64,000 bases of DNA from Bacillota bacterium (lineage in GTDB: Bacteria > Bacillota > Thermincolia > Thermincolales > UBA2595): contig DAHVYW010000012.1 of NCBI GenBank assembly GCA_027324025.1, positions 4,178 to 68,177 on the forward strand, in the 5' to 3' direction. The position numbers were made by a program, and so were the translations under genes. Below the pieces are notes generated by a model. It was not told where the DNA came from, did no database searches, and saw only the letters and a program-made list of their open reading frames with translations. This document shows positions 1 through 64,000 of this stretch, piece after piece. Every line of letters starts with the position of its first letter. The stretch's first letter is position 1.

Positions 1-418
1 TATTTTCATTTTGTGGCATTGCCATGACTTTTCCGAACATCTCACTACTGGAAGCCTGGTAAAATTTAATTTTTGAATTAACCACACGTATGGCTTCGAG
101 CAAACGAGTCACTCCAAGAGCAGTGAACTCACCTGTCAAAGCAGGCTGATCCCAAGAAGCCGTTACAAAAGACTGCGCACCCAAATTGTAGATTTCATCC
201 GGTTTTGATTTTTCTACAGTCCGAATTAGTGAGCCTTCATCCAACAAATCCCCCGAAAGAAGCTCAATGTCATTTACAATATGTCCAATATTCTCCATAT
301 TAGGGACACTAATACGACGCACTAAACCACAGACCTTATAACCCTTTTCAAGCAACAGTTCAGCCAGATATGACCCATCTTGTCCAGTAATTCCTGTTAT
401 AAGTGCAACCTTTTTCAT
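1..418 (-). CDS. gmd: GDP-mannose 4,6-dehydratase, N-terminal ~139 codons (rest lies left of the window)
   Basis: Not in the ORF track because it runs off the window. My translation from ATG 418..416: MKKVALITGITGQDGSYLAELLLEKGYKVCGLVRR...EIYNLGAQSFV...KFYQASSSEMFG. It has the GxxGxxG Rossmann motif and Gmd-typical blocks. RBS GAGGAGGG lies upstream. Confidence 0.85.
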   Translation of the reverse strand, partial: MKKVALITGITGQDGSYLAELLLEKGYKVCGLVRRISVPNMENIGHIVNDIELLSGDLLDEGSLIRTVEKSKPDEIYNLGAQSFVTASWDQPALTGEFTALGVTRLLEAIRVVNSKIKFYQASSSEMFGKVMAMPQNEN

Positions 419-445
419 GCATACCCTCCTCGTATTAATGATTGT

Positions 446-1774
446 CTAGTTCAATAACTCTAATTCCATTAGGCGCTGCTTTATCATTTCACCAACAGAT
501 TTCGGAGAATAATTGCTACGAATAGTCTTTTGTCCATTTAATGCAAGCATTTCACGCCACTCTTTATCAGAAATAAGCTTGCCCATATAGTGCGCGGCCT
601 GTTCAATATCCGGATCTGCCCAAACCTGATAAGCTTTATACGGGCCGTAATCTTTCCCAACCTTGATTAAATCATAGTCAACTACACAGGAGTTCGTGGA
701 ATTCATAAAATCGATGTTGCCTGACCAGTTAGTTCCAATAACAGATTTGCCTAAATACATCGCTTCTGCTAATACTAGACCAAAACCTTCTGACCTGTGC
801 AGGGATGTGAAACAATCTGTACAACTAATTAGGGCATTAACTGTATCACGTGTTAAGATTTCTTCAATCAAATAAATATTTTTATAACCGTAGATTTGCG
901 CTTTGAGTCTTTCCACTTCTGAAGGGAATGTTTTCGCATTACTAATCTTCAAAACAAGACCAACAGAAGTATCCTCCTTTTTAAAAGCAAGCTTGAATGC
1001 TTCGATTACAGCTTGCGGATTTTTACGCACTTGAAAGCTGTGAGCATCATACATACATAAAAAAAGAAATGGTCCTTCAGGAAGCTTAAAAAAACTGCGT
1101 TTAATATCATTTGGATATTTAACCTCAATTGCAGGGGGAATCCGTCTAACCGGAACAGGAGATTTTTTCGAAACCGAATCTAATATAAAATTTGAATGTA
1201 CCCATACTTCTTGAACAAGTTTGAAACTATCACACCAATCATCTGGGAAATCCGGTAATTCCCATGCCCAATAACCTATATTATATCGACCGTTAAAAAA
1301 ACTGTCACCAAGGTGAATATATGCTAACGGCATCTGATTTGCATTAAGGTGAATAATGCTCGTGTTATACAAAATTTTTTCGGTTTCTTTGTGCTTCCAC
1401 GATTGATCGCACATTCTTGCCGGATTACCTATGGAATAGTTAATGATGCCAAAGGGGATTCCCGAAAACTGGATTGCTTTTGCTAACGCCCGACAGGACT
1501 CACCGATACCCATTTCCGCATGAGAATAACCAATTAAATTTATACCTGGTTCGTCACACTCTCTAATCAAAGGCTCTCTTGCAGTATTTTGCGGGAGATA
1601 GGTTAAACAAATAAACTTGCTCTCTAGAAATTTTACTTTTCCCTTTAGAAAACCTGGTATAATCTTTGCTAAAAACGGCCGAATTTTTAAGCCAAGCAGA
1701 TAGATACTTCTAATAACCGAACGCTTAATCCTGAAAAAAATGTTAGTATTATTAACTTTTTTATTAATCATCAT
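446..1774 (-). CDS. Glycosyltransferase, group 1 / GT4 family
   Basis: 442-aa ORF. The C-terminal block HRSEGFGLVLAEAMYLGKSVIGTNWSGNIDFM is the E-x7-E region typical of GT4 enzymes. Confidence 0.8.
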   Translation of the reverse strand: MMINKKVNNTNIFFRIKRSVIRSIYLLGLKIRPFLAKIIPGFLKGKVKFLESKFICLTYLPQNTAREPLIRECDEPGINLIGYSHAEMGIGESCRALAKAIQFSGIPFGIINYSIGNPARMCDQSWKHKETEKILYNTSIIHLNANQMPLAYIHLGDSFFNGRYNIGYWAWELPDFPDDWCDSFKLVQEVWVHSNFILDSVSKKSPVPVRRIPPAIEVKYPNDIKRSFFKLPEGPFLFLCMYDAHSFQVRKNPQAVIEAFKLAFKKEDTSVGLVLKISNAKTFPSEVERLKAQIYGYKNIYLIEEILTRDTVNALISCTDCFTSLHRSEGFGLVLAEAMYLGKSVIGTNWSGNIDFMNSTNSCVVDYDLIKVGKDYGPYKAYQVWADPDIEQAAHYMGKLISDKEWREMLALNGQKTIRSNYSPKSVGEMIKQRLMELELLN

Positions 1775-1787
1775 TTGAAGTATCCTT

Positions 1788-3008
1788 TCAGATCAACCCA
1801 TGTAACGTGAAATCAAGTTCTTTACATATGTATCCCCACGAACGTCTCTTGGCTATCTGCTGTCTTTTTTCCCTATATTCTTTAGAATCATCATCCAGAG
1901 CCTGTCTTAGTGCTTCTGCAAAACCTTCCACAGTCTCTGCCAGATAAATTATCCCAGAACCATTTTCCCTGGCGAAACGTTCTATCTCAGGAAGTTTTGT
2001 GGCAACAATGGGTAACCCCATCACTAGATATTCGTTAATTTTAGCCGGACGCATTTCGGCAACATAAGGGCTTGGAAAGTACGGTATTAGTCCTGCTTTA
2101 CATTTACTTAAGAAATTGCCCAATTCGTTATACTGCTTAAATGAAGGAATCCAATAAATGTTGTCGGATGCTTTATGGCAGGGTAACTCGTTATAATCCT
2201 TTGGTCCTGCAAAAACAAAATTTATCTCGGGGAATTCTGAGACCATGACACTGACTGCATCCCACCATATTTTATTATTTACGCCACCTATATAGGCGAC
2301 CATAGTGGTATCTTCCATCTGGTCAAGTAACGACGGTTCCCCCAATCCATATTGAACTGTATCAATAAGCCCCGTGGAAAAGCCATCTTCAAACAAAAGC
2401 AATTTATCACTGTCGCCAGAAATTTGTTGTTTAGCGGTATTCTTCATTGGAACAGACGCACACAAAACCACATCGGCCAATTTTAGCATCCTTTGGTGGG
2501 AAACGGCAAATTTTTTGTCTCCCTGAACTTTACATGGGTCGCTGACCAAATCAATCACAACAGCCGCCCATGGTAAATCTTGTGCAAGTTCAACAGCTAA
2601 TGGAGTGGTCAAATACGACCAGAGTAAAATGCGGTTTAGGGGAATGTCATGTTTTTTACCAAATTCTAATACTCTTTCGATTACCAAGTTGGTGTTAAAT
2701 TTTATTGCCATAGACATATAAGGAAACGGCAGTGCCATGGGGCTAAATATTTCAATATTGCTGCTTTTTTCTATTTGCTCAATATTATTAGTGGGGGATA
2801 ATCCCTTCTTTAAACGGTTCCAAACCCGGGGTGCGTCTCTTAGCCCAGGCCTCCTGGCCCCGGTATTTTCCACAAACAATACCGGATACCCCATATTAGC
2901 AAACTGGCTCATTATTTCCTGGGTCCGCTGCCACAGAAAATCCCAGTCGATGGCGGATAAACAGACAATCGCATCGAATTTTTTACTTTCGGGATTTATT
3001 ACATCCAT
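1788..3008 (-). CDS. Glycosyltransferase (GT-B fold, group-1-like)
   Basis: 406-aa ORF with a C-terminal Rossmann-like segment (FVFAGPKD...GLIPY...KINEYLVMGLPIVATKLPEI). It sits inside the glycan cluster. Confidence 0.6.
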   Translation of the reverse strand: MDVINPESKKFDAIVCLSAIDWDFLWQRTQEIMSQFANMGYPVLFVENTGARRPGLRDAPRVWNRLKKGLSPTNNIEQIEKSSNIEIFSPMALPFPYMSMAIKFNTNLVIERVLEFGKKHDIPLNRILLWSYLTTPLAVELAQDLPWAAVVIDLVSDPCKVQGDKKFAVSHQRMLKLADVVLCASVPMKNTAKQQISGDSDKLLLFEDGFSTGLIDTVQYGLGEPSLLDQMEDTTMVAYIGGVNNKIWWDAVSVMVSEFPEINFVFAGPKDYNELPCHKASDNIYWIPSFKQYNELGNFLSKCKAGLIPYFPSPYVAEMRPAKINEYLVMGLPIVATKLPEIERFARENGSGIIYLAETVEGFAEALRQALDDDSKEYREKRQQIAKRRSWGYICKELDFTLHGLI

Positions 3009-3032
3009 TCGCTGTTACGCCCCAGGTATATT

Positions 3033-4169
3033 TTACAAACCGAAAAGCTTGACATAATGGTCAACCATTCTTTCCATAGTAAATTCTTCCTGGTAAAATT
3101 CAAGGGCTTTATTGCCCATGGTTACTCGTAATTCCTTATCTGTTAAAAGGTTAAGAAGATATTGGGCGGCTTCCTCTTCATTATTAGACGAATACAGATA
3201 ACCGGTCTGACCGTGGCTAACAACATGTCCCGTTCCTCCCACATTGCTGGCAATCACAGGAGTCCCCGTGGCCATCGCCTCTATTGCCACCAAAGGGCAG
3301 GCTTCATAATCTGATGTAAGAATTGCCACATCGGCATCCCAAAAATACTGGCTGGCTTCTTCCTTATGACCCACCATGTAAATGGAGTCTTCCAAACCCG
3401 CCTTGCGAATAGCAGAATGACACTGGTCAAACATTGGGCCATCCCCAATAAGCACAAATTTGGGACTAAGAAGGTCCCGAGGATATTGCCGGATCACTAT
3501 TTCGGCAATCCTCACAAGGGCCATGGGATTTTTCACTTTGGAAAGTCTGGCCACCATACAGGCAACCGGTGTGTCTTCGGGTATTGCTAACAGCTCCCGT
3601 AAGCCTTCTCCCGGGGGAGGGGGTACCGGTCTACCGTTAGGAATAAGTCTGCACTTGGAAGCATCCAGACCGAGAGATTTCATTTCCTCCAAGTCATTGG
3701 GTGAAACAAATATATATTCTGAAGCAAACGGTATGACAACCTTCTCCAACTGCTTGTAGATTTTCCTGACAAGCGGAGAAGTACCGGGATGAAAGGAAGT
3801 GCCGTGAACAGTCATATAAATATTAGGTATCCCGGCCCATGTTGCGGCTATCCTTCCCAGCCATGAAGCCTTAGAGCTATGGCAGTGTATAATGTCATAC
3901 TCTCTTTCCCGGAATAACTTTTTAAGCTGCAGGAGAGTCATAAAATCTTTGTAAAGGTTAATTTCTCGGCCAAGCAAGGGCATTTGGGCAGCCTGTCCCC
4001 GAAACCATGGATTAAGCGCCTGCGGAAGGTACTCTCCTGCCCCGAAAACAACATCTATTTCCACCTTATACCCTCTGTCCGAAATTCCCTTTACCAGGTC
4101 AACCAATACGGTTTGCGCTCCTCCGATTTCACCTAGTGTAATTAGTTCCAGGATTCGCACCATAAACAC
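3033..4169 (-). CDS. Glycosyltransferase, group 1 / GT4 family
   Basis: 378-aa ORF with an N-terminal GGAQTVL motif and C-terminal TSDYEACPLVAIEAMATGTPVIASNVGG. The real start is probably MVRIL at 4163. Confidence 0.85.
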   Translation of the reverse strand: MFMVRILELITLGEIGGAQTVLVDLVKGISDRGYKVEIDVVFGAGEYLPQALNPWFRGQAAQMPLLGREINLYKDFMTLLQLKKLFREREYDIIHCHSSKASWLGRIAATWAGIPNIYMTVHGTSFHPGTSPLVRKIYKQLEKVVIPFASEYIFVSPNDLEEMKSLGLDASKCRLIPNGRPVPPPPGEGLRELLAIPEDTPVACMVARLSKVKNPMALVRIAEIVIRQYPRDLLSPKFVLIGDGPMFDQCHSAIRKAGLEDSIYMVGHKEEASQYFWDADVAILTSDYEACPLVAIEAMATGTPVIASNVGGTGHVVSHGQTGYLYSSNNEEEAAQYLLNLLTDKELRVTMGNKALEFYQEEFTMERMVDHYVKLFGL

Positions 4170-4222
4170 CGCCAGTTAATTGACATTTCGTCTTCAGGTA
4201 AATTAGGGACCAACCCGGCCGC

Positions 4223-5647
4223 CTACGACGCCCTATCCCTCATAAACAGTGCCTTTACCGTATGTAACAAAATCTGCAAATCCACCAAAAAGTTGTTTCT
4301 TTTCGCATACAACAAGTCAAAAACCAGCTTTTCCCGCGGCCCTGTATTATACTTTCCGGCAATTTGGGCTATCCCTGTAATTCCAGGTTTCATCCGGTGC
4401 CGGTTATCGTAGCCGTTTATTGCTTTTGAATACTGCTCCACAAAGAACGGTCTTTCCGGCCTTGGTCCCACCAGACTCATCTCCCCTTTGATTACATTAA
4501 ACAACTGGGGAAGTTCGTCTAACCTTGATAACCGGAGCATCCTGCCTGTCTTTGTGGCCCGTTGGTCGTCCTCCACCGCAAATACCGGCCCTGTATCAAG
4601 TTCGGCATTCTGAACCATGGTACGGAACTTATATAAGATAAATACTTTACCGCCTCTTGTTACCCTTTCCTGTTTATAGATTACGGGGCCCGGCGAATCA
4701 AGCTTAATAATTGACCCAACAATAATCATCACCGGAAGCGTAAAAACAAAAGCGGCAGTACCGAGGACTAAATCCAGTATCCTTTTTATTGGGTTGTGTT
4801 CGTATTTGTCATTCTGTACACCAAACACCGGCACATCGTCTATTAAGTTCAAATTGGCCTTGATTACAAGGACCTCGTATAAATCCGGAATGAGAAAGAC
4901 TTCTTTTCCCAATGAATAGCAGTAACATACAACCTTTTCTTTGAGTTCAGCGTCCAGGGATGGGGTGACTACCACCACTTCACAGTCTGTTTGGCGGAGA
5001 ACCTCGGAAAATTCAGTGAACCTGCCCAGAATGGCATATCTCATTTGCTGGTCTTCAGTTTTCGGGTCTTCATCGGTGATTAAGCCAACAATATCTATGT
5101 GACTTTCTGAGAACTTTTTGAAGCGTTCCGCTGTTTCAACGGAATCCTCAAAACCCCCGATGATAACGGCCCTTTGCACTCCCAGGGATAGTTTTGTCAG
5201 CCTCCATAAAAAGTACCGCCATAGGCTTAACATGCTCACCTGCAGTATACCGCTTATCAGAAAAACAGAACGCGGGAACGAATAATTGGCGCTTATGTAA
5301 GTGAGAGAAATACTTAACATTAAGGTAAGTACAATGGCAAAGATAATGGAGTAAAATTGGTCATCCCATCGTGTCCTGGGGGAAACCGAGTAAAGATGGT
5401 AGGTATTGAGAAAAAAGAGACTCCCGAGGGATATCCAAAAGAACATCTGTAAATAAGGGTGAAAGTTAAACGCCGGTAAGGTAAGATTAAACCTAATCAG
5501 GTAGGCCAGGATTATACTTAGGTTTACGATCAAGACATCTATTAACATAATTAAGATAGAAAATCTTGTTTTATTGTTTGAAAGCCACAAAATTGCCGCC
5601 CTCCCCGTGGGGCCAAATACTGGAAACCTACAAAAACTAAGCGTCAT
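4223..5647 (-). CDS. Polyprenyl-phosphate glycosyl-1-phosphate transferase (WbaP/EpsL-type initiating sugar transferase)
   Basis: 474 aa with N-terminal TM helices and a C-terminal bacterial sugar transferase domain: DELPQLFNVIKGEMSLVGPRPERP...KPGITGIAQI. Confidence 0.85.
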   Translation of the reverse strand: MTLSFCRFPVFGPTGRAAILWLSNNKTRFSILIMLIDVLIVNLSIILAYLIRFNLTLPAFNFHPYLQMFFWISLGSLFFLNTYHLYSVSPRTRWDDQFYSIIFAIVLTLMLSISLTYISANYSFPRSVFLISGILQVSMLSLWRYFLWRLTKLSLGVQRAVIIGGFEDSVETAERFKKFSESHIDIVGLITDEDPKTEDQQMRYAILGRFTEFSEVLRQTDCEVVVVTPSLDAELKEKVVCYCYSLGKEVFLIPDLYEVLVIKANLNLIDDVPVFGVQNDKYEHNPIKRILDLVLGTAAFVFTLPVMIIVGSIIKLDSPGPVIYKQERVTRGGKVFILYKFRTMVQNAELDTGPVFAVEDDQRATKTGRMLRLSRLDELPQLFNVIKGEMSLVGPRPERPFFVEQYSKAINGYDNRHRMKPGITGIAQIAGKYNTGPREKLVFDLLYAKRNNFLVDLQILLHTVKALFMRDRAS

Positions 5648-5789
5648 TCCCCAATTACCTTAACTGTGTTAATTTTCTACTTCGGGACCGAAATTCCTCC
5701 TTATTTCGCACTTTTCTTCCACTGAAATATTGTCCTCTTCAGCTTAATCATTCCAAGCCCCGATTACCGGCTAAATCCTTCCATAATTA

Positions 5790-5817
5790 TAAAAACCGGT
5801 AGAAATACATCTGCCGG
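5790..5817 (-). terminator. Putative intrinsic terminator after the Wzy_C/TPR gene
   Basis: Minus strand CCGGCAG-N8-CTACCGG (one mismatch) followed by TTTTT. Confidence 0.4.
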
Positions 5818-5854
5818 CCTTTGCTTACCATCTATATTGGCCCCGAAAAAAACA

Positions 5855-7981
5855 TCAACTTCGGTTAAGCAGGATTTGCGCCTCTTTCGCATATTTATCA
5901 ATGGTCGGCGAAACCTTAAGCATTGGAGCTATGACCCAAAATTCGCGATACTTCGGATTTAATTTTTGCAGTTGGTTGTTAACCATTGAGGGTACCTGCG
6001 CGGCCTTTTCAAAATACTTCCGGGCTTCTTCCTTTTGGCCTTTTAAGGTATAATATTTGCCCACTTTAAAATAAACCTCCACCAGGTTGTCATATTCTTG
6101 CTGCCCATAAGGAGCAATATCGCGTGCCACCTCGTATTCATGGACAGCCTCGGGGATTTCACTCAAGGATAACTGTATCTTCGCTTTAACTACCCTTATC
6201 TTATCATTATAAGGATCAAGCTTCACAGCTGAAACGGCATATTTCTTAGCCTGCCGCACCATGTTGAAATTATCAACAGGATCGCCCAGGTAGTGCAATG
6301 ACTGGGCGGCATCAGCGGCATAAGAACCTTTAAGAGGATTAAGCTTAAACGCCAATTCGTAGTTTTTGACAGCTTCGGGCAGTACCCGGTTGTCTATAGC
6401 GGCTGAACCTTTCTTTGCATAACTAAAGGCTGCAGCGAAGCTAATGGAGATTAACAGTAAGGCAATCGCTGATATTACAGAAATTGTTTTAATGAGGATT
6501 GGGACCCAATTCTTATTAACAACGTTCCTGCTGAAGACGTTATACCTCCGGGCGTAAGAGCTTAGTATCGCAATTAATGTCCACATCAAAACAGAAATAC
6601 TGCCTAACGAAAGGTCAAAATCTATCAGCCCGTGCAGCAAAATACCGGCAACAGAAGCTGATAATGCGGCAATTATCAAGCGTTCTTCTTCCGATATGGC
6701 GCTTTTTAGCAGCCGCCATATCACAACAATCAACGACGCCCATAAAACGATATATGCGATGATTCCTAAAGCTCCGGTATCTACCCCTATTTGCAGTAAA
6801 TGGCTGTGAACCTTTGTTGTGGAGTAAAGGTAACTCTGGTATTTAGTGTATACGGCTGCCCATCCACCTCCTCCGGTGCCAAGCAAAGGGTTATCCCGGA
6901 CGATTTTCCAAGCGTCTTTATAGAATACAAACCTTTCCTGAACATTTCGTGAACTAAAGCCTGTTGACGAAATCTTTTGGACAACCTGGGTCGGTAAAAA
7001 ACTGAATGCGGTGCTGCTCTTAACATTAACATAGATATAAACACCTGCAGCAATAATTAAAACTCCGGCAACCGGTAACAGCAATTTTGTCCGGCTTTTT
7101 CCCAATTCCCCGACTTTAAACCTTATAAAAAAGTAAGCCAAAACGTTAACCAAAAGCAAACCGGCAAACAGCCATAAGATACTGGAACCCCTGCCAACAG
7201 GCAAACCAAGTTTTATGACTTTTGATGAGAAAACCAAGGCAACGATAAACAGAAATATTATGTTTTTTAGTATTTCCTTGCCTGTCCCTTTTCCTGCCAA
7301 TAAACAAAACAGTATTATTACAAAAGGCAGCACCGCAAAAGCACCCCGTGACGAGGTGCCGATAAATGTTATCGCCGCCAGGTAGTTGCCAGTTGAATAT
7401 AAATGTTTAATCCGCAGGTCAGATTCCTGTACAAAGAGGTACGACCCCAGAATAATAACAGGTATCAGGTAACCCCCCAGTGAATTGGAATAACCCAAGG
7501 TAGAGGCAATCTGGTTGAACTCATAGCCTCCAGGAACCTTTACCAGGCCAAAAGCCGCGCCCAAACCAACAACAGCTACTCCAACACCGCTAAAATACAA
7601 AACCTGAATAATTCTCTTAATCTCATCTTTGTCTGAAAACCTTGCTGCCATGAAAAATATCATGGCATAGTTGATATATCTAAAAACCTCTCCTATAGCA
7701 TCATATATATTTAAAGCAACAGTCAAAGACAGCATATATGCAATAAGCAACAGCACCACAGGTATATCCAATATAGAGTGGCTTTGGGTACAATTCTTTG
7801 ACCGCGGATTAACAACCAGAAAAATAATAAAAACCAGAGCCGTGGCCATGTGATAATATTGAAACTGCCGGTCAAAATACAGCCCCTGGAAATAAGGAGG
7901 GAAAAACAGCAGAATCCCTAATACGGTAATTAAAATGATATCACTCAGGGACTGGTTTTTATGTGAGATTTTAGCTGACAT
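5855..7981 (-). CDS. O-antigen ligase/polymerase-like (Wzy_C) polytopic membrane protein with C-terminal TPR domain; candidate S-layer O-oligosaccharyltransferase
   Basis: 708 aa with more than 10 predicted TM helices and a Wzy_C-like block KVHSHLLQIGVDTGALGIIAY. The C-terminal ~190 aa are TPR-like (AVKNYELAFKLNP..., AVSAVKLDP...). It lies directly downstream of the S-layer gene. Confidence 0.7.
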   Translation of the reverse strand: MSAKISHKNQSLSDIILITVLGILLFFPPYFQGLYFDRQFQYYHMATALVFIIFLVVNPRSKNCTQSHSILDIPVVLLLIAYMLSLTVALNIYDAIGEVFRYINYAMIFFMAARFSDKDEIKRIIQVLYFSGVGVAVVGLGAAFGLVKVPGGYEFNQIASTLGYSNSLGGYLIPVIILGSYLFVQESDLRIKHLYSTGNYLAAITFIGTSSRGAFAVLPFVIILFCLLAGKGTGKEILKNIIFLFIVALVFSSKVIKLGLPVGRGSSILWLFAGLLLVNVLAYFFIRFKVGELGKSRTKLLLPVAGVLIIAAGVYIYVNVKSSTAFSFLPTQVVQKISSTGFSSRNVQERFVFYKDAWKIVRDNPLLGTGGGGWAAVYTKYQSYLYSTTKVHSHLLQIGVDTGALGIIAYIVLWASLIVVIWRLLKSAISEEERLIIAALSASVAGILLHGLIDFDLSLGSISVLMWTLIAILSSYARRYNVFSRNVVNKNWVPILIKTISVISAIALLLISISFAAAFSYAKKGSAAIDNRVLPEAVKNYELAFKLNPLKGSYAADAAQSLHYLGDPVDNFNMVRQAKKYAVSAVKLDPYNDKIRVVKAKIQLSLSEIPEAVHEYEVARDIAPYGQQEYDNLVEVYFKVGKYYTLKGQKEEARKYFEKAAQVPSMVNNQLQKLNPKYREFWVIAPMLKVSPTIDKYAKEAQILLNRS

Positions 7982-8104
7982 TTGTTCCTCCAGAATAAGT
8001 TAGTTTCTTTTTCATACTTTCTTTCGACTGTATTTATCTGAATCCTTCTTTTTTTATCTTTTTAATTGATAGTCAGGGAAACAGTTTTTATGCTCCCGTC
8101 TGGG

Positions 8105-8134
8105 GAAAAAAAGAAGGCGCCATAAGGCGCCTTC
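8105..8134 (-). terminator. Intrinsic terminator of the S-layer gene
   Basis: Minus strand GAAGGCGCC-TTAT-GGCGCCTTC followed by TTTTTTT, 14 nt after the stop codon. Confidence 0.75.
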
Positions 8135-8147
8135 CCTGTTTGGATGA

Positions 8148-10844
8148 TTATTGATGCACAATACCGATGTAGTCAATTACTCGGTCGTTAGCATCACCGC
8201 CATATAAAATATCCTTGCCGTCACTGTCATAAGCGTTGTAAAGTTTTACAACCTTACCACTTGCGGTGGCAACATCAGGTACATAAACTACAGTGTTTGT
8301 TCCGCTGATATCAAACACTTTAACTTTAGCGGGGTCATAGGACATGTAGGTGGTAGCACCTGCCGGTTCTTCGTTGCCGTTAGAATCAGACCTAACAAGC
8401 TTGAGCTGCTTGTCGGCAGTAACAATAGAACTAATCTTGTAGTAATTGTAAGTGGCTGAACCGGTTACAGCTGCGGTTACCGCTTCAACGCTGCCAAACT
8501 TACCGTTGGAGTCAATCTTGAACCTTACAAGGTCTTGTAAACCTGCGGCTCCAGGAGTACCTTCCTTCTTAGTCGCTTCAACGGCACCTTCGTTAATCTT
8601 CAGGTAATCCTTGCCATCATTACCGATTTCGGCCAGGGCGCCGTATTTGTACTCGGAAGCTAAGGGCAGTGCTGCGTCAGTGTTGTAAAGAACCAATACT
8701 TTAGCAACGCCGCCGTCCTTGACAAGAATTGCGTTCACAGTGCCGAGGCTTCCGGTTGCAATAGCCTCAACAGCTGACCAGGAAGTCATACCGGCATCAT
8801 CGATAGTACCTCCGGGGCCTACAGTAGTCGCCACCTTGAAAATCTTGGTATCGGCATTTACTGCATAGTAAGCGCTGTTAGCTACACTAACGGAATCAGC
8901 GTTCTTGTCAACTCCGATACCTGCAGCTGTTGGGTTAAAGGTTCCAAGGGTAGGAACAGCAGTACCAGCTACAACGGTTTTATTGATTACATCTGAACCA
9001 TTGTACTTCTTAATGTTATCAATCTTGCCGTCAGCAGTCAGGGAGATTTTTACGATTTCGTTAGCTACAACTTCCTTGACATAACCGGTAGTTCCAATCT
9101 GGAATTGACCAGTTGCAGCAATGAATCTCTTCAAAATCTCCTCATTAATGGTAGCACCGTCAATCTTGCTATCCTTGGTAACTTCATAGTAGGTGTTGGT
9201 ACCGTCAGTTTTTACAACGTAGATGTAGTGCTTGGTTTCGCCTACGTCTACATTCTTGGTATACCTAACCAAGGCGACGAATTCGTTGGTAGCAGATGTG
9301 CCGCCTGCATTGATGTAAGCAATGGCACCGCCCTTATCCAGGATAGCCTTAACATTTTGGTTAAGTACGGAACCAAGATCGGAGGTGCTATTAATTGCTG
9401 AGTAGTTCTTACCATCATCAATGGAGTAGAAGGCTGAACCGGCTGCGCCAGACAGTTTATACTCCTTGCCGTCAAGGACTACTTTGAACTTGGCAACATT
9501 AGAGGCATTCACTCCGTCTTGAGCGGAAGAAGTAAGTTTGCCGGAAACTGTATTGTCGGTAACAATGATATAGTAGCTGTCTCCATTATTATAGTACTCA
9601 ACAATGTTACCGGCCTTGATATCGGCAATGCCGATAGCCTTGCCGCCCTTGAGAATGGTGGCAACTTTGTCTTTCAGTGTAATGGAACCGCCAGGAGCGC
9701 CGTCACCCTTGAAGGTGATGCTTTCGTTGGTGGTGTTAATAGTGTCAGCCATTCTGCGGGTGAAACTGGTGGCCAAAATGGTTTTAACTTTGCCGTTAGC
9801 GTCAAGAATCATTTTTACAGCATCGCCAACACTAACCGTAGGAGCGGTGGTGCTGTAGTTCTTGTAAATGGTCGGGCTAGCAGCAACAGTGTAATCTTTG
9901 TCAGCCTTGTCAGCCTTGATAATATTACCGGCTACAATAGTTTGGGCAGTTGCGCCGGGGTTGTTGGTTACGCCATTGATAGCGGCGACAGTGTCAGTGA
10001 CGATATCACTGGCGCTGGTCTTGACATTGAGGAAGAATACTTTGTCATCTTTAACCCAAGCTTCTGCTTTCAAGCCGAGTGTTGGGTTAACATCAACAGA
10101 CGCTAAAACATCGAAAGTATCACTGGTTGCAGGAACAGTACCATAGTCGATGGTAACTTTATTCTTGGTGCCACTGGTCATCGGAACTTGGGTTACAGTT
10201 CCTTCTTTTTTAATGGTAACGGACAGTTTGCTCTCCATTAAGGTTTTGGTATCTTCCTCATAACCGTCTTTGGTTTCCTTCAACGGCTTAACATCAAGAG
10301 AGTTGTCAGAAGCAAGGAAGACGTTAGCGCGAATGGCCGCAGCATTGTAATCAGTTACGGATAAACCGTCAAGCAAGCCTAACTGAGCGGCTTTACCGAT
10401 TACGTTGGAAGGCCATGTGCCCTGAAGTCTCGGGGTGTAGCCAAGAACGCCAACCAGCATGGCTGACATTTCAGCATAACTTACGTTTTGGTCGGGTTTG
10501 TAGGTACCATCGGGATAACCCTTGATGATACCGGCGCCAACAGCCAGGTTAACAACGCCTGATGCCCAGTGAGATCCGGGAACATCCTTAAACTTGGTAG
10601 CGCCTTTGGCTGCGTCGATAGCAGAGTTCATGCCCTGCAGGTTTACCATGATAGCTGCGGCTTCTGCGCGGGTGAAGTTCTTGTCGTATTGCGGATCGCC
10701 ATTCTGGTCGCCGACTGCTACCTTAAGAGCATTCAGTCTTCCAAATGCGTCTTCTTTTGTAGCAGCCATGGCTGCAGGAGCGGCGAGACTGAGTAAGAAC
10801 ATTGCCACAACTACGAGTGCGATAATTCTTTTAGTTTTTCTCAT
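8148..10844 (-). CDS. S-layer protein with N-terminal SLH domains
   Basis: Start chosen at MRKTKR (ATG 10844..10842, RBS AGGAG). Signal peptide is ...AAPAAMA/A. SLH repeats include FKDVPGSHWASGVVNLAVGAGIIKGYPDGTYKPDQNVSYAEMSAML. The remainder is a Thr/Val/Gly/Ala/Lys-rich beta-type region. Confidence 0.85.
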   Translation of the reverse strand: MRKTKRIIALVVVAMFLLSLAAPAAMAATKEDAFGRLNALKVAVGDQNGDPQYDKNFTRAEAAAIMVNLQGMNSAIDAAKGATKFKDVPGSHWASGVVNLAVGAGIIKGYPDGTYKPDQNVSYAEMSAMLVGVLGYTPRLQGTWPSNVIGKAAQLGLLDGLSVTDYNAAAIRANVFLASDNSLDVKPLKETKDGYEEDTKTLMESKLSVTIKKEGTVTQVPMTSGTKNKVTIDYGTVPATSDTFDVLASVDVNPTLGLKAEAWVKDDKVFFLNVKTSASDIVTDTVAAINGVTNNPGATAQTIVAGNIIKADKADKDYTVAASPTIYKNYSTTAPTVSVGDAVKMILDANGKVKTILATSFTRRMADTINTTNESITFKGDGAPGGSITLKDKVATILKGGKAIGIADIKAGNIVEYYNNGDSYYIIVTDNTVSGKLTSSAQDGVNASNVAKFKVVLDGKEYKLSGAAGSAFYSIDDGKNYSAINSTSDLGSVLNQNVKAILDKGGAIAYINAGGTSATNEFVALVRYTKNVDVGETKHYIYVVKTDGTNTYYEVTKDSKIDGATINEEILKRFIAATGQFQIGTTGYVKEVVANEIVKISLTADGKIDNIKKYNGSDVINKTVVAGTAVPTLGTFNPTAAGIGVDKNADSVSVANSAYYAVNADTKIFKVATTVGPGGTIDDAGMTSWSAVEAIATGSLGTVNAILVKDGGVAKVLVLYNTDAALPLASEYKYGALAEIGNDGKDYLKINEGAVEATKKEGTPGAAGLQDLVRFKIDSNGKFGSVEAVTAAVTGSATYNYYKISSIVTADKQLKLVRSDSNGNEEPAGATTYMSYDPAKVKVFDISGTNTVVYVPDVATASGKVVKLYNAYDSDGKDILYGGDANDRVIDYIGIVHQ

Positions 10845-11171
10845 TCTCCTAAAATCCCCCTTTACATTTTTAATCACTTTTAAAACACTAGAAAACTATT
10901 TACTTGACCTGTTGCGGGCAACACCCCCTTCAAGTGGTTTTATATGAACCATGAAACTAAAGGTTTAAATTACCTTTAGAAAGTAAAAACAACATAATTT
11001 GGCTCATTCCTATTCATTTCTACAGACTGGATATGTTTTCCTGCATTTTAGCGGAAAAATTTTTCTAATTTGTTCACCGGTTTCCTTGGGTTTATTTAAC
11101 CTAATTACCGGCTCTTTCTTTAACTAGCCCGGTTTTACTCAAAAGGATTATTGTGCCACAAACCTGAATTT

Positions 11172-11201
11172 ATTATACCTAATCATTGACTCACTAGTCA
11201 A
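11172..11201 (-). promoter_or_regulatory. Putative sigmaA promoter of the S-layer gene (long ~320-nt leader)
   Basis: Minus strand TTGACT-18 nt-TATAAT. The -35 box is part of the palindrome TTGACTagtgAGTCAA. Confidence 0.45.
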
Positions 11202-11355
11202 CTGCTTTCGGACATGCAATAATTAGTAAACTGTCTATTGTTTTCCTGTCTTTTATACTCATAGTTATTCGAGGGTATGTTTGGCTTTAGTGGGGTAGAG
11301 AAAGAATTTTTTTCCTGCAAACACATTTTTTCGGGTCAATTGGCTTAGAAAAAGG

Positions 11356-11381
11356 TAAAAAGCCGGCTCGCCGGCTTTTTT
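11356..11381 (-). terminator. Intrinsic (bidirectional) terminator after csaB
   Basis: AAAAAGCCGGCTCGCCGGCTTTTTT: a GC stem flanked by A and T runs. Confidence 0.65.
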
Positions 11382-11416
11382 GATTTCACTAGCTATTCTA
11401 CTTTAGTGTTTAGCGA

Positions 11417-12508
11417 TTAGCGATTAAGTAGCTGGACTGCAACCTTGCTGTTGCGCAGGGCCTTGTGACGTAAGGCGGTTTTCGTTTCAAGCAGCTGCCG
11501 CTTAACAGCCTCTTTATTCGCTGCTATATCATTGACTTTTTCAATCAACGACCCGGAGGTTATCGATTCCAGTTCCTTCACCACAGGTTGGTCAATAGAA
11601 TCAAGGAACTCAGCCACCTTTGGGTCATAACTTATACCCACCATAGGTATTTCACAGATTGTCGCAATAATCAGGGCATGCAGCCTCATCCCGATCACCA
11701 GGTCTGTCGAGCTTACCAGCCCCGTAAGCTCCGTAAAGCTTAGTCCACGTTCTATAATTATGGGGTTGTGGTTCATCAGCCCGGCAATCTCACGGGCAGG
11801 AGCCACGTCCCCGGGGTACTGCATGGGAACAAACGCTGCCTCCCAGCCTTTGTCATACATATAGTCAGCCAATTGGGCAACGGCCTTCTTATACCCGCTT
11901 AAACCCCGCCATTCACGGACAAAAATTGCCATAACCGGTTTGCCGCTTCGGTCTGTCCCCGGCAGTGCCCAAAATTCCCTGGCGTTGGCCGACCTGTCTA
12001 CATCCATCCCAAATACCGGGTCAGCAGTTAGTTCCACGGGTGGATTGTGCACGCCTATTTCCCGTAGAAGGTCAATGGACGCCCGGTCTCTCAGGGTAAT
12101 CATATCAACCCCATCAGCAACCAGCCTGATAAGGGCCCTTCCAAATACCCCGTTGACCGGGCCGATGCCCTGGGCATAAAACATCACAGGTTTCCCCAAC
12201 ATCCTGGCCAGAGCTACAATCCCAAGGTAGTACGGAATCGTCAGAGGCCCGGTCACATCCTGTAGGAGACTGCCACCGCCGCTGATAAGCAGGTCCGCGC
12301 GTTTTAAGGCTGAAAAAACGGAAAACAGGCTTAACCTGTTAACCCCTTCCACACCGTAACGCGTGCCGGTTTTTTTGGGAGTGGCCGACAGAACTATTAT
12401 GTGCAAATCAAAAATTTCCGCTCTCAGGGCACCGATAATGGCCGCCAACAGGGCTTCATCACCTATGTTTTCGTACCCGTAATAACCGGATATGACCACA
12501 GTTTTCAT
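11417..12508 (-). CDS. csaB: Polysaccharide pyruvyl transferase CsaB
   Basis: Start at MKTVVISGYYGYENIGDEALL (ATG 12508). It has the CsaB-typical N-terminus and sits next to SLH protein genes. Confidence 0.8.
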   Translation of the reverse strand: MKTVVISGYYGYENIGDEALLAAIIGALRAEIFDLHIIVLSATPKKTGTRYGVEGVNRLSLFSVFSALKRADLLISGGGSLLQDVTGPLTIPYYLGIVALARMLGKPVMFYAQGIGPVNGVFGRALIRLVADGVDMITLRDRASIDLLREIGVHNPPVELTADPVFGMDVDRSANAREFWALPGTDRSGKPVMAIFVREWRGLSGYKKAVAQLADYMYDKGWEAAFVPMQYPGDVAPAREIAGLMNHNPIIIERGLSFTELTGLVSSTDLVIGMRLHALIIATICEIPMVGISYDPKVAEFLDSIDQPVVKELESITSGSLIEKVNDIAANKEAVKRQLLETKTALRHKALRNSKVAVQLLNR

Positions 12509-12528
12509 TACCTTTGTTCCCTTCCCCG

Positions 12529-13542
12529 TCAAACTCCCTCCCCACTTTCAGCCGGGACTTCCTGTAAACTCTCTTCACTTAATATTCTGTCCATCAAAAG
12601 TTTTAGTTCTTCTTCATCTACTATATAATAACTGGCACCATTGACATATTCCGGATCCCCGGGTATATTTATAAACTTAATTTTTTCCGAACCTGTATTT
12701 TTAAATTCACTGCCTAAAACAAGAAAATCCCTGACCGACATGTCGGTATCAACGTTACTATACAGTTCACCGGCTATTCTCGGTAGTTTAAGGATAGTTT
12801 TCGGCTGCAGGATCTCATCGGCCAGCACCCCAAGAAACTTGTGCTGCCGTTCAATTCTGGAAATGTCGCCTTTACCGTCACTTCTAAACCTGACATAGGC
12901 CAGGGCGTCATACCCGTTGAGGTGTTGAAGCCCTTTATGCAGGTCTATATCCTCGGCGGGGTAATACATCCTTTTTTCCACGTCGAGGGTTACTCCACCC
13001 AGTGTATCGATTATATTTTCAAACCCCGCAAAATTGGTCTCAATGTAATTATGAATGGGTACCCCCAATAGCTGCTCCACAGTCTTCCTGGTAAGCTCTA
13101 TTCCCCCGTTTGAATGGGCATGGTTGATTTTTGTGCGGTGTTCCAGCCCTTCTACCTTGACCCGGGTATCACGGGGAATGGAAATCACCCGGACGGTTTT
13201 ATCCTTAATGTCCAGCATTGCCACCATCAAGGTATCAGACCTGGAGGGTTCGTTTTTCCTCTGGTCCGTCCCGATTAACAGGATATTAAGCCAGTGTTCC
13301 TGTCCCCCTCCCGGCGACTCAGAGCCTAAAGCATTTATCCGGTTATTAAAATACCGGTCAGCTACATATACCCAGAGACTGTCAGCGTAGACAAAAGCGG
13401 AATAAGTCAGGGCCCCTAAAATCACAACTAATAAAAAAGCCGTTGCCAAGAACCGGCCCTTTCTCGTTCTTTTTAACTTTAGCCGTTGAATTCTCGTATG
13501 TTCGCTGTAAGTCTCCTGGTTAAACTTTTCAAAATCAGGCAT
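12529..13542 (-). CDS. LytR-CpsA-Psr (LCP) family cell-wall glycopolymer ligase
   Basis: N-terminal TM helix, then NILLIGTDQR...RSDTLMVAMLD...ISIPRDTRV...INHAHSNGG...NFAGFENIIDTLGGVTLDV. Confidence 0.85.
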   Translation of the reverse strand: MPDFEKFNQETYSEHTRIQRLKLKRTRKGRFLATAFLLVVILGALTYSAFVYADSLWVYVADRYFNNRINALGSESPGGGQEHWLNILLIGTDQRKNEPSRSDTLMVAMLDIKDKTVRVISIPRDTRVKVEGLEHRTKINHAHSNGGIELTRKTVEQLLGVPIHNYIETNFAGFENIIDTLGGVTLDVEKRMYYPAEDIDLHKGLQHLNGYDALAYVRFRSDGKGDISRIERQHKFLGVLADEILQPKTILKLPRIAGELYSNVDTDMSVRDFLVLGSEFKNTGSEKIKFINIPGDPEYVNGASYYIVDEEELKLLMDRILSEESLQEVPAESGEGV

Positions 13543-13653
13543 TACCTATACCTCTCTGGAAGTACCGGACCCCGGATTACCTGAGCCGTGCCCAGTTAAT
13601 GTTCGAACTAAATATTCGTCAAATTTCGCCCGTTTCCTTTTTTAAATCAAATT

Positions 13654-13689
13654 AAAAACCCTGGCAGCACAGATTTCATACTGCCAAGG
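13654..13689 (-). terminator. Intrinsic terminator after the SLH coiled-coil gene
   Basis: Minus strand CCTTGGCAG-13 nt-CTGCCAGGG followed by TTTTT. Confidence 0.55.
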
Positions 13690-13707
13690 CTAGCAACTGC
13701 GTTTTAC

Positions 13708-14463
13708 CTAATTTCTGCGGGCCGGGTCAATGGCCTTGGCCAAAAAGACGGCAACTTCCGCCCTTTTTACGAAGGCGGCAGGCCGGTAGGTTTGGTCCTC
13801 AAACCCTTTGGTGATACTGTTATCAGCCAGCTTTTGAATAGCATCGTAAGCCCAGTAACTCTTGGGCACGTCCTTAAAGTCACTGGCGTTATTGTTTCTC
13901 TGCAAAGTATATGCGTTTACAAGCATTGCAGCCATCTGGCCCCTGGATACATAATCATTGGGCTCAAATCTGCCTCCCGGGAAACCTGATATAATACCCG
14001 CCTTTTTTGCTGCGGCAATCTCGGCATATGCCCAGTGAGACCTGGGAACATCCTTAAAATCGGCTGTGCCTCCCGCAGTAGGTAGTTTCAGAGCTTTAAC
14101 CAGCATTACCGCCAACTCACTGCGGCGGGCGGGGTTATTTGGCCCGAACTTTCCTCCGCCCAAACCGGAAATGACTCCCTTTTCGACCATTAACTGAATT
14201 TCACTGTAGGCCCAGTGGGTAGAAGGAACATCCGTAAATTTAGGCTTGGTTTGACCGGAAGCCTTTTCTTTTAGTATGGCAACTTCACCCTGAAGTAAAG
14301 CAATTTGGTCTTTCAGAGGCTGGAACACCTTATTAGCGTAACTTTTTGCAATGACGGGGTTAGTACTGCTGCCGGACGGTCCGGAATTTGCATTGACCCC
14401 TTGGGAGATAATAAATCCCACCATTATCGGAAGCAAAAAGATATATATTTTTTTTCTGTCCAT
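13708..14463 (-). CDS. Secreted protein with N-terminal coiled-coil and three C-terminal SLH domains
   Basis: Start at MDRKKIYIF (ATG 14463, RBS AGGTGGA). Three repeats of F(T/K)DVP(S/R/K)(T/S)(H/Y)WAY... Confidence 0.8.
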   Translation of the reverse strand: MDRKKIYIFLLPIMVGFIISQGVNANSGPSGSSTNPVIAKSYANKVFQPLKDQIALLQGEVAILKEKASGQTKPKFTDVPSTHWAYSEIQLMVEKGVISGLGGGKFGPNNPARRSELAVMLVKALKLPTAGGTADFKDVPRSHWAYAEIAAAKKAGIISGFPGGRFEPNDYVSRGQMAAMLVNAYTLQRNNNASDFKDVPKSYWAYDAIQKLADNSITKGFEDQTYRPAAFVKRAEVAVFLAKAIDPARRN

Positions 14464-14479
14464 TATTATTTCATCCACC

Positions 14480-14692
14480 TTACTTTGCTTTAAGCGTCTC
14501 AACATCAGCCTTTAGAGTGTCAATCTGACTTTGGAGTTTGCCGACTTCACCGTCAATATAACTCTTCGTAACCAATGGGTCGGACTGGGTACCCGGACTG
14601 CCGATAGCGGCATTTACAGCCTGTCCAAGCATAAATCCTGCCAGGGATAGGATAAACACAATTCCGAGCAGTAATAAATTTTTCCTTGACAT
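14480..14692 (-). CDS. Small secreted coiled-coil protein (70 aa)
   Basis: Start at MSRKNLLLLGIVFILSLAG (ATG 14692, RBS AAGGAGG). The mature part, DPLVTKSYIDGEVGKLQSQIDTLKADVETLKAK, is paralogous to the N-terminus of the next gene. Confidence 0.6.
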   Translation of the reverse strand: MSRKNLLLLGIVFILSLAGFMLGQAVNAAIGSPGTQSDPLVTKSYIDGEVGKLQSQIDTLKADVETLKAK

Positions 14693-14811
14693 ATTATTTC
14701 CTCCTTGGTTGGTAATATATCTTTGATTCGCGAAACTGCTATTCATCTCCTTTTTTCTTCGACAAAAAATACAGGCCTTACAGAGGCCTGTCAGCTTAAA
14801 AATTATATTTA

Positions 14812-15741
14812 TCACTGAGTTATTTCATAAATTATGTTCTTCCAGGTCTGTTCGGACACAAAAAGGTGTTTTAAATCACCTTTAAAATACTCATTTCCCG
14901 GCAGTGTTGTTTTACACATATGCCCCAGGTCCATCTGCCTGCTAATATGAAAAAGGCTAATCATCTGTTGGGTAGAAAAGTTGGTCCGGACATCATGGGT
15001 AAAAATCCACAGCAACTCGGGTATCTCCAGCAGCATCTGCGGCCGTATCACCTGGGAAGCCACGGCCTTTACCACATCCGCATCATCGGTGCGGATCCCG
15101 GCCGCTGTTTGTTCAAAGGCTTCCAACATATTTATTTCATCACCGTTAACCTGCAAAGCACCGATAACATCACTCAATTTTTTTAGGGCGGGTTGATTCA
15201 CGTGAACGAAGTTCGGGATAGTTATTTCAAATTTCCTCTCCAAAAAGGCCCTGACAGCATCTCTTCCGCTCCGTTGGTATAGGTCCTGAACAGTAACCTG
15301 TTCGTCTTCCAGGTTTACGATGTTACCGTTATTTGTCACAGTATGTAAGGGTATTACTACAATCGCCGCTTGTTTGGTTTTTCTGTTAAATCCGGTGACC
15401 GATATAACCTTCAGTCTGTCCCCATCTGACCAGATATACATAATATTAATAGAGTCCAATGAGCGATTCAGGGCAGACTTCGCTTGTTCCAGAGAATACA
15501 AAGGCACAGTGTTCTCAGGTTTCTGACGACTCTTTTTAATTACAGTTATTCCGGGACTATACCAAAAGTCTTTTTCAGTTCTTAGCCAGTGGCCCATCGT
15601 AGGTGGTATTTCTATTGTTTGACTCCGGTATTGTTTCATCTGGGTTTCCTCCGGTACGGCCGTTTGCACAAACAAAGCCGCCAGGGTCGCGAAAAAGATT
15701 CCGGAAACCATTAGCTGGGTTTTAAAGTTTTGCCATTTCAC
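14812..15741 (-). CDS. Membrane-anchored LCP-like protein lacking the canonical catalytic motifs
   Basis: Probable GTG start at 15741 behind AAGGAGG. The segment FLERKFEITIPNFVHVNQPALKKLSDVIGALQVNG parallels the LCP block LLGVPIHNYIETNFAGFENIIDTLGGVTLDV. RSDT and PRD are replaced by WSDGDRL and IPLHT. Confidence 0.5.
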   Translation of the reverse strand: MKWQNFKTQLMVSGIFFATLAALFVQTAVPEETQMKQYRSQTIEIPPTMGHWLRTEKDFWYSPGITVIKKSRQKPENTVPLYSLEQAKSALNRSLDSINIMYIWSDGDRLKVISVTGFNRKTKQAAIVVIPLHTVTNNGNIVNLEDEQVTVQDLYQRSGRDAVRAFLERKFEITIPNFVHVNQPALKKLSDVIGALQVNGDEINMLEAFEQTAAGIRTDDADVVKAVASQVIRPQMLLEIPELLWIFTHDVRTNFSTQQMISLFHISRQMDLGHMCKTTLPGNEYFKGDLKHLFVSEQTWKNIIYEITQ

Positions 15742-15805
15742 CGAAAAATCCTCCTTTTGGTCAAACAATACTATTATTGGCCGCCGGAGGTAAAAAAATA
15801 CAAAA

Positions 15806-15919
15806 GTGAACTCGTTCAGCTAAAGCTGAACATCGAAACTTCAGTGGGGGACTCTACCCCCACTGAAGCAGAAAAGTGGAAACTCCACCTAATAGAAGGT
15901 GGAGTCTTGGAATTGGGAT
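15806..15919 (+). repeat. 114-bp triple-hairpin intergenic repeat, copy 1 (forward)
   Basis: GTGAACTCGTTCAGCTAAAGCTGAAC...GGTGGAGTCTTGGAATTGGGAT. Four near-identical copies occur in the window. Confidence 0.95.
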
Positions 15920-15951
15920 CAAGACTGCCCTTTTGGGACAGCCCTGTTAGT

Positions 15952-16296
15952 TTATTTCCTTTTCAATTGTTGATATATCACTTCTGCCAAACCAAAACTC
16001 CTGTTGTCAGCCGCTTTCAGGCTTATCTCCTGGTCAAGCATGCCCTGAAATATTTTTTCCCCCATAGTTTCTTCTAATAATCCACCCTTTTCCACAGTTT
16101 CCCGCATTTTGGAAAACATCTGGTAAATGAAGAGGGCTTCAAATTGTTTGGCTGCTTCTTTAAGCTGTTTGTCTTCCTTGGACGCAACAGCTTTATCAAG
16201 TATCTGTTTAAATTCTTGATCAGCAGAGTTAACCCGGTTTTCGTTTCTATAGTCCTCCGCAGATGCCTTAGGGCCGTCAATCCGCATTAATTCCAC
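15952..16296 (-). CDS. Flagellar rod-binding protein (FlgJ N-terminal-domain-like)
   Basis: 114 aa: AAKQFEALFIYQMFSKMRETV...EKIFQGMLDQEISLKAA...GLAEVIYQQL. Confidence 0.75.
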   Translation of the reverse strand: MELMRIDGPKASAEDYRNENRVNSADQEFKQILDKAVASKEDKQLKEAAKQFEALFIYQMFSKMRETVEKGGLLEETMGEKIFQGMLDQEISLKAADNRSFGLAEVIYQQLKRK

Positions 16297-16305
16297 CCGC
16301 TTTCA

Positions 16306-17478
16306 TTAACGCCTCAGTAAAGCGTTCGCCATCCCCAGCATGTCGTCGGAAGTCTTGATAGAACGTGAATTTAAATCGTAAGCCCTGTTGGCTGTAATCA
16401 TATTGACCATTTCTTCAGCAAGCTGAACATTGGACATTTCCAGGGTACCCTGGACTAGGCTATAATCTCTCGCTGCTTGAGGGGTACCGGAATTGGCGGT
16501 CTGAACATAAAGGTTTGAACCGGTCTTTTGCAGTCCGGCCGGGTTGGTGAAGCGAACTATATTGAGTTTTCCTGCTACTGCCGGGACATTGATATTCCCA
16601 TCTTTGTCAGGAGAAACTACATCGCCGGCCTTGAGAGGGCCGTCTTGTGCAAGGTCCACAACCACCTCAGGTTCCAGGGGATATTCTTTATCAATCGTCA
16701 CAAGTCTGCCTTCAGCGTCGACCTTGAAGCTGGTCTGCGTTGTATAGGCAGTGTCACCGTCCTCAAGAGTTACCTGATAATATACCGGGGGTGCAGGTTT
16801 TTCCGCAGGAGGCAGTGGGTTGCCTTCTGCATCAGTTAAGTCCACGGGTTCTACATTTTGCAAATCGGAAACAAGGGTAGCTTCCCCTGATTTATCAGTT
16901 GGCCTAAACATGCCTGGTTCAACCTGTTGAAGTTCACCCGGAGTCGCAAAAGTATATTGCTCTACCTGGAGCAGTTGTTTATCCCGGAAAATAATTCCCT
17001 CAGGGTTTACATTGATTTTGGAAACGCCTTCGGGGAAGGTCAGCAATCCGCCGTCACCGGCTTCCATATTGACCAGTTCACCGTTTCCGGTAACAAGATA
17101 ACCATCCGCGTCAACTTTAAACGAACCGTCTCTGGTGTAAGCTTTTGACCCATCCGGCAAAAGAACTTCAAAAAAGGCGTTTCCGGTAAGAGCCAAGTCC
17201 CCGGCATTTCCCGTGGGCTGAAGACTGCCCTGTTCAAACAACATTTGAGTTGCCGCAGCTCTCGTACCATTACCCACCTGTATCCCATTTGAAACAACCT
17301 GCCCGTTTCTGGTCACCCTATCAGTGGACCTCATCTGAGAATAGAGCAGATCCTGAAACTCCACCCGGGTTTTTTTATAGCCGGGAGTATTCACATTGGC
17401 TATGTTGTTGGCGACAGTATCCATAGACATTTGTTGAGCAAGCATACCCGAGCTTGCTGACCATAACGCTTGTAACAT
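16306..17478 (-). CDS. flhP: Flagellar basal-body rod protein FlgG/FlhP with ~130-aa internal insertion
   Basis: N-terminus MLQALWSASSGMLAQQMSMDTVANNIANVNTPGYKK. C-terminus GTLEMSNVQLAEEMVNMITANRAYDLNSRSIKTSDDML. It is 390 aa against ~260-270 usual. Symbol assigned by synteny with B. subtilis mbl-flhO-flhP. Confidence 0.85.
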   Translation of the reverse strand: MLQALWSASSGMLAQQMSMDTVANNIANVNTPGYKKTRVEFQDLLYSQMRSTDRVTRNGQVVSNGIQVGNGTRAAATQMLFEQGSLQPTGNAGDLALTGNAFFEVLLPDGSKAYTRDGSFKVDADGYLVTGNGELVNMEAGDGGLLTFPEGVSKINVNPEGIIFRDKQLLQVEQYTFATPGELQQVEPGMFRPTDKSGEATLVSDLQNVEPVDLTDAEGNPLPPAEKPAPPVYYQVTLEDGDTAYTTQTSFKVDAEGRLVTIDKEYPLEPEVVVDLAQDGPLKAGDVVSPDKDGNINVPAVAGKLNIVRFTNPAGLQKTGSNLYVQTANSGTPQAARDYSLVQGTLEMSNVQLAEEMVNMITANRAYDLNSRSIKTSDDMLGMANALLRR

Positions 17479-17629
17479 GGTATACCCTCCTTATCCAAAA
17501 ACGTTCAAAAGCCCGAACAGCAGTTGAACAATTTCACCGCCTCAGTCGGTCGGCGGTAGAGAGGCTTCCGCGTTGCGGTCCAGCCCCCAAAACAACCTTT
17601 GCATAACCGTTCAAATTATTATGTAACTG

Positions 17630-18385
17630 TTACCGTGGTTGACCGACTTCCATTACCTGGGCCAGAGTCGTGTCATGGGCAGTGATAACTTTCTGGTTAG
17701 CCTCATACGCCCGGCTTATTGTAATCATGTTAACCATCTCAACAATTGGATTCACATTGGAGGCCTCGATAAACTTTTGTTTTATTTGGCCGACATTACC
17801 ACCTGTGGCTTGTCCACCTGTAAACAATGAATCGCCTACCTTTGTTAAAGCGGCTTTGTCAGCTACAGCCACTAGGCGGATAGTTCCGACCCGGTTATCG
17901 TCAACCTTCACATTACCGGCACTGTCCACAGCAACGTTATTGGAGTTGCCAATTTGAATACGCCCGGCTTGTCCCATTACATAATCTCCCTGAGTTGTAA
18001 CGAGATACCCCTGGCTATCTACGGTAAAACTCCCGTTTCGGGTCAAAAAAGTGCCATTCGGGTTTTGCACTTCAAAATACCCTTCTCCGGCAATAGCTAA
18101 ATCAAACGGGTTAGAGCTTTCACGTAATTGACCCTGTTCGTGGGAAGTGATGACCTCGTCCACTATGGTGCCTGTTCCCATTGTCCCAATAGCCGGCCGG
18201 GGATTAACATCAGTTTGTTTCTGGTCATTCACTCTTTGCACCAGTATTTCGGGAAAAGACTTAAATAAAGCCGTGTCTTTTTTGTAGCCTGTAGTGTTAA
18301 TATTGGCTAAATTGTTGGCGGTTACGTCATTTCTGACCATTTCTGCAAGCATCCCTGATGCCGAGGTATACAGTCCTCTTATCAT
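17630..18385 (-). CDS. flhO: Flagellar basal-body rod protein FlgF/FlgG family (FlhO)
   Basis: MIRGLYTSASGMLAEMVRNDVTANNLANINTTGYKK...EASNVNPIVEMVNMITISRAYEANQKVI. Confidence 0.85.
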   Translation of the reverse strand: MIRGLYTSASGMLAEMVRNDVTANNLANINTTGYKKDTALFKSFPEILVQRVNDQKQTDVNPRPAIGTMGTGTIVDEVITSHEQGQLRESSNPFDLAIAGEGYFEVQNPNGTFLTRNGSFTVDSQGYLVTTQGDYVMGQAGRIQIGNSNNVAVDSAGNVKVDDNRVGTIRLVAVADKAALTKVGDSLFTGGQATGGNVGQIKQKFIEASNVNPIVEMVNMITISRAYEANQKVITAHDTTLAQVMEVGQPR

Positions 18386-18407
18386 ACATTCACCTCCTAT
18401 TAAATAA

Positions 18408-20291
18408 ATAGCCTCTCGGCATTCGCCGATTCAGATGGCTCAAGGCTTTGCTTGAACCACCTAAATTACTTTCCTCCTACTTTTGCAGGGGGATTTTTTA
18501 TTTCAATATATCAGAATTGGAAATTCCATATTGAAATTTTTTTGTAAAAATCACAAAAACACTTGACTTTTTAGAAACGCCCCAATAATCGCGATGAAGG
18601 GATTTTTTCCCTTACTAACAGTGATAGGGGTGTTGAAATGAAACCTTTACTCGTTGCCCATGAATCTTATCAAAACTTCCTACTAGAACAGTTGCAAGAA
18701 CACTATTCTGGTGGAATCCTTACTCTTGTAAGCAAGGACTGGCCTATCATCTCAAAACTGTGGATCACAGATCTTTCTTACGTGACGACCTGGCTTTTTG
18801 ATACTTATTCTCTTAAAGGTCCTGCTCCTCGTGATCCTGCCTCCATGTTGCGTTCCTACCTTCTGTTTCTTTTAACTAGCCCTACAATTGGCATTACCAA
18901 GTGGGTTGATCAATTGTATCGGGTCCCTCTCTATGCCATTCTAAGTGGCTTTGAACCAGGGGATATCCCTGGTGTGGGAACCTTTTATGACTTCTTTCAA
19001 CGTCTATGGGGTTACGACAAACAAAACATCAAATCTCAAAAACAAAAACGTAAAAAGAAGAAAAAGAAAAAACTAAAAAAGGGTGAAAAGCAAGCTCCTA
19101 AAGATCCTGGTATTGTAGAGAAACTAGTGAACCGGTTCCTTTGCTATGGATCTAAGAGAAAATGTCTACCGGGAGATCGCTTATTTGATTTTTTTCAATC
19201 TCAATTTCTTGATGTCTCAGCTAAATTAGGTCTACTTGGTGATCTAAATTCTCTTGGTGTTGCCGGTGATGGCACCCCTTTGGAAACTGCTAGATATCCA
19301 AGGAGCAAATCTACTTGTAATTGTAGTGCCCAAGGTATAACGAAATGTAACCATCCACGCCTTTATTCCCAGCCCGACTGTAATTCAGGATGGGATAGCT
19401 CTAGGGAAAGGTATTTCAATGGATACCACCTCTACATGATATCCGCTAGCGATAGTCCATACGACTTACCGTTGTATCCCAGGCTACAGCCTGCTTCACG
19501 GCATGATGCTGTGAGCTTGGTTGCTAGTTCAATTGAATTTTCGCAACGATTCTCCTTGGGCACAATTGGAAGAATGCTTCTTGATGCTGCTCATGATGCG
19601 GAAGCTATTTACGAGTTGCTAATTCACCAGAAAATTGAGCCTTTTATTGACCTTAACCCCAGAACAAAAAAGAACTATAGCTCTGACGGTGATATTAAAA
19701 TCTCATCTAAAGGCATCCCCATATGTCCCATTGATAAAGAAATGAAACCAAATGGATACGATATTTCCCAGAAACGTCAAAAATGGAGATGTTCTCTTGC
19801 CTGTGGAACTAAAAATTCATGCAAAAACCCTTGCTCTTCTGCCAAATACGGTCGTACATTCCATACTTTTTCAAAAGATAATCTACGGCTTTTCACCAAA
19901 ACGCCCAGGTCTTCAGACAAGTGGCAACTCACTTACAAGCGGCGTACTTCTATTGAACGTTCTAATAAACGGGAAAAAATTGATTATCACTTGGAAGCCG
20001 GCCGCCACCGTTCCACTAAAATGTGGTACATCCGTATTTACTGCATCATGATGTGCCAACACATTGATGCCTGGTACAGTGAGAAGAAAAAAACCTTGAA
20101 ATTCTCAGAGCTAATTTTAAATCAAGCTGTTTAGAACTAACTTTTAAAAAATTCACATTGCTAGGTTTATTTGACATGCCCTTTTTTATAAATTCAAGAA
20201 ACCAACCCACTCTCTTCTAGCCAATCAGGATAATTTCCAGTAATTTATTTCCAACTTAACCTTAAAGTGCTTTTTTATTCCGAGAGGCTAT
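18408..20291 (+). mobile_element. Insertion sequence (1884 bp), IS4/IS5-superfamily DDE transposase, 12-bp perfect terminal inverted repeats, 4-bp target duplication
   Basis: IRL ATAGCCTCTCGG (18408-18419) and IRR CCGAGAGGCTAT (20280-20291). Direct ATAA copies lie at 18404-18407 and 20292-20295. Confidence 0.8.
18638..20134 (+). CDS. DDE transposase
   Basis: 498 aa. It has the C-terminal Y-x2-R-x3-E-x6-K signature (YKRRTSIERSNKREK), candidate D residues in VAGDGTP and LLDAAHDAE, and a Lys-rich linker KQKRKKKKKKKLKKGEK. Confidence 0.85.
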   Translation: MKPLLVAHESYQNFLLEQLQEHYSGGILTLVSKDWPIISKLWITDLSYVTTWLFDTYSLKGPAPRDPASMLRSYLLFLLTSPTIGITKWVDQLYRVPLYAILSGFEPGDIPGVGTFYDFFQRLWGYDKQNIKSQKQKRKKKKKKKLKKGEKQAPKDPGIVEKLVNRFLCYGSKRKCLPGDRLFDFFQSQFLDVSAKLGLLGDLNSLGVAGDGTPLETARYPRSKSTCNCSAQGITKCNHPRLYSQPDCNSGWDSSRERYFNGYHLYMISASDSPYDLPLYPRLQPASRHDAVSLVASSIEFSQRFSLGTIGRMLLDAAHDAEAIYELLIHQKIEPFIDLNPRTKKNYSSDGDIKISSKGIPICPIDKEMKPNGYDISQKRQKWRCSLACGTKNSCKNPCSSAKYGRTFHTFSKDNLRLFTKTPRSSDKWQLTYKRRTSIERSNKREKIDYHLEAGRHRSTKMWYIRIYCIMMCQHIDAWYSEKKKTLKFSELILNQAV

Positions 20292-21316
20292 ATAACTTTT
20301 TTGGCCAGTTTATTGGCCTCGGGTAATACACCTATCATCGATAAGGCCTTCCCTGTGCCAAGTGCGACACAAGAAAGGGGGTCCTCCGCAACGTAAACAG
20401 GCAGGGAGGTTTCTTTACTTATTAAAGTATCCAGGCCGTTAAGCAAAGACCCGCCGCCCGTCATGACAATTCCTTTATTGATTATATCGGCGGACAGTTC
20501 CGGGGGTGTTTTCTCAAGCACCTCTTTAACTGACCCTACCACGGCTTCGATAGTTTCCTGCATCGCATCAAAAGTCTGTCTACTCGATATGGTAACTGTT
20601 TTCGGCAGCCCGGAAACGAGGTCGCGGCCCCGAATTTCCATAGTGGTACTCTGCGTCTTGCCCTGAGGATAAGCGGTTCCAACGTTTATCTTTAGTTCCT
20701 CGGCAGTTCTTTCCCCAATCATTAGGTTGAATTCACGGCGGATAAATCTCACTATAGCTTCGTCGAACTTGTCCCCTCCAACCCTCAAAGAAGCGCTGGC
20801 AACAATGCCTCCGAGGGAAAGCACAGCAACGTCCGTTGTCCCTCCACCTATATCAACAACCATACTTCCACTCGGTTCGGAAATATCCAAACCGGCTCCA
20901 AGTGCGGCAGCCAAGGGCTCTTCAATAAGGTGAGCTTGTCTTGCACCAGCCTGCAAAGCAGCCTGACGGACGGCCCTTTCTTCCACACCGGTCACCCCCG
21001 AGGGGATACAGACCATTATTCGCGGGCGGAAGAAAAAATTTCGACCACAGGCCTTGGTAATGAAGTAGCGGAGCATTTTTTCCGTGACATCATAATCGGC
21101 AATAACGCCTTCCCTCAGGGGACGGGTGGCTATGATGTTCCCCGGGGTACGTCCAAGCATTCGCCGAGCTTCCTCGCCTAAGGCAATAACCCTTCCAGTA
21201 TCTTTTTCCATTGCCACTACTGACGGTTCTCTAAGAACAATGCCTTTTCCTTTAACAAAAACCAATACACTGGCTGTCCCTAAATCCACACCTATGTCTG
21301 AACCAAACCAGAACAT
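20288..21316 (-). CDS. mbl: Rod-shape-determining actin homolog MreB/Mbl
   Basis: Start at MFWFGSDIGVDLGTA (ATG 21316). Also DIGGGTTDVAV. Synteny is spoIIID-mbl-flhO. The stop codon lies inside the IS right end. Confidence 0.9.
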   Translation of the reverse strand: MFWFGSDIGVDLGTASVLVFVKGKGIVLREPSVVAMEKDTGRVIALGEEARRMLGRTPGNIIATRPLREGVIADYDVTEKMLRYFITKACGRNFFFRPRIMVCIPSGVTGVEERAVRQAALQAGARQAHLIEEPLAAALGAGLDISEPSGSMVVDIGGGTTDVAVLSLGGIVASASLRVGGDKFDEAIVRFIRREFNLMIGERTAEELKINVGTAYPQGKTQSTTMEIRGRDLVSGLPKTVTISSRQTFDAMQETIEAVVGSVKEVLEKTPPELSADIINKGIVMTGGGSLLNGLDTLISKETSLPVYVAEDPLSCVALGTGKALSMIGVLPEANKLAKKVI

Positions 21317-21443
21317 TAAGTTTTCCCCTTTCCAGTACATATCTAAACCTTAATAAAAAACTGCATCAATTGTCATTAATAATGGTCATAAATTGCTAAA
21401 TCTAATATTCTACACAATAGGGGAAAATCCTCTTTTTTTTATC

Positions 21444-21698
21444 TTATTCTGCCATTTCTTGATATTTTTTTCGGGTGGCTTCTCCTCCTCTGAGGTGGCG
21501 TTCGGCTTTATTAAATTCAAGAATATCTTTAATCTGAATAGCCAACTTCTTGTTAACACCAGGCAGCCGTTCGGTCATGTCTTTATGTACAGTGCTCTTG
21601 CTGACCCCAAATACTGCTGCTGCCTGCCTGACCGTGGCCCTGGATTCAAGAATGTAGGAACTAATATCAAGCACGCGTCTCCTAATATAGTCTTGCAT
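21444..21698 (-). CDS. spoIIID: Sporulation transcriptional regulator SpoIIID
   Basis: 84 aa from MQDYIRRRVLDISSYILESRATVRQAAAVFGVSKSTVHKDMTERL (HTH). Confidence 0.9.
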   Translation of the reverse strand: MQDYIRRRVLDISSYILESRATVRQAAAVFGVSKSTVHKDMTERLPGVNKKLAIQIKDILEFNKAERHLRGGEATRKKYQEMAE

Positions 21699-21778
21699 CT
21701 GTTTACCCCCCCGTCGATTACTAATAAATATATATGCGGAGGGGATGAATAAATGCGAAAAAAAAGCCCGAACCGTAT

Positions 21779-22756
21779 TCAATACTTTAATTTTTGTATC
21801 TGCACACCTGTATAATAGTGAGAAATAATGGCATTACAATCCAAACCTGCAAGCGCCATGCCGTTTGCACCGTATTGACACAATCCTACGGCATGACCTT
21901 TGCCAATAGACTGAAATCTGATTTTCCCTCCTGAGGCTTCCCATTTAACGAGTGTTGAAGTTAACCCCAGGGTTTGTCTTAGAACTGTCCCGGATACCCT
22001 TCTCCCAAGTATCGTAACCTCCTGTAAACGTCCTCTTGGGCTTCGTTTGGTCGGCAAAACTAAGGACTTATTTTCTGCCAAGGCCGGTGTTGACTCCAAT
22101 CCCACGGCTTTCAATACCTTTAACAGCGATGGTTCCTTGATCTCAAGAGTGTAAACTTGCTCTGTGACCTTGTATTCGTTGACACAGTCAACACTTCTCA
22201 GATATGGAATTGCAACAGACCATACGTCTTCGGAATTTTCCGTACCCCTGCCTCCACAGGAACCATGATAAACCGGTTCAATGATTGTTTTATTATATGT
22301 AATAACCTGGCCCTTAGTAAAATTAACCGCCTTACTTATTTTTTCAATATAGATGTAATACTTTAACCTGCCCCAACGTCTCTTCAGTTCTTCATCATCG
22401 CACCATGCCTGACAATGCGTGGGATCAGTACAGATTTCCGCGCCCTTATGTAGATCACTGGGTTTTGCCCCAAACTCAAACATGCGTTTGACTGTATATG
22501 TCCGGGCGGCAACAGCCTGGGCCTTTAACGCCTCCGGCTCAAATTCAGCGGGCATTTCGGCCGCTACTACTCCAACCAGGTATTTCTCCAAAGAAAGGTT
22601 CATAATCTTACCTGTTTGCGTGTTTAGTATCCTAACCGTAGGTTCACCATCCCGTATTTCCGCCCCCGCCCCGGAAAAACCCCTGAAAACCCACATCGGA
22701 ATACCTAGAAGCGAACCTAATATAAATATCCCTACAATTATCAAAACCCTTTTCAT
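21779..22756 (-). CDS. spoIID: Stage II sporulation protein D (lytic transglycosylase)
   Basis: 325 aa with a signal/TM segment, EMPAEFEPEALKAQAVAARTY and VYHGSCGGRGTENSEDVW. Confidence 0.85.
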   Translation of the reverse strand: MKRVLIIVGIFILGSLLGIPMWVFRGFSGAGAEIRDGEPTVRILNTQTGKIMNLSLEKYLVGVVAAEMPAEFEPEALKAQAVAARTYTVKRMFEFGAKPSDLHKGAEICTDPTHCQAWCDDEELKRRWGRLKYYIYIEKISKAVNFTKGQVITYNKTIIEPVYHGSCGGRGTENSEDVWSVAIPYLRSVDCVNEYKVTEQVYTLEIKEPSLLKVLKAVGLESTPALAENKSLVLPTKRSPRGRLQEVTILGRRVSGTVLRQTLGLTSTLVKWEASGGKIRFQSIGKGHAVGLCQYGANGMALAGLDCNAIISHYYTGVQIQKLKY

Positions 22757-22808
22757 CGGTTTTCCCCCGTAAAATAAAGGTATAAGTAAACCTACCTTTA
22801 TTAGTATG

Positions 22809-22838
22809 AAAAAAACATGGCCCTAGACCATGTTTTTC
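22809..22838 (-). terminator. Bidirectional hairpin terminator after murA
   Basis: AAAAACATGG-CCCTAGA-CCATGTTTTT. Confidence 0.55.
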
Positions 22839-22873
22839 GTTTTAATCAATATTCGGGTTTCCCAAAATACAGG

Positions 22874-24139
22874 TTAGGCATTTTTTACCCTTTTTATGTC
22901 CGCACCCAGTTCGCAAAGCTTGTACTCAAGGCTTTCGTAACCCCTGTCTATGTGATGAATAAGACTTATTTCTGTTTCACCCCTGGCAGCCAGACCGGCA
23001 AGAATTAAAGCTGCCCCTCCCCTTAAGTCGGTGGCCTTAACTTTAGCCCCGTACAGTTGGGGAACCCCTTTTACTACCGCAACCCGACCGTTAACACTTA
23101 TGTCAGCACCCATCCGGACCAGTTCTTCGGTATGCATAACCCTGTTTTCAAAAACCGTTTCCACTATTAAACTAGTCCCCTCGGCACGGGCAAGTAAAGA
23201 CGTTAGTTGCGCCTGCATATCTGTGGGAAACCCTGGGTACGGCAGGGTCTGGATATTGGTGGGCTGAATCTTGTCCGCTCCAATAACACGGATGCCGTCA
23301 CCACCGTTTTGGACTTTTGCCCCAATCTCCTCGATTTTGGCAATTACAGGCTTGAGGTGTTCAGCGATAACATTTTCTATTCGAATATCCCCGCCGGTTA
23401 TAGCTGCAGCCACCATGTATGTACCTGCTTCCACCCTGTCAGGAATGATATTGTGAGCCGCCCCTTTAAGGGATGAAACCCCCTCTATAGCCACAAGGTT
23501 AGTCCCGGCGCCGGAAACCTTCCCGCCCATGCCATTTAAAAAGTTGGCCAAATCCACTATCTCCGGTTCTTCTGCAGCGTTTTCAATATGGGTTACCCCG
23601 TCTGCCAAGGCAGCTGCCATCATAATATTTTCGGTTGCCCCCACACTTGGAAAATCAAGATATATCCTGGCCCCTTTTAACCTGCCTCTGACTCTGGCAT
23701 CTACATACCCGCTCTCCTTAGTAATTTCAGCGCCCAAACAGGCGAATCCTTTTAGGTGCAAATCAATAGGCCTTGTTCCAATATTACATCCGCCGGGAAG
23801 GGAAATTCTGGTCTGGCCAAACCTGGCCAATAACGGCCCCATAATGAGAAAGGAGGCTCTCATTTTGCTTACGCACTCGTAAGGAGCCTCTCGATTACAA
23901 AGGGTATTGGCAGTCACTGTTAGGGTGTCTCTGTCCCAAGTGGTTTCTGCTCCCAAATAACTTATTAAGTCAACAATGGTGTTAACGTCAGCTAACCGGG
24001 GCACCCCTGCCAAGAGGCAGGTGTCTTCTACCAAAAGTGTTGATGCGATAATGGGCAGCACAGCATTTTTTGCTCCACTTACATGAATTGTCCCCGTTAA
24101 GGGCACTCCACCCCGAATAACCAACTTTTCCACGTACAA
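22874..24139 (-). CDS. murA: UDP-N-acetylglucosamine 1-carboxyvinyltransferase
   Basis: 421 aa with active-site block LPGGCNIGTRPIDLHL. Confidence 0.95.
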   Translation of the reverse strand: MYVEKLVIRGGVPLTGTIHVSGAKNAVLPIIASTLLVEDTCLLAGVPRLADVNTIVDLISYLGAETTWDRDTLTVTANTLCNREAPYECVSKMRASFLIMGPLLARFGQTRISLPGGCNIGTRPIDLHLKGFACLGAEITKESGYVDARVRGRLKGARIYLDFPSVGATENIMMAAALADGVTHIENAAEEPEIVDLANFLNGMGGKVSGAGTNLVAIEGVSSLKGAAHNIIPDRVEAGTYMVAAAITGGDIRIENVIAEHLKPVIAKIEEIGAKVQNGGDGIRVIGADKIQPTNIQTLPYPGFPTDMQAQLTSLLARAEGTSLIVETVFENRVMHTEELVRMGADISVNGRVAVVKGVPQLYGAKVKATDLRGGAALILAGLAARGETEISLIHHIDRGYESLEYKLCELGADIKRVKNA

Positions 24140-24176
24140 TTTCCCCCTGTTTAAGTCATTTAAACAAACCTGTTTT

Positions 24177-24941
24177 TTAGTATTCGCTGGTGATTATTGG
24201 GGATCCTATATACACAAAAGTTCTATTTTCGACAGAATTGTACCTTAAAGCCATATTAATATTACCTGACTTTTTGTTGCCTGTCAACTGTTGGCGGACA
24301 TCTGGCGAAAAAGCAGTAATACTTACCAACTGCCCATTTGCCAATGCTTCCACGTTCTGGGCATGAGCAGCAGCCAACATCTTTCGAAGAACTTCGTTCG
24401 CCCCGGGTGGACTCATCTCCCCCGAAAAATAACCTGAGATAACAAGGCTTTTATGGAATTGATTCTCTTTAAAAAACTCGCGAGAGATTTTTTCAAGGTT
24501 TTTGAAAGAACATTGCGGGTTTTCTGTGCGAAGTGAAAGAACCAGATACGCCTTCCCGTTTCCACCGTGGTTAACAGGCTTTACATGTAGAGCTACCCTT
24601 GCCGTGAGGCCCTGTCCAACTGCACCTTCTGCTTCAGCAGAAAAAAATCCGTTTTCGCTGACAAGTTTGATAGTTGGGACAGCCTCAGGTCGAAACAATT
24701 TTCGAACCTTTGCATCAAAGTATTTTCGACCGGAATCCTCAGTCAAAAAAGCCCGGTTGATAACTACCCATCCGTTAAGCTCCAGTTTGTTGAATCTGGT
24801 CCCTGAAGCCTTAAACACCCGGACTATCGCTGCCCCATCGGAACTATCTATGGTTACCGGAAAGGCCCAAATTAGGATTATTACTGGCGCTAATACCACA
24901 CATATTAATAATACGACAAGTATCTTCTTTTTTAGATCCAA
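24177..24941 (-). CDS. ywmB: YwmB-family protein
   Basis: 254 aa with an N-terminal TM helix. Its position between the atp operon and murA matches B. subtilis ywmB. Confidence 0.55.
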   Translation of the reverse strand: MDLKKKILVVLLICVVLAPVIILIWAFPVTIDSSDGAAIVRVFKASGTRFNKLELNGWVVINRAFLTEDSGRKYFDAKVRKLFRPEAVPTIKLVSENGFFSAEAEGAVGQGLTARVALHVKPVNHGGNGKAYLVLSLRTENPQCSFKNLEKISREFFKENQFHKSLVISGYFSGEMSPPGANEVLRKMLAAAHAQNVEALANGQLVSITAFSPDVRQQLTGNKKSGNINMALRYNSVENRTFVYIGSPIITSEY

Positions 24942-25068
24942 AATACCTTCACCAACCTCAGGGGTTCTTTTTTTATAATATTGCCGTTAGAATAAGCCTT
25001 TAGACAGTATGCCTGTAAAAAATAGGGTGTCCAAAAAAAGCAGCTTCTTTGCTCTAGGTACAGTAACA

Positions 25069-25236
25069 AGGAAAAGGCAGATGTATTCCTGCAAACGAGC
25101 AACAACTCAGCCGGCAAACCGCTCCCGCTAACGCGGACCTACCCAAAGGGCACAATGGGACTCTAAGCGCTAAAGCGCAAAGAGCCCCGACGGCGCACCG
25201 GCGGATGTCAGACTCGACCGGAAACACCTGCCTCTA
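25069..25236. repeat. Long palindromic intergenic element (family with 60916-61122), with a larger central insert
   Basis: GGAAAAGGCAGATGTATTCCTGCAAACGAGCAACAACTCAGCCGGCAAACCGCTCCCGC matches the reverse complement of 61028-61080. GGCGGATGTCAGACTCGACCGGAAACACCTGCC matches the reverse complement of 60961-61001. Confidence 0.75.
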
Positions 25237-25245
25237 CAATGAAGA

Positions 25246-25280
25246 AGGGGTTGCCTAAAATTTTCTTTTAGACAACCCCT
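25246..25280 (-). terminator. 15-bp hairpin, candidate terminator of the atp operon
   Basis: AGGGGTTGCCTAAAA-TTTTC-TTTTAGACAACCCCT (one mismatch). The U-tract on the atp strand is weak. Confidence 0.4.
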
Positions 25281-25292
25281 GAATGTTTTTTT

Positions 25293-25405
25293 ATCCCAAT
25301 TCCAAGACTCCACCTTCTATTAGGTGGAGTTTCCACTTTTCTGCTTCAGTGGGGGTAGCGTCCCCCACTGAAGTTTCGATGTTCAGCTTTAGCTGAACGA
25401 GTTCA

Positions 25406-25406
<1 letters not shown>
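25293..25406 (-). repeat. 114-bp triple-hairpin repeat, copy 2 (reverse)
   Basis: One substitution versus copy 1, in the loop of the middle hairpin. It ends on the first base of the atpC stop codon. Confidence 0.95.
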
Positions 25407-27239
<1,833 letters not shown>

Positions 27240-27263
27240 TTAAGCGTTTTCCCTCCTATCGCA

Positions 27264-28112
27264 TTAATCTAGTGCGTTCGCACCACCAACGATTTCTGAA
27301 ATCTCTTTGGTTATCGCCGCCTGGCGTGCCCGGTTCAGGGCAAGGGTATATTTGTCTATCATCTCTGAAGCGTTATCCGTAGCCGAACCCATGGCAGTCA
27401 TCCGGGCCCCTTGCTCACTGGCTTTGGATTCCAGTAACGCCCTGTAAATTGTTGTGTCGATATACCTTGGTAACAACTCGGCCAACAATTCCTCGGGATT
27501 GGGCTCGTAAATGTAATCTATCTGGGTGACCTTTCCACTTTCTTTGGGCTGTTCAACTGGCAGCAGTTTCACAGTAGTAGGCTTCTGGGTCATGGCTGAT
27601 TTGAATTCTGTATATACGAGGTATATTTCATCAAATATCCCTTTAACATAATAATCAACCAAAGTTTGACCAATTTCCTTGGCAACCCCGAAGGAAATAT
27701 CCTCACCGAGACCCACAAACTCAGATTTAATATCAAATCCCCGACGGCGGAAAAAATCCCGACCTTTTCGGCCTATAGTAACCAGACTGCCTGGTTTACT
27801 ATGAAGCAATACTGCATTCATCCGAAGAACATTTGCATTGTATCCTCCACACAAACCGCGGTCGGCGGAAATTAGCACATAGCAGAGATTCTTGGGTTCC
27901 CGAACTTGCAACAATGGGTGACTTACCCCCGAATTGGCAGAGGTCAAACGAGCCAGAACCTCTTGAATTTTCCCCGCAAAGGGCCGGGCTGCTATTACCC
28001 GCTCCTGGGCCTTGCGTAATTTCGCCGCGGCAACCATCTTCATAGCTTTGGTAATCTGTTGAGTACTTTTAATACTTTTTATCCGGCGTCGTAAATCGCG
28101 CGCACTTGCCAT
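27264..28112 (-). CDS. atpG: F1 ATP synthase subunit gamma
   Basis: 282 aa; [25 protein letters not shown]. Confidence 0.95.
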
Positions 28113-28165
28113 GTTGATTTCTCACCACCTTTACTCAGTGTCTGTCAATTCACAGACCTGTCAGT

Positions 28166-29671
<1,506 letters not shown>

Positions 29672-30238
29672 TTAGTCTCTCACCCCTATCTCCTTGACTT
29701 CAAATTGTAGAAGATTATCTTTGAGTCTCTCTAGCCTCCCGGCTAAACTTCCGTCAATAACCTTGTCCCCAATGCGCACTACAACCCCACCAATTAAGCT
29801 GGGGTCTAATTCAGACTGTAATCTGATGGTTTTTCCTGTTACAGCAGTCAGTCTTGCTTTAAGGGTGTCAAGATCAGAGTCATTGAGCTCAACGGCGGTC
29901 TTAACCCGGGCATCAGCCATATTCCGGGTTTCATTTGCATATGAAACAAACTCGTGGTAAATGCCGGGAATATATGTTGCCCTATACTTTTCAATAACAA
30001 TATCCAGGAAATTTAACGTGATTTCCGATACTTCCTGGGAAAATACACCATTAATAATAGCTTTCTTTTCTTCAGGCGAAATAAGCTGGTGATCCATGAC
30101 CCTTTTTAACTCTTCGTTTTCGTTAATGGTATCTACAACCACTTTAAGTTCTGCTTCAAGGTTATCTACCAAATCCTTTTCCCGGGCAAGAGTAAAAAAA
30201 GCTTGTGCATATCTGCGTGCTACGGCATTCTCTAGCAT
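29672..30238 (-). CDS. atpH: F1 ATP synthase subunit delta
   Basis: 188 aa; ARRYAQAFF N-terminus; operon position. Confidence 0.9.
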   Translation of the reverse strand: MLENAVARRYAQAFFTLAREKDLVDNLEAELKVVVDTINENEELKRVMDHQLISPEEKKAIINGVFSQEVSEITLNFLDIVIEKYRATYIPGIYHEFVSYANETRNMADARVKTAVELNDSDLDTLKARLTAVTGKTIRLQSELDPSLIGGVVVRIGDKVIDGSLAGRLERLKDNLLQFEVKEIGVRD

Positions 30239-30741
30239 TTGAGATCGCCTACCTCTGTAACAAACTCATCAACTAGCTTTTTATGGTCTTCCACCGAGAT
30301 AGTTTTACCAAGCACCTTCCCGGCAGCCATAATCGCTAATGTAGCAACCTCGTCACGCAGTGCAGCAATAGCCTGATCCTTCTCCCTGCCAATTTCTTCC
30401 TGGGCTCTTTGAATAGCTTTTGTTGCCTCGGCTTGAGCATTAGTTACAATGTCCTTCTTCACTTCTTCACCAAGCTTGGTAGCCTTGGCGATTATTTCTT
30501 GGGCCTCTTGTTTAGCTTCAGCCAGACGGGACTCATATTCTTTTCTCATCTTTTCGGCATCGTTCTTGGCACTTTCGGCATTGCTTATAGCATCTTCGAT
30601 GGACTTTTTACGTTCATCAAGCATAGTGAGTATCGGCTTGTAAGCAATTTTCTTTAATATGAAGAGTAGGAACAAGAAGTTCACTATCTGCCAGAGAAAC
30701 TTGGGAAATTCAAAACCCAGGCTCTTCAATATATCTCCCAT
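30232..30741 (-). CDS. atpF: Fo ATP synthase subunit b
   Basis: One TM helix plus a long charged helix; operon position. Confidence 0.9.
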   Translation of the reverse strand: MGDILKSLGFEFPKFLWQIVNFLFLLFILKKIAYKPILTMLDERKKSIEDAISNAESAKNDAEKMRKEYESRLAEAKQEAQEIIAKATKLGEEVKKDIVTNAQAEATKAIQRAQEEIGREKDQAIAALRDEVATLAIMAAGKVLGKTISVEDHKKLVDEFVTEVGDLKC

Positions 30742-30865
30742 GTATTCAAAAACCCCCTCTCTGCAATTGTTTAAAAAGCTTGTTTTAGGCGAAAAGAGAC
30801 CAAGGTTCAGCCTTCCCTGATCTCTATCGCCTTAGTTGATATAAGAAACTAAAACCAATAATTTC

Positions 30866-31884
<1,019 letters not shown>

Positions 31885-31916
31885 TTAAACTTTTATAAAG
31901 GTAACTAATTAAAAAG

Positions 31917-32450
31917 TTATAATTTCAGATTCCCTTCGGAATCTTCAAACCTGGAGTCATTTTTAAATGTGTCATCAAAATCCAAACCGGGAAAACGCAA
32001 GCCCGCTTCCTGGTCCTCTTTGGGAACAACAACATTCGTAATTGGCCGCGAAACCTCGGTTTGCTTGTTCCACCACTCGTCATCAGTATGCTTTACTATA
32101 AAGACCCCCATTATCATCTTCGGTAACAGGATGCCTGCAAAAGTTCCTACCCCAACAAGGAAGTGGGTTCTCGGTATAACCAGATAAAGAACTATCACTA
32201 TTAGCCAAAACCTTACATGGTAACTGACAAAACTGATTACTCTGGCTAAACCGGGAGAGGCTGCCCGCATGGCAACATCAAGAATTACAGCTACTACCTT
32301 ATAGTTAACAATAGATAATACCACCCCAAAACCCAAACCGTAGGCGAACTGCTCTTTTCCGAAATAATATGTAAGACCACCTATCAGTAGTGTTGCAATC
32401 AAGGTCCACTTAGCTATCCCTCGCTGCACTTGGGGCGTATCCACTGCCAT
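31917..32450 (-). CDS. atpI: ATP synthase protein I (AtpI) with ~55-aa soluble C-terminal extension
   Basis: Four TM helices; located immediately upstream of atpB. Confidence 0.65.
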   Translation of the reverse strand: MAVDTPQVQRGIAKWTLIATLLIGGLTYYFGKEQFAYGLGFGVVLSIVNYKVVAVILDVAMRAASPGLARVISFVSYHVRFWLIVIVLYLVIPRTHFLVGVGTFAGILLPKMIMGVFIVKHTDDEWWNKQTEVSRPITNVVVPKEDQEAGLRFPGLDFDDTFKNDSRFEDSEGNLKL

Positions 32451-32453
32451 GCA

Positions 32454-32675
32454 CTAGTCCCCTCCCTTTTTGGGAAAGGCCAGGTCGTACAGAGACTTAA
32501 GACCGGCCGCCGTCCCCAGGAGAAACATAATCAAAGTCAACCAGGGACTAGTCCCAAGGTGCTTGTCTAACCAACTCCCGGCAAGATAACCAAATAGCAC
32601 GGAAGCCGCCATAGTCACCCCAGCGGACATAATAAGACCCACACCTCTATATCCCTGGTCTTTATCGCCTTTCAT
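32454..32675 (-). CDS. atpZ: AtpZ/AtpR-type small membrane protein
   Basis: 73 aa with two TM helices; first gene of the atp operon, as in Bacillus atpZ. Confidence 0.6.
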   Translation of the reverse strand: MKGDKDQGYRGVGLIMSAGVTMAASVLFGYLAGSWLDKHLGTSPWLTLIMFLLGTAAGLKSLYDLAFPKKGGD

Positions 32676-32962
32676 ATTTTCACCCTCTTTATGGGGCTTC
32701 TGGAAAGAACATCATCAGAAACCAGTGCGAGTAACAGTCTTGTACAGTATATTGAGCCACAGGAGAAAATATTTCTTAATTCTCAAAATTTTTCGAACTC
32801 GTTGCCCTTATAAAAAGACATAAAGATATCCCCCCCCATCAATGCGGAAGGTCTATATTTTATGCCTGATGTCAGAGCAAAATTTACAACGTACTCTATA
32901 TTCTCTGTTTTTTTACAATTTCCTTTTTTTTGAGGATAATTTTTAAATTTTTTTTCACAAAT

Positions 32963-34123
32963 TTACTGTGTTATGAACTCTCGGGGTTTGCTGCCCCCCA
33001 GGTTACAGAAATACTTAAGCCCCGCGGCTATTCTGGCGCACGCTTTGCCATCCCCATAAGGGTTGACCGCATTTGCCATTTTATCATATTGGGTCCTGTC
33101 TTCCAAAAGGGTTTGGCAGGCATTGAAAATCGCATCCCTATTTGTACCAACCATCTGCACGGTGCCAGCATCTATTGCCTCCGGCCTTTCGGTTGTGTCT
33201 CTTAGCACTAACACCGGTTTTCCTAAAGACGGTGCTTCTTCCTGAAGCCCTCCTGAATCGGTTAAGACTAAATAAGCCTTGTTCATTAGGTTGACCATCG
33301 GCGCGTATTCCAGCGGGTCGATAAGGTGTACCCTCGGCAGCCCTCCCAGAACCGACTCAACGATTTGTCTGATCTTTGGATTTTTATGGACCGGAAAAAC
33401 CACCTCCACATCACTGTGTTTTTCCACTACAGCCCGCAACGCCCCATATACGTTGCGCATCGGTTCGCCCAGGTTTTCCCGGCGGTGAGTGGTAACTACT
33501 AGAACTCTGCTTTTAGTGTAATCAATTGCGTCCAGGACAGGATTGTTGAAGGCATATGAATCCTTCACAGTTGCCAGTAAAGCATCAATAACCGTATTCC
33601 CGGTAACTAGTATGGATTCCGGGTTTACCCCTTCTTTTAATAGGTTAGATTTTGCGGTTACCGTTGGTGCAAAGTGAATATCGGCAATGGCACCCGTTAG
33701 TCTCCTGTTCATTTCTTCGGGAAACGGTGAATATTTGTTCCCGGTACGCAGGCCGGCCTCAACATGGCCGACCTTGATTTGGCGGTAAAATGCCGCTAAA
33801 CCGGCTACAAAAGTAGTAGTAGTATCCCCATGTACCAAAACAATATCCGGTGCTGCCTCGTCAAGGATTTCGCCTAGTCCGGTCAAAGCCCTGGTCGTAA
33901 TTTCATATAATGTTTGATTAGGCAGCATTATATTTAAATCATATGCCGGTGTTATCCGAAATAATTCCAAAACCTGGTCCAGCATTTCCCGGTGTTGAGC
34001 CGTTACAGCAACACTGCACCTGATTTGGTCAGGATGTCTTTCCAGTTCTTTGACAAGGGGGGCCATTTTTATTGCCTCCGGGCGAGTTCCGAAAATAGCC
34101 AGGACATTAAGAATACTCATCAT
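32963..34123 (-). CDS. wecB: UDP-N-acetylglucosamine 2-epimerase (non-hydrolysing)
   Basis: LAIFGTRPEAIKMAP...VHGDTTT...TDSGGLQEEAPSLGKPVLVLR. Confidence 0.93.
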   Translation of the reverse strand: MMSILNVLAIFGTRPEAIKMAPLVKELERHPDQIRCSVAVTAQHREMLDQVLELFRITPAYDLNIMLPNQTLYEITTRALTGLGEILDEAAPDIVLVHGDTTTTFVAGLAAFYRQIKVGHVEAGLRTGNKYSPFPEEMNRRLTGAIADIHFAPTVTAKSNLLKEGVNPESILVTGNTVIDALLATVKDSYAFNNPVLDAIDYTKSRVLVVTTHRRENLGEPMRNVYGALRAVVEKHSDVEVVFPVHKNPKIRQIVESVLGGLPRVHLIDPLEYAPMVNLMNKAYLVLTDSGGLQEEAPSLGKPVLVLRDTTERPEAIDAGTVQMVGTNRDAIFNACQTLLEDRTQYDKMANAVNPYGDGKACARIAAGLKYFCNLGGSKPREFITQ

Positions 34124-34138
34124 TCACCTCGTAATCCA

Positions 34139-35386
34139 TTAACTATACAATGGGAATTGGTTGCACAATTCATGAACCATATTTTTCGCTTTTGCCAGGT
34201 AAACATCGTTATCTCTATGGGCAATCGAGGTGTCGATAATCTCGGCCACCAGTTCCATCGCTTCTTCTTTCATGCCCCTGCTGGTAGCTGCAGGAGTCCC
34301 AATTCTGATGCCGCTTGTAATCTGGGGGCTTTGGGGGTCAAAGGGGATTGAGTTTTTATTCACCGTAACACCCACTCTATCTAGAATCTTTTCGGCTTCT
34401 TTCCCTGTAATATCCTTGTTTCGCAAGTCAACAAGCATTAGGTGGTTGTCCGTTCCACCGGAAACGAGATTAAAATTCCTCTTTGTTAACGCGCTGGCCA
34501 GAGCCTTGGCATTTTTCACAACCTGTTCCTGGTAATCCTTAAATTCTGGGGTCAGCGCTTCCTTGAGCGCCACGGCCTTTGCTGCAATGACATGCATTAA
34601 GGGGCCTCCCTGGATGCCGGGGAAAACTGACTTATCTATTGCTGCCGCATATTTCTGTTTACAGAGAATCATGCCTCCCCTGGGCCCGCGAAGGGTCTTA
34701 TGGGTAGTTGTTGTAACAAAATCAGCGTGAGGGACAGGTGTGGGATGGAGACCTACGGCAACTAGACCGGCAATGTGGGCCATATCCACCATCAGCATGG
34801 CTCCAACCTCTTCCGCTATCTCCTTAAGCTGAACAAAGTCAATTATTCTAGGATAGGCGCTGGCCCCGGCGACAATCATTTTAGGTTTATGCTGAAAAGC
34901 CAGGGCAAAAACCTTCTCGTAATTAATCCTGCCTGTATCTTCTTCAACTCCGTAAGCAGCAAAGTTGTAGTACTTCCCGGACATATTGACAGGGCTGCCG
35001 TGGGTCAGATGCCCTCCGTGGCTGAGATTCATACCCAGTACTTTATCACCGGGCTTCAACATTGCGAAATATACGGACATGTTGGCCTGAGCCCCCGAAT
35101 GGGGCTGAACATTGGCGTGTTCGGCATCAAAGAGCTTTTTTGCCCTTTCTATAGCCAGGGTTTCCACAATATCAACATATTCACATCCGCCGTAATAGCG
35201 TTTGCCGGGGTACCCTTCGGCATATTTGTTGGTCAGCACGGCTCCCTGAGCAGCCATTACTGCCACACTCACAAAGTTTTCTGAGGCAATAAGTTCAATA
35301 TTGTGTTGCTGTCTATGTTTTTCTTTCGCGATTGCTTCGGCAACTTCCGGGTCAATTTGTTTTACAAAATAAAGTTCATCATCCAC
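34139..35386 (-). CDS. glyA: Serine hydroxymethyltransferase
   Basis: PLP-lysine block [15 protein letters not shown]. Confidence 0.97.
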
Positions 35387-35441
35387 TCTGTGTTCCTCCC
35401 CTAATTATCTACAGCCTTCACCGAGATAAAGCTCAAAGGCC

Positions 35442-35903
35442 TTAAGGATCGTTATTCGAAGTTTCAATATCGGATATCTTCTGTACCCTGCGGGCATGAC
35501 GTCCACCTGCAAAGTCGGTTTCCAACCAAATATTCACAATATCCCTGGCCAAACCGGGGCCTATGACCCGCTCGCCCATGGTAAGGATATTTGCATTATT
35601 ATGCTCTCGGGAAGCCCTGGCCGAAAAAGTATCATGACACAGAGCAGCCCGGATCCCCGGAAGCTTGTTAGCCACAATCCCTATGCCTATGCCTGTCCCG
35701 CAAATCAATATCCCTCTGTCAAAATGGCCGTCCCGGACAGCCCGGGCTACCTCCAGAGCAATGTCAGGGTAGTCAACGGATTCTTCGGAAAACGTGCCAA
35801 AATCTTTAAAATCGTACCCTTTTTCCTGAAGCAGCTTTCTAATTTCTTCTTTCAGTTTGAATCCTCCGTGGTCACAACCTACTGCCAGCTTTAAACTGCC
35901 CAC
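35442..35903 (-). CDS. rpiB: Ribose-5-phosphate isomerase B
   Basis: LAVGCDHGGFKLK...ILICGTGIGIGIVANK. Confidence 0.93.
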   Translation of the reverse strand: MGSLKLAVGCDHGGFKLKEEIRKLLQEKGYDFKDFGTFSEESVDYPDIALEVARAVRDGHFDRGILICGTGIGIGIVANKLPGIRAALCHDTFSARASREHNNANILTMGERVIGPGLARDIVNIWLETDFAGGRHARRVQKISDIETSNNDP

Positions 35904-36021
35904 TTGCTCTTCCTCCTGCCAGCGATATTCGTATTTCTACATAACTTTACATCTTCTACATGAAGCGTTGTTTCCCTTTTGGAAATATCTGCCTATAGAA
36001 TAAGAATCTACCTTGTATTAT

Positions 36022-36504
36022 TTACGGGGCCTGTTTTAATATCTTATGAAAAGCTATGTCAACAAGTTCCTCAATTTCCCGGGCACATTGTTTGTAGATG
36101 TCAACCGGCAGACCAAAAGGGTCAGAAATGTCCAAACCCGATTTGCCGGCAAATTCGGCAAGGGTAAATACCTTTGAGGCTTCACCCGGGTACAACGCAA
36201 CCAGGGTCCGCTTGTGATTTCCGGTCATGGTTAGGATTAAATCGGATTCCCTAGCTGTCTCATGGCAAAACTGTCTGGCCCTATGGCCTGTCAAGTCTAT
36301 ACCGGCCGCCCCCATTACTTCCACGGCCCGGGGCGAGGCAGGGCTGCCCGGACCGGCTGCCGCGAGGCCTGCCGATGCCAGTTCAATGTTCCCGACACCG
36401 TCAGGGTGGGCCTTCAGCCATTTTCTGGCCAGCGCTTCGGCCATACTGCTGCGGCATGTATTTCCGGTGCAAACAAAAACAACTTTCAAGAATACCACCC
36501 CCAC
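36022..36504 (-). CDS. ywlE: Low-molecular-weight protein phosphatase (YwlE-type arginine/tyrosine phosphatase)
   Basis: CX5R(S) P-loop VFVCTGNTCRSSMAE, DP motif ISDPFG, and synteny with rpiB/sua5. Confidence 0.85.
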   Translation of the reverse strand: MGVVFLKVVFVCTGNTCRSSMAEALARKWLKAHPDGVGNIELASAGLAAAGPGSPASPRAVEVMGAAGIDLTGHRARQFCHETARESDLILTMTGNHKRTLVALYPGEASKVFTLAEFAGKSGLDISDPFGLPVDIYKQCAREIEELVDIAFHKILKQAP

Positions 36505-36537
36505 TGTTGACTGCCCATTGTTATTATGTACATGGGG

Positions 36538-37608
36538 CTATATGTATATTACCTTGTTGCCGGCGGCCTTTTTTAGCCGGTTCATTATCGCTATTCCAAT
36601 TCCGCTCTCGGGATAGCCTTCGGCAATGATGACGTCAACATCCTCTTCGTCCAAATACCGCAGTCCATAAAAGAGATTTTGTGCCACCGTTTCAAGTCTG
36701 GCGCGGCTGCCCACGGTAAAAACCTCGTCACTGCAGTAACCCCTGGCTGTTTCGGTGGAAGCCAGCACCCCTGCCTTTTGGTTCTTGGCGCGATAATCTG
36801 CAATAAGTTCGGCAACCTTTTCAAATATAACAGTATAGTCTTCTCCGGTTACAACAACTACATCGGCCCTAGGGGAGTAATGGGTATATTTCATCCCGGG
36901 CGACCTGGGTGTCCCAAGGGACCCCTTATCCCCAGCTGAGTTTTCCATTTCCACACGTCCGAGAATGCCTTCAATATCGTCCCTGGTGACACCACCGGGC
37001 CTAAGAATAACCGGTGGCTCCGAAGTAAGGTCAAGTACCGTTGATTCCAAGCCTACCCGGCAGGCACCACCGTCCACAACCATGTCGATTTTCCCCGTCA
37101 GGTCCTGTAATACATGCTGAGCCGTTGTAGGGCTAGGCTTACCCGAGGTATTAGCGGAGGGGGCGGCCAGGGGCACCCCGGCAGCTTTGATCAGTTCAAG
37201 GGCCACCGGATGATCCGGCATCCGGACAGCCACCGTGCTCAAACCGGCCGTCACCCCATCGGGGATTCCCGGTTTTTTGGACAGGACTACCGTTAACGGC
37301 CCAGGCCAAAAAGCCTCCATCACCCTTTGGGCCGGTACTGTAACGTCATCGGATAAATCGTAGACCTGGCTGACATCGGAAATGTGAACAATTAACGGGT
37401 TGTCGGCCGGTCGGCCTTTGGCTTTAAAGATGGCGGCTACCGCTTCGGAATTCGTGACATTAGCCCCTAACCCATAAACGGTTTCCGTCGGGAAGGCAAC
37501 CAGGCCACCATTCCGCAGTATCGTGCCGGCCTCACTGATAGCACCTTTTGACGGATCAGCCGGGTCTATTTTAATATATTTTGTTTCCTTGCCTTTCAAA
37601 AATAACAC
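36538..37608 (-). CDS. tsaC: L-threonylcarbamoyladenylate synthase (Sua5/YwlC, TsaC domain + Sua5 C-domain)
   Basis: GGLVAFPTETVYGLGAN...SANTSGKPSPT. Confidence 0.92.
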   Translation of the reverse strand: MLFLKGKETKYIKIDPADPSKGAISEAGTILRNGGLVAFPTETVYGLGANVTNSEAVAAIFKAKGRPADNPLIVHISDVSQVYDLSDDVTVPAQRVMEAFWPGPLTVVLSKKPGIPDGVTAGLSTVAVRMPDHPVALELIKAAGVPLAAPSANTSGKPSPTTAQHVLQDLTGKIDMVVDGGACRVGLESTVLDLTSEPPVILRPGGVTRDDIEGILGRVEMENSAGDKGSLGTPRSPGMKYTHYSPRADVVVVTGEDYTVIFEKVAELIADYRAKNQKAGVLASTETARGYCSDEVFTVGSRARLETVAQNLFYGLRYLDEEDVDVIIAEGYPESGIGIAIMNRLKKAAGNKVIYI

Positions 37609-37673
37609 CTCTTACAAAACTCCGGCTTTTTGTTTGCAACCTCCAAGTAGATTTGCGTGCTCAGTTCTCCCTT

Positions 37674-37787
37674 ATCCCAATTCCAAGACTCCACCTTCTA
37701 GAAGGTGGAGTTTCCACTTTTCTGCTTCAGTGGAGGTAGAGTCCCCCACTGAAGTTTCGATGTTCAGCTTTAGCTGAACGAGTTCAC
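37674..37787 (-). repeat. 114-bp triple-hairpin repeat, copy 3 (reverse)
   Basis: Three substitutions versus copy 1: two in the loop of hairpin 3 and one in the stem of hairpin 2. Confidence 0.95.
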
Positions 37788-37796
37788 TGGCACTTT

Positions 37797-38651
37797 TCAA
37801 GGTTTGTAAGCTTTGACCAGGCGTTCCAGCCCAGCTAAGTCCCGTATCACTTGTATATTTTGATAGCCCACCCCGGTAAGGAAGGCCAGGAGCTGAACTG
37901 CCTGCCCATAACCAATTTCCAGCAATATAGCCCCGCCTGTTTTGAGTAATTCAAAGGCCCGGGGGCACAGTTCCCGGTATTTCTCCAATCCTCCGGGTCC
38001 GCCGTCCAGCGCTTTTGCCGGCTCGTACCCGCGGACATCTACCGGTAGGTTGTCCATTTCGGAAGATGGAATATACGGAAGGTTAGCGGCGACAAGATCA
38101 AAGCACCCGTAGTGTTCGGATTTAACCAGGGGGTCCACTAAATTTCCCTTAAGAAAAGTAACCCTGCCTGCCACGCCGTGGAGTACTGCGTTATGCCGGG
38201 CAACTGCCAGGGCTTCCGCTGAAATATCAATGGCGGTAACCCGGCTGCCGGGCAGGTAGTAAGCCATGGATACTGCTATCGCCCCGCTCCCAGTACCTAC
38301 GTCAATAATACGTAGAGGCTTTATCGCTAAAGCCTCTTCAACAAGCAGCTCTGTTTCCGGCCGGGGAACCAGGACATCCCTGTTAACCCGAAACGGCAAA
38401 GACATAAATTCCTTAACTCCGGTGATATAGGCCACTGGTTCACGGGCAGCGCGCCTTTCGACCAGGGAGAAGTACTTCGTCAGCCTTTCGGGTGAAACCG
38501 CGTCCTCACTTTTAATGTAAAGGTCCGGGCGGGACAAATTTAACACAGCGGCCATTATCACCTCAGCATCAAGGCGGGGTGTTTCTAACCCGTTCATCCG
38601 CAAAGTTTCCGTAGCCATAGCCAAAGTTTCCCTGATAGTAGGAGAAGGCAT
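37797..38651 (-). CDS. prmC: Release-factor glutamine N5-methyltransferase
   Basis: SAM motif IIDVGTGSGAIA; catalytic NLPY (NPPY variant) in VAANLPYIP. Confidence 0.9.
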   Translation of the reverse strand: MPSPTIRETLAMATETLRMNGLETPRLDAEVIMAAVLNLSRPDLYIKSEDAVSPERLTKYFSLVERRAAREPVAYITGVKEFMSLPFRVNRDVLVPRPETELLVEEALAIKPLRIIDVGTGSGAIAVSMAYYLPGSRVTAIDISAEALAVARHNAVLHGVAGRVTFLKGNLVDPLVKSEHYGCFDLVAANLPYIPSSEMDNLPVDVRGYEPAKALDGGPGGLEKYRELCPRAFELLKTGGAILLEIGYGQAVQLLAFLTGVGYQNIQVIRDLAGLERLVKAYKP

Positions 38652-39718
38652 TATTCCACCTGCTTTAATTTCTCCGCCTGGTCGGTTGTAATTAATGCTT
38701 CAATTATTTCTTCCAGGTCACCCTCAAGAATTTGTGTCAACCTGTGCAGGGTGAGGCCTATCCGGTGGTCGGAAATCCGGCCCTGAGGGAAATTGTATGT
38801 TCTTATCCGTTCACTGCGGTCCCCTGTACCGACCTGGCTCTTCCTGGCGTTAGCCACCTGAGCGTTGTGTTCGTCCTGGGCCTTGTCAAGCAGCCTGGCC
38901 CGGAGCACCTTCATAGCTTTATCCTTGTTTTTATGCTGAGACTTTTCGTCTTGGCAGGAAACAACAAAGCCAGTGGGAATATGGGTAATTCTGACCGCCG
39001 ATTGAGTCGTGTTGACCGACTGGCCGCCGGGGCCGCTGGAACAAAACACATCTATTCTCAAATCATTGGGGTCAATATCAATATCAACTTCTTCCGCTTC
39101 AGGCAGCACGGCTACAGTAACCGTTGAAGTATGAATGCGGCCCGAGGACTCCGTGGACGGTACCCTCTGCACCCGGTGGACACCGCTTTCAAATTTTAAT
39201 CTACTGTATGCCCCCTGGCCCTCAATAAGGAAAATAATCTCCTTGATGCCGCCGATATCAGTAGCATTGGTGCTCAGGACCTCTGTCCGCCAGCCTTTCG
39301 TTTCAGCATAACGGCTGTACATGCGAAACAGATCCCCGGCAAACAGCGCTGCTTCCTCACCGCCGGCGCCACCCCGAATTTCCATAATAACGTTTTTGTC
39401 GTCATTGGGGTCCTTTGGCAGCAACAGCACTTTGAGCTTCTGCTCAAGTTCTTCTTGTGTACCTTTAAGTTCTTCCAATTCAAGCTGAACCATTTCCCGG
39501 AACTCGTCTTCAAGTTTGTCTTCCAGCATTTCCCGGGCATCTTTTATACTCTGAACCGTCTTCTTGTATTCCCTGAAGGCAGCAACTACATCAGTTAAGG
39601 CAGCGTTTGCCTTAGCATGTTTCTGCCATTCAACCTGATTGCCCATAACTTCAGGGTCACTCAAGAGCCTGCCTAATTCTTCATATTTGTCTTCCAGAGC
39701 CTGTAATTTGTCAATCAT
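38651..39718 (-). CDS. prfA: Peptide chain release factor 1
   Basis: GGQ motif [12 protein letters not shown] and the RF1 tripeptide-anticodon motif PST ([10 protein letters not shown]). Confidence 0.97.
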
Positions 39719-40707
39719 CTTTCACACTCCTGGAGTTTGTGATCAGTTAAATCCTGTGCCGCTGAAGGAGAAACCTCTGTATTGCCAGCCGGAAGAACTG
39801 CTTGCAAGGCCTGGATGGCTACCTCTAACTGGCTGTCGTCAGCCTCCCGGGTTGTCAGTCTTTGTAACCACATGCCGGGGGCAATTATAACCTTCATCAA
39901 CGGTGAATTGCAATACTTGCTTGATAACTTCAGCACTTCGTATGAAACTCCGGCAATGACCGGCAGTAACACGATACGTGATACTATCCTGACCAACAGG
40001 CTGGGTTTGCCCAAAAACCCGAAGATAAGGATCATTATAACCATTACAATAAGTAGAAAACTGGTGCCGCAGCGCGGGTGCAGCTGTGAATACTTGCGGG
40101 CGTTTTCAACTGTTAGTTCTTCCCCCGCTTCGTAAGTGTTTATAACCTTATGTTCGGCACCGTGATACTGGAACACCCGCTGAATATCTTTCATCCGGGA
40201 TATAGCCAGTACGTAAAGGAGAAAAATCGCAATCCGGAATATACCCTCAAAAATATTGATTAAAACAATACTCTTAAATCCATACAAAAACCTGGCCAGG
40301 GTTGTGGGAGCAACCACAAAAAGAAGTATTCCCAAGCCCAAAGCTATGGCTATAGTCACACCCATTTCCCAGGTACTCAATTCCTCCTCCTCCGAGGCCG
40401 CGGCCTGGTTAGCTGAAAAAGCCAGGGCCTGAATGCCAATAATCAGAGATTCAAAAAGCATGACAGTTCCTCTGAGGAAAGGCCACTTCAGGAAAGGCAG
40501 CTTTTTAGTAATAGAATTTACGGGACGCTCATCGATTATTATTTCGTTGTCTGGTTTTCTCACGGCAATAGCCACATCGCGGCGGCCGCGCATCATGACC
40601 CCTTCTATAACCGCCTGGCCGCCGTATTGAAATTTGTCCCCCAAAATAAAACAACTCCTCACCTTACATAGGCTTTGCGTGACGCTGAAAAAACCTGTCC
40701 CGGTCAT
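39715..40707 (-). CDS. DUF1385-family membrane protein (YqhQ-like)
   Basis: [14 protein letters not shown]...[10 protein letters not shown]...HPRCGTSF. The start codon is uncertain. Confidence 0.8.
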
Positions 40708-40740
40708 ATTAAAAAGAGCAGAGCCGGTGCTCTGCTATAA

Positions 40741-40938
40741 TTACATTCCGTACTTTTTCTTAAATTTATCCACACGGCCACTGGTATCAACAAATTTTTG
40801 TTTACCTGTAAAGAAGGGATGGCATTTAGAGCAAATCTCCACCCGCAGTTCTTTTTTCGTTGAACCCGATTCAAAAGTTTCTCCGCAAGCACAGGTTACT
40901 TTTGCTTCCCCGTACTTCGGATGAATATCCTTTTTCAA
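40741..40938 (-). CDS. rpmE: 50S ribosomal protein L31 (type A, Zn-binding)
   Basis: MKKDIHPKY...CACG...[13 protein letters not shown]. Confidence 0.97.
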
Positions 40939-41029
40939 GGCCCTTCACCTCTTTTCTGGCATAATCCCCAAAGTCAACTTCAATTATTATAACATACCAG
41001 CAAAGGGTATGCAACTACTTTTAGAACCT

Positions 41030-42280
41030 TTATTTGACCAGCGGTTTCGTGTAATTCCCTACTTCCAGACTGGGGATTTCGGTCTTAAGAATTTCTATAA
41101 AATTACTAATGCCCAGAACGTTATCCTCTCCCAGAAGTATTTTGCCCGCCAGGTAATCAGGATCAATATTAAGGTTGCGGATCTGAACCATATTTACGTT
41201 GTACTTTTGAACAAAATCAATTATTGCTTCAGCCTCTTCCGGCAGGTCCGTCAGGCCTGGAAATGTCAGTAAGTTCAGTGATACATAGACACCTTGCGCC
41301 CGCGCAATGGCAATAGAACTGCCAACGTTTTCCCATTTGTAGCCCCGTGGGGAATAGTATGAATTGTATGTAGCCTCCCGGGCACTGATTGTGCTGACAC
41401 GCAGAGAGTCTATTCCGGCCAGGCATACTTTTTTTATACCCTCTGTGTAACCGGCGTTTGTATTCATATTGATTGTCCCATCCCCGGTTTGCCGGCGTAT
41501 CTCTATGATGGCTTCTGATACGGTGTCTGCTGCAAGAGAGGGTTCGCCCTCACAGCCCTGGCCAAAACTTATGATGCCATCTTCTGCGCCCGCGAGGTGC
41601 GGCGCGGCGATTTCCAGAATCTCCCCAGCGGAAGGTTTGAAATCTATTCTGCTCTGGGGTGAGGGACAGCATTCCGCAGGCTGGAGAGATATACAGCCCA
41701 AACAACTGGCATTACAAGAAGGGGACACCGGTATCCCCCCTTCCCACCTTCGGTAAAATATGTTCTGAGCCGTGAAACAGTGGTATTTCATAGCGCATTG
41801 ACCCAACTGCCGGATTATCCTGTTATGCTTATATTCTTCCCCAGTATCCTTCACCAGTTGTCCAAGTTCCGGGGTAGAATAATGAACCGGGTTCCACCTC
41901 AGGTTTTTATCTGTGGACACAGCCGCAACGTAAACATCGCCGTTTTTAAAGCCCGTGGCCGCATAACCGAAAAGTGGGAGGGGGTTTTGGTCTGCCCGCC
42001 TGTATGCGGGCAGCAGTGTTCTTGTATATCCTTGGGGAAGCAGCGCACCAACGGCAAAAGCCGGTACCCCCCGCACGTCCCGGCAAACGGTAAATTTGCC
42101 CTGACGGTCTAACCCAACGGGGCATCCCCCGGGAATCATAACCAGGGAAGCACCCTCGGGTAAAGGTATTGCATCAGCCTCACTAATCTCGGTGTAAAGG
42201 TTGCCTGTGCGTCCACCGGCAAGCAGGTTGGGGTGGTCATACATTCTACCCTTGGAATCGGCATATAATAACTGAAGCAT
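41030..42280 (-). CDS. Radical SAM protein with ~190-aa N-terminal extension, function unknown
   Basis: CxxxCxxC cluster motif SPSCNASCLGCIS; 416 aa. Confidence 0.7.
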   Translation of the reverse strand: MLQLLYADSKGRMYDHPNLLAGGRTGNLYTEISEADAIPLPEGASLVMIPGGCPVGLDRQGKFTVCRDVRGVPAFAVGALLPQGYTRTLLPAYRRADQNPLPLFGYAATGFKNGDVYVAAVSTDKNLRWNPVHYSTPELGQLVKDTGEEYKHNRIIRQLGQCAMKYHCFTAQNIFYRRWEGGIPVSPSCNASCLGCISLQPAECCPSPQSRIDFKPSAGEILEIAAPHLAGAEDGIISFGQGCEGEPSLAADTVSEAIIEIRRQTGDGTINMNTNAGYTEGIKKVCLAGIDSLRVSTISAREATYNSYYSPRGYKWENVGSSIAIARAQGVYVSLNLLTFPGLTDLPEEAEAIIDFVQKYNVNMVQIRNLNIDPDYLAGKILLGEDNVLGISNFIEILKTEIPSLEVGNYTKPLVK

Positions 42281-42354
42281 TTATGGGTTACCCCCTGGTT
42301 CAAATTAAATACCGGGCATCACTATCGCCACCAAATAATTATATTATTTTTTTC

Positions 42355-42386
42355 GCAAAAATTAAAGGGCATTAACATGCCCTTTA
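42355..42386 (-). terminator. Intrinsic terminator after the LysM/M23 gene
   Basis: Minus strand AAAGGGCAT-GTTA-ATGCCCTTT followed by AATTTTT. Confidence 0.65.
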
Positions 42387-42391
42387 ATGCC

Positions 42392-43258
42392 CTAAATTTT
42401 ACGGTCCTCTCCCGGCAAGTAATTCTGCGGATTTAATGGGACTCCCCCATACAGCAGTTCCAGGTGCAGGTGGGGGCCTGTCGAGTGTCCGGTACTGCCA
42501 ATTCTGGCAATAGTCTGTCCCTGCTCAACGCATTCACCCGGTGAAACTTCCAGGGTCGAGGCATGGGCATACAGACTGCGCACACCTCTACCGTGGTTGA
42601 TAATAACGGTATATCCGTAGGTGCCCCGCCACCCGGCAAAAACGACCACCCCGGCATCAATAGCCCTTATGGGCTTGCCCTCCTCTGCCGCAACATCCAG
42701 TCCTTCGTGAGTCCTACCTGCCCTGGGGCCGAAAACGGAAGAAACTTGTCCGGTTACCGGCCAAAATTTAAATTCCGGTACACGGACATCGTAATCGTTT
42801 AACTCAGTCGTTATTTCCCGGCCGGTCGCCGGAATGGCCAATGGCCGGCCAATTAACAGGGGGTCATTACTCACCAGCCCGTTTTCTTCTGCCAGGGATT
42901 TCACGGTTGTGTTAAACCTCCGCGCAATATCCCACAACGTATCACCCGCAGTTACTATATACGCAACTTCTTGGCCGGCCGGAATGACAAGTTTTTGGTT
43001 TTCCAAAAGGGAGCTTTCCGGGTCTAACCCGTTGGTAAGGGCCAGCAAATGCTCATTTATTCCAAATCTGTCCGCCACCGTCCAGAGGCAGTCGCCTCTT
43101 TTGACAGTGTAATACCGGGGCTGCCCTTGATCTGCCGGCGAAGGTGGATATGCCGGGTCTTCTCCTGCCAGTACGGTGAGCTTACCAGTTAAGGCCAAGA
43201 TTAATAACATTACCACGGCTGTAGTCTTAATTTTTCTTTTAAAATTCACGAATACCAT
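42392..43258 (-). CDS. LysM-domain M23 metallopeptidase
   Basis: Two LysM repeats (YTVKRGDCLWTVADRFG, YIVTAGDTLWDIARRFN) plus M23 motifs HEGLDV and GSTGHSTGPHLHLE. Confidence 0.9.
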   Translation of the reverse strand: MVFVNFKRKIKTTAVVMLLILALTGKLTVLAGEDPAYPPSPADQGQPRYYTVKRGDCLWTVADRFGINEHLLALTNGLDPESSLLENQKLVIPAGQEVAYIVTAGDTLWDIARRFNTTVKSLAEENGLVSNDPLLIGRPLAIPATGREITTELNDYDVRVPEFKFWPVTGQVSSVFGPRAGRTHEGLDVAAEEGKPIRAIDAGVVVFAGWRGTYGYTVIINHGRGVRSLYAHASTLEVSPGECVEQGQTIARIGSTGHSTGPHLHLELLYGGVPLNPQNYLPGEDRKI

Positions 43259-43284
43259 CTCTCCTAAAAATAAAACTCTCCTCT

Positions 43285-44541
43285 TTAGACTACTTTAATC
43301 AAATCCCCTGTTTTAAGCAGCAGCTCCCTGTTGGACTTGGTCTTCCTAAGAATGTCATTCAAAAACTCTATGGCTTCCGTTGTTGTTGACTGGTTAAAGG
43401 TTTTGCGAAAATTCCACATGATATCCATTTCTTCTTTGCTTAGCAGAAGATCTTCTTTCCGTGTACCCGACCGTTTGATGTCAATAGCAGGGAATATCCG
43501 GCGGTCTGCCAGTTTGCGGTCGAGAATCAGTTCCATGTTTCCGGTTCCCTTGAATTCTTCAAAAATAACATCATCCATCCGACTGCCCGTTTCCACCAAT
43601 GCCGTCGCCAGTATTGTAAGACTTCCACCCGCTTCAATATTCCTGGCGGCCCCAAAAAACCTCTTTGGTTTGTGTAAAGCGCTGGGGTCAACTCCGCCCG
43701 AGAGGGTCCTGCCGCTGGGGGGTTCTACCAGGTTGTATGCCCTGGCCAGTCTTGTGATACTGTCCAGGAGAATAACCACATCCTTTTTTTGTTCCACTAA
43801 TCGTTTAGCCCGCTCTAAAACCATTTCGGCAACCTTCACATGGTTATCGGCCGGTTCGTCAAAGGTTGAACTGATTACGTCACCTTTAACAAATCTCTCC
43901 ATATCTGTAACCTCTTCCGGGCGTTCATCAATGAGAAGGACCATTAGTTTTATATCCGGGTAGTTAGTTGTAATACTGTTGGCAATTTGTTTAAGCAGGA
44001 TGGTTTTGCCGGCTTTCGGCGGGGATACAATGAGGCCCCTCTGGCCCTTGCCTAAGGGAGCAACCAGGTCTATCAGTCTTGTCACGGCCAGCTCCGGTCC
44101 GACTTCCAGGTTGATTCGTTGATTGGGATAGATGGGAGTGAGGGTGTCAAAATGTATTCGTTGAACAACCTTCTCAATACCAGTCCCGTTAATTTCTTCT
44201 ACCCTCAACATGGCGTAATACCTTTCATTATCCCTGGGCGGCCTAACCTGTCCGCCTACCAAATCGCCGGTCCGTAAATCGAACCTCCGAATCTGGGAAG
44301 GCGACACATAAATGTCATTCTGGCTTGGGGCATAACTTGAGGGCCGAAGAAACCCGTACCCGTCGGGAAGTATGTCCAATATGCCCTGCGCTGACAGGGT
44401 TTGGTCTTTTTGGGTCTTCAGCTTGGCAATCTCAAATACCAGTTCCGACTTTCGCAATTTGTAGTATCCAGGAATTTCAAGTTGCCTGGCCATCTCGTAC
44501 AGTTCTACCATGGTTTTTGTCTCCAGTTCGGAAGCGTTCAA
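43285..44541 (-). CDS. rho: Transcription termination factor Rho
   Basis: N-terminal Rho_N ([26 protein letters not shown]) and Walker A SPPKAGKT. Confidence 0.97.
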
Positions 44542-44610
44542 AACTCACCCTCCTAATGCAATAATACCTCTATTGTATCCCGATGATAAAAAGCTTATTC
44601 AATAGAGCAA

Positions 44611-44638
44611 TAAAAAATGCGGATGCCATCGCACCCGC
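44611..44638 (-). terminator. Intrinsic terminator after the second DUF2062 gene
   Basis: Minus strand GCGGGTGC-GATG-GCATCCGC followed by ATTTTTT. Confidence 0.6.
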
Positions 44639-45159
44639 TAGAACGGTTTCTTATTCAACCTTTTTGCCTTCAGCTTCTGTATTCGTACTTTTAGCACGGA
44701 ATACACGACCAGGTAAGAAATTATAAAAATTACGCAACCGTTTATCAACCCGGCCATCAGGTAGGGGACCCCTCTCGTTAGAATGCTGTTGATCACCTGT
44801 TCCAGGTAATTTGTCCCGGCCGGGTGGGGCAGCACTATTCTTCTAAGAGGTGGAACCGCTGAAACGAGTATGTCCTGAATGTAAATATTAATTGCCACAA
44901 TGGCCAAAAAAAACGGTTTAAGGGCCGCGGCAGACATCACGGCAGCAAGGCTGTTTAGTTTGAGTATCCTGGCAACCACAAAAGCGACAAAAATACTGAC
45001 AAAGGGAATAGGGACAGCAAAATCCATCGCGAACCCCATACCGATACCTTGGGCCACTTTCGAGGGCGTATCCTTCAAACGCAGCATCTTGTAATACTGG
45101 TACTTAAAATACCTGTTCAAACGCAATTCGACTTCCTCCTGTTTTTGCCCACAAGCCAC
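44638..45159 (-). CDS. DUF2062-family membrane protein (paralog 2)
   Basis: LRLKDTPSKVAQGIGMGFAMDF... parallels paralog 1. The start is uncertain. Confidence 0.6.
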   Translation of the reverse strand: MACGQKQEEVELRLNRYFKYQYYKMLRLKDTPSKVAQGIGMGFAMDFAVPIPFVSIFVAFVVARILKLNSLAAVMSAAALKPFFLAIVAINIYIQDILVSAVPPLRRIVLPHPAGTNYLEQVINSILTRGVPYLMAGLINGCVIFIISYLVVYSVLKVRIQKLKAKRLNKKPF

Positions 45160-45599
45160 TTAAGAACCCGCAGCCGGTAACGTTTCACCATCAAATAAAT
45201 ACATATATACAAGATTGTACCCGTAATCAGACTATTAATTACCGCACCGGCAAAAAACACTTTACTAACTTCAGCGAATGTAGAACTTTTAGGTTGTAAC
45301 AATACTCGCCAAAGGTGGCGCACATCCTGAAGCCTGCTTGTCCACACTAAATAACCGGTTACCATATTCATATAAAAAAAGAACGGAAACAACGGCTTAA
45401 AAATGATATCTCCAAGTAACCCGGCCGGTACATTTGCTAAAAATACCGCAGCCACAACACCGGCAAGGGGGACCCCAAATCCGAAGGTAGGATAAAAATT
45501 CACACATGCTCCCACGGCAAAACCAAGAGCCAGCTTGCCAGGAGCCCCTTTTAACCTCAGAAACTTAATCAAGTTAAACTTTAACCGTCTCCTTAACAC
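45117..45599 (-). CDS. DUF2062-family membrane protein (paralog 1)
   Basis: LRLKGAPGKLALGFAVGACVNFYPTFGFG...; 160 aa with 3-4 TM helices. Confidence 0.6.
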   Translation of the reverse strand: MLRRRLKFNLIKFLRLKGAPGKLALGFAVGACVNFYPTFGFGVPLAGVVAAVFLANVPAGLLGDIIFKPLFPFFFYMNMVTGYLVWTSRLQDVRHLWRVLLQPKSSTFAEVSKVFFAGAVINSLITGTILYICIYLMVKRYRLRVLKWLVGKNRRKSNCV

Positions 45600-45732
45600 G
45601 AACCCTCCATGAAAAATTCTTTAATGGCCAAGTAAAAACAAAAAACCTTCAACATTAACCAAAGTCTTACAGTTAAGAAGAAGGTTGTTAAAACTAAGTA
45701 TATCACCAGCATTTTTTACAGTCAAGGCGATA

Positions 45733-46713
45733 CTACTTCCTGTATGTAAAAGGCTTTTTGTCAAGCCGGTGAATGGCATCAATAAACCGCACTGTTCCGG
45801 TGACGGACCTCATTACAACAGTATGACTTCTGGCTCCGTTGCCAAAGAACCTGACTCCCTGAACCAGGTCACCGTTAGTAATCCCGGTTGCGGCAAACAC
45901 CACATCATCTGTTTTAACCAAGTCATCCATCGTCAACAGCCTACTAATATCACCGATTCCAAGTTTTTTGGCTCTTTCCACATCGTCCTCATTTTCTGGC
46001 CACAGCCTCCCCTGCATTTCGCCGCCAAGGCATTTCAGGGCGGCAGCAGCTACGACTCCTTCCGGCGCACCGCCAATGCCAAGAAGCATGTCAACACCGG
46101 TACCTGCCATAGCGGCGGCAACAGCCGGCGCCACGTCACCGTCCTGGATTAATTGGATCCGAGCGCCGGTGGCGCGGACTTCATTGATTATTTTTTCGTG
46201 TCTTGGCCTGTTAAGGATAACTACGGTCAAATCTTCTATGTCTTTGTCATTAGCCAAGGCAACCGCCTTTAAATTATCTATGACCGGGGCATCCAGGTGT
46301 ATTTTTCCTTTAGCCTTTGGGCCTACGGCAATTTTGTCCATGTACATGTCAGGGGCATGGAGAAAGCCCCCTGTCTCAGCTATTGCTACCACAGCAATGG
46401 CATTGGGGAGACCCCTGGCAACATTATTAGTGCCCTCTACCGGGTCAACGGCTATATCCACTTTTGGGTCGACCCCGCTTCCAACCTTTTCACCTATGTA
46501 AAGCATCGGGGCGTCATCCATCTCACCCTCCCCAATAACCACTGTCCCGTCAATCTGAACAGTACTAAAAACAGCCCTCATTGCCACTACAGCCGCGTCG
46601 TCTGCCGCATCCTTTTCTCCCCGGCCCATCCACCGGGCAGCCGCAATTGCTGCCGCTTCGGTAACACGGGCAAATTCCATTGTTAATTCCCGAATCAAAG
46701 CAACCCCTCCCAC
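45733..46713 (-). CDS. glpX: Fructose-1,6-bisphosphatase class II
   Basis: [26 protein letters not shown]...DPVEGTN...GIGGAPEGV. Confidence 0.93.
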
Positions 46714-46829
46714 ATTTCATTAATAGTATGACACTAATCCCAGTATTGTGCTATGCTATTATCTCTATTTCTACCTATATGCGCCTGTTCCTTCCCCAAG
46801 TACGGAAAAAATTGCAGCAGTTTATCTGC

Positions 46830-47477
46830 TTATTTGTCCTTGACTGTCTCCCAGTCCGCCAGAAACTTCTCAATTCCAATGTCAGTAAGGGTGTGTCTGG
46901 TCATTTGCATTATTATTTTAAAAGGCACCGTAGAAATGTGGGCCCCGGCTTTGGCAGCTTCAGTAACATGAATTGGGTGCCTGACACTTGCCACAATAAT
47001 CCTTGTGTCAAAATCGTAGATTTCGTAGATTTGCACTATCTCCCTGATTAACTCCATCCCGTTTTGACCGATGTCATCAAGCCTGCCTACAAAAGGGCTG
47101 ACAAACGTTGCCCCGGCTAATGCCGCAAGAAGGGCCTGATTGGCGGAAAACACGAGGGTTACGTTGGTCTTTATCTTTTTGCCGGAAAGCATCTTAGTCG
47201 CTGTTAGCCCTTCTGCAGTCATAGGAATTTTGATTACAATGTTGGGGTGAATTTTGGCCAGTTCCACCGCTTCTGACACCATGCCCCCGGCGTCAAGACT
47301 TATTACCTCCGCACTGATGGGCCCGTCAATAATTTCACAGATCTCTTTTACAACTTCCTTAAAGTTACGCCCCTCTTTGGCGATGAGAGACGGGTTGGTG
47401 GTGACACCACTTATTACTCCTAACCTGCCGGCTTTTTTTATTTCTTCAATATTTGCCGTATCAATGAAAATTTCCAT
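46830..47477 (-). CDS. tal: Transaldolase / fructose-6-phosphate aldolase (short type 3B)
   Basis: [15 protein letters not shown]...GVTTNPSL...IVIKIPMT...NVTLVFS. Confidence 0.92.
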
Positions 47478-47565
47478 TAAGATAAACCTCCCTTAATCCA
47501 AATTAACTGGAACTACCCCACTATCATACCCCGAACCATATTCCACAGCCCGGTTTAGCATAATT

Positions 47566-47682
47566 AAGGCTGTTCAAAAACAAGTATGGCAGGGAAGCCG
47601 CTTTACCGAAACTGAAAACGTACCTATTGTACGCCCTCTTGTTAATAAGCCTTCCGAGCTTTACAAAGTTTTTCAACAGCCT
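47566..47682. repeat. Long hairpin repeat (family with 55501-55622) between fba and tal
   Basis: Arms AAGGCTGTTCAAAAAC / GTTTTTCAACAGCCT. The internal AAGTATGGCAGGGAAG resembles GAGTATAGCAAGGAAA at 55517. Confidence 0.7.
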
Positions 47683-47706
47683 AAAAAAGCGGTTTTTGCC
47701 ACGTTT

Positions 47707-48561
47707 TTATGCTTTTCCGGAACTTCCAAACAACCTGATTTTTTCCCTGATTATTTCTGTGGCAGCCTCTCTGGCGGGCCCTAGTACCTTTCTCGGGTCT
47801 ATCTCTTTAGAATCTTTGTTCAGGACATCCCGGCAAGCCTGTACAAAGGCCTCCCGTATGTTGGTGTCAATGTTAACCTTCCGCACACCTATTTTGATGG
47901 CTTTTTCGATAGCATCATCCGGAACGCCGGAAGAACCGTGCAAAACAATAGGTACCCGGATCATTGAGCGAATTTTTTCCAGCCTGGGGAAATCCAGTTC
48001 AGGGATTCCTTTGTACTGGCCGTGGGCAGTGCCTATTGCTACTGCAAGGGCATCAACTCCGGTCCTCTCAACAAATTCTTTGGCTTCTTCGGGCTTTGTA
48101 AAGAAGGCATCTTTCTCATCGACGTGAATATCATCTTCAGTTCCGCCTATTTTGCCAAGCTCTGCCTCCACGGAAACACCAACAGCCCTTGCCACAGCGA
48201 TTACCCTCTTGGTCAACTCAACATTATCATCAAAGGGCAGCTTGGATCCGTCAATCATCACTGAACTAAAGCCCGAGCGGATACACATCATAACCTGTTC
48301 AAAGCTGGTACCGTGGTCCAAATGAAGTGCAACCGGAACCGACGCGTTTTCTGCCGCAATCTTGGCCATGGCAGTAATATATTCTATTCCGGCGTATTTT
48401 ATAGCACCCTGGCTGGCCTGCATAATAACCGGAGATTTTTCCGCCTCAGCCGCCGCTATGATAGCCTGAACTATTTCCATGTTGTTGCAATTAAAGGCAC
48501 CTACAGCATACCCACCTGCTTCTGCTTTTTTCAATAGATCACTAATTGATACCAGAGACAT
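47707..48561 (-). CDS. fba: Fructose-bisphosphate aldolase class II
   Basis: GGYAVGAFNCNN...VALHLDHG...VLHGSSGV. Confidence 0.95.
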   Translation of the reverse strand: MSLVSISDLLKKAEAGGYAVGAFNCNNMEIVQAIIAAAEAEKSPVIMQASQGAIKYAGIEYITAMAKIAAENASVPVALHLDHGTSFEQVMMCIRSGFSSVMIDGSKLPFDDNVELTKRVIAVARAVGVSVEAELGKIGGTEDDIHVDEKDAFFTKPEEAKEFVERTGVDALAVAIGTAHGQYKGIPELDFPRLEKIRSMIRVPIVLHGSSGVPDDAIEKAIKIGVRKVNIDTNIREAFVQACRDVLNKDSKEIDPRKVLGPAREAATEIIREKIRLFGSSGKA

Positions 48562-48615
48562 TCTTCATCCTCCTTAAACATTTTTGTAAAATGTATTCCC
48601 CCTGTAAGAGAACTA

Positions 48616-49299
48616 TTACTGCTTAGTGCGCTTGGAATTCCTCTTTTTTGTTTTTTTGCCCTTGTCGACATTATCAAGGGATTTAAAACCATTCTTAACC
48701 AATTCTATCTTTTTTATTCCTTTTATCCGGTTGAGGTCTTCCTCTGTTTCGGCGTAAACCACACTGATTGTTTTGCAGTCTTTACACTGCAGTTCAATTC
48801 TTTCAGGAAATATGTCAATTTCAATCTGGTAGCTCCCGCACTCACAGTATAGGAATCCTTCTTCAGCTATGTCGTGCAGACAGTTTAAAACCTCGAACAT
48901 GATTTCGGCATTAAAAAAGTAATCGTCGTAACCAAGCTCATCGACCAGGGATTCAAGGTTGTGTTCATAGTTTTCCGCGAGGGTATGAACCTTGTCACCC
49001 GGCCCGAAAAAGCCTAACTCGACGTTAGTGTCATTACAATAGAAGAAAGTTACCTCATCAGACCACAGTTGTCTTGCCTTATAATAAACCAAATGGTTTG
49101 TTTCGCACAGTACACACGGCATTTGAAACCAATACTGTTGACGGTTCTTAGTTCCGATAATCAGTTTGGGGGCTCCACAGGAACAGGTAACTTTGTAACT
49201 GCTTGCCTTGGCAAATGCGAAACGAGAAATTGAATGAAAATCCAACTTCCCACACGACGGGCAGCGCATGGCAACTACAAATTCAGTGGCTACAATCAT
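48616..49299 (-). CDS. Cys-rich (multi zinc-ribbon-like) protein with basic tail, unknown function
   Basis: 227 aa. Cys pairs are CPSC, CSC, CVLC, CEC and CKDC. The tail is KGKKTKKRNSKRTKQ. Confidence 0.55.
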   Translation of the reverse strand: MIVATEFVVAMRCPSCGKLDFHSISRFAFAKASSYKVTCSCGAPKLIIGTKNRQQYWFQMPCVLCETNHLVYYKARQLWSDEVTFFYCNDTNVELGFFGPGDKVHTLAENYEHNLESLVDELGYDDYFFNAEIMFEVLNCLHDIAEEGFLYCECGSYQIEIDIFPERIELQCKDCKTISVVYAETEEDLNRIKGIKKIELVKNGFKSLDNVDKGKKTKKRNSKRTKQ

Positions 49300-49412
49300 G
49301 GTAAACCCTCCTCTAATGTTTTTATTTCGCCACTGAAAATAAAATTCCTCCTTTTTTTTATAAGAGGTTGTCGCTTAAGTCATCCCCTTGTTTGTATGTT
49401 TCGTAGGCTTTA

Positions 49413-49793
49413 TCAGGCCCAGCACTCCAGGTTTTCATTAAGGGTCTTTCTGACAAGCCCCCTCAATTCATTAATGTCAAAGGGCTTAGTAACGTATTCT
49501 TTGATTCCCAGCTTCATTGCCTCTGCCACGATTTCAAGCTCACCGTACGCTGTCATCATGATTACCAAAACGGAATCATTGGTTTTCTTGATTTCGTGTA
49601 GGGCTTCGATACCATTCATACCCGGCATTTTCATATCCATCAGAATAATATCTGGCATAGCCTCATTTACTTTGTCCACAGCTTCCTGGCCGCTTGCGGC
49701 CAATTCGACAGTGTAGCCTTCCTCATTAAAAGCCTCAAAGAGTAATCTCCTCACTCCCATTTGATCATCGACCACAAGTAGTTTTGCCCCCAA
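49413..49793 (-). CDS. spo0F: Single-domain response regulator, Spo0F-like phosphorelay protein
   Basis: LLVVDDQMGVRRLLFEAFNEEGY...DIILMDMKMPGMNGIE...VIMMTAYGEL...TKPFDINEL closely parallels B. subtilis Spo0F. Synteny with fba also matches. Confidence 0.8.
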   Translation of the reverse strand: MGAKLLVVDDQMGVRRLLFEAFNEEGYTVELAASGQEAVDKVNEAMPDIILMDMKMPGMNGIEALHEIKKTNDSVLVIMMTAYGELEIVAEAMKLGIKEYVTKPFDINELRGLVRKTLNENLECWA

Positions 49794-49932
49794 TTGGATT
49801 CCCCCTCTGTCTCAATCTAAACAATTGCTCAAAGGTTCACACAGAGAGTTATTCTAGATTAAATATGGTTTTCCTTCCAATTCTGTGAAATAAATCTATC
49901 AACATATTTCGCCATTGTTCTGCAATTTTATA

Positions 49933-50661
49933 CTAGAAACCCTGGTAAGCCCCTCCCATAAATGGTGCAATAAACCCTACAATGGCTGCAGTGAGTACAA
50001 TTATGACCAACCCCAAAATGCCAAAGGGAATTAGCAGGGCTGCCACGGCCCTGCCGGTGGAAAATCCCTGGATTTCCCGCAGGCCGATAACCAACAAGAC
50101 TGCCCACCAGATAAAAGCCAACAGGGACACGGCAACGGTTAAAAACCTGCCGAAAAGCGAGTCAACCAGTATGACGCTGATTACCTGAAACGGGATGACC
50201 AAAACCCGGGGAATATCCGCAAATGCCAATACTGTCAGAACCCCAACGGCCCGGCCCCTTCCGCCTAAAAGCTCGGCAAAAAGATGAAAAACACCGGCCT
50301 GCATAAACCAACCGATAAAGGCCAGCAAGGCCCCGATAATTCCTATGTACGGCCTCGTCTTGGCCAAGGCGCCGGCCAATTCCGCAGAACCTTTTGAAAA
50401 GTCAGGGGGAACCAGAGTGTTCATGAGAGATGTTAGGATTACGACCAAAAGAAAAACAACAAATCCTTGGAACAGCGGCGGGTCTTCTGTAAATTTGCGA
50501 AATGTGACCCTTGGGGTAAATAATACTCCATATATTAGTTCTGCCAATCCGGCACGACCGGTCCGGTTGTCATCCTTAGCACCGGCAACCTTTGCCGGTT
50601 CCAAGGCTTCTTGGGCCACAACGTCTGGCCCGAACTGGTTATTCTGATCTATGTCGCTCAT
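49933..50661 (-). CDS. Yip1-domain membrane protein
   Basis: 242 aa with five TM helices after a soluble N-terminus. Confidence 0.55.
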   Translation of the reverse strand: MSDIDQNNQFGPDVVAQEALEPAKVAGAKDDNRTGRAGLAELIYGVLFTPRVTFRKFTEDPPLFQGFVVFLLVVILTSLMNTLVPPDFSKGSAELAGALAKTRPYIGIIGALLAFIGWFMQAGVFHLFAELLGGRGRAVGVLTVLAFADIPRVLVIPFQVISVILVDSLFGRFLTVAVSLLAFIWWAVLLVIGLREIQGFSTGRAVAALLIPFGILGLVIIVLTAAIVGFIAPFMGGAYQGF

Positions 50662-50676
50662 AAGGCAAATCCTCCA

Positions 50677-51624
50677 CTATCGATTTTGTATGGTGGGTTG
50701 AAATTTTAGCATTTCCCGGAACATTTGAATTTCCCGGGGTGACAAACCCTCCAGCCCGGGGGAATAATTGTTCCCCAGTAAGCTGTTCATGCCTCCGAAA
50801 AACATTTCGAAGGGAGTTTTGGGACCGAATTCGTAAATAACAGGTTCCCCGGATATTTTAGCCACTTTACGGGTAAGTTCGATGGCATCATAGTAATTTC
50901 CCAACGCATCAACGAGACCAAGGTTTTTTGCCTGACGGCCTGTAAAAATCCGGCCGTCTGCCAGTTTAAGCACTTCATTCCTGTCCATTTTACGGCCTTT
51001 TGCTACTACATCCACGAACTGTTGATAAATATCATCCACCATTCCTTGCAATATAACCCTTTCGGCGGGTGAAATGGGCCTGTTGGGGGAACCAATATCT
51101 TTGAAGGGACCGCTTTTAACCGTTTGCGGAGAAACCCCTATTTTGTTATACAGTTCCTGTATGTTCATGCTTTCCATGATAACCCCGATACTTCCGGTCA
51201 TTGTGGCCGGGTTGGCCATTATTTTATCGGCCTTGGCGGCTATCCAGTAACCTCCGGAAGCGGCGACATCCCCCATGGAAGCAACAACGGTTTTGCCTGC
51301 TTTTCGCACCCGCTCGATTTCATCCCCAATTTCCTGGGAAGCGGCGGCACTGCCGCCGGGGCTGTTTATTCTTAGCAGGACCGCTTTGATGCTGTCATCT
51401 TCGCGAGCCTTTTTCAACTGTTCCATGACTGACTGCCCACCGGACCCGGTGCCAAGGAAACCCGATTCACTCCTTGAGCCGCTAATAACGCCTTCAACAT
51501 AAATTACTCCAATTCGGTCGCCCGCCTTTGACTTGTTCTGTTTAGTTGGGTTTGTTGCCAGGGCAACTGCCAGCGAGAGTATTACAACCCCCGCTATTAT
51601 GCCAATTACCAGTTTTTTATTCAT
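50677..51624 (-). CDS. sppA: Signal peptide peptidase SppA (36K type)
   Basis: LRINSPGGSAAAS...MGDVAASGGYWIA...GSIGV. Confidence 0.9.
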   Translation of the reverse strand: MNKKLVIGIIAGVVILSLAVALATNPTKQNKSKAGDRIGVIYVEGVISGSRSESGFLGTGSGGQSVMEQLKKAREDDSIKAVLLRINSPGGSAAASQEIGDEIERVRKAGKTVVASMGDVAASGGYWIAAKADKIMANPATMTGSIGVIMESMNIQELYNKIGVSPQTVKSGPFKDIGSPNRPISPAERVILQGMVDDIYQQFVDVVAKGRKMDRNEVLKLADGRIFTGRQAKNLGLVDALGNYYDAIELTRKVAKISGEPVIYEFGPKTPFEMFFGGMNSLLGNNYSPGLEGLSPREIQMFREMLKFQPTIQNR

Positions 51625-51763
51625 TCAAAAATTCCCCCCGGTTCTTTTCTCTGCCGCCTAATACACTTATATATTGACCTTCACTTAGTTATTCCCTTTT
51701 GCCGTATTTCTTATAGAAACCCTAAAATCATTACCGTCTACGGCAAACTTTTTCATGCAAAAA

Positions 51764-51877
51764 GTGAACTCGTTCAGCTAAAGCTGAACATCGAAACTTC
51801 AGTGGGGGATTCTACCCCCACTGAAGCAGAAAAGTGGAAACTCCACCTTATAGAAGGTGGAGTCTTGGAATTGGGAT
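51764..51877 (+). repeat. 114-bp triple-hairpin repeat, copy 4 (forward)
   Basis: Two substitutions versus copy 1, both in hairpin loops. Confidence 0.95.
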
Positions 51878-51880
51878 AAA

Positions 51881-51922
51881 AGGCTGTTCAACACGCCGCT
51901 AAACAACGTTTTTAAACAGCCT
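51881..51922 (-). terminator. Hairpin after pyrG (candidate terminator)
   Basis: Minus strand AGGCTGTT-26 nt-AACAGCCT followed by TTTT. The arm sequence is shared with the 47566 and 55273 repeats. Confidence 0.4.
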
Positions 51923-51934
51923 CAGAGCTTGGGA

Positions 51935-53599
<1,665 letters not shown>

Positions 53600-53617
53600 C
53601 TAAAAACTACCTACAAC

Positions 53618-53646
53618 ATTTTATCCTCTGGTAGATAGCCTGTCAA
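53618..53646 (-). promoter_or_regulatory. Putative sigmaA promoter of pyrG
   Basis: Minus strand TTGACA-17 nt-TAAAAT, ~65 nt upstream of the pyrG ATG. Confidence 0.5.
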
Positions 53647-53690
53647 GGGGAAGCAGAGCGTTGAAAGGTTGCAGCCCCCTATCAACCCAA

Positions 53691-53745
53691 ACTCAGGAAA
53701 GTAATAACTTTCCTGAGTATTAAAAATTGCGTGGAATTACCACGC
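53691..53745 (-). terminator. Two tandem hairpins after rpoE
   Basis: Minus strand GCGTGG-TAATT-CCACGC followed by AATTTTT. Then ACTCAGGAAAG-TTATTA-CTTTCCTGAGT followed by TTGGGTT. Confidence 0.6.
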
Positions 53746-53751
53746 ATTTTA

Positions 53752-54051
53752 TTAATTATCCCAGTCTTCGTCGGGGTGATTGGGACGAAGCCCCTTGTCC
53801 GGCATCCATTCTCTTAATCCCCATACACCCTGTCCTACATGGATAAACCTCCCGTCGAGGTTTAATTCGGTGTGTATACCTGCCATAATATGTTCCCTGT
53901 CTTTTCCCGTAATAGGCTTAATGGCCATAACTTCTTCAAACAGTTCCCGGAAATATAAGGGAGCCCCTTTGGCTTTAAGAATTTCATGGGCCAGGTCGGC
54001 TTCGGACATATGTGGGTTAACCTGTCCAGTAGTGAGGTTAGCCATTAACAT
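53752..54051 (-). CDS. rpoE: RNA polymerase delta subunit (HARE-HTH domain only, almost no acidic tail)
   Basis: ADLAHEILKAKGAPLYFRELFEEV...HTELNLDGRFIHVGQGVWGLREW. Synteny rpoE-pyrG matches Bacillus. Confidence 0.8.
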   Translation of the reverse strand: MLMANLTTGQVNPHMSEADLAHEILKAKGAPLYFRELFEEVMAIKPITGKDREHIMAGIHTELNLDGRFIHVGQGVWGLREWMPDKGLRPNHPDEDWDN

Positions 54052-54293
54052 TCACCTTCCCTCGCATTGATAAATGGTAAAGCTATAATTAACAAAATAA
54101 ATTATTCGACTCTGTGGGAGTATTTTCCTGCCTAATCGCTAAAAATTTGTCTGAAATTGTTGGAATCAGGGAGCACCCGTAAAAAGAGTTTTATTTTAAT
54201 AAAAAGTTAATATTTTTTTCATCCAAATGTCACAAATTTTTATTAAAATTAACATATTAACCAAAAAAACGACAAAAAGGCAGGAGTGTTTTA

Positions 54294-54482
54294 ATGAAAC
54301 AAGAAAAGATTCTCCTGAGAATTCAACAACTGCGTCGGAACCTGGCCGCCCTCGTAACAATCAACGGAAGTTTGACCAGCCAGGCCGTTCTAAGGGCAAG
54401 CCATAAGCTGGATGTAGCAGTAAACGCCTATTACCGGGTTCTGATAAAAAAAAATCATAAGAGAAAAAAAGGGTTGTTTTAA
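54294..54482 (+). CDS. Spo0E-family aspartyl-phosphate phosphatase-like protein
   Basis: 62 aa: ILLRIQQLRRNLAALVTINGSLTSQAVLRASHKLDVAVNAYY (Spo0E-like helix-hairpin pattern). Confidence 0.6.
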   Translation: MKQEKILLRIQQLRRNLAALVTINGSLTSQAVLRASHKLDVAVNAYYRVLIKKNHKRKKGLF

Positions 54483-54526
54483 AAGTTCATTTGACACCGT
54501 ATTTAATAATGTTTTTTTCCTTACGT

Positions 54527-54593
54527 TGTCTCAAAAGAGGCAGTCTTACTAAGTTTTGACATAGGGAAGGGGCAGGAATATGCCTGCCCCTTC
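54527..54593. repeat. Solo arm of the TGTCTCAAAAGAGGCAGTCT repeat plus GC hairpin (convergent terminator)
   Basis: 54527-54546 TGTCTCAAAAGAGGCAGTCT. The hairpin is GAAGGGGCAGG-AATATG-CCTGCCCCTTC at 54566-54593. Confidence 0.65.
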
Positions 54594-54611
54594 TGGGACA
54601 ATCCCCTTTTT

Positions 54612-55035
54612 CTATTCATCTGTAACTGTTACCTTATTAATGGGCTGACCTTTCATCGGGTAATTCAGGGATTTGTAGCCCAGGGGGGGTGCCCAAACGG
54701 GAACGGCAGTGGTGGTCCGGGATATTCCATTGACTGCGAGATTAACCCCAACAAGCACGAAAGGGGCTCCCTCTCTATGGCCCACCGGGGACCTAACACA
54801 GGTGGCAGCCAGTTCTTCATTGTTTATGAACCCCAACCCCACCTTGACGGAGTACACACGGTTTTTGGCAGGGTAATTGAAGGTATGGATTTGGCCGACC
54901 GGATTAACCCCGGGGACAAGATTAAAAACCGCTATTAGCCAGCTTCTCGAAATTTGCCACGGTATTGGGGGCATCTTTGTCAAAAAATTCAATCACGATT
55001 TTTCCCTTGTCCATTTCAATAATACCCTTTTTCAT
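54612..55035 (-). pseudogene. ppiB: Cyclophilin-type peptidyl-prolyl isomerase disrupted by inversion of its central 285 bp
   Basis: Minus strand 55035..54925 encodes [37 protein letters not shown], then a stop. Minus strand 54638..54612 encodes NKVTVTDE*. The core is encoded on the plus strand (next feature). Confidence 0.85.
54639..54923 (+). other. Inverted internal segment of the cyclophilin gene
   Basis: My plus-strand translation: [95 protein letters not shown]. It is bounded by TTAAT (54637-54641) and ATTAA (54921-54925). Confidence 0.85.
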
Positions 55036-55044
55036 AGTACCTCC

Positions 55045-55155
55045 TTAAAGTTTGCCTTTAACCACCAGCCAAACCGCTAGACCAATCGGCAGAGCAAAGG
55101 CGATTAAAAAGTTAACTGTCTGCCACATAAACTTGGAGCCCTCAAAACCATACAT
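55045..55155 (-). CDS. Candidate 36-aa hydrophobic peptide upstream of the cyclophilin gene
   Basis: MYGFEGSKFMWQTVNFLIAFALPIGLAVWLVVKGKL. RBS AGGGAGGG lies 7 nt upstream. The stop is 9 nt before the ppiB ATG. Confidence 0.4.
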   Translation of the reverse strand: MYGFEGSKFMWQTVNFLIAFALPIGLAVWLVVKGKL

Positions 55156-55272
55156 AAGTAAACCCTCCCTGTAATCACCTATATAATCAGAAAGTTTGCG
55201 GATAGCAAACCTCCTACCTTCTCGCAGCCGCCAGGCGTAGAGAAAAACGGCACCCTTCACCTGCCCGATGTT

Positions 55273-55622
55273 GAGGCTGTTCAGTGCGCAGGTTCTTAGC
55301 GCTTAGAACTGTGGCCTACCCCTTGCGGGTAAAAGCGAGTATGGCTAGGAAGCAATTTTACAACGGCTGAAGGCGTACTCTTTTGTACGTCGAAGTCGTT
55401 GTAAAATTGCTGAGTGCGGAGCCGTTGCCGCCTCAGCGGCTTACGGATTCCGGCCTACTCCTTGCGGGTACAACGCCAGACGACGCTTTTCAACAGCCTT
55501 GAGACGGTTCAAAAACGAGTATAGCAAGGAAACAATTTTACAACGGCTGAGGGCGTACTCCATGTACGTTGAAGTCGTTGTAAAATTGTTGACAAAGCTA
55601 GACGAAGTTTTTCAACCGTCTC
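55273..55622. repeat. Two tandem ~170-bp units of nested hairpin repeats downstream of argS
   Basis: Unit cores are 55338-55425 and 55513-55598 (GAGTATRGCNAGGAARCAATTTTACAACGGCTGARGGCGTACTC...GTCGTTGTAAAATTG). The outer arms are GAGACGGTTCAAAAAC / GTTTTTCAACCGTCTC. Confidence 0.85.
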
Positions 55623-57309
55623 ACATGGATTCGGGGGCGGTGAGGCCTAGTAACTCTAACGCCCTTTTGACCACAGTTTGTACACTCTTTACGAGAACGA
55701 TGCGGGCATTCTGCAATTCCCGGTCATCAATCATTACCCGGTGGCTGTTGTAGAAACTGTGGAACAGCCCCGCCAGTTCATGGGCATAGCGGGCCAACCG
55801 GTGCGGTTCAAGGTTCACGGCGGCTTCCGAAATTTCGGTGGGGAAATCCACCAGTTTTCTCATTAATTCCAATTCGGCCGGTTCTTTTAGGAGGGCCAAA
55901 TTACAGGACCCGGCCAGGGGAACGGCTCCGCCCCTTTCCTCCAACTGGCGGAAGATGCTGCATATCCTGGCATAGGCGTATTGGATATAATAAATTGGAT
56001 TTTCGGTGGACTCGGACTTGGCCAAATCCATATCAAAATCAAGGTGGCTGTCCGGGCTCCGCATAACAAAGAAATACCTGGCCGCATCCTTGCCAACTTC
56101 AGCCACCAGGTCTTCCAGGGTGACAAATTCACCGGACCGCTTAGACATCCGGATTATTTCCCCACCCTTAAACAGTCGGACAAGCTGCATGATGACAATG
56201 TCGAGGCTGTCAGGGTCATAACCCAGAGCCTTCATAGCGCCCTTGAGCCTTGCGACGTGGCCGTGATGGTCGGCTCCCCAAATATTGATGACCCATTTAA
56301 AACCCCGGTCAAACTTGTTTTTGTGGTAAGCGATATCTGCCGCAAAATATGTAGGGGTGCCGTTGCTTCTGACCACAACCTCGTCTTTTTCCTCGCCGAA
56401 GGCGGTGGTTTTCAGCCAGAGAGCACCTTCATGTTCGTAAATGTATCCCTTGTCCCGCAGTTCGTCAAGCACCGCATTGACAGCACCCGACTCATGCAGG
56501 GACTGCTCGCTGAACCATATATCATATTCAACACCAAATTGGTGAAGAGTATTTTTAATTGCCTGAAGTTTTTCCTCCAGGGCATACTTCACAAAAATTT
56601 CTTTTCGCCGGTCGGGCACCATATCAAAATACTTGTTACCCGGATCAAGGGCGGTGATTCTTTTCACGGTATCAATGATATCCTGCCCGTGATACCCGTC
56701 CTCGGGGAAAACAACATCCTGCCCCATCTGCTGAAGGTACCGGGCCTCCAGGGATTTCCCAAAATTCTCTATTTGATTGCCCGTGTCGTTTATGTAAAAC
56801 TCCCTGGTTACGGCAAACCCCGCCGCTATCAGCAGGTTGGCCATGGTGTCCCCCAAAGCGGCGCCCCTGGCATTTCCCATATGCAGCAAACCAGTAGGAT
56901 TGGCGCTGACAAATTCCACCTGAACCATCTTACCTTGCCCGGTGTCAGTGTTTCCGTACTGCTCCCCTTGTTCTTCAACTTGCAGTAGTACTTCGTGGAC
57001 CCAGTTATTGTTAAGATAAAAATTAATAAACCCAGGTCCGGCAATTTCTATTCTGGCAACCCAAGAGCCTTGGGTGTTGATATTGTTTTTCAGCGTCTCG
57101 GCTACCTGCCTCGGTGACATTTTGGCCTGGCGGGCCAGCAGCATGGCTATATTTGTGGCAAAATCACCGTGCTCCTTTTCTCTGGGCACCTCCAGGACAA
57201 ATTCGGGAAGGCCTTCGTAGTTTAGTGTTCCCGTATTTTTTGCGCTTTCCGCAGCAGAATTAATTAAACTTATAATCCGGCCTTTAACCATCTCAAGAAC
57301 AGACTTCAT
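55621..57309 (-). CDS. argS: Arginine--tRNA ligase
   Basis: Start at MKSVLEMVKGRII (ATG 57309). HIGH-like HMGNARGAALGD. KMSKS-like IRMSKRSGEF. Confidence 0.95.
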   Translation of the reverse strand: MKSVLEMVKGRIISLINSAAESAKNTGTLNYEGLPEFVLEVPREKEHGDFATNIAMLLARQAKMSPRQVAETLKNNINTQGSWVARIEIAGPGFINFYLNNNWVHEVLLQVEEQGEQYGNTDTGQGKMVQVEFVSANPTGLLHMGNARGAALGDTMANLLIAAGFAVTREFYINDTGNQIENFGKSLEARYLQQMGQDVVFPEDGYHGQDIIDTVKRITALDPGNKYFDMVPDRRKEIFVKYALEEKLQAIKNTLHQFGVEYDIWFSEQSLHESGAVNAVLDELRDKGYIYEHEGALWLKTTAFGEEKDEVVVRSNGTPTYFAADIAYHKNKFDRGFKWVINIWGADHHGHVARLKGAMKALGYDPDSLDIVIMQLVRLFKGGEIIRMSKRSGEFVTLEDLVAEVGKDAARYFFVMRSPDSHLDFDMDLAKSESTENPIYYIQYAYARICSIFRQLEERGGAVPLAGSCNLALLKEPAELELMRKLVDFPTEISEAAVNLEPHRLARYAHELAGLFHSFYNSHRVMIDDRELQNARIVLVKSVQTVVKRALELLGLTAPESM

Positions 57310-57310
57310 C

Positions 57311-57733
57311 TTATACCTCCCTGACGGTAAGTGACAACACGTTATCACTTATTTTCTCATTTTCAACTTCCAATTCATATTCGAGATTAATACTTCCCCC
57401 TCCGTCTGTCAAGTTAACATCCACCTTGGACGACGTAACAGCCATAAATATAACCCCGAAAGGGGTGATATAGTTTCCCCGATACCGCAGTCCCCGTTCG
57501 AAAACATGCCTTTGCTGGGAGGTTCCGGTCCTGTTTAAGGTCACCCGGGTCGACTCGGCCTTCAGGAAGGTAGTGGTTCCAGACATGCCTGTGACCTCTG
57601 ATTCGTTGTAAATGATGAAGTATGCCCCGTTTTTTAAGTAATAGCTCCCCTTGGTGACTAATTCCTGAACGTCCACTTCACCAAACTCGTTGACCTGGGT
57701 TCCGGTAACCGAAATTAAAACCTCTTTGTTCAT
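57311..57733 (-). CDS. DUF1934 (YwiB-like) beta-barrel protein
   Basis: Start at MNKEVLISVTG. Lies upstream of argS, as B. subtilis ywiB does. Confidence 0.75.
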   Translation of the reverse strand: MNKEVLISVTGTQVNEFGEVDVQELVTKGSYYLKNGAYFIIYNESEVTGMSGTTTFLKAESTRVTLNRTGTSQQRHVFERGLRYRGNYITPFGVIFMAVTSSKVDVNLTDGGGSINLEYELEVENEKISDNVLSLTVREV

Positions 57734-58078
57734 GACCCAACTACCTTTCAACCCAATCTATTAAAATATTATACCAGAAAAACCCCATCGCTACACCAAT
57801 TAATTTCCTCCCCGCCAATTCCCGATATATAAAGCATTAACCGCTCGCCGGCAAAAATCGTCCGCTTAGCGCCAGCCGGCGGCACCCGGATCCAAATTGG
57901 ACCGCTAGAATATACTTATTGACCACTAAACGGGAAAATGTTGCGTTTAACCTGAAAACAGGTGCAATAAATTGTAACCCCCTATAGAATATAATCAAAT
58001 AGGAGTCCAGAGACCTAGAGTCCAGAGACCGGCACGAGTTGCCGGTCTTAGACTTTAGGCCTTTTTTGTTTATAAAGT

Positions 58079-58139
58079 CCGGAGGCATTATTGCCCAGAG
58101 GCTGATACTAATCGTATCAGCCTTTTCTTTTGCCTCCGG
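58079..58139 (+). promoter_or_regulatory. Nested hairpin with terminator-like core in the leader of the MFS gene
   Basis: Outer stem CCGGAGGCA / TGCCTCCGG. Inner stem GGCTGATAC-TAAT-CGTATCAGCC followed by TTTTCTTTT. Confidence 0.4.
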
Positions 58140-58243
58140 GCACAGTGTCAAATCGCAATAATTTTTGGGGGGATTGCCAATGTGCTAGACCAAGAAAGCC
58201 AATCGGACTTATACTATAAAAATTTAAGATGGAGGTGTTCTTT

Positions 58244-59181
58244 ATGAGTGAACAGACTAATACGAGAGGTTGGATTGTTACTTTTCAGGTACGGCAATTA
58301 ACCTCTGTCTCGGAGTGCTGTACGCATGGAGCGTAATTGGCAGAGCCCTTACAAAGCAGTGGCACTGGTCGGCATTTAAGGCTAACACACCTTATATGGT
58401 TGCCTGTGGTGTATTTGCCATTACGATGGTAATCGGCGGGAGGATGCAAGATAGAATAGGACCAAGGATTGTGGCATCCCTTGGTGGTGTGTTTGCAGGC
58501 GCCGGATTAATCATTTCCGGTTTGGCCAATCCGGACAGTATGCTCCCGATGATCATTGGTTTTGGGATTCTGGCAGGCACCGGAATGGGATTTGGTTATG
58601 GCGCCGCCACCCCGCCTGCGCAAAAGTGGTTCCCGCCCTACAAAAGAGGTTTAGTTACCGGTCTGGTTGTATCCGGTTACGGCTGCGCATCAGTATACTT
58701 ATCTCCACTTACCTCAAAACTTCTTGGTTTGTATGGGATCAACAAAACCTATATGATTCTCGGCATTTTCTTCCTGGTCACCATCGTCTTATTTTCCCAG
58801 AACCTGAAAAACCCGCCGCCTGGTTATATCCCTGCCGGTATGCCCGCAATCGGCAGCGCTAAGCACATCGCAGCCGGACACCAGTATGACTGGCATGAAA
58901 TGATGAAGACCCCGCAGTTCTATCTGCTCTGGTTAATGTTCGGTTTCGGTTCCTTTGCCGGTTTGATGATGATTTCAAGCTTGGCTAAGATAGGAGTCCT
59001 ACAGAATCCTAATACAATCCTGGCTTCTATCTTCGTAGCCGTTCTGGCAGCCGGAAATGCCGGCGGCCGGGTAGCGGCAGGTTTTCTCTCCGACAAATTG
59101 GGCCGCATGCGCACAATCTTGTTGAGCAGTGGTTATCTGCTTACTGCAGGCAGGCATATCCTTCCTATGCAAGGCGCCTAA
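58244..59181 (+). pseudogene. Oxalate/formate-antiporter-type MFS transporter, frameshifted and 3'-truncated
   Basis: ATG 58244 behind GGAGG gives MSEQTNTRGWIVTF. The frame then shifts by one T in the T4 run 58282-58285 into SGTAINLCLGVLYAWSVIG... The ORF ends after ~310 aa (about 8 TM helices) versus ~400+ for the family. Confidence 0.7.
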
Positions 59182-59251
59182 AAGCATCGTTGTCAGCAGG
59201 GAAATTCCTGTCACGGTTAACACGTTAAGCAAAGACTAATGCCTTTCCCGA

Positions 59252-59286
59252 ACCGCACCGGAGATTTCCTCCGGTGCGGTATTCTT
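59252..59286 (+). terminator. Hairpin terminator after the MFS remnant
   Basis: ACCGCACCGGAG-ATTTC-CTCCGGTGCGGT followed by ATTCTT. Confidence 0.55.
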
Positions 59287-59503
59287 ACCAGTTAACCCCG
59301 TGTTTCTACCGTTCACCTGCGGTTTTCGCCCATTGGCGGTCAAAAAACTACCATTAAGGAAAAAAACGGTGCTTTCTACCACAACAGAGTTAATAATTAA
59401 GTTGGATATTTGTCTAAATCTTACCAAATTTAGCTCTTTCGGGGGTGAGGATTTACACCGGTTGAAAAATTAAGTCCTAGGTTTTTTCTTGGGGGGAGAA
59501 ACG

Positions 59504-59752
59504 ATGGATCAAAGACGTGAAATCTCGGAACATTCCTTACTGTCTTTGGAAAGACAGACTGCCAGGTTAATCGAGATTTTGAAGGTTGCTGTGATTGTAA
59601 TTTTAACCGTCTTATTGTCAATTCCGGTAATTGGTTCCCTATTGGGGGTCGGCAGAGGCGGGCACTATACCGGTTCGGCCTGGAGCGGAGCTTGGCTTTA
59701 CGGACTTTTGGCAGTTTATACGGTAAATTACTGGTGGAGCAATGTTGAATGA
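59504..59752 (+). CDS. Small two-TM membrane protein, unknown function
   Basis: ATG 59504 behind GGGGGGAG. The stop overlaps the next start (ATGA). Confidence 0.5.
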   Translation: MDQRREISEHSLLSLERQTARLIEILKVAVIVILTVLLSIPVIGSLLGVGRGGHYTGSAWSGAWLYGLLAVYTVNYWWSNVE

Positions 59753-60738
59753 TAAGCAAACGGGTTTTGAATACCTTAATGGCACTTATCATTTCCCTTG
59801 CTCTGGCAACCGCAAACCTGGCAGGTTTATACTATCTTGACAAATCAATAGGCCAAGGAAACGTCCAGGTTATCCAAACGGCCTTGGACATTAACGCCAG
59901 GAATTTTACTCAGTGGTCATTAGGCGTTATTCCAAATATCAATACCGTCCCGGCAGCAGTGGCTGAACAGGAGAATATGCGGGTATGGGCCCAACCTGGT
60001 GATTACGCCGGACCGGCTGTCATGGGCATAACCTTCGCCATGGCAGCAATTATGTGGTTTATCTGGATCGGCTATTACCTCGGGTTTCCCGGCAACATGG
60101 TCTTTATAAAGCAGCGTTTGCTCGGTCTCTTGGCAGCATTAGTTTTAACTATCCTGACCAATCTTATGTTTGCCCGCATGACTACCGAGTTTACCAGTAC
60201 TAATACTGTCCTGGGTGCGGCCTTCGGCCATCTTTCGCTGGGCCTTAATGCCGGGGGGATTTGGTTCATTGCTGTACTGTCCCGGCTCGGTGTCGGCCAG
60301 CATGAGTCAAGGCCTACGATTCCGGTAAGCCAGCTGAAAGACGAGAAGCTTTCCGCACTGCTAATGAGTTTGGTAATTGCTTTTGTTTTTGAAGGCGTCT
60401 TCAGGAAGGCAAACCTGGCATTACCCGGTTTGTCAATTGACTTCGCGGTCTGGGCTGTAACATTTATCGCGTTCTTCAATTACTACGGTTATATTCCTTC
60501 CAAATGGTTTAAGGGTGAAAGGCCTTTCGGAATCGTCCTAACCGTTTGCGGGACCGCTGCCACCATTATTATTTGGGTAGTTATTCAACACCTGACCGGC
60601 GGGGCCATCGGTACGGCCTTGCTAACTGCTTCCGGGAGCCCAGGCCTGTCCCTAATGCTTTCCTTCTGGCTGCTGTTCTGGCTCTCGGTTTCTAACCAAT
60701 CCGGAAAATCAAGCCCCGTCAGGATAACAAGATATTAA
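59749..60738 (+). CDS. Polytopic membrane protein (~8-9 TM), unknown function
   Basis: 329-aa hydrophobic ORF, translationally coupled to the preceding ORF. Confidence 0.6.
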   Translation: MISKRVLNTLMALIISLALATANLAGLYYLDKSIGQGNVQVIQTALDINARNFTQWSLGVIPNINTVPAAVAEQENMRVWAQPGDYAGPAVMGITFAMAAIMWFIWIGYYLGFPGNMVFIKQRLLGLLAALVLTILTNLMFARMTTEFTSTNTVLGAAFGHLSLGLNAGGIWFIAVLSRLGVGQHESRPTIPVSQLKDEKLSALLMSLVIAFVFEGVFRKANLALPGLSIDFAVWAVTFIAFFNYYGYIPSKWFKGERPFGIVLTVCGTAATIIIWVVIQHLTGGAIGTALLTASGSPGLSLMLSFWLLFWLSVSNQSGKSSPVRITRY

Positions 60739-60787
60739 TCATCTAGAGGCTGTCTCAAAAGTTAATGTGAGACACCCGGAATGAAGG

Positions 60788-60821
60788 AAACTCAGGCATT
60801 CATTTGATAGCCTGAGTTTTG
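60788..60821 (+). terminator. Intrinsic terminator of the two-gene membrane operon
   Basis: AAACTCAGGC-12 nt-GCCTGAGTTT followed by TG. Confidence 0.65.
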
Positions 60822-60915
60822 TCATATAATTGGCGTAGTCTTAAAGTAAGAGCTCCCATATTTTCCCCTCAAGTTGTCTTAGAAGAGGCACAGCATTCCT
60901 GTTTCTTTTTTACCT

Positions 60916-61122
60916 TGTCTCAAAAGAGGTAGTCTTTCTTAAGTTTTTACAGAATATAAAGGAAACGGCAGGTATGTTCCGGAGAGCGAGGCTGACATCC
61001 GCCAGCCCGCGACCCGCCTATGCGGGAGCGGTTTGCTGGCTGAGTTGTTGCTCGCTCGCAGGAATGTACCTGCTGTTTCCTTGTTTGAGTAACCAAAGCA
61101 AGAGACTGCCTCTTTTGAGACA
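60916..61122. repeat. 207-bp long palindromic element with 20-bp terminal inverted repeats
   Basis: TGTCTCAAAAGAGGTAGTCT (60916-60935) against AGACTGCCTCTTTTGAGACA (61103-61122). Inner arms are GGAAACGGCAGGTATGTTCC and GGAATGTACCTGCTGTTTCC. Confidence 0.85.
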
Positions 61123-61133
61123 GTCCCTCACTT

Positions 61134-61730
61134 CTATACTTCGATTTTCCAGCCCTCTTCAAAGGCTTGTTTATTCAATTCCAGAAACTTGGGCGGAACC
61201 TTTTCCTCTAAGGCTTTAATACACTTTTCCTTGGGGAATCCCATCTTACGGGCCAGGACTCCCATCAACACTACGTTGGAAGCCTTATCATTGCCCAGGT
61301 TCCGTGCAATAGTCAAAGCATCCAGGGCAATAGTATCCAGAACCTTGCGCCGGATCCGGTCAACAATACTGTCCGGGTATTTCTGGAGTCCCATGATAAC
61401 AGGTACAGGCTCAATAACCTGGTCACTGATAATCATCGTCCCGCCCTTCTTTAGGTAATGCATCCAGCGGATTGCCTCCAACCGCTCAAAAGCCAGGATA
61501 ATATCTGCCTGCCCCTCGGCAATAAGGGGTGAATACACCTTTTTTCCCATTCTCACCTGGGTGACAACACTGCCACCGCGCTGGGCCATCCCGTGAATCT
61601 CGGAAACTTTCACATCATGCCCCGCTTCCCGGGCCAGGTAGGATAAAATCCTGCTGGCCAGAATAGTGCCCTGGCCTCCCACGCCAACAATGAGAATATT
61701 GGTTACCTTGTCATTAACCAATGACTTCAC
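61134..61730 (-). CDS. iorB: Indolepyruvate ferredoxin oxidoreductase subunit beta
   Basis: NILIVGVGGQGTILASRIL...; follows iorA with an overlap. Confidence 0.88.
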   Translation of the reverse strand: MKSLVNDKVTNILIVGVGGQGTILASRILSYLAREAGHDVKVSEIHGMAQRGGSVVTQVRMGKKVYSPLIAEGQADIILAFERLEAIRWMHYLKKGGTMIISDQVIEPVPVIMGLQKYPDSIVDRIRRKVLDTIALDALTIARNLGNDKASNVVLMGVLARKMGFPKEKCIKALEEKVPPKFLELNKQAFEEGWKIEV

Positions 61731-63489
61731 CCGCTTTCTTTAGGGCCCCGGACGGGCACAGCTGTGCACATAAACCGCAGCCTGTACACAGGGTGGCATT
61801 AACCGTCACGGTTTCGACACCCGCAGTCAGGGCCGGGCAACCGAGCTTCATGCATTTTTTGCAGTTGATACAGGTATCTGTCTGGATGGTATATGGCGAG
61901 CTCTTTTCTTTAATCAGAAGGGCACACGGCCTTTTGGTGATTATTACCGAAGGTTCGTTGGCCTCCGCCTCTTCCTTAATGATATTTTTAAGGTTATCCA
62001 GCTCAAAAGGGTCAGCTGTTACGACCCTGCTTATGCCCAGCGCCTTTGCCAGCGCGACCAGATCCACCTGGCAGGTGGGTTCTTTGCTTAATGTCCGGCC
62101 TGTCGCCGGATGGTCCTGATGCCCGGTCATGGCTGTTGTGCTGTTATCCAGGATTATTGTGGTCGTAGCGCCTTTGTTGTAAGCCACATCCAACAGCCCG
62201 GTAATTCCTGAATGCAGGAAGGTGGAGTCCCCAATCACAGCGACAACCTTACCGTGCATCTCGGGGTGGGCTTTCTCCATACCCAGGGCCGAACCCACAC
62301 TGGCACCCATACAGATACAGGTATCCATGGCTTCCAGAGGAGGCAGGGCGCCAAGGGTATAACAGCCGATATCCCCCATGACTGTCATTTTTAATTGGCT
62401 AAGAGTATAAAAAACTCCCCTGTGAGGGCAGCCGGGACACATTACAGGAGGTCTCACCGGAATCTGCACATCCGGGTCACCTTCCACTCCTTTGACCAGT
62501 ACCGATGTATCCACAAGTTCTTTAAACTCCGTCACCGAGAGGATTTTTTCAGCAAGCATGCTTTGAGAAATTTCTCCCATTCGGGGGAACAGTTTCTTGC
62601 CTGTGACCTCGATACCCATCAGGCGAATCTGTTCCTCCAGGAACGGTTCCAGTTCTTCAACAACATACAGTTCCTTAACTTCCGCAGCAAACTTCCGGAC
62701 TAACTTTTCGGGCAGCGGAAATGTCATCCCCAGCTTTAACACCGAGGCCCCGGGAATAACCTCCTTGACATACTCGTAAACAATACCGCTGGTAATGATG
62801 CCTATGCTTTTATCAGCCAATTCAACCTTGTTTACCGGGCAGGTCTCCGAATACTCCAGCAGTTTTTGTCTTCTTTCCTCAACCACAACATGGCGGCCCC
62901 TGGCATGGGCAGGCACCATAACATACTTTGACGGGGTTTTCGTATAAGGTTTGGTATGGCTTTCTCCGCGTTCCCCCAGTTCAACAAAACTCTGGGAATG
63001 GGCTACCCTGGTAGTTGTGCGTAGCAAGACCGGCGTATCAAACTGTTCGCTGATTTCCAGAGCCAAGCCCACCATATCCTTGCATTCCTGGCTGTTGCTG
63101 GGTTCCAATAGGGGAATCTTGGCAAACTTAGCGTAATTCCTGTTGTCCTGCTCATTCTGGGAGCTGTGCATCCCTGGGTCATCGGCTCCAACCAGCACAA
63201 ACCCGGCGTTGACACCGGTATAGGCCAGGGTAAACAGCGGGTCCGCTGCCACGTTGACCCCAACGTGTTTCATGGTTACAAGAGTCCTGGCGCCTCCTAA
63301 GGCTGCACCTAACCCTACTTCCATCGCCACCTTCTCATTCGGGGACCACTGGGCGTAAACACCCTGGTAACGCACAAAGTTCTCCAGTATCTCCGTACTG
63401 GGCGTGCCTGGATAAGCGGCTGCCACCGTCACCCCCGCCTCAAAGGCTCCTCTTGCAATTGCCTCATTTCCTGTAAGTAACTCCTTCAT
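61714..63489 (-). CDS. iorA: Indolepyruvate ferredoxin oxidoreductase subunit alpha
   Basis: 591 aa with TPP-binding region GDIGCYTLG...GDSTFLHSG and two ferredoxin motifs, CINCKKCMKLGCP and CTGCGLCAQLCP. Confidence 0.9.
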   Translation of the reverse strand: MKELLTGNEAIARGAFEAGVTVAAAYPGTPSTEILENFVRYQGVYAQWSPNEKVAMEVGLGAALGGARTLVTMKHVGVNVAADPLFTLAYTGVNAGFVLVGADDPGMHSSQNEQDNRNYAKFAKIPLLEPSNSQECKDMVGLALEISEQFDTPVLLRTTTRVAHSQSFVELGERGESHTKPYTKTPSKYVMVPAHARGRHVVVEERRQKLLEYSETCPVNKVELADKSIGIITSGIVYEYVKEVIPGASVLKLGMTFPLPEKLVRKFAAEVKELYVVEELEPFLEEQIRLMGIEVTGKKLFPRMGEISQSMLAEKILSVTEFKELVDTSVLVKGVEGDPDVQIPVRPPVMCPGCPHRGVFYTLSQLKMTVMGDIGCYTLGALPPLEAMDTCICMGASVGSALGMEKAHPEMHGKVVAVIGDSTFLHSGITGLLDVAYNKGATTTIILDNSTTAMTGHQDHPATGRTLSKEPTCQVDLVALAKALGISRVVTADPFELDNLKNIIKEEAEANEPSVIITKRPCALLIKEKSSPYTIQTDTCINCKKCMKLGCPALTAGVETVTVNATLCTGCGLCAQLCPSGALKKAGEVIG

Positions 63490-63541
63490 TTCTATACCTC
63501 CACACTCAGGCTGTTAAGGGGTATGCTTTTCTACAAACATA

Positions 63542-64000
63542 CTATTTATTGCGCAAATCAATTACTCTTTTGGCCTTGCCCATCGTTCTTTCGATTGACC
63601 TGGGCTCAAGCAATTTAACCTTGGCGCTTATTGAAAGCACTCTCTGCAGCTTCTGTTTAAGGGTTTTTTCAAGTTCTTCGAGTTCCTTGAACTTACCGGT
63701 AAAGTGATCCCCGGAAAGTTCCACCTGGACTTCCAAATCATCCAGATAACCTTTGCTGGTTACTATCAATTGATAATGAGGGGCTACCCCTTCGGTCTCC
63801 ATAATTACGCTTTCGATTTGGGAAGGGTACACATTTACACCCCTGATAATCAGCATATCATCCGCCCGGCCTGTTATCTTTTTCATCCTAACAGTAGTCC
63901 TGCCGCAGGCGCAAGGTTCGTTTATCAACATCGATATATCCCTCGTGCGATACCGGACAATAGGGAACGCTTCCCTGGTGAGAGAGGTAAACACCAGTTC
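63542..64000 (-). CDS. paaK: Phenylacetate-CoA ligase, C-terminal part (5' end beyond the window)
   Basis: FPIVRYRTRDIS...CACGRTTVRMKKITGRADDMLIIRGVNVYPSQIE. The ORF stays open to the window edge. Confidence 0.85.
   Translation of the reverse strand, partial: ELVFTSLTREAFPIVRYRTRDISMLINEPCACGRTTVRMKKITGRADDMLIIRGVNVYPSQIESVIMETEGVAPHYQLIVTSKGYLDDLEVQVELSGDHFTGKFKELEELEKTLKQKLQRVLSISAKVKLLEPRSIERTMGKAKRVIDLRNK

Follow-up and report, generated by a model that had tools for sequence, protein, structure and literature searches.

A widely distributed Bacillota repeat family of probable transposase-less IS200/IS605 derivatives

Transposons of the IS200/IS605 family such as IS608 and ISDra2 insert 3' of a transposon-adjacent motif (TAM) of 4-5 nt (TTAC and TTGAT, respectively), have hairpin-bearing ends with a similar transposon-encoded motif (TEM) closing the right end, and show neither terminal inverted repeats nor target duplication; a bias toward the lagging-strand template has been reported for the family (PMC5027513). 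The Geobacillus stearothermophilus element ISGst2 has the TAM TTTAT and the TEM TTCAC, which differ from each other at positions 3 and 5 (PMC10055086); it was excised on either template, and gene-less derivatives resembling palindrome-associated transposable elements (PATEs) were found with the elements of this species (Meers et al., 2023, PMC10055086). PATEs were defined in the archaeon Haloquadratum walsbyi by four features, namely the absence of terminal inverted repeats, near-terminal palindromes, the absence of target duplication, and a length too short for a transposase gene, and their parent IS605-type transposons were identified in the same organism (Dyall-Smith et al., 2011, PMC3119063).

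We describe a hairpin-rich repeat present in four copies in the window, by which we mean the whole stretch of 64,000 nt that was analysed. The repeat shows all four defining features of PATEs, together with a TAM, a TEM, subterminal hairpins and an exact empty site, and on this combination each copy is very probably a non-autonomous IS200/IS605-type element, that is, a PATE. On this reading the family, new and widely distributed, belongs to a known class, that of IS200/IS605 derivatives without a transposase, and is neither a new RNA nor a new regulatory system. The original prediction had reported the lack of terminal inverted repeats and of target duplication, had concluded that the repeat is not a classical MITE, and had recognised no named family; both absences are borne out below, as is the exclusion of a classical MITE, and it is precisely these absences that are a hallmark of IS200/IS605 transposons and PATEs.

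With ISGst2 the family shares the TAM/TEM pair, subterminal hairpins on one strand, insertion 3' of the TAM without duplication, the existence of derivatives consisting of ends only, and a Bacillota host range, this being a comparison of motifs and descriptions rather than of end sequences. It differs from ISGst2 in having no tnpA, tnpB or iscB partner in the searched loci, in accepting any base at TAM position 3, in having T after the insertion point in 97% of copies, and in its hosts, which are mostly of anaerobic Clostridia-like classes. The TTGAT motif of ISDra2 is also used by 11 copies of the present family. Unlike IS608, in which the end hairpins are alike, the two end hairpins here differ in sequence, a condition documented for some other IS200/IS605 members; in addition, the lagging-strand-template bias of these elements is not seen here, and no clear rule of pairing between guide bases and the motif emerged. 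As in the H. walsbyi PATEs, a short terminal oligonucleotide is conserved, recent homogeneous copies occur beside older heterogeneous ones, and there are internal deletions and insertions of other small repeats; the archaeal elements are unrelated in sequence.

The 114-mer proposed originally occurs exactly four times in the window (0 expected from 100 shuffles), and a covariance-model search of the window with filters off recovered no further copy. Coordinates and mismatch counts of the copies agree with the original prediction, as does the distribution of the six substitutions among them, five of which are in hairpin loops and one of which changes G-C to G-T in the middle stem. The window copies are mutually 97-99% identical; when each was aligned with 200 nt of flank, the flanks were unrelated among the four and the boundaries sharp. 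All four lie between co-directional minus-strand genes, two in each orientation, consistent with the dispersal between genes in both orientations that had been noted. Repeat and copies are real, yet the 114-bp unit is not the mobile unit, which in the window is 112 nt long; the last two bases (AT) of the 114-mer belong to the conserved host target. The repeat had also been written on its bottom strand, and the true top strand is the complement. The features are as follows, with hairpins numbered as in the original prediction.

15806-15919, plus strand: copy 1 as 114-mer, 0 mismatches, between a flgJ-like gene (15952-16296, minus strand) and a LytR-like gene (14812-15768, minus strand)
15806..15917, top strand on minus: mobile unit of copy 1, 112 nt, reading CCCAATTCC...GAGTTCAC, boundaries placed by analogy with the exact empty site
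15918..15922, minus strand: TAM of copy 1, TTGAT (ATCAA on plus), host sequence abutting the left end
15882..15905, minus strand: left-end subterminal hairpin of copy 1 (hairpin 3), ACTCCACCT/AGGTGGAGT, beginning 12 nt past the TAM
15839..15868, minus strand: internal hairpin of copy 1 (hairpin 2), 12 bp, CTTCAGTGGGGG/CCCCCACTGAAG
15814..15831, minus strand: right-end subterminal hairpin of copy 1 (hairpin 1), GTTCAGC-TAAA-GCTGAAC, 3 nt ahead of the TEM
15806..15810, minus strand: TEM of copy 1, TTCAC (plus strand GTGAA), closing the right end; the next base is host T (plus-strand A15805)
25293-25406, minus strand: copy 2 as 114-mer, 1 mismatch, between atpC and a DUF1779 gene
25295..25406, top strand on plus: mobile unit of copy 2, 112 nt, antisense to the genes
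25290..25294, plus strand: TAM of copy 2, TTTAT
37674-37787, minus strand: copy 3 as 114-mer, 3 mismatches, between prmC and tsaC (Sua5)
37676..37787, top strand on plus: mobile unit of copy 3, 112 nt
37671..37675, plus strand: TAM of copy 3, CTTAT, with one departure from TT-N-AT
51764-51877, plus strand: copy 4 as 114-mer, 2 mismatches, between pyrG and sppA
51764..51875, top strand on minus: mobile unit of copy 4, 112 nt, in the T-run after a hairpin downstream of pyrG
51876..51880, minus strand: TAM of copy 4, TTTAT on minus

The top strand of copy 1 is the minus strand of the window and its flanking genes are also on the minus strand, so that the top strand would be co-transcribed with the flgJ-like and LytR-like genes. 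The ends of the unit (CCCAATTCC... and ...GAGTTCAC) are not complementary. Open reading frames that cross copies are not common to them, which bears out the original view that the repeat is non-coding, and the element is too short to encode a transposase; unit length across the family is modally 108-112 nt, with a maximum of about 248 nt. There are no tRNA genes in the window.

The mode of insertion is seen in one nucleotide-exact empty site, in Desulfosporosinus, a different genus from that of the window organism. The copy at L087:1571-1692 (minus strand) lies within an open reading frame (L087:460-2577, minus strand) for a PrpR-type sigma-54 activator, in which it is in frame and read through, adding 39 residues ahead of the AAA+ domain and leaving the reading frame intact; five homologous proteins lack exactly 39 residues at this point. 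On the bottom strand the empty alleles of L112 and L113 read ...CAACGA|ATCAAATTCGCC, and the filled allele of L087 reads ...CAACGA, then 117 nt from GTGAAC to CTTGG, then ATCAAATT, with the remaining flanks ~97% identical to those of L112 and L113. Filled and empty alleles differ by exactly 117 nt with zero host bases duplicated or lost, so that both the A preceding GTGAAC and the AT-N-AA following the unit belong to the host. In agreement, the flank profile of 59 copies is conserved only at the host A on one side and at AT-N-AA on the other, and it contains no target duplication longer than 1 nt and no signal of terminal inverted repeats. The mobile unit on the bottom strand is thus GTGAAC...TTGG(G), inserted between host A and host AT-N-AA. 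A second filled/empty pair, L018 and L078, is a cross-species comparison too diverged for junctions to be read at the base level, and agrees with this model. The in-frame copy recalls the Rickettsia palindromic elements (RPE), which likewise are read through inside protein-coding genes; here this is a single case and not a habit of the family, and it follows from a unit length that is a multiple of three and one open frame.

Read on the top strand, the site in L087 is TTGAT, then CCAAG......GAGTTCAC, then host T, and the empty allele already has TTGAT; insertion is therefore directly 3' of TT-N-AT, and the motif stays outside the element. Among 98 copies, a set screened for TT-N-AT ahead of the left-end hairpin, the TAM is TTTAT in 72 (73%), TTGAT in 11, TTAAT in 10 and TTCAT in 5, and position 3 varies even inside one subfamily. 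Three of the four window TAMs fit TT-N-AT, the fourth being CTTAT. TTCAC is present in essentially all copies, which is partly fixed by the search pattern, and is also kept in most of the copies found by the covariance model only. The base after TTCAC is T in 218 of 224 distinct copies (97%; L001-L233 together with the window), far above base composition, and in all four window copies (window positions 15805, 25407, 37788 and 51763). The effective target therefore looks like a hexamer, TT-N-AT followed by T. We know of no report of a requirement for host T after the insertion point in the IS200/IS605 family. AGTGA or TGAA on the bottom strand had been considered as the target, which explained the stop-codon frames described below, and is refuted by the exact empty site, in which GTGAA belongs to the element.

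Both strands of the element fold into three hairpins (z ~ -7), in accord with the three stem-loops per copy originally described. When 40 members with three hairpins were aligned, the paired fraction of cells was 96.5%, compared with 40-48% in slid controls; eight pairs carry double changes (A-U has become G-C in 19 of the 40 sequences, for example), and the observed covariation score was reached by 0 of 500 shuffles. The stems thus co-vary across taxa, with sequence conservation in the loops and the right end, and a search of Rfam, which the original prediction had proposed, gave no match at gathering scores for the window or for 18 long-variant loci, and only noise at E values up to 10. Compensatory changes affect 3 of 10 pairs in the left-end hairpin (15882..15905) and 5 of 12 in the internal hairpin (15839..15868); hairpin 1 is invariant in the 40-member set, its sequence having been prescribed by the search pattern. 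G-T mismatches (22) and A-C mismatches (24) are similarly common, and hence give no sign that one RNA strand is the selected form. Candidate guide bases are CAAG, TAAG or CGAG before the left hairpin and CGAT before the right one, with no clear rule for pairing with TAM or TEM. A long-range helix ACTC/GAGT proposed by RNAalifold was dropped, as the compensation is inside hairpin 3 and not with the 5' end. CsrA-type GGA decoys (GGA motifs not conserved), integron attC-like core sites (no fit to RYYYAAC/GTTRRRY and no arrays) and a CRISPR-like solitary repeat (34 nt, GTGAAC...ATCGAAAC, with an apparent 3' handle; no arrays, and the handle varies) were likewise rejected.

The family is a mosaic in which hairpins 2 and 3 vary by lineage and some members are without one hairpin. 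The end that carries the right-end hairpin is nearly invariant across bacterial classes and is the most conserved part of the family, a conservation partly imposed by the search pattern. Long members have a module of 70-140 nt with several hairpins in the apex of the middle hairpin (L044:3185-3440, L084:52-235 and L099:3160-3346); this module, common to unrelated insertion sites and without an Rfam match, resembles another small element lodged inside the first. At L220:2300-2335, a solitary right-end hairpin lies between GTGAACTC and GAGTTCAC, forming a perfect palindrome to which the end pattern fits on either strand.

Stop codons and operon junctions are a safe and heavily used niche for the family. 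Where the upstream gene is co-oriented with the bottom strand, half of the copies overlap or adjoin its stop codon. The target on the gene strand, A|ATAAA, contains TAA, and for this reason many copies are on stop codons: of 20 long open reading frames reaching the element, 18 terminate at the TGA within A-G-TGA-AC and 0 use the frame that would close at TAA in the loop of hairpin 1. Insertion converts xAA TAA to xAG TGA and so leaves the protein unchanged, since AAA/AAG, GAA/GAG and CAA/CAG are synonymous and the element brings the stop. When the unit was removed in silico from 11 stop-overlapping copies, 9 regained identical C-terminal residues and a native stop at an unchanged codon position, the two exceptions having atypical or mis-delimited ends, and the position of the stop codon is the same with and without the element in the L018/L078 pair and in the comparison of atpC. 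At copy 2 the element end gives ...TAG TGA on the gene strand directly at the atpC stop; GAG TAG TGA... reconstructs to GAG TAA TAA A..., and the corresponding sequences in relatives are GAC TAA A and CCA TAA A. Many copies are exactly between the stop codon and the following ribosome-binding site. Copies in the opposite orientation, among them window copies 1 and 4, typically have as their target TTTAT(T) the T-run that follows a terminator hairpin. AATAAA at TAA stops may be a preferred landing pad, and TAA stops may be systematically rewritten to TGA. A SECIS-like hairpin following UGA was considered for these sites and rejected, as both orientations occur, the host genes are unrelated and the TGA is part of the element.

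The repeat family occurs across many classes of Bacillota. A scan of one genome per species for the exact pattern of the hairpin-1 end gave at least 101 matches, and a metagenome scan at least 120; hosts among the matches listed include at least 12 Desulfosporosinus species, Acididesulfobacillus, Desulfotruncus, Dethiobacter, Halothermothrix and other Halanaerobiales, Oscillospiraceae/Clostridiaceae MAGs, and a Paenibacillus. No copies were found in plasmid, phage and viral collections, and no sequence match in the literature searched. The window organism is a relative of Thermincola (PyrG 83-90% identical to that of Thermincola spp.), and the nearest copies outside it are ~92% identical to the window copies. 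In ~72 kb of syntenic sequence from the closest relatives there is no copy, indicating recent gain in the window organism: prmC and tsaC are 13 nt apart in a relative versus 188 nt in the window, and the atpC and pyrG-sppA sites are empty in relatives. A recent expansion of the family has taken place in the window organism. Public short-read assemblies of this very strain match the window at 100% identity and break off within copies 3 and 4 (contigs L102, equal to window 51855-60996, L103, and L107, equal to window 32712-37701), as multicopy repeats break short-read assembly; all of these contigs end in copies and so carry no data on polymorphism.

The element would correspond to the left and right ends of an IS200/IS605 transposon fused with no gene between them. 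On the top strand the order is TAM (TT-N-AT), 12 nt, left-end hairpin, linker, internal hairpin, right-end hairpin, GAG, TTCAC (TEM) and host T, with the left end on the hairpin-3 side and the right end on the hairpin-1 side. By analogy with characterised elements, we infer mobilisation in trans by a Y1 HUH transposase (TnpA) acting on the top strand: a TnpA encoded elsewhere in the genome would bind both subterminal hairpins on single-stranded DNA and excise the top strand as a circle, which would then be pasted 3' of another TT-N-AT. No gene for TnpA (Y1) or TnpB was identified in the window or beside ~230 copies in 1.8 Mb, a search that comprised clustering of 1,046 neighbouring ORFs, Pfam annotation of recurrent and adjacent ORFs, and tblastn with two TnpA probes. 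The ORFs after right-end-only copies (both strands) and the genes between inverted pairs are ordinary cellular genes only, the latter including transketolase, an oxidoreductase and the like.

The top strand showed no bias to the lagging-strand template among 109 copies in which the leading strand was assigned from GC skew and from the majority direction of genes, two proxies that agree in 100 of the 109 cases. By GC skew, the top strand is on the G-rich side in 51 copies and the bottom strand in 58 (not significant), and where both proxies agree the ratio is 48:31 for the bottom strand. Such a bias is a tendency of the IS200/IS605 family and not part of its definition. Between co-directional genes, the top strand is antisense in 38 copies versus 17 in the other orientation. 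This excess runs against a lagging-strand bias and is better explained by selection, because the minority orientation puts hairpin-plus-T-run structures in the transcript.

The properties that led the original prediction to compare the repeat with BOX, REP and ERIC elements are genuine, in that it behaves like a selfish interspersed repeat and is small, intergenic, hairpin-rich, multicopy, mosaic and present in both orientations, as are REP/BIME, BOX, ERIC and Correia repeats; the TAM/TEM pair, which none of these has, the target motif and the exact empty site fit a PATE instead. REPs are short single palindromes that have a conserved 5' tetranucleotide and are tied to RAYT genes, themselves bordered by inverted REPs, whereas the present element has three hairpins and distinct ends; Correia elements and classical MITEs have the inverted termini and duplications that are absent here, and BOX and ERIC have no defined target motif. 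A repeat of REP/BOX/ERIC type could be kept by the host for a role at the RNA level, such as protection of mRNA 3' ends, intercistronic processing or termination, and would account for the 3' untranslated or intercistronic positions of copies, the co-varying stems, the terminator-like matches on the transcribed strand of copies 1 and 4, and the local orientation bias (38:17) between co-directional genes. We consider such a role quite improbable as the explanation of the repeat, given that the copies occur in both orientations (2:2 in the window), that the symmetric G-T and A-C mismatches favour no single RNA strand, and that absence from the orthologous sites in relatives means that the flanking genes do not need the copies; furthermore, exact insertion beside a pentanucleotide is explained by transposition and not by function. 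The same mismatches and the two orientations leave the proposal of a dispersed structured RNA module unsupported. Terminator-like matches (hairpin plus T-run) are on the top strand only, and are therefore transcribed only in copies 1 and 4, with poor T-runs; the orientation that occurs more often is free of such features. The suggestion that copy 1 is the terminator of the flhO-flhP-flgJ-like unit is accordingly weak: in addition to the poor T-runs and the 38:17 excess of the other orientation, the LytR-like gene begins 37 nt past the copy with no promoter-like site between. A native-looking atpC terminator follows copy 2 (25280-25246, minus strand), and many copies in the antisense orientation lie inside operons. 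Side effects of the copies on transcripts are possible, and copies may have a partial polar effect, which is not the reason for the presence of the element.

The conserved right end invites a reading in which each copy is a dispersed guide-RNA gene, its right-end half being the tail of a TnpB/IscB omega-RNA scaffold that, transcribed on the top strand into the flank, would guide a nuclease encoded in trans to re-cut the empty site and thereby preserve the copy. In favour of this, the right-end boundary of IS605-type elements marks the end of the omega RNA, which reads on into the adjoining sequence, and the nuclease employs the same TAM. In the present family no other part is nearly as conserved between classes as the right end, and in copies 1 and 4 the top strand is the transcribed one. 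Set against this, there is no tnpB or iscB near any copy and no Rfam match, the top strand is antisense in the majority of copies between co-directional genes, and conservation of the right end is equally expected of a transposase binding site and is partly imposed by the search. Moreover, the right end offers only ~65 nt, and known TnpB/IscB omega-RNA scaffolds are longer. A guide-RNA gene in place of a transposable element is thus very improbable. As a speculation, it is unlikely, though worth stating, that the conserved right-end half is a working omega-RNA tail and that the hundreds of copies form a dispersed guide library for a TnpB or IscB encoded once elsewhere; if true, this would be a transposase-less, nuclease-less element that enforces its own retention. 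Other kinds of mobility that leave no terminal inverted repeats or duplications, namely rolling-circle transposition like that of IS91/ISCR/Helitrons, an IS110- or IS607-type recombinase, or a RAYT acting on REP-like hairpins, would be in line with the lack of a transposase near copies, the lack of replication-strand bias and the unlikeness of the two end hairpins. These we regard as barely credible, because distinct left and right ends are combined with a TAM/TEM pair identical to that of a characterised IS200/IS605 element, the element is not a single REP palindrome, and no gene was found to be bracketed by inverted copies; an IS91-like boundary, with GAAC as target, implies a unit of 116 nt, not divisible by three, versus the in-frame insertion of 117 nt.

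As IS200/IS605-type PATEs, the copies illustrate how a derivative of a single-strand transposon can spread harmlessly through operons of essential genes, because the gene-strand target contains TAA and the element brings its own TGA. No Rfam model matches the family, its copies fragment short-read assemblies, and they could pass for a structured RNA, a terminator or a signal of stop-codon context; with boundaries and target known, the family can be masked in annotation and used as a strain marker. More than 200 sites with a flanking TAM, spread over many Bacillota classes, are a lead to the cognate TnpA, and to TnpB if any, proteins of current interest as compact genome-editing tools.

A second, unrelated family of repeats of ~115 nt is present in the window in three copies that are 68-90% alike (47576-47682, 55331-55499 and 55511-55621), two of them in tandem directly after an argS-like ORF (55621-57348, minus strand). 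The 26-nt terminal hairpin motif of this family also occurs as a partial copy (51897-51922) that adjoins copy 4 of the 114-mer, and the TTTAT target of copy 4 is the T-run after that hairpin. Between 54612 and 55155, gene calls on contig L102 give short fragments with matches to peptidyl-prolyl isomerase, for which relatives have an intact gene of 141 aa; this region may be a pseudogene or a calling artefact.
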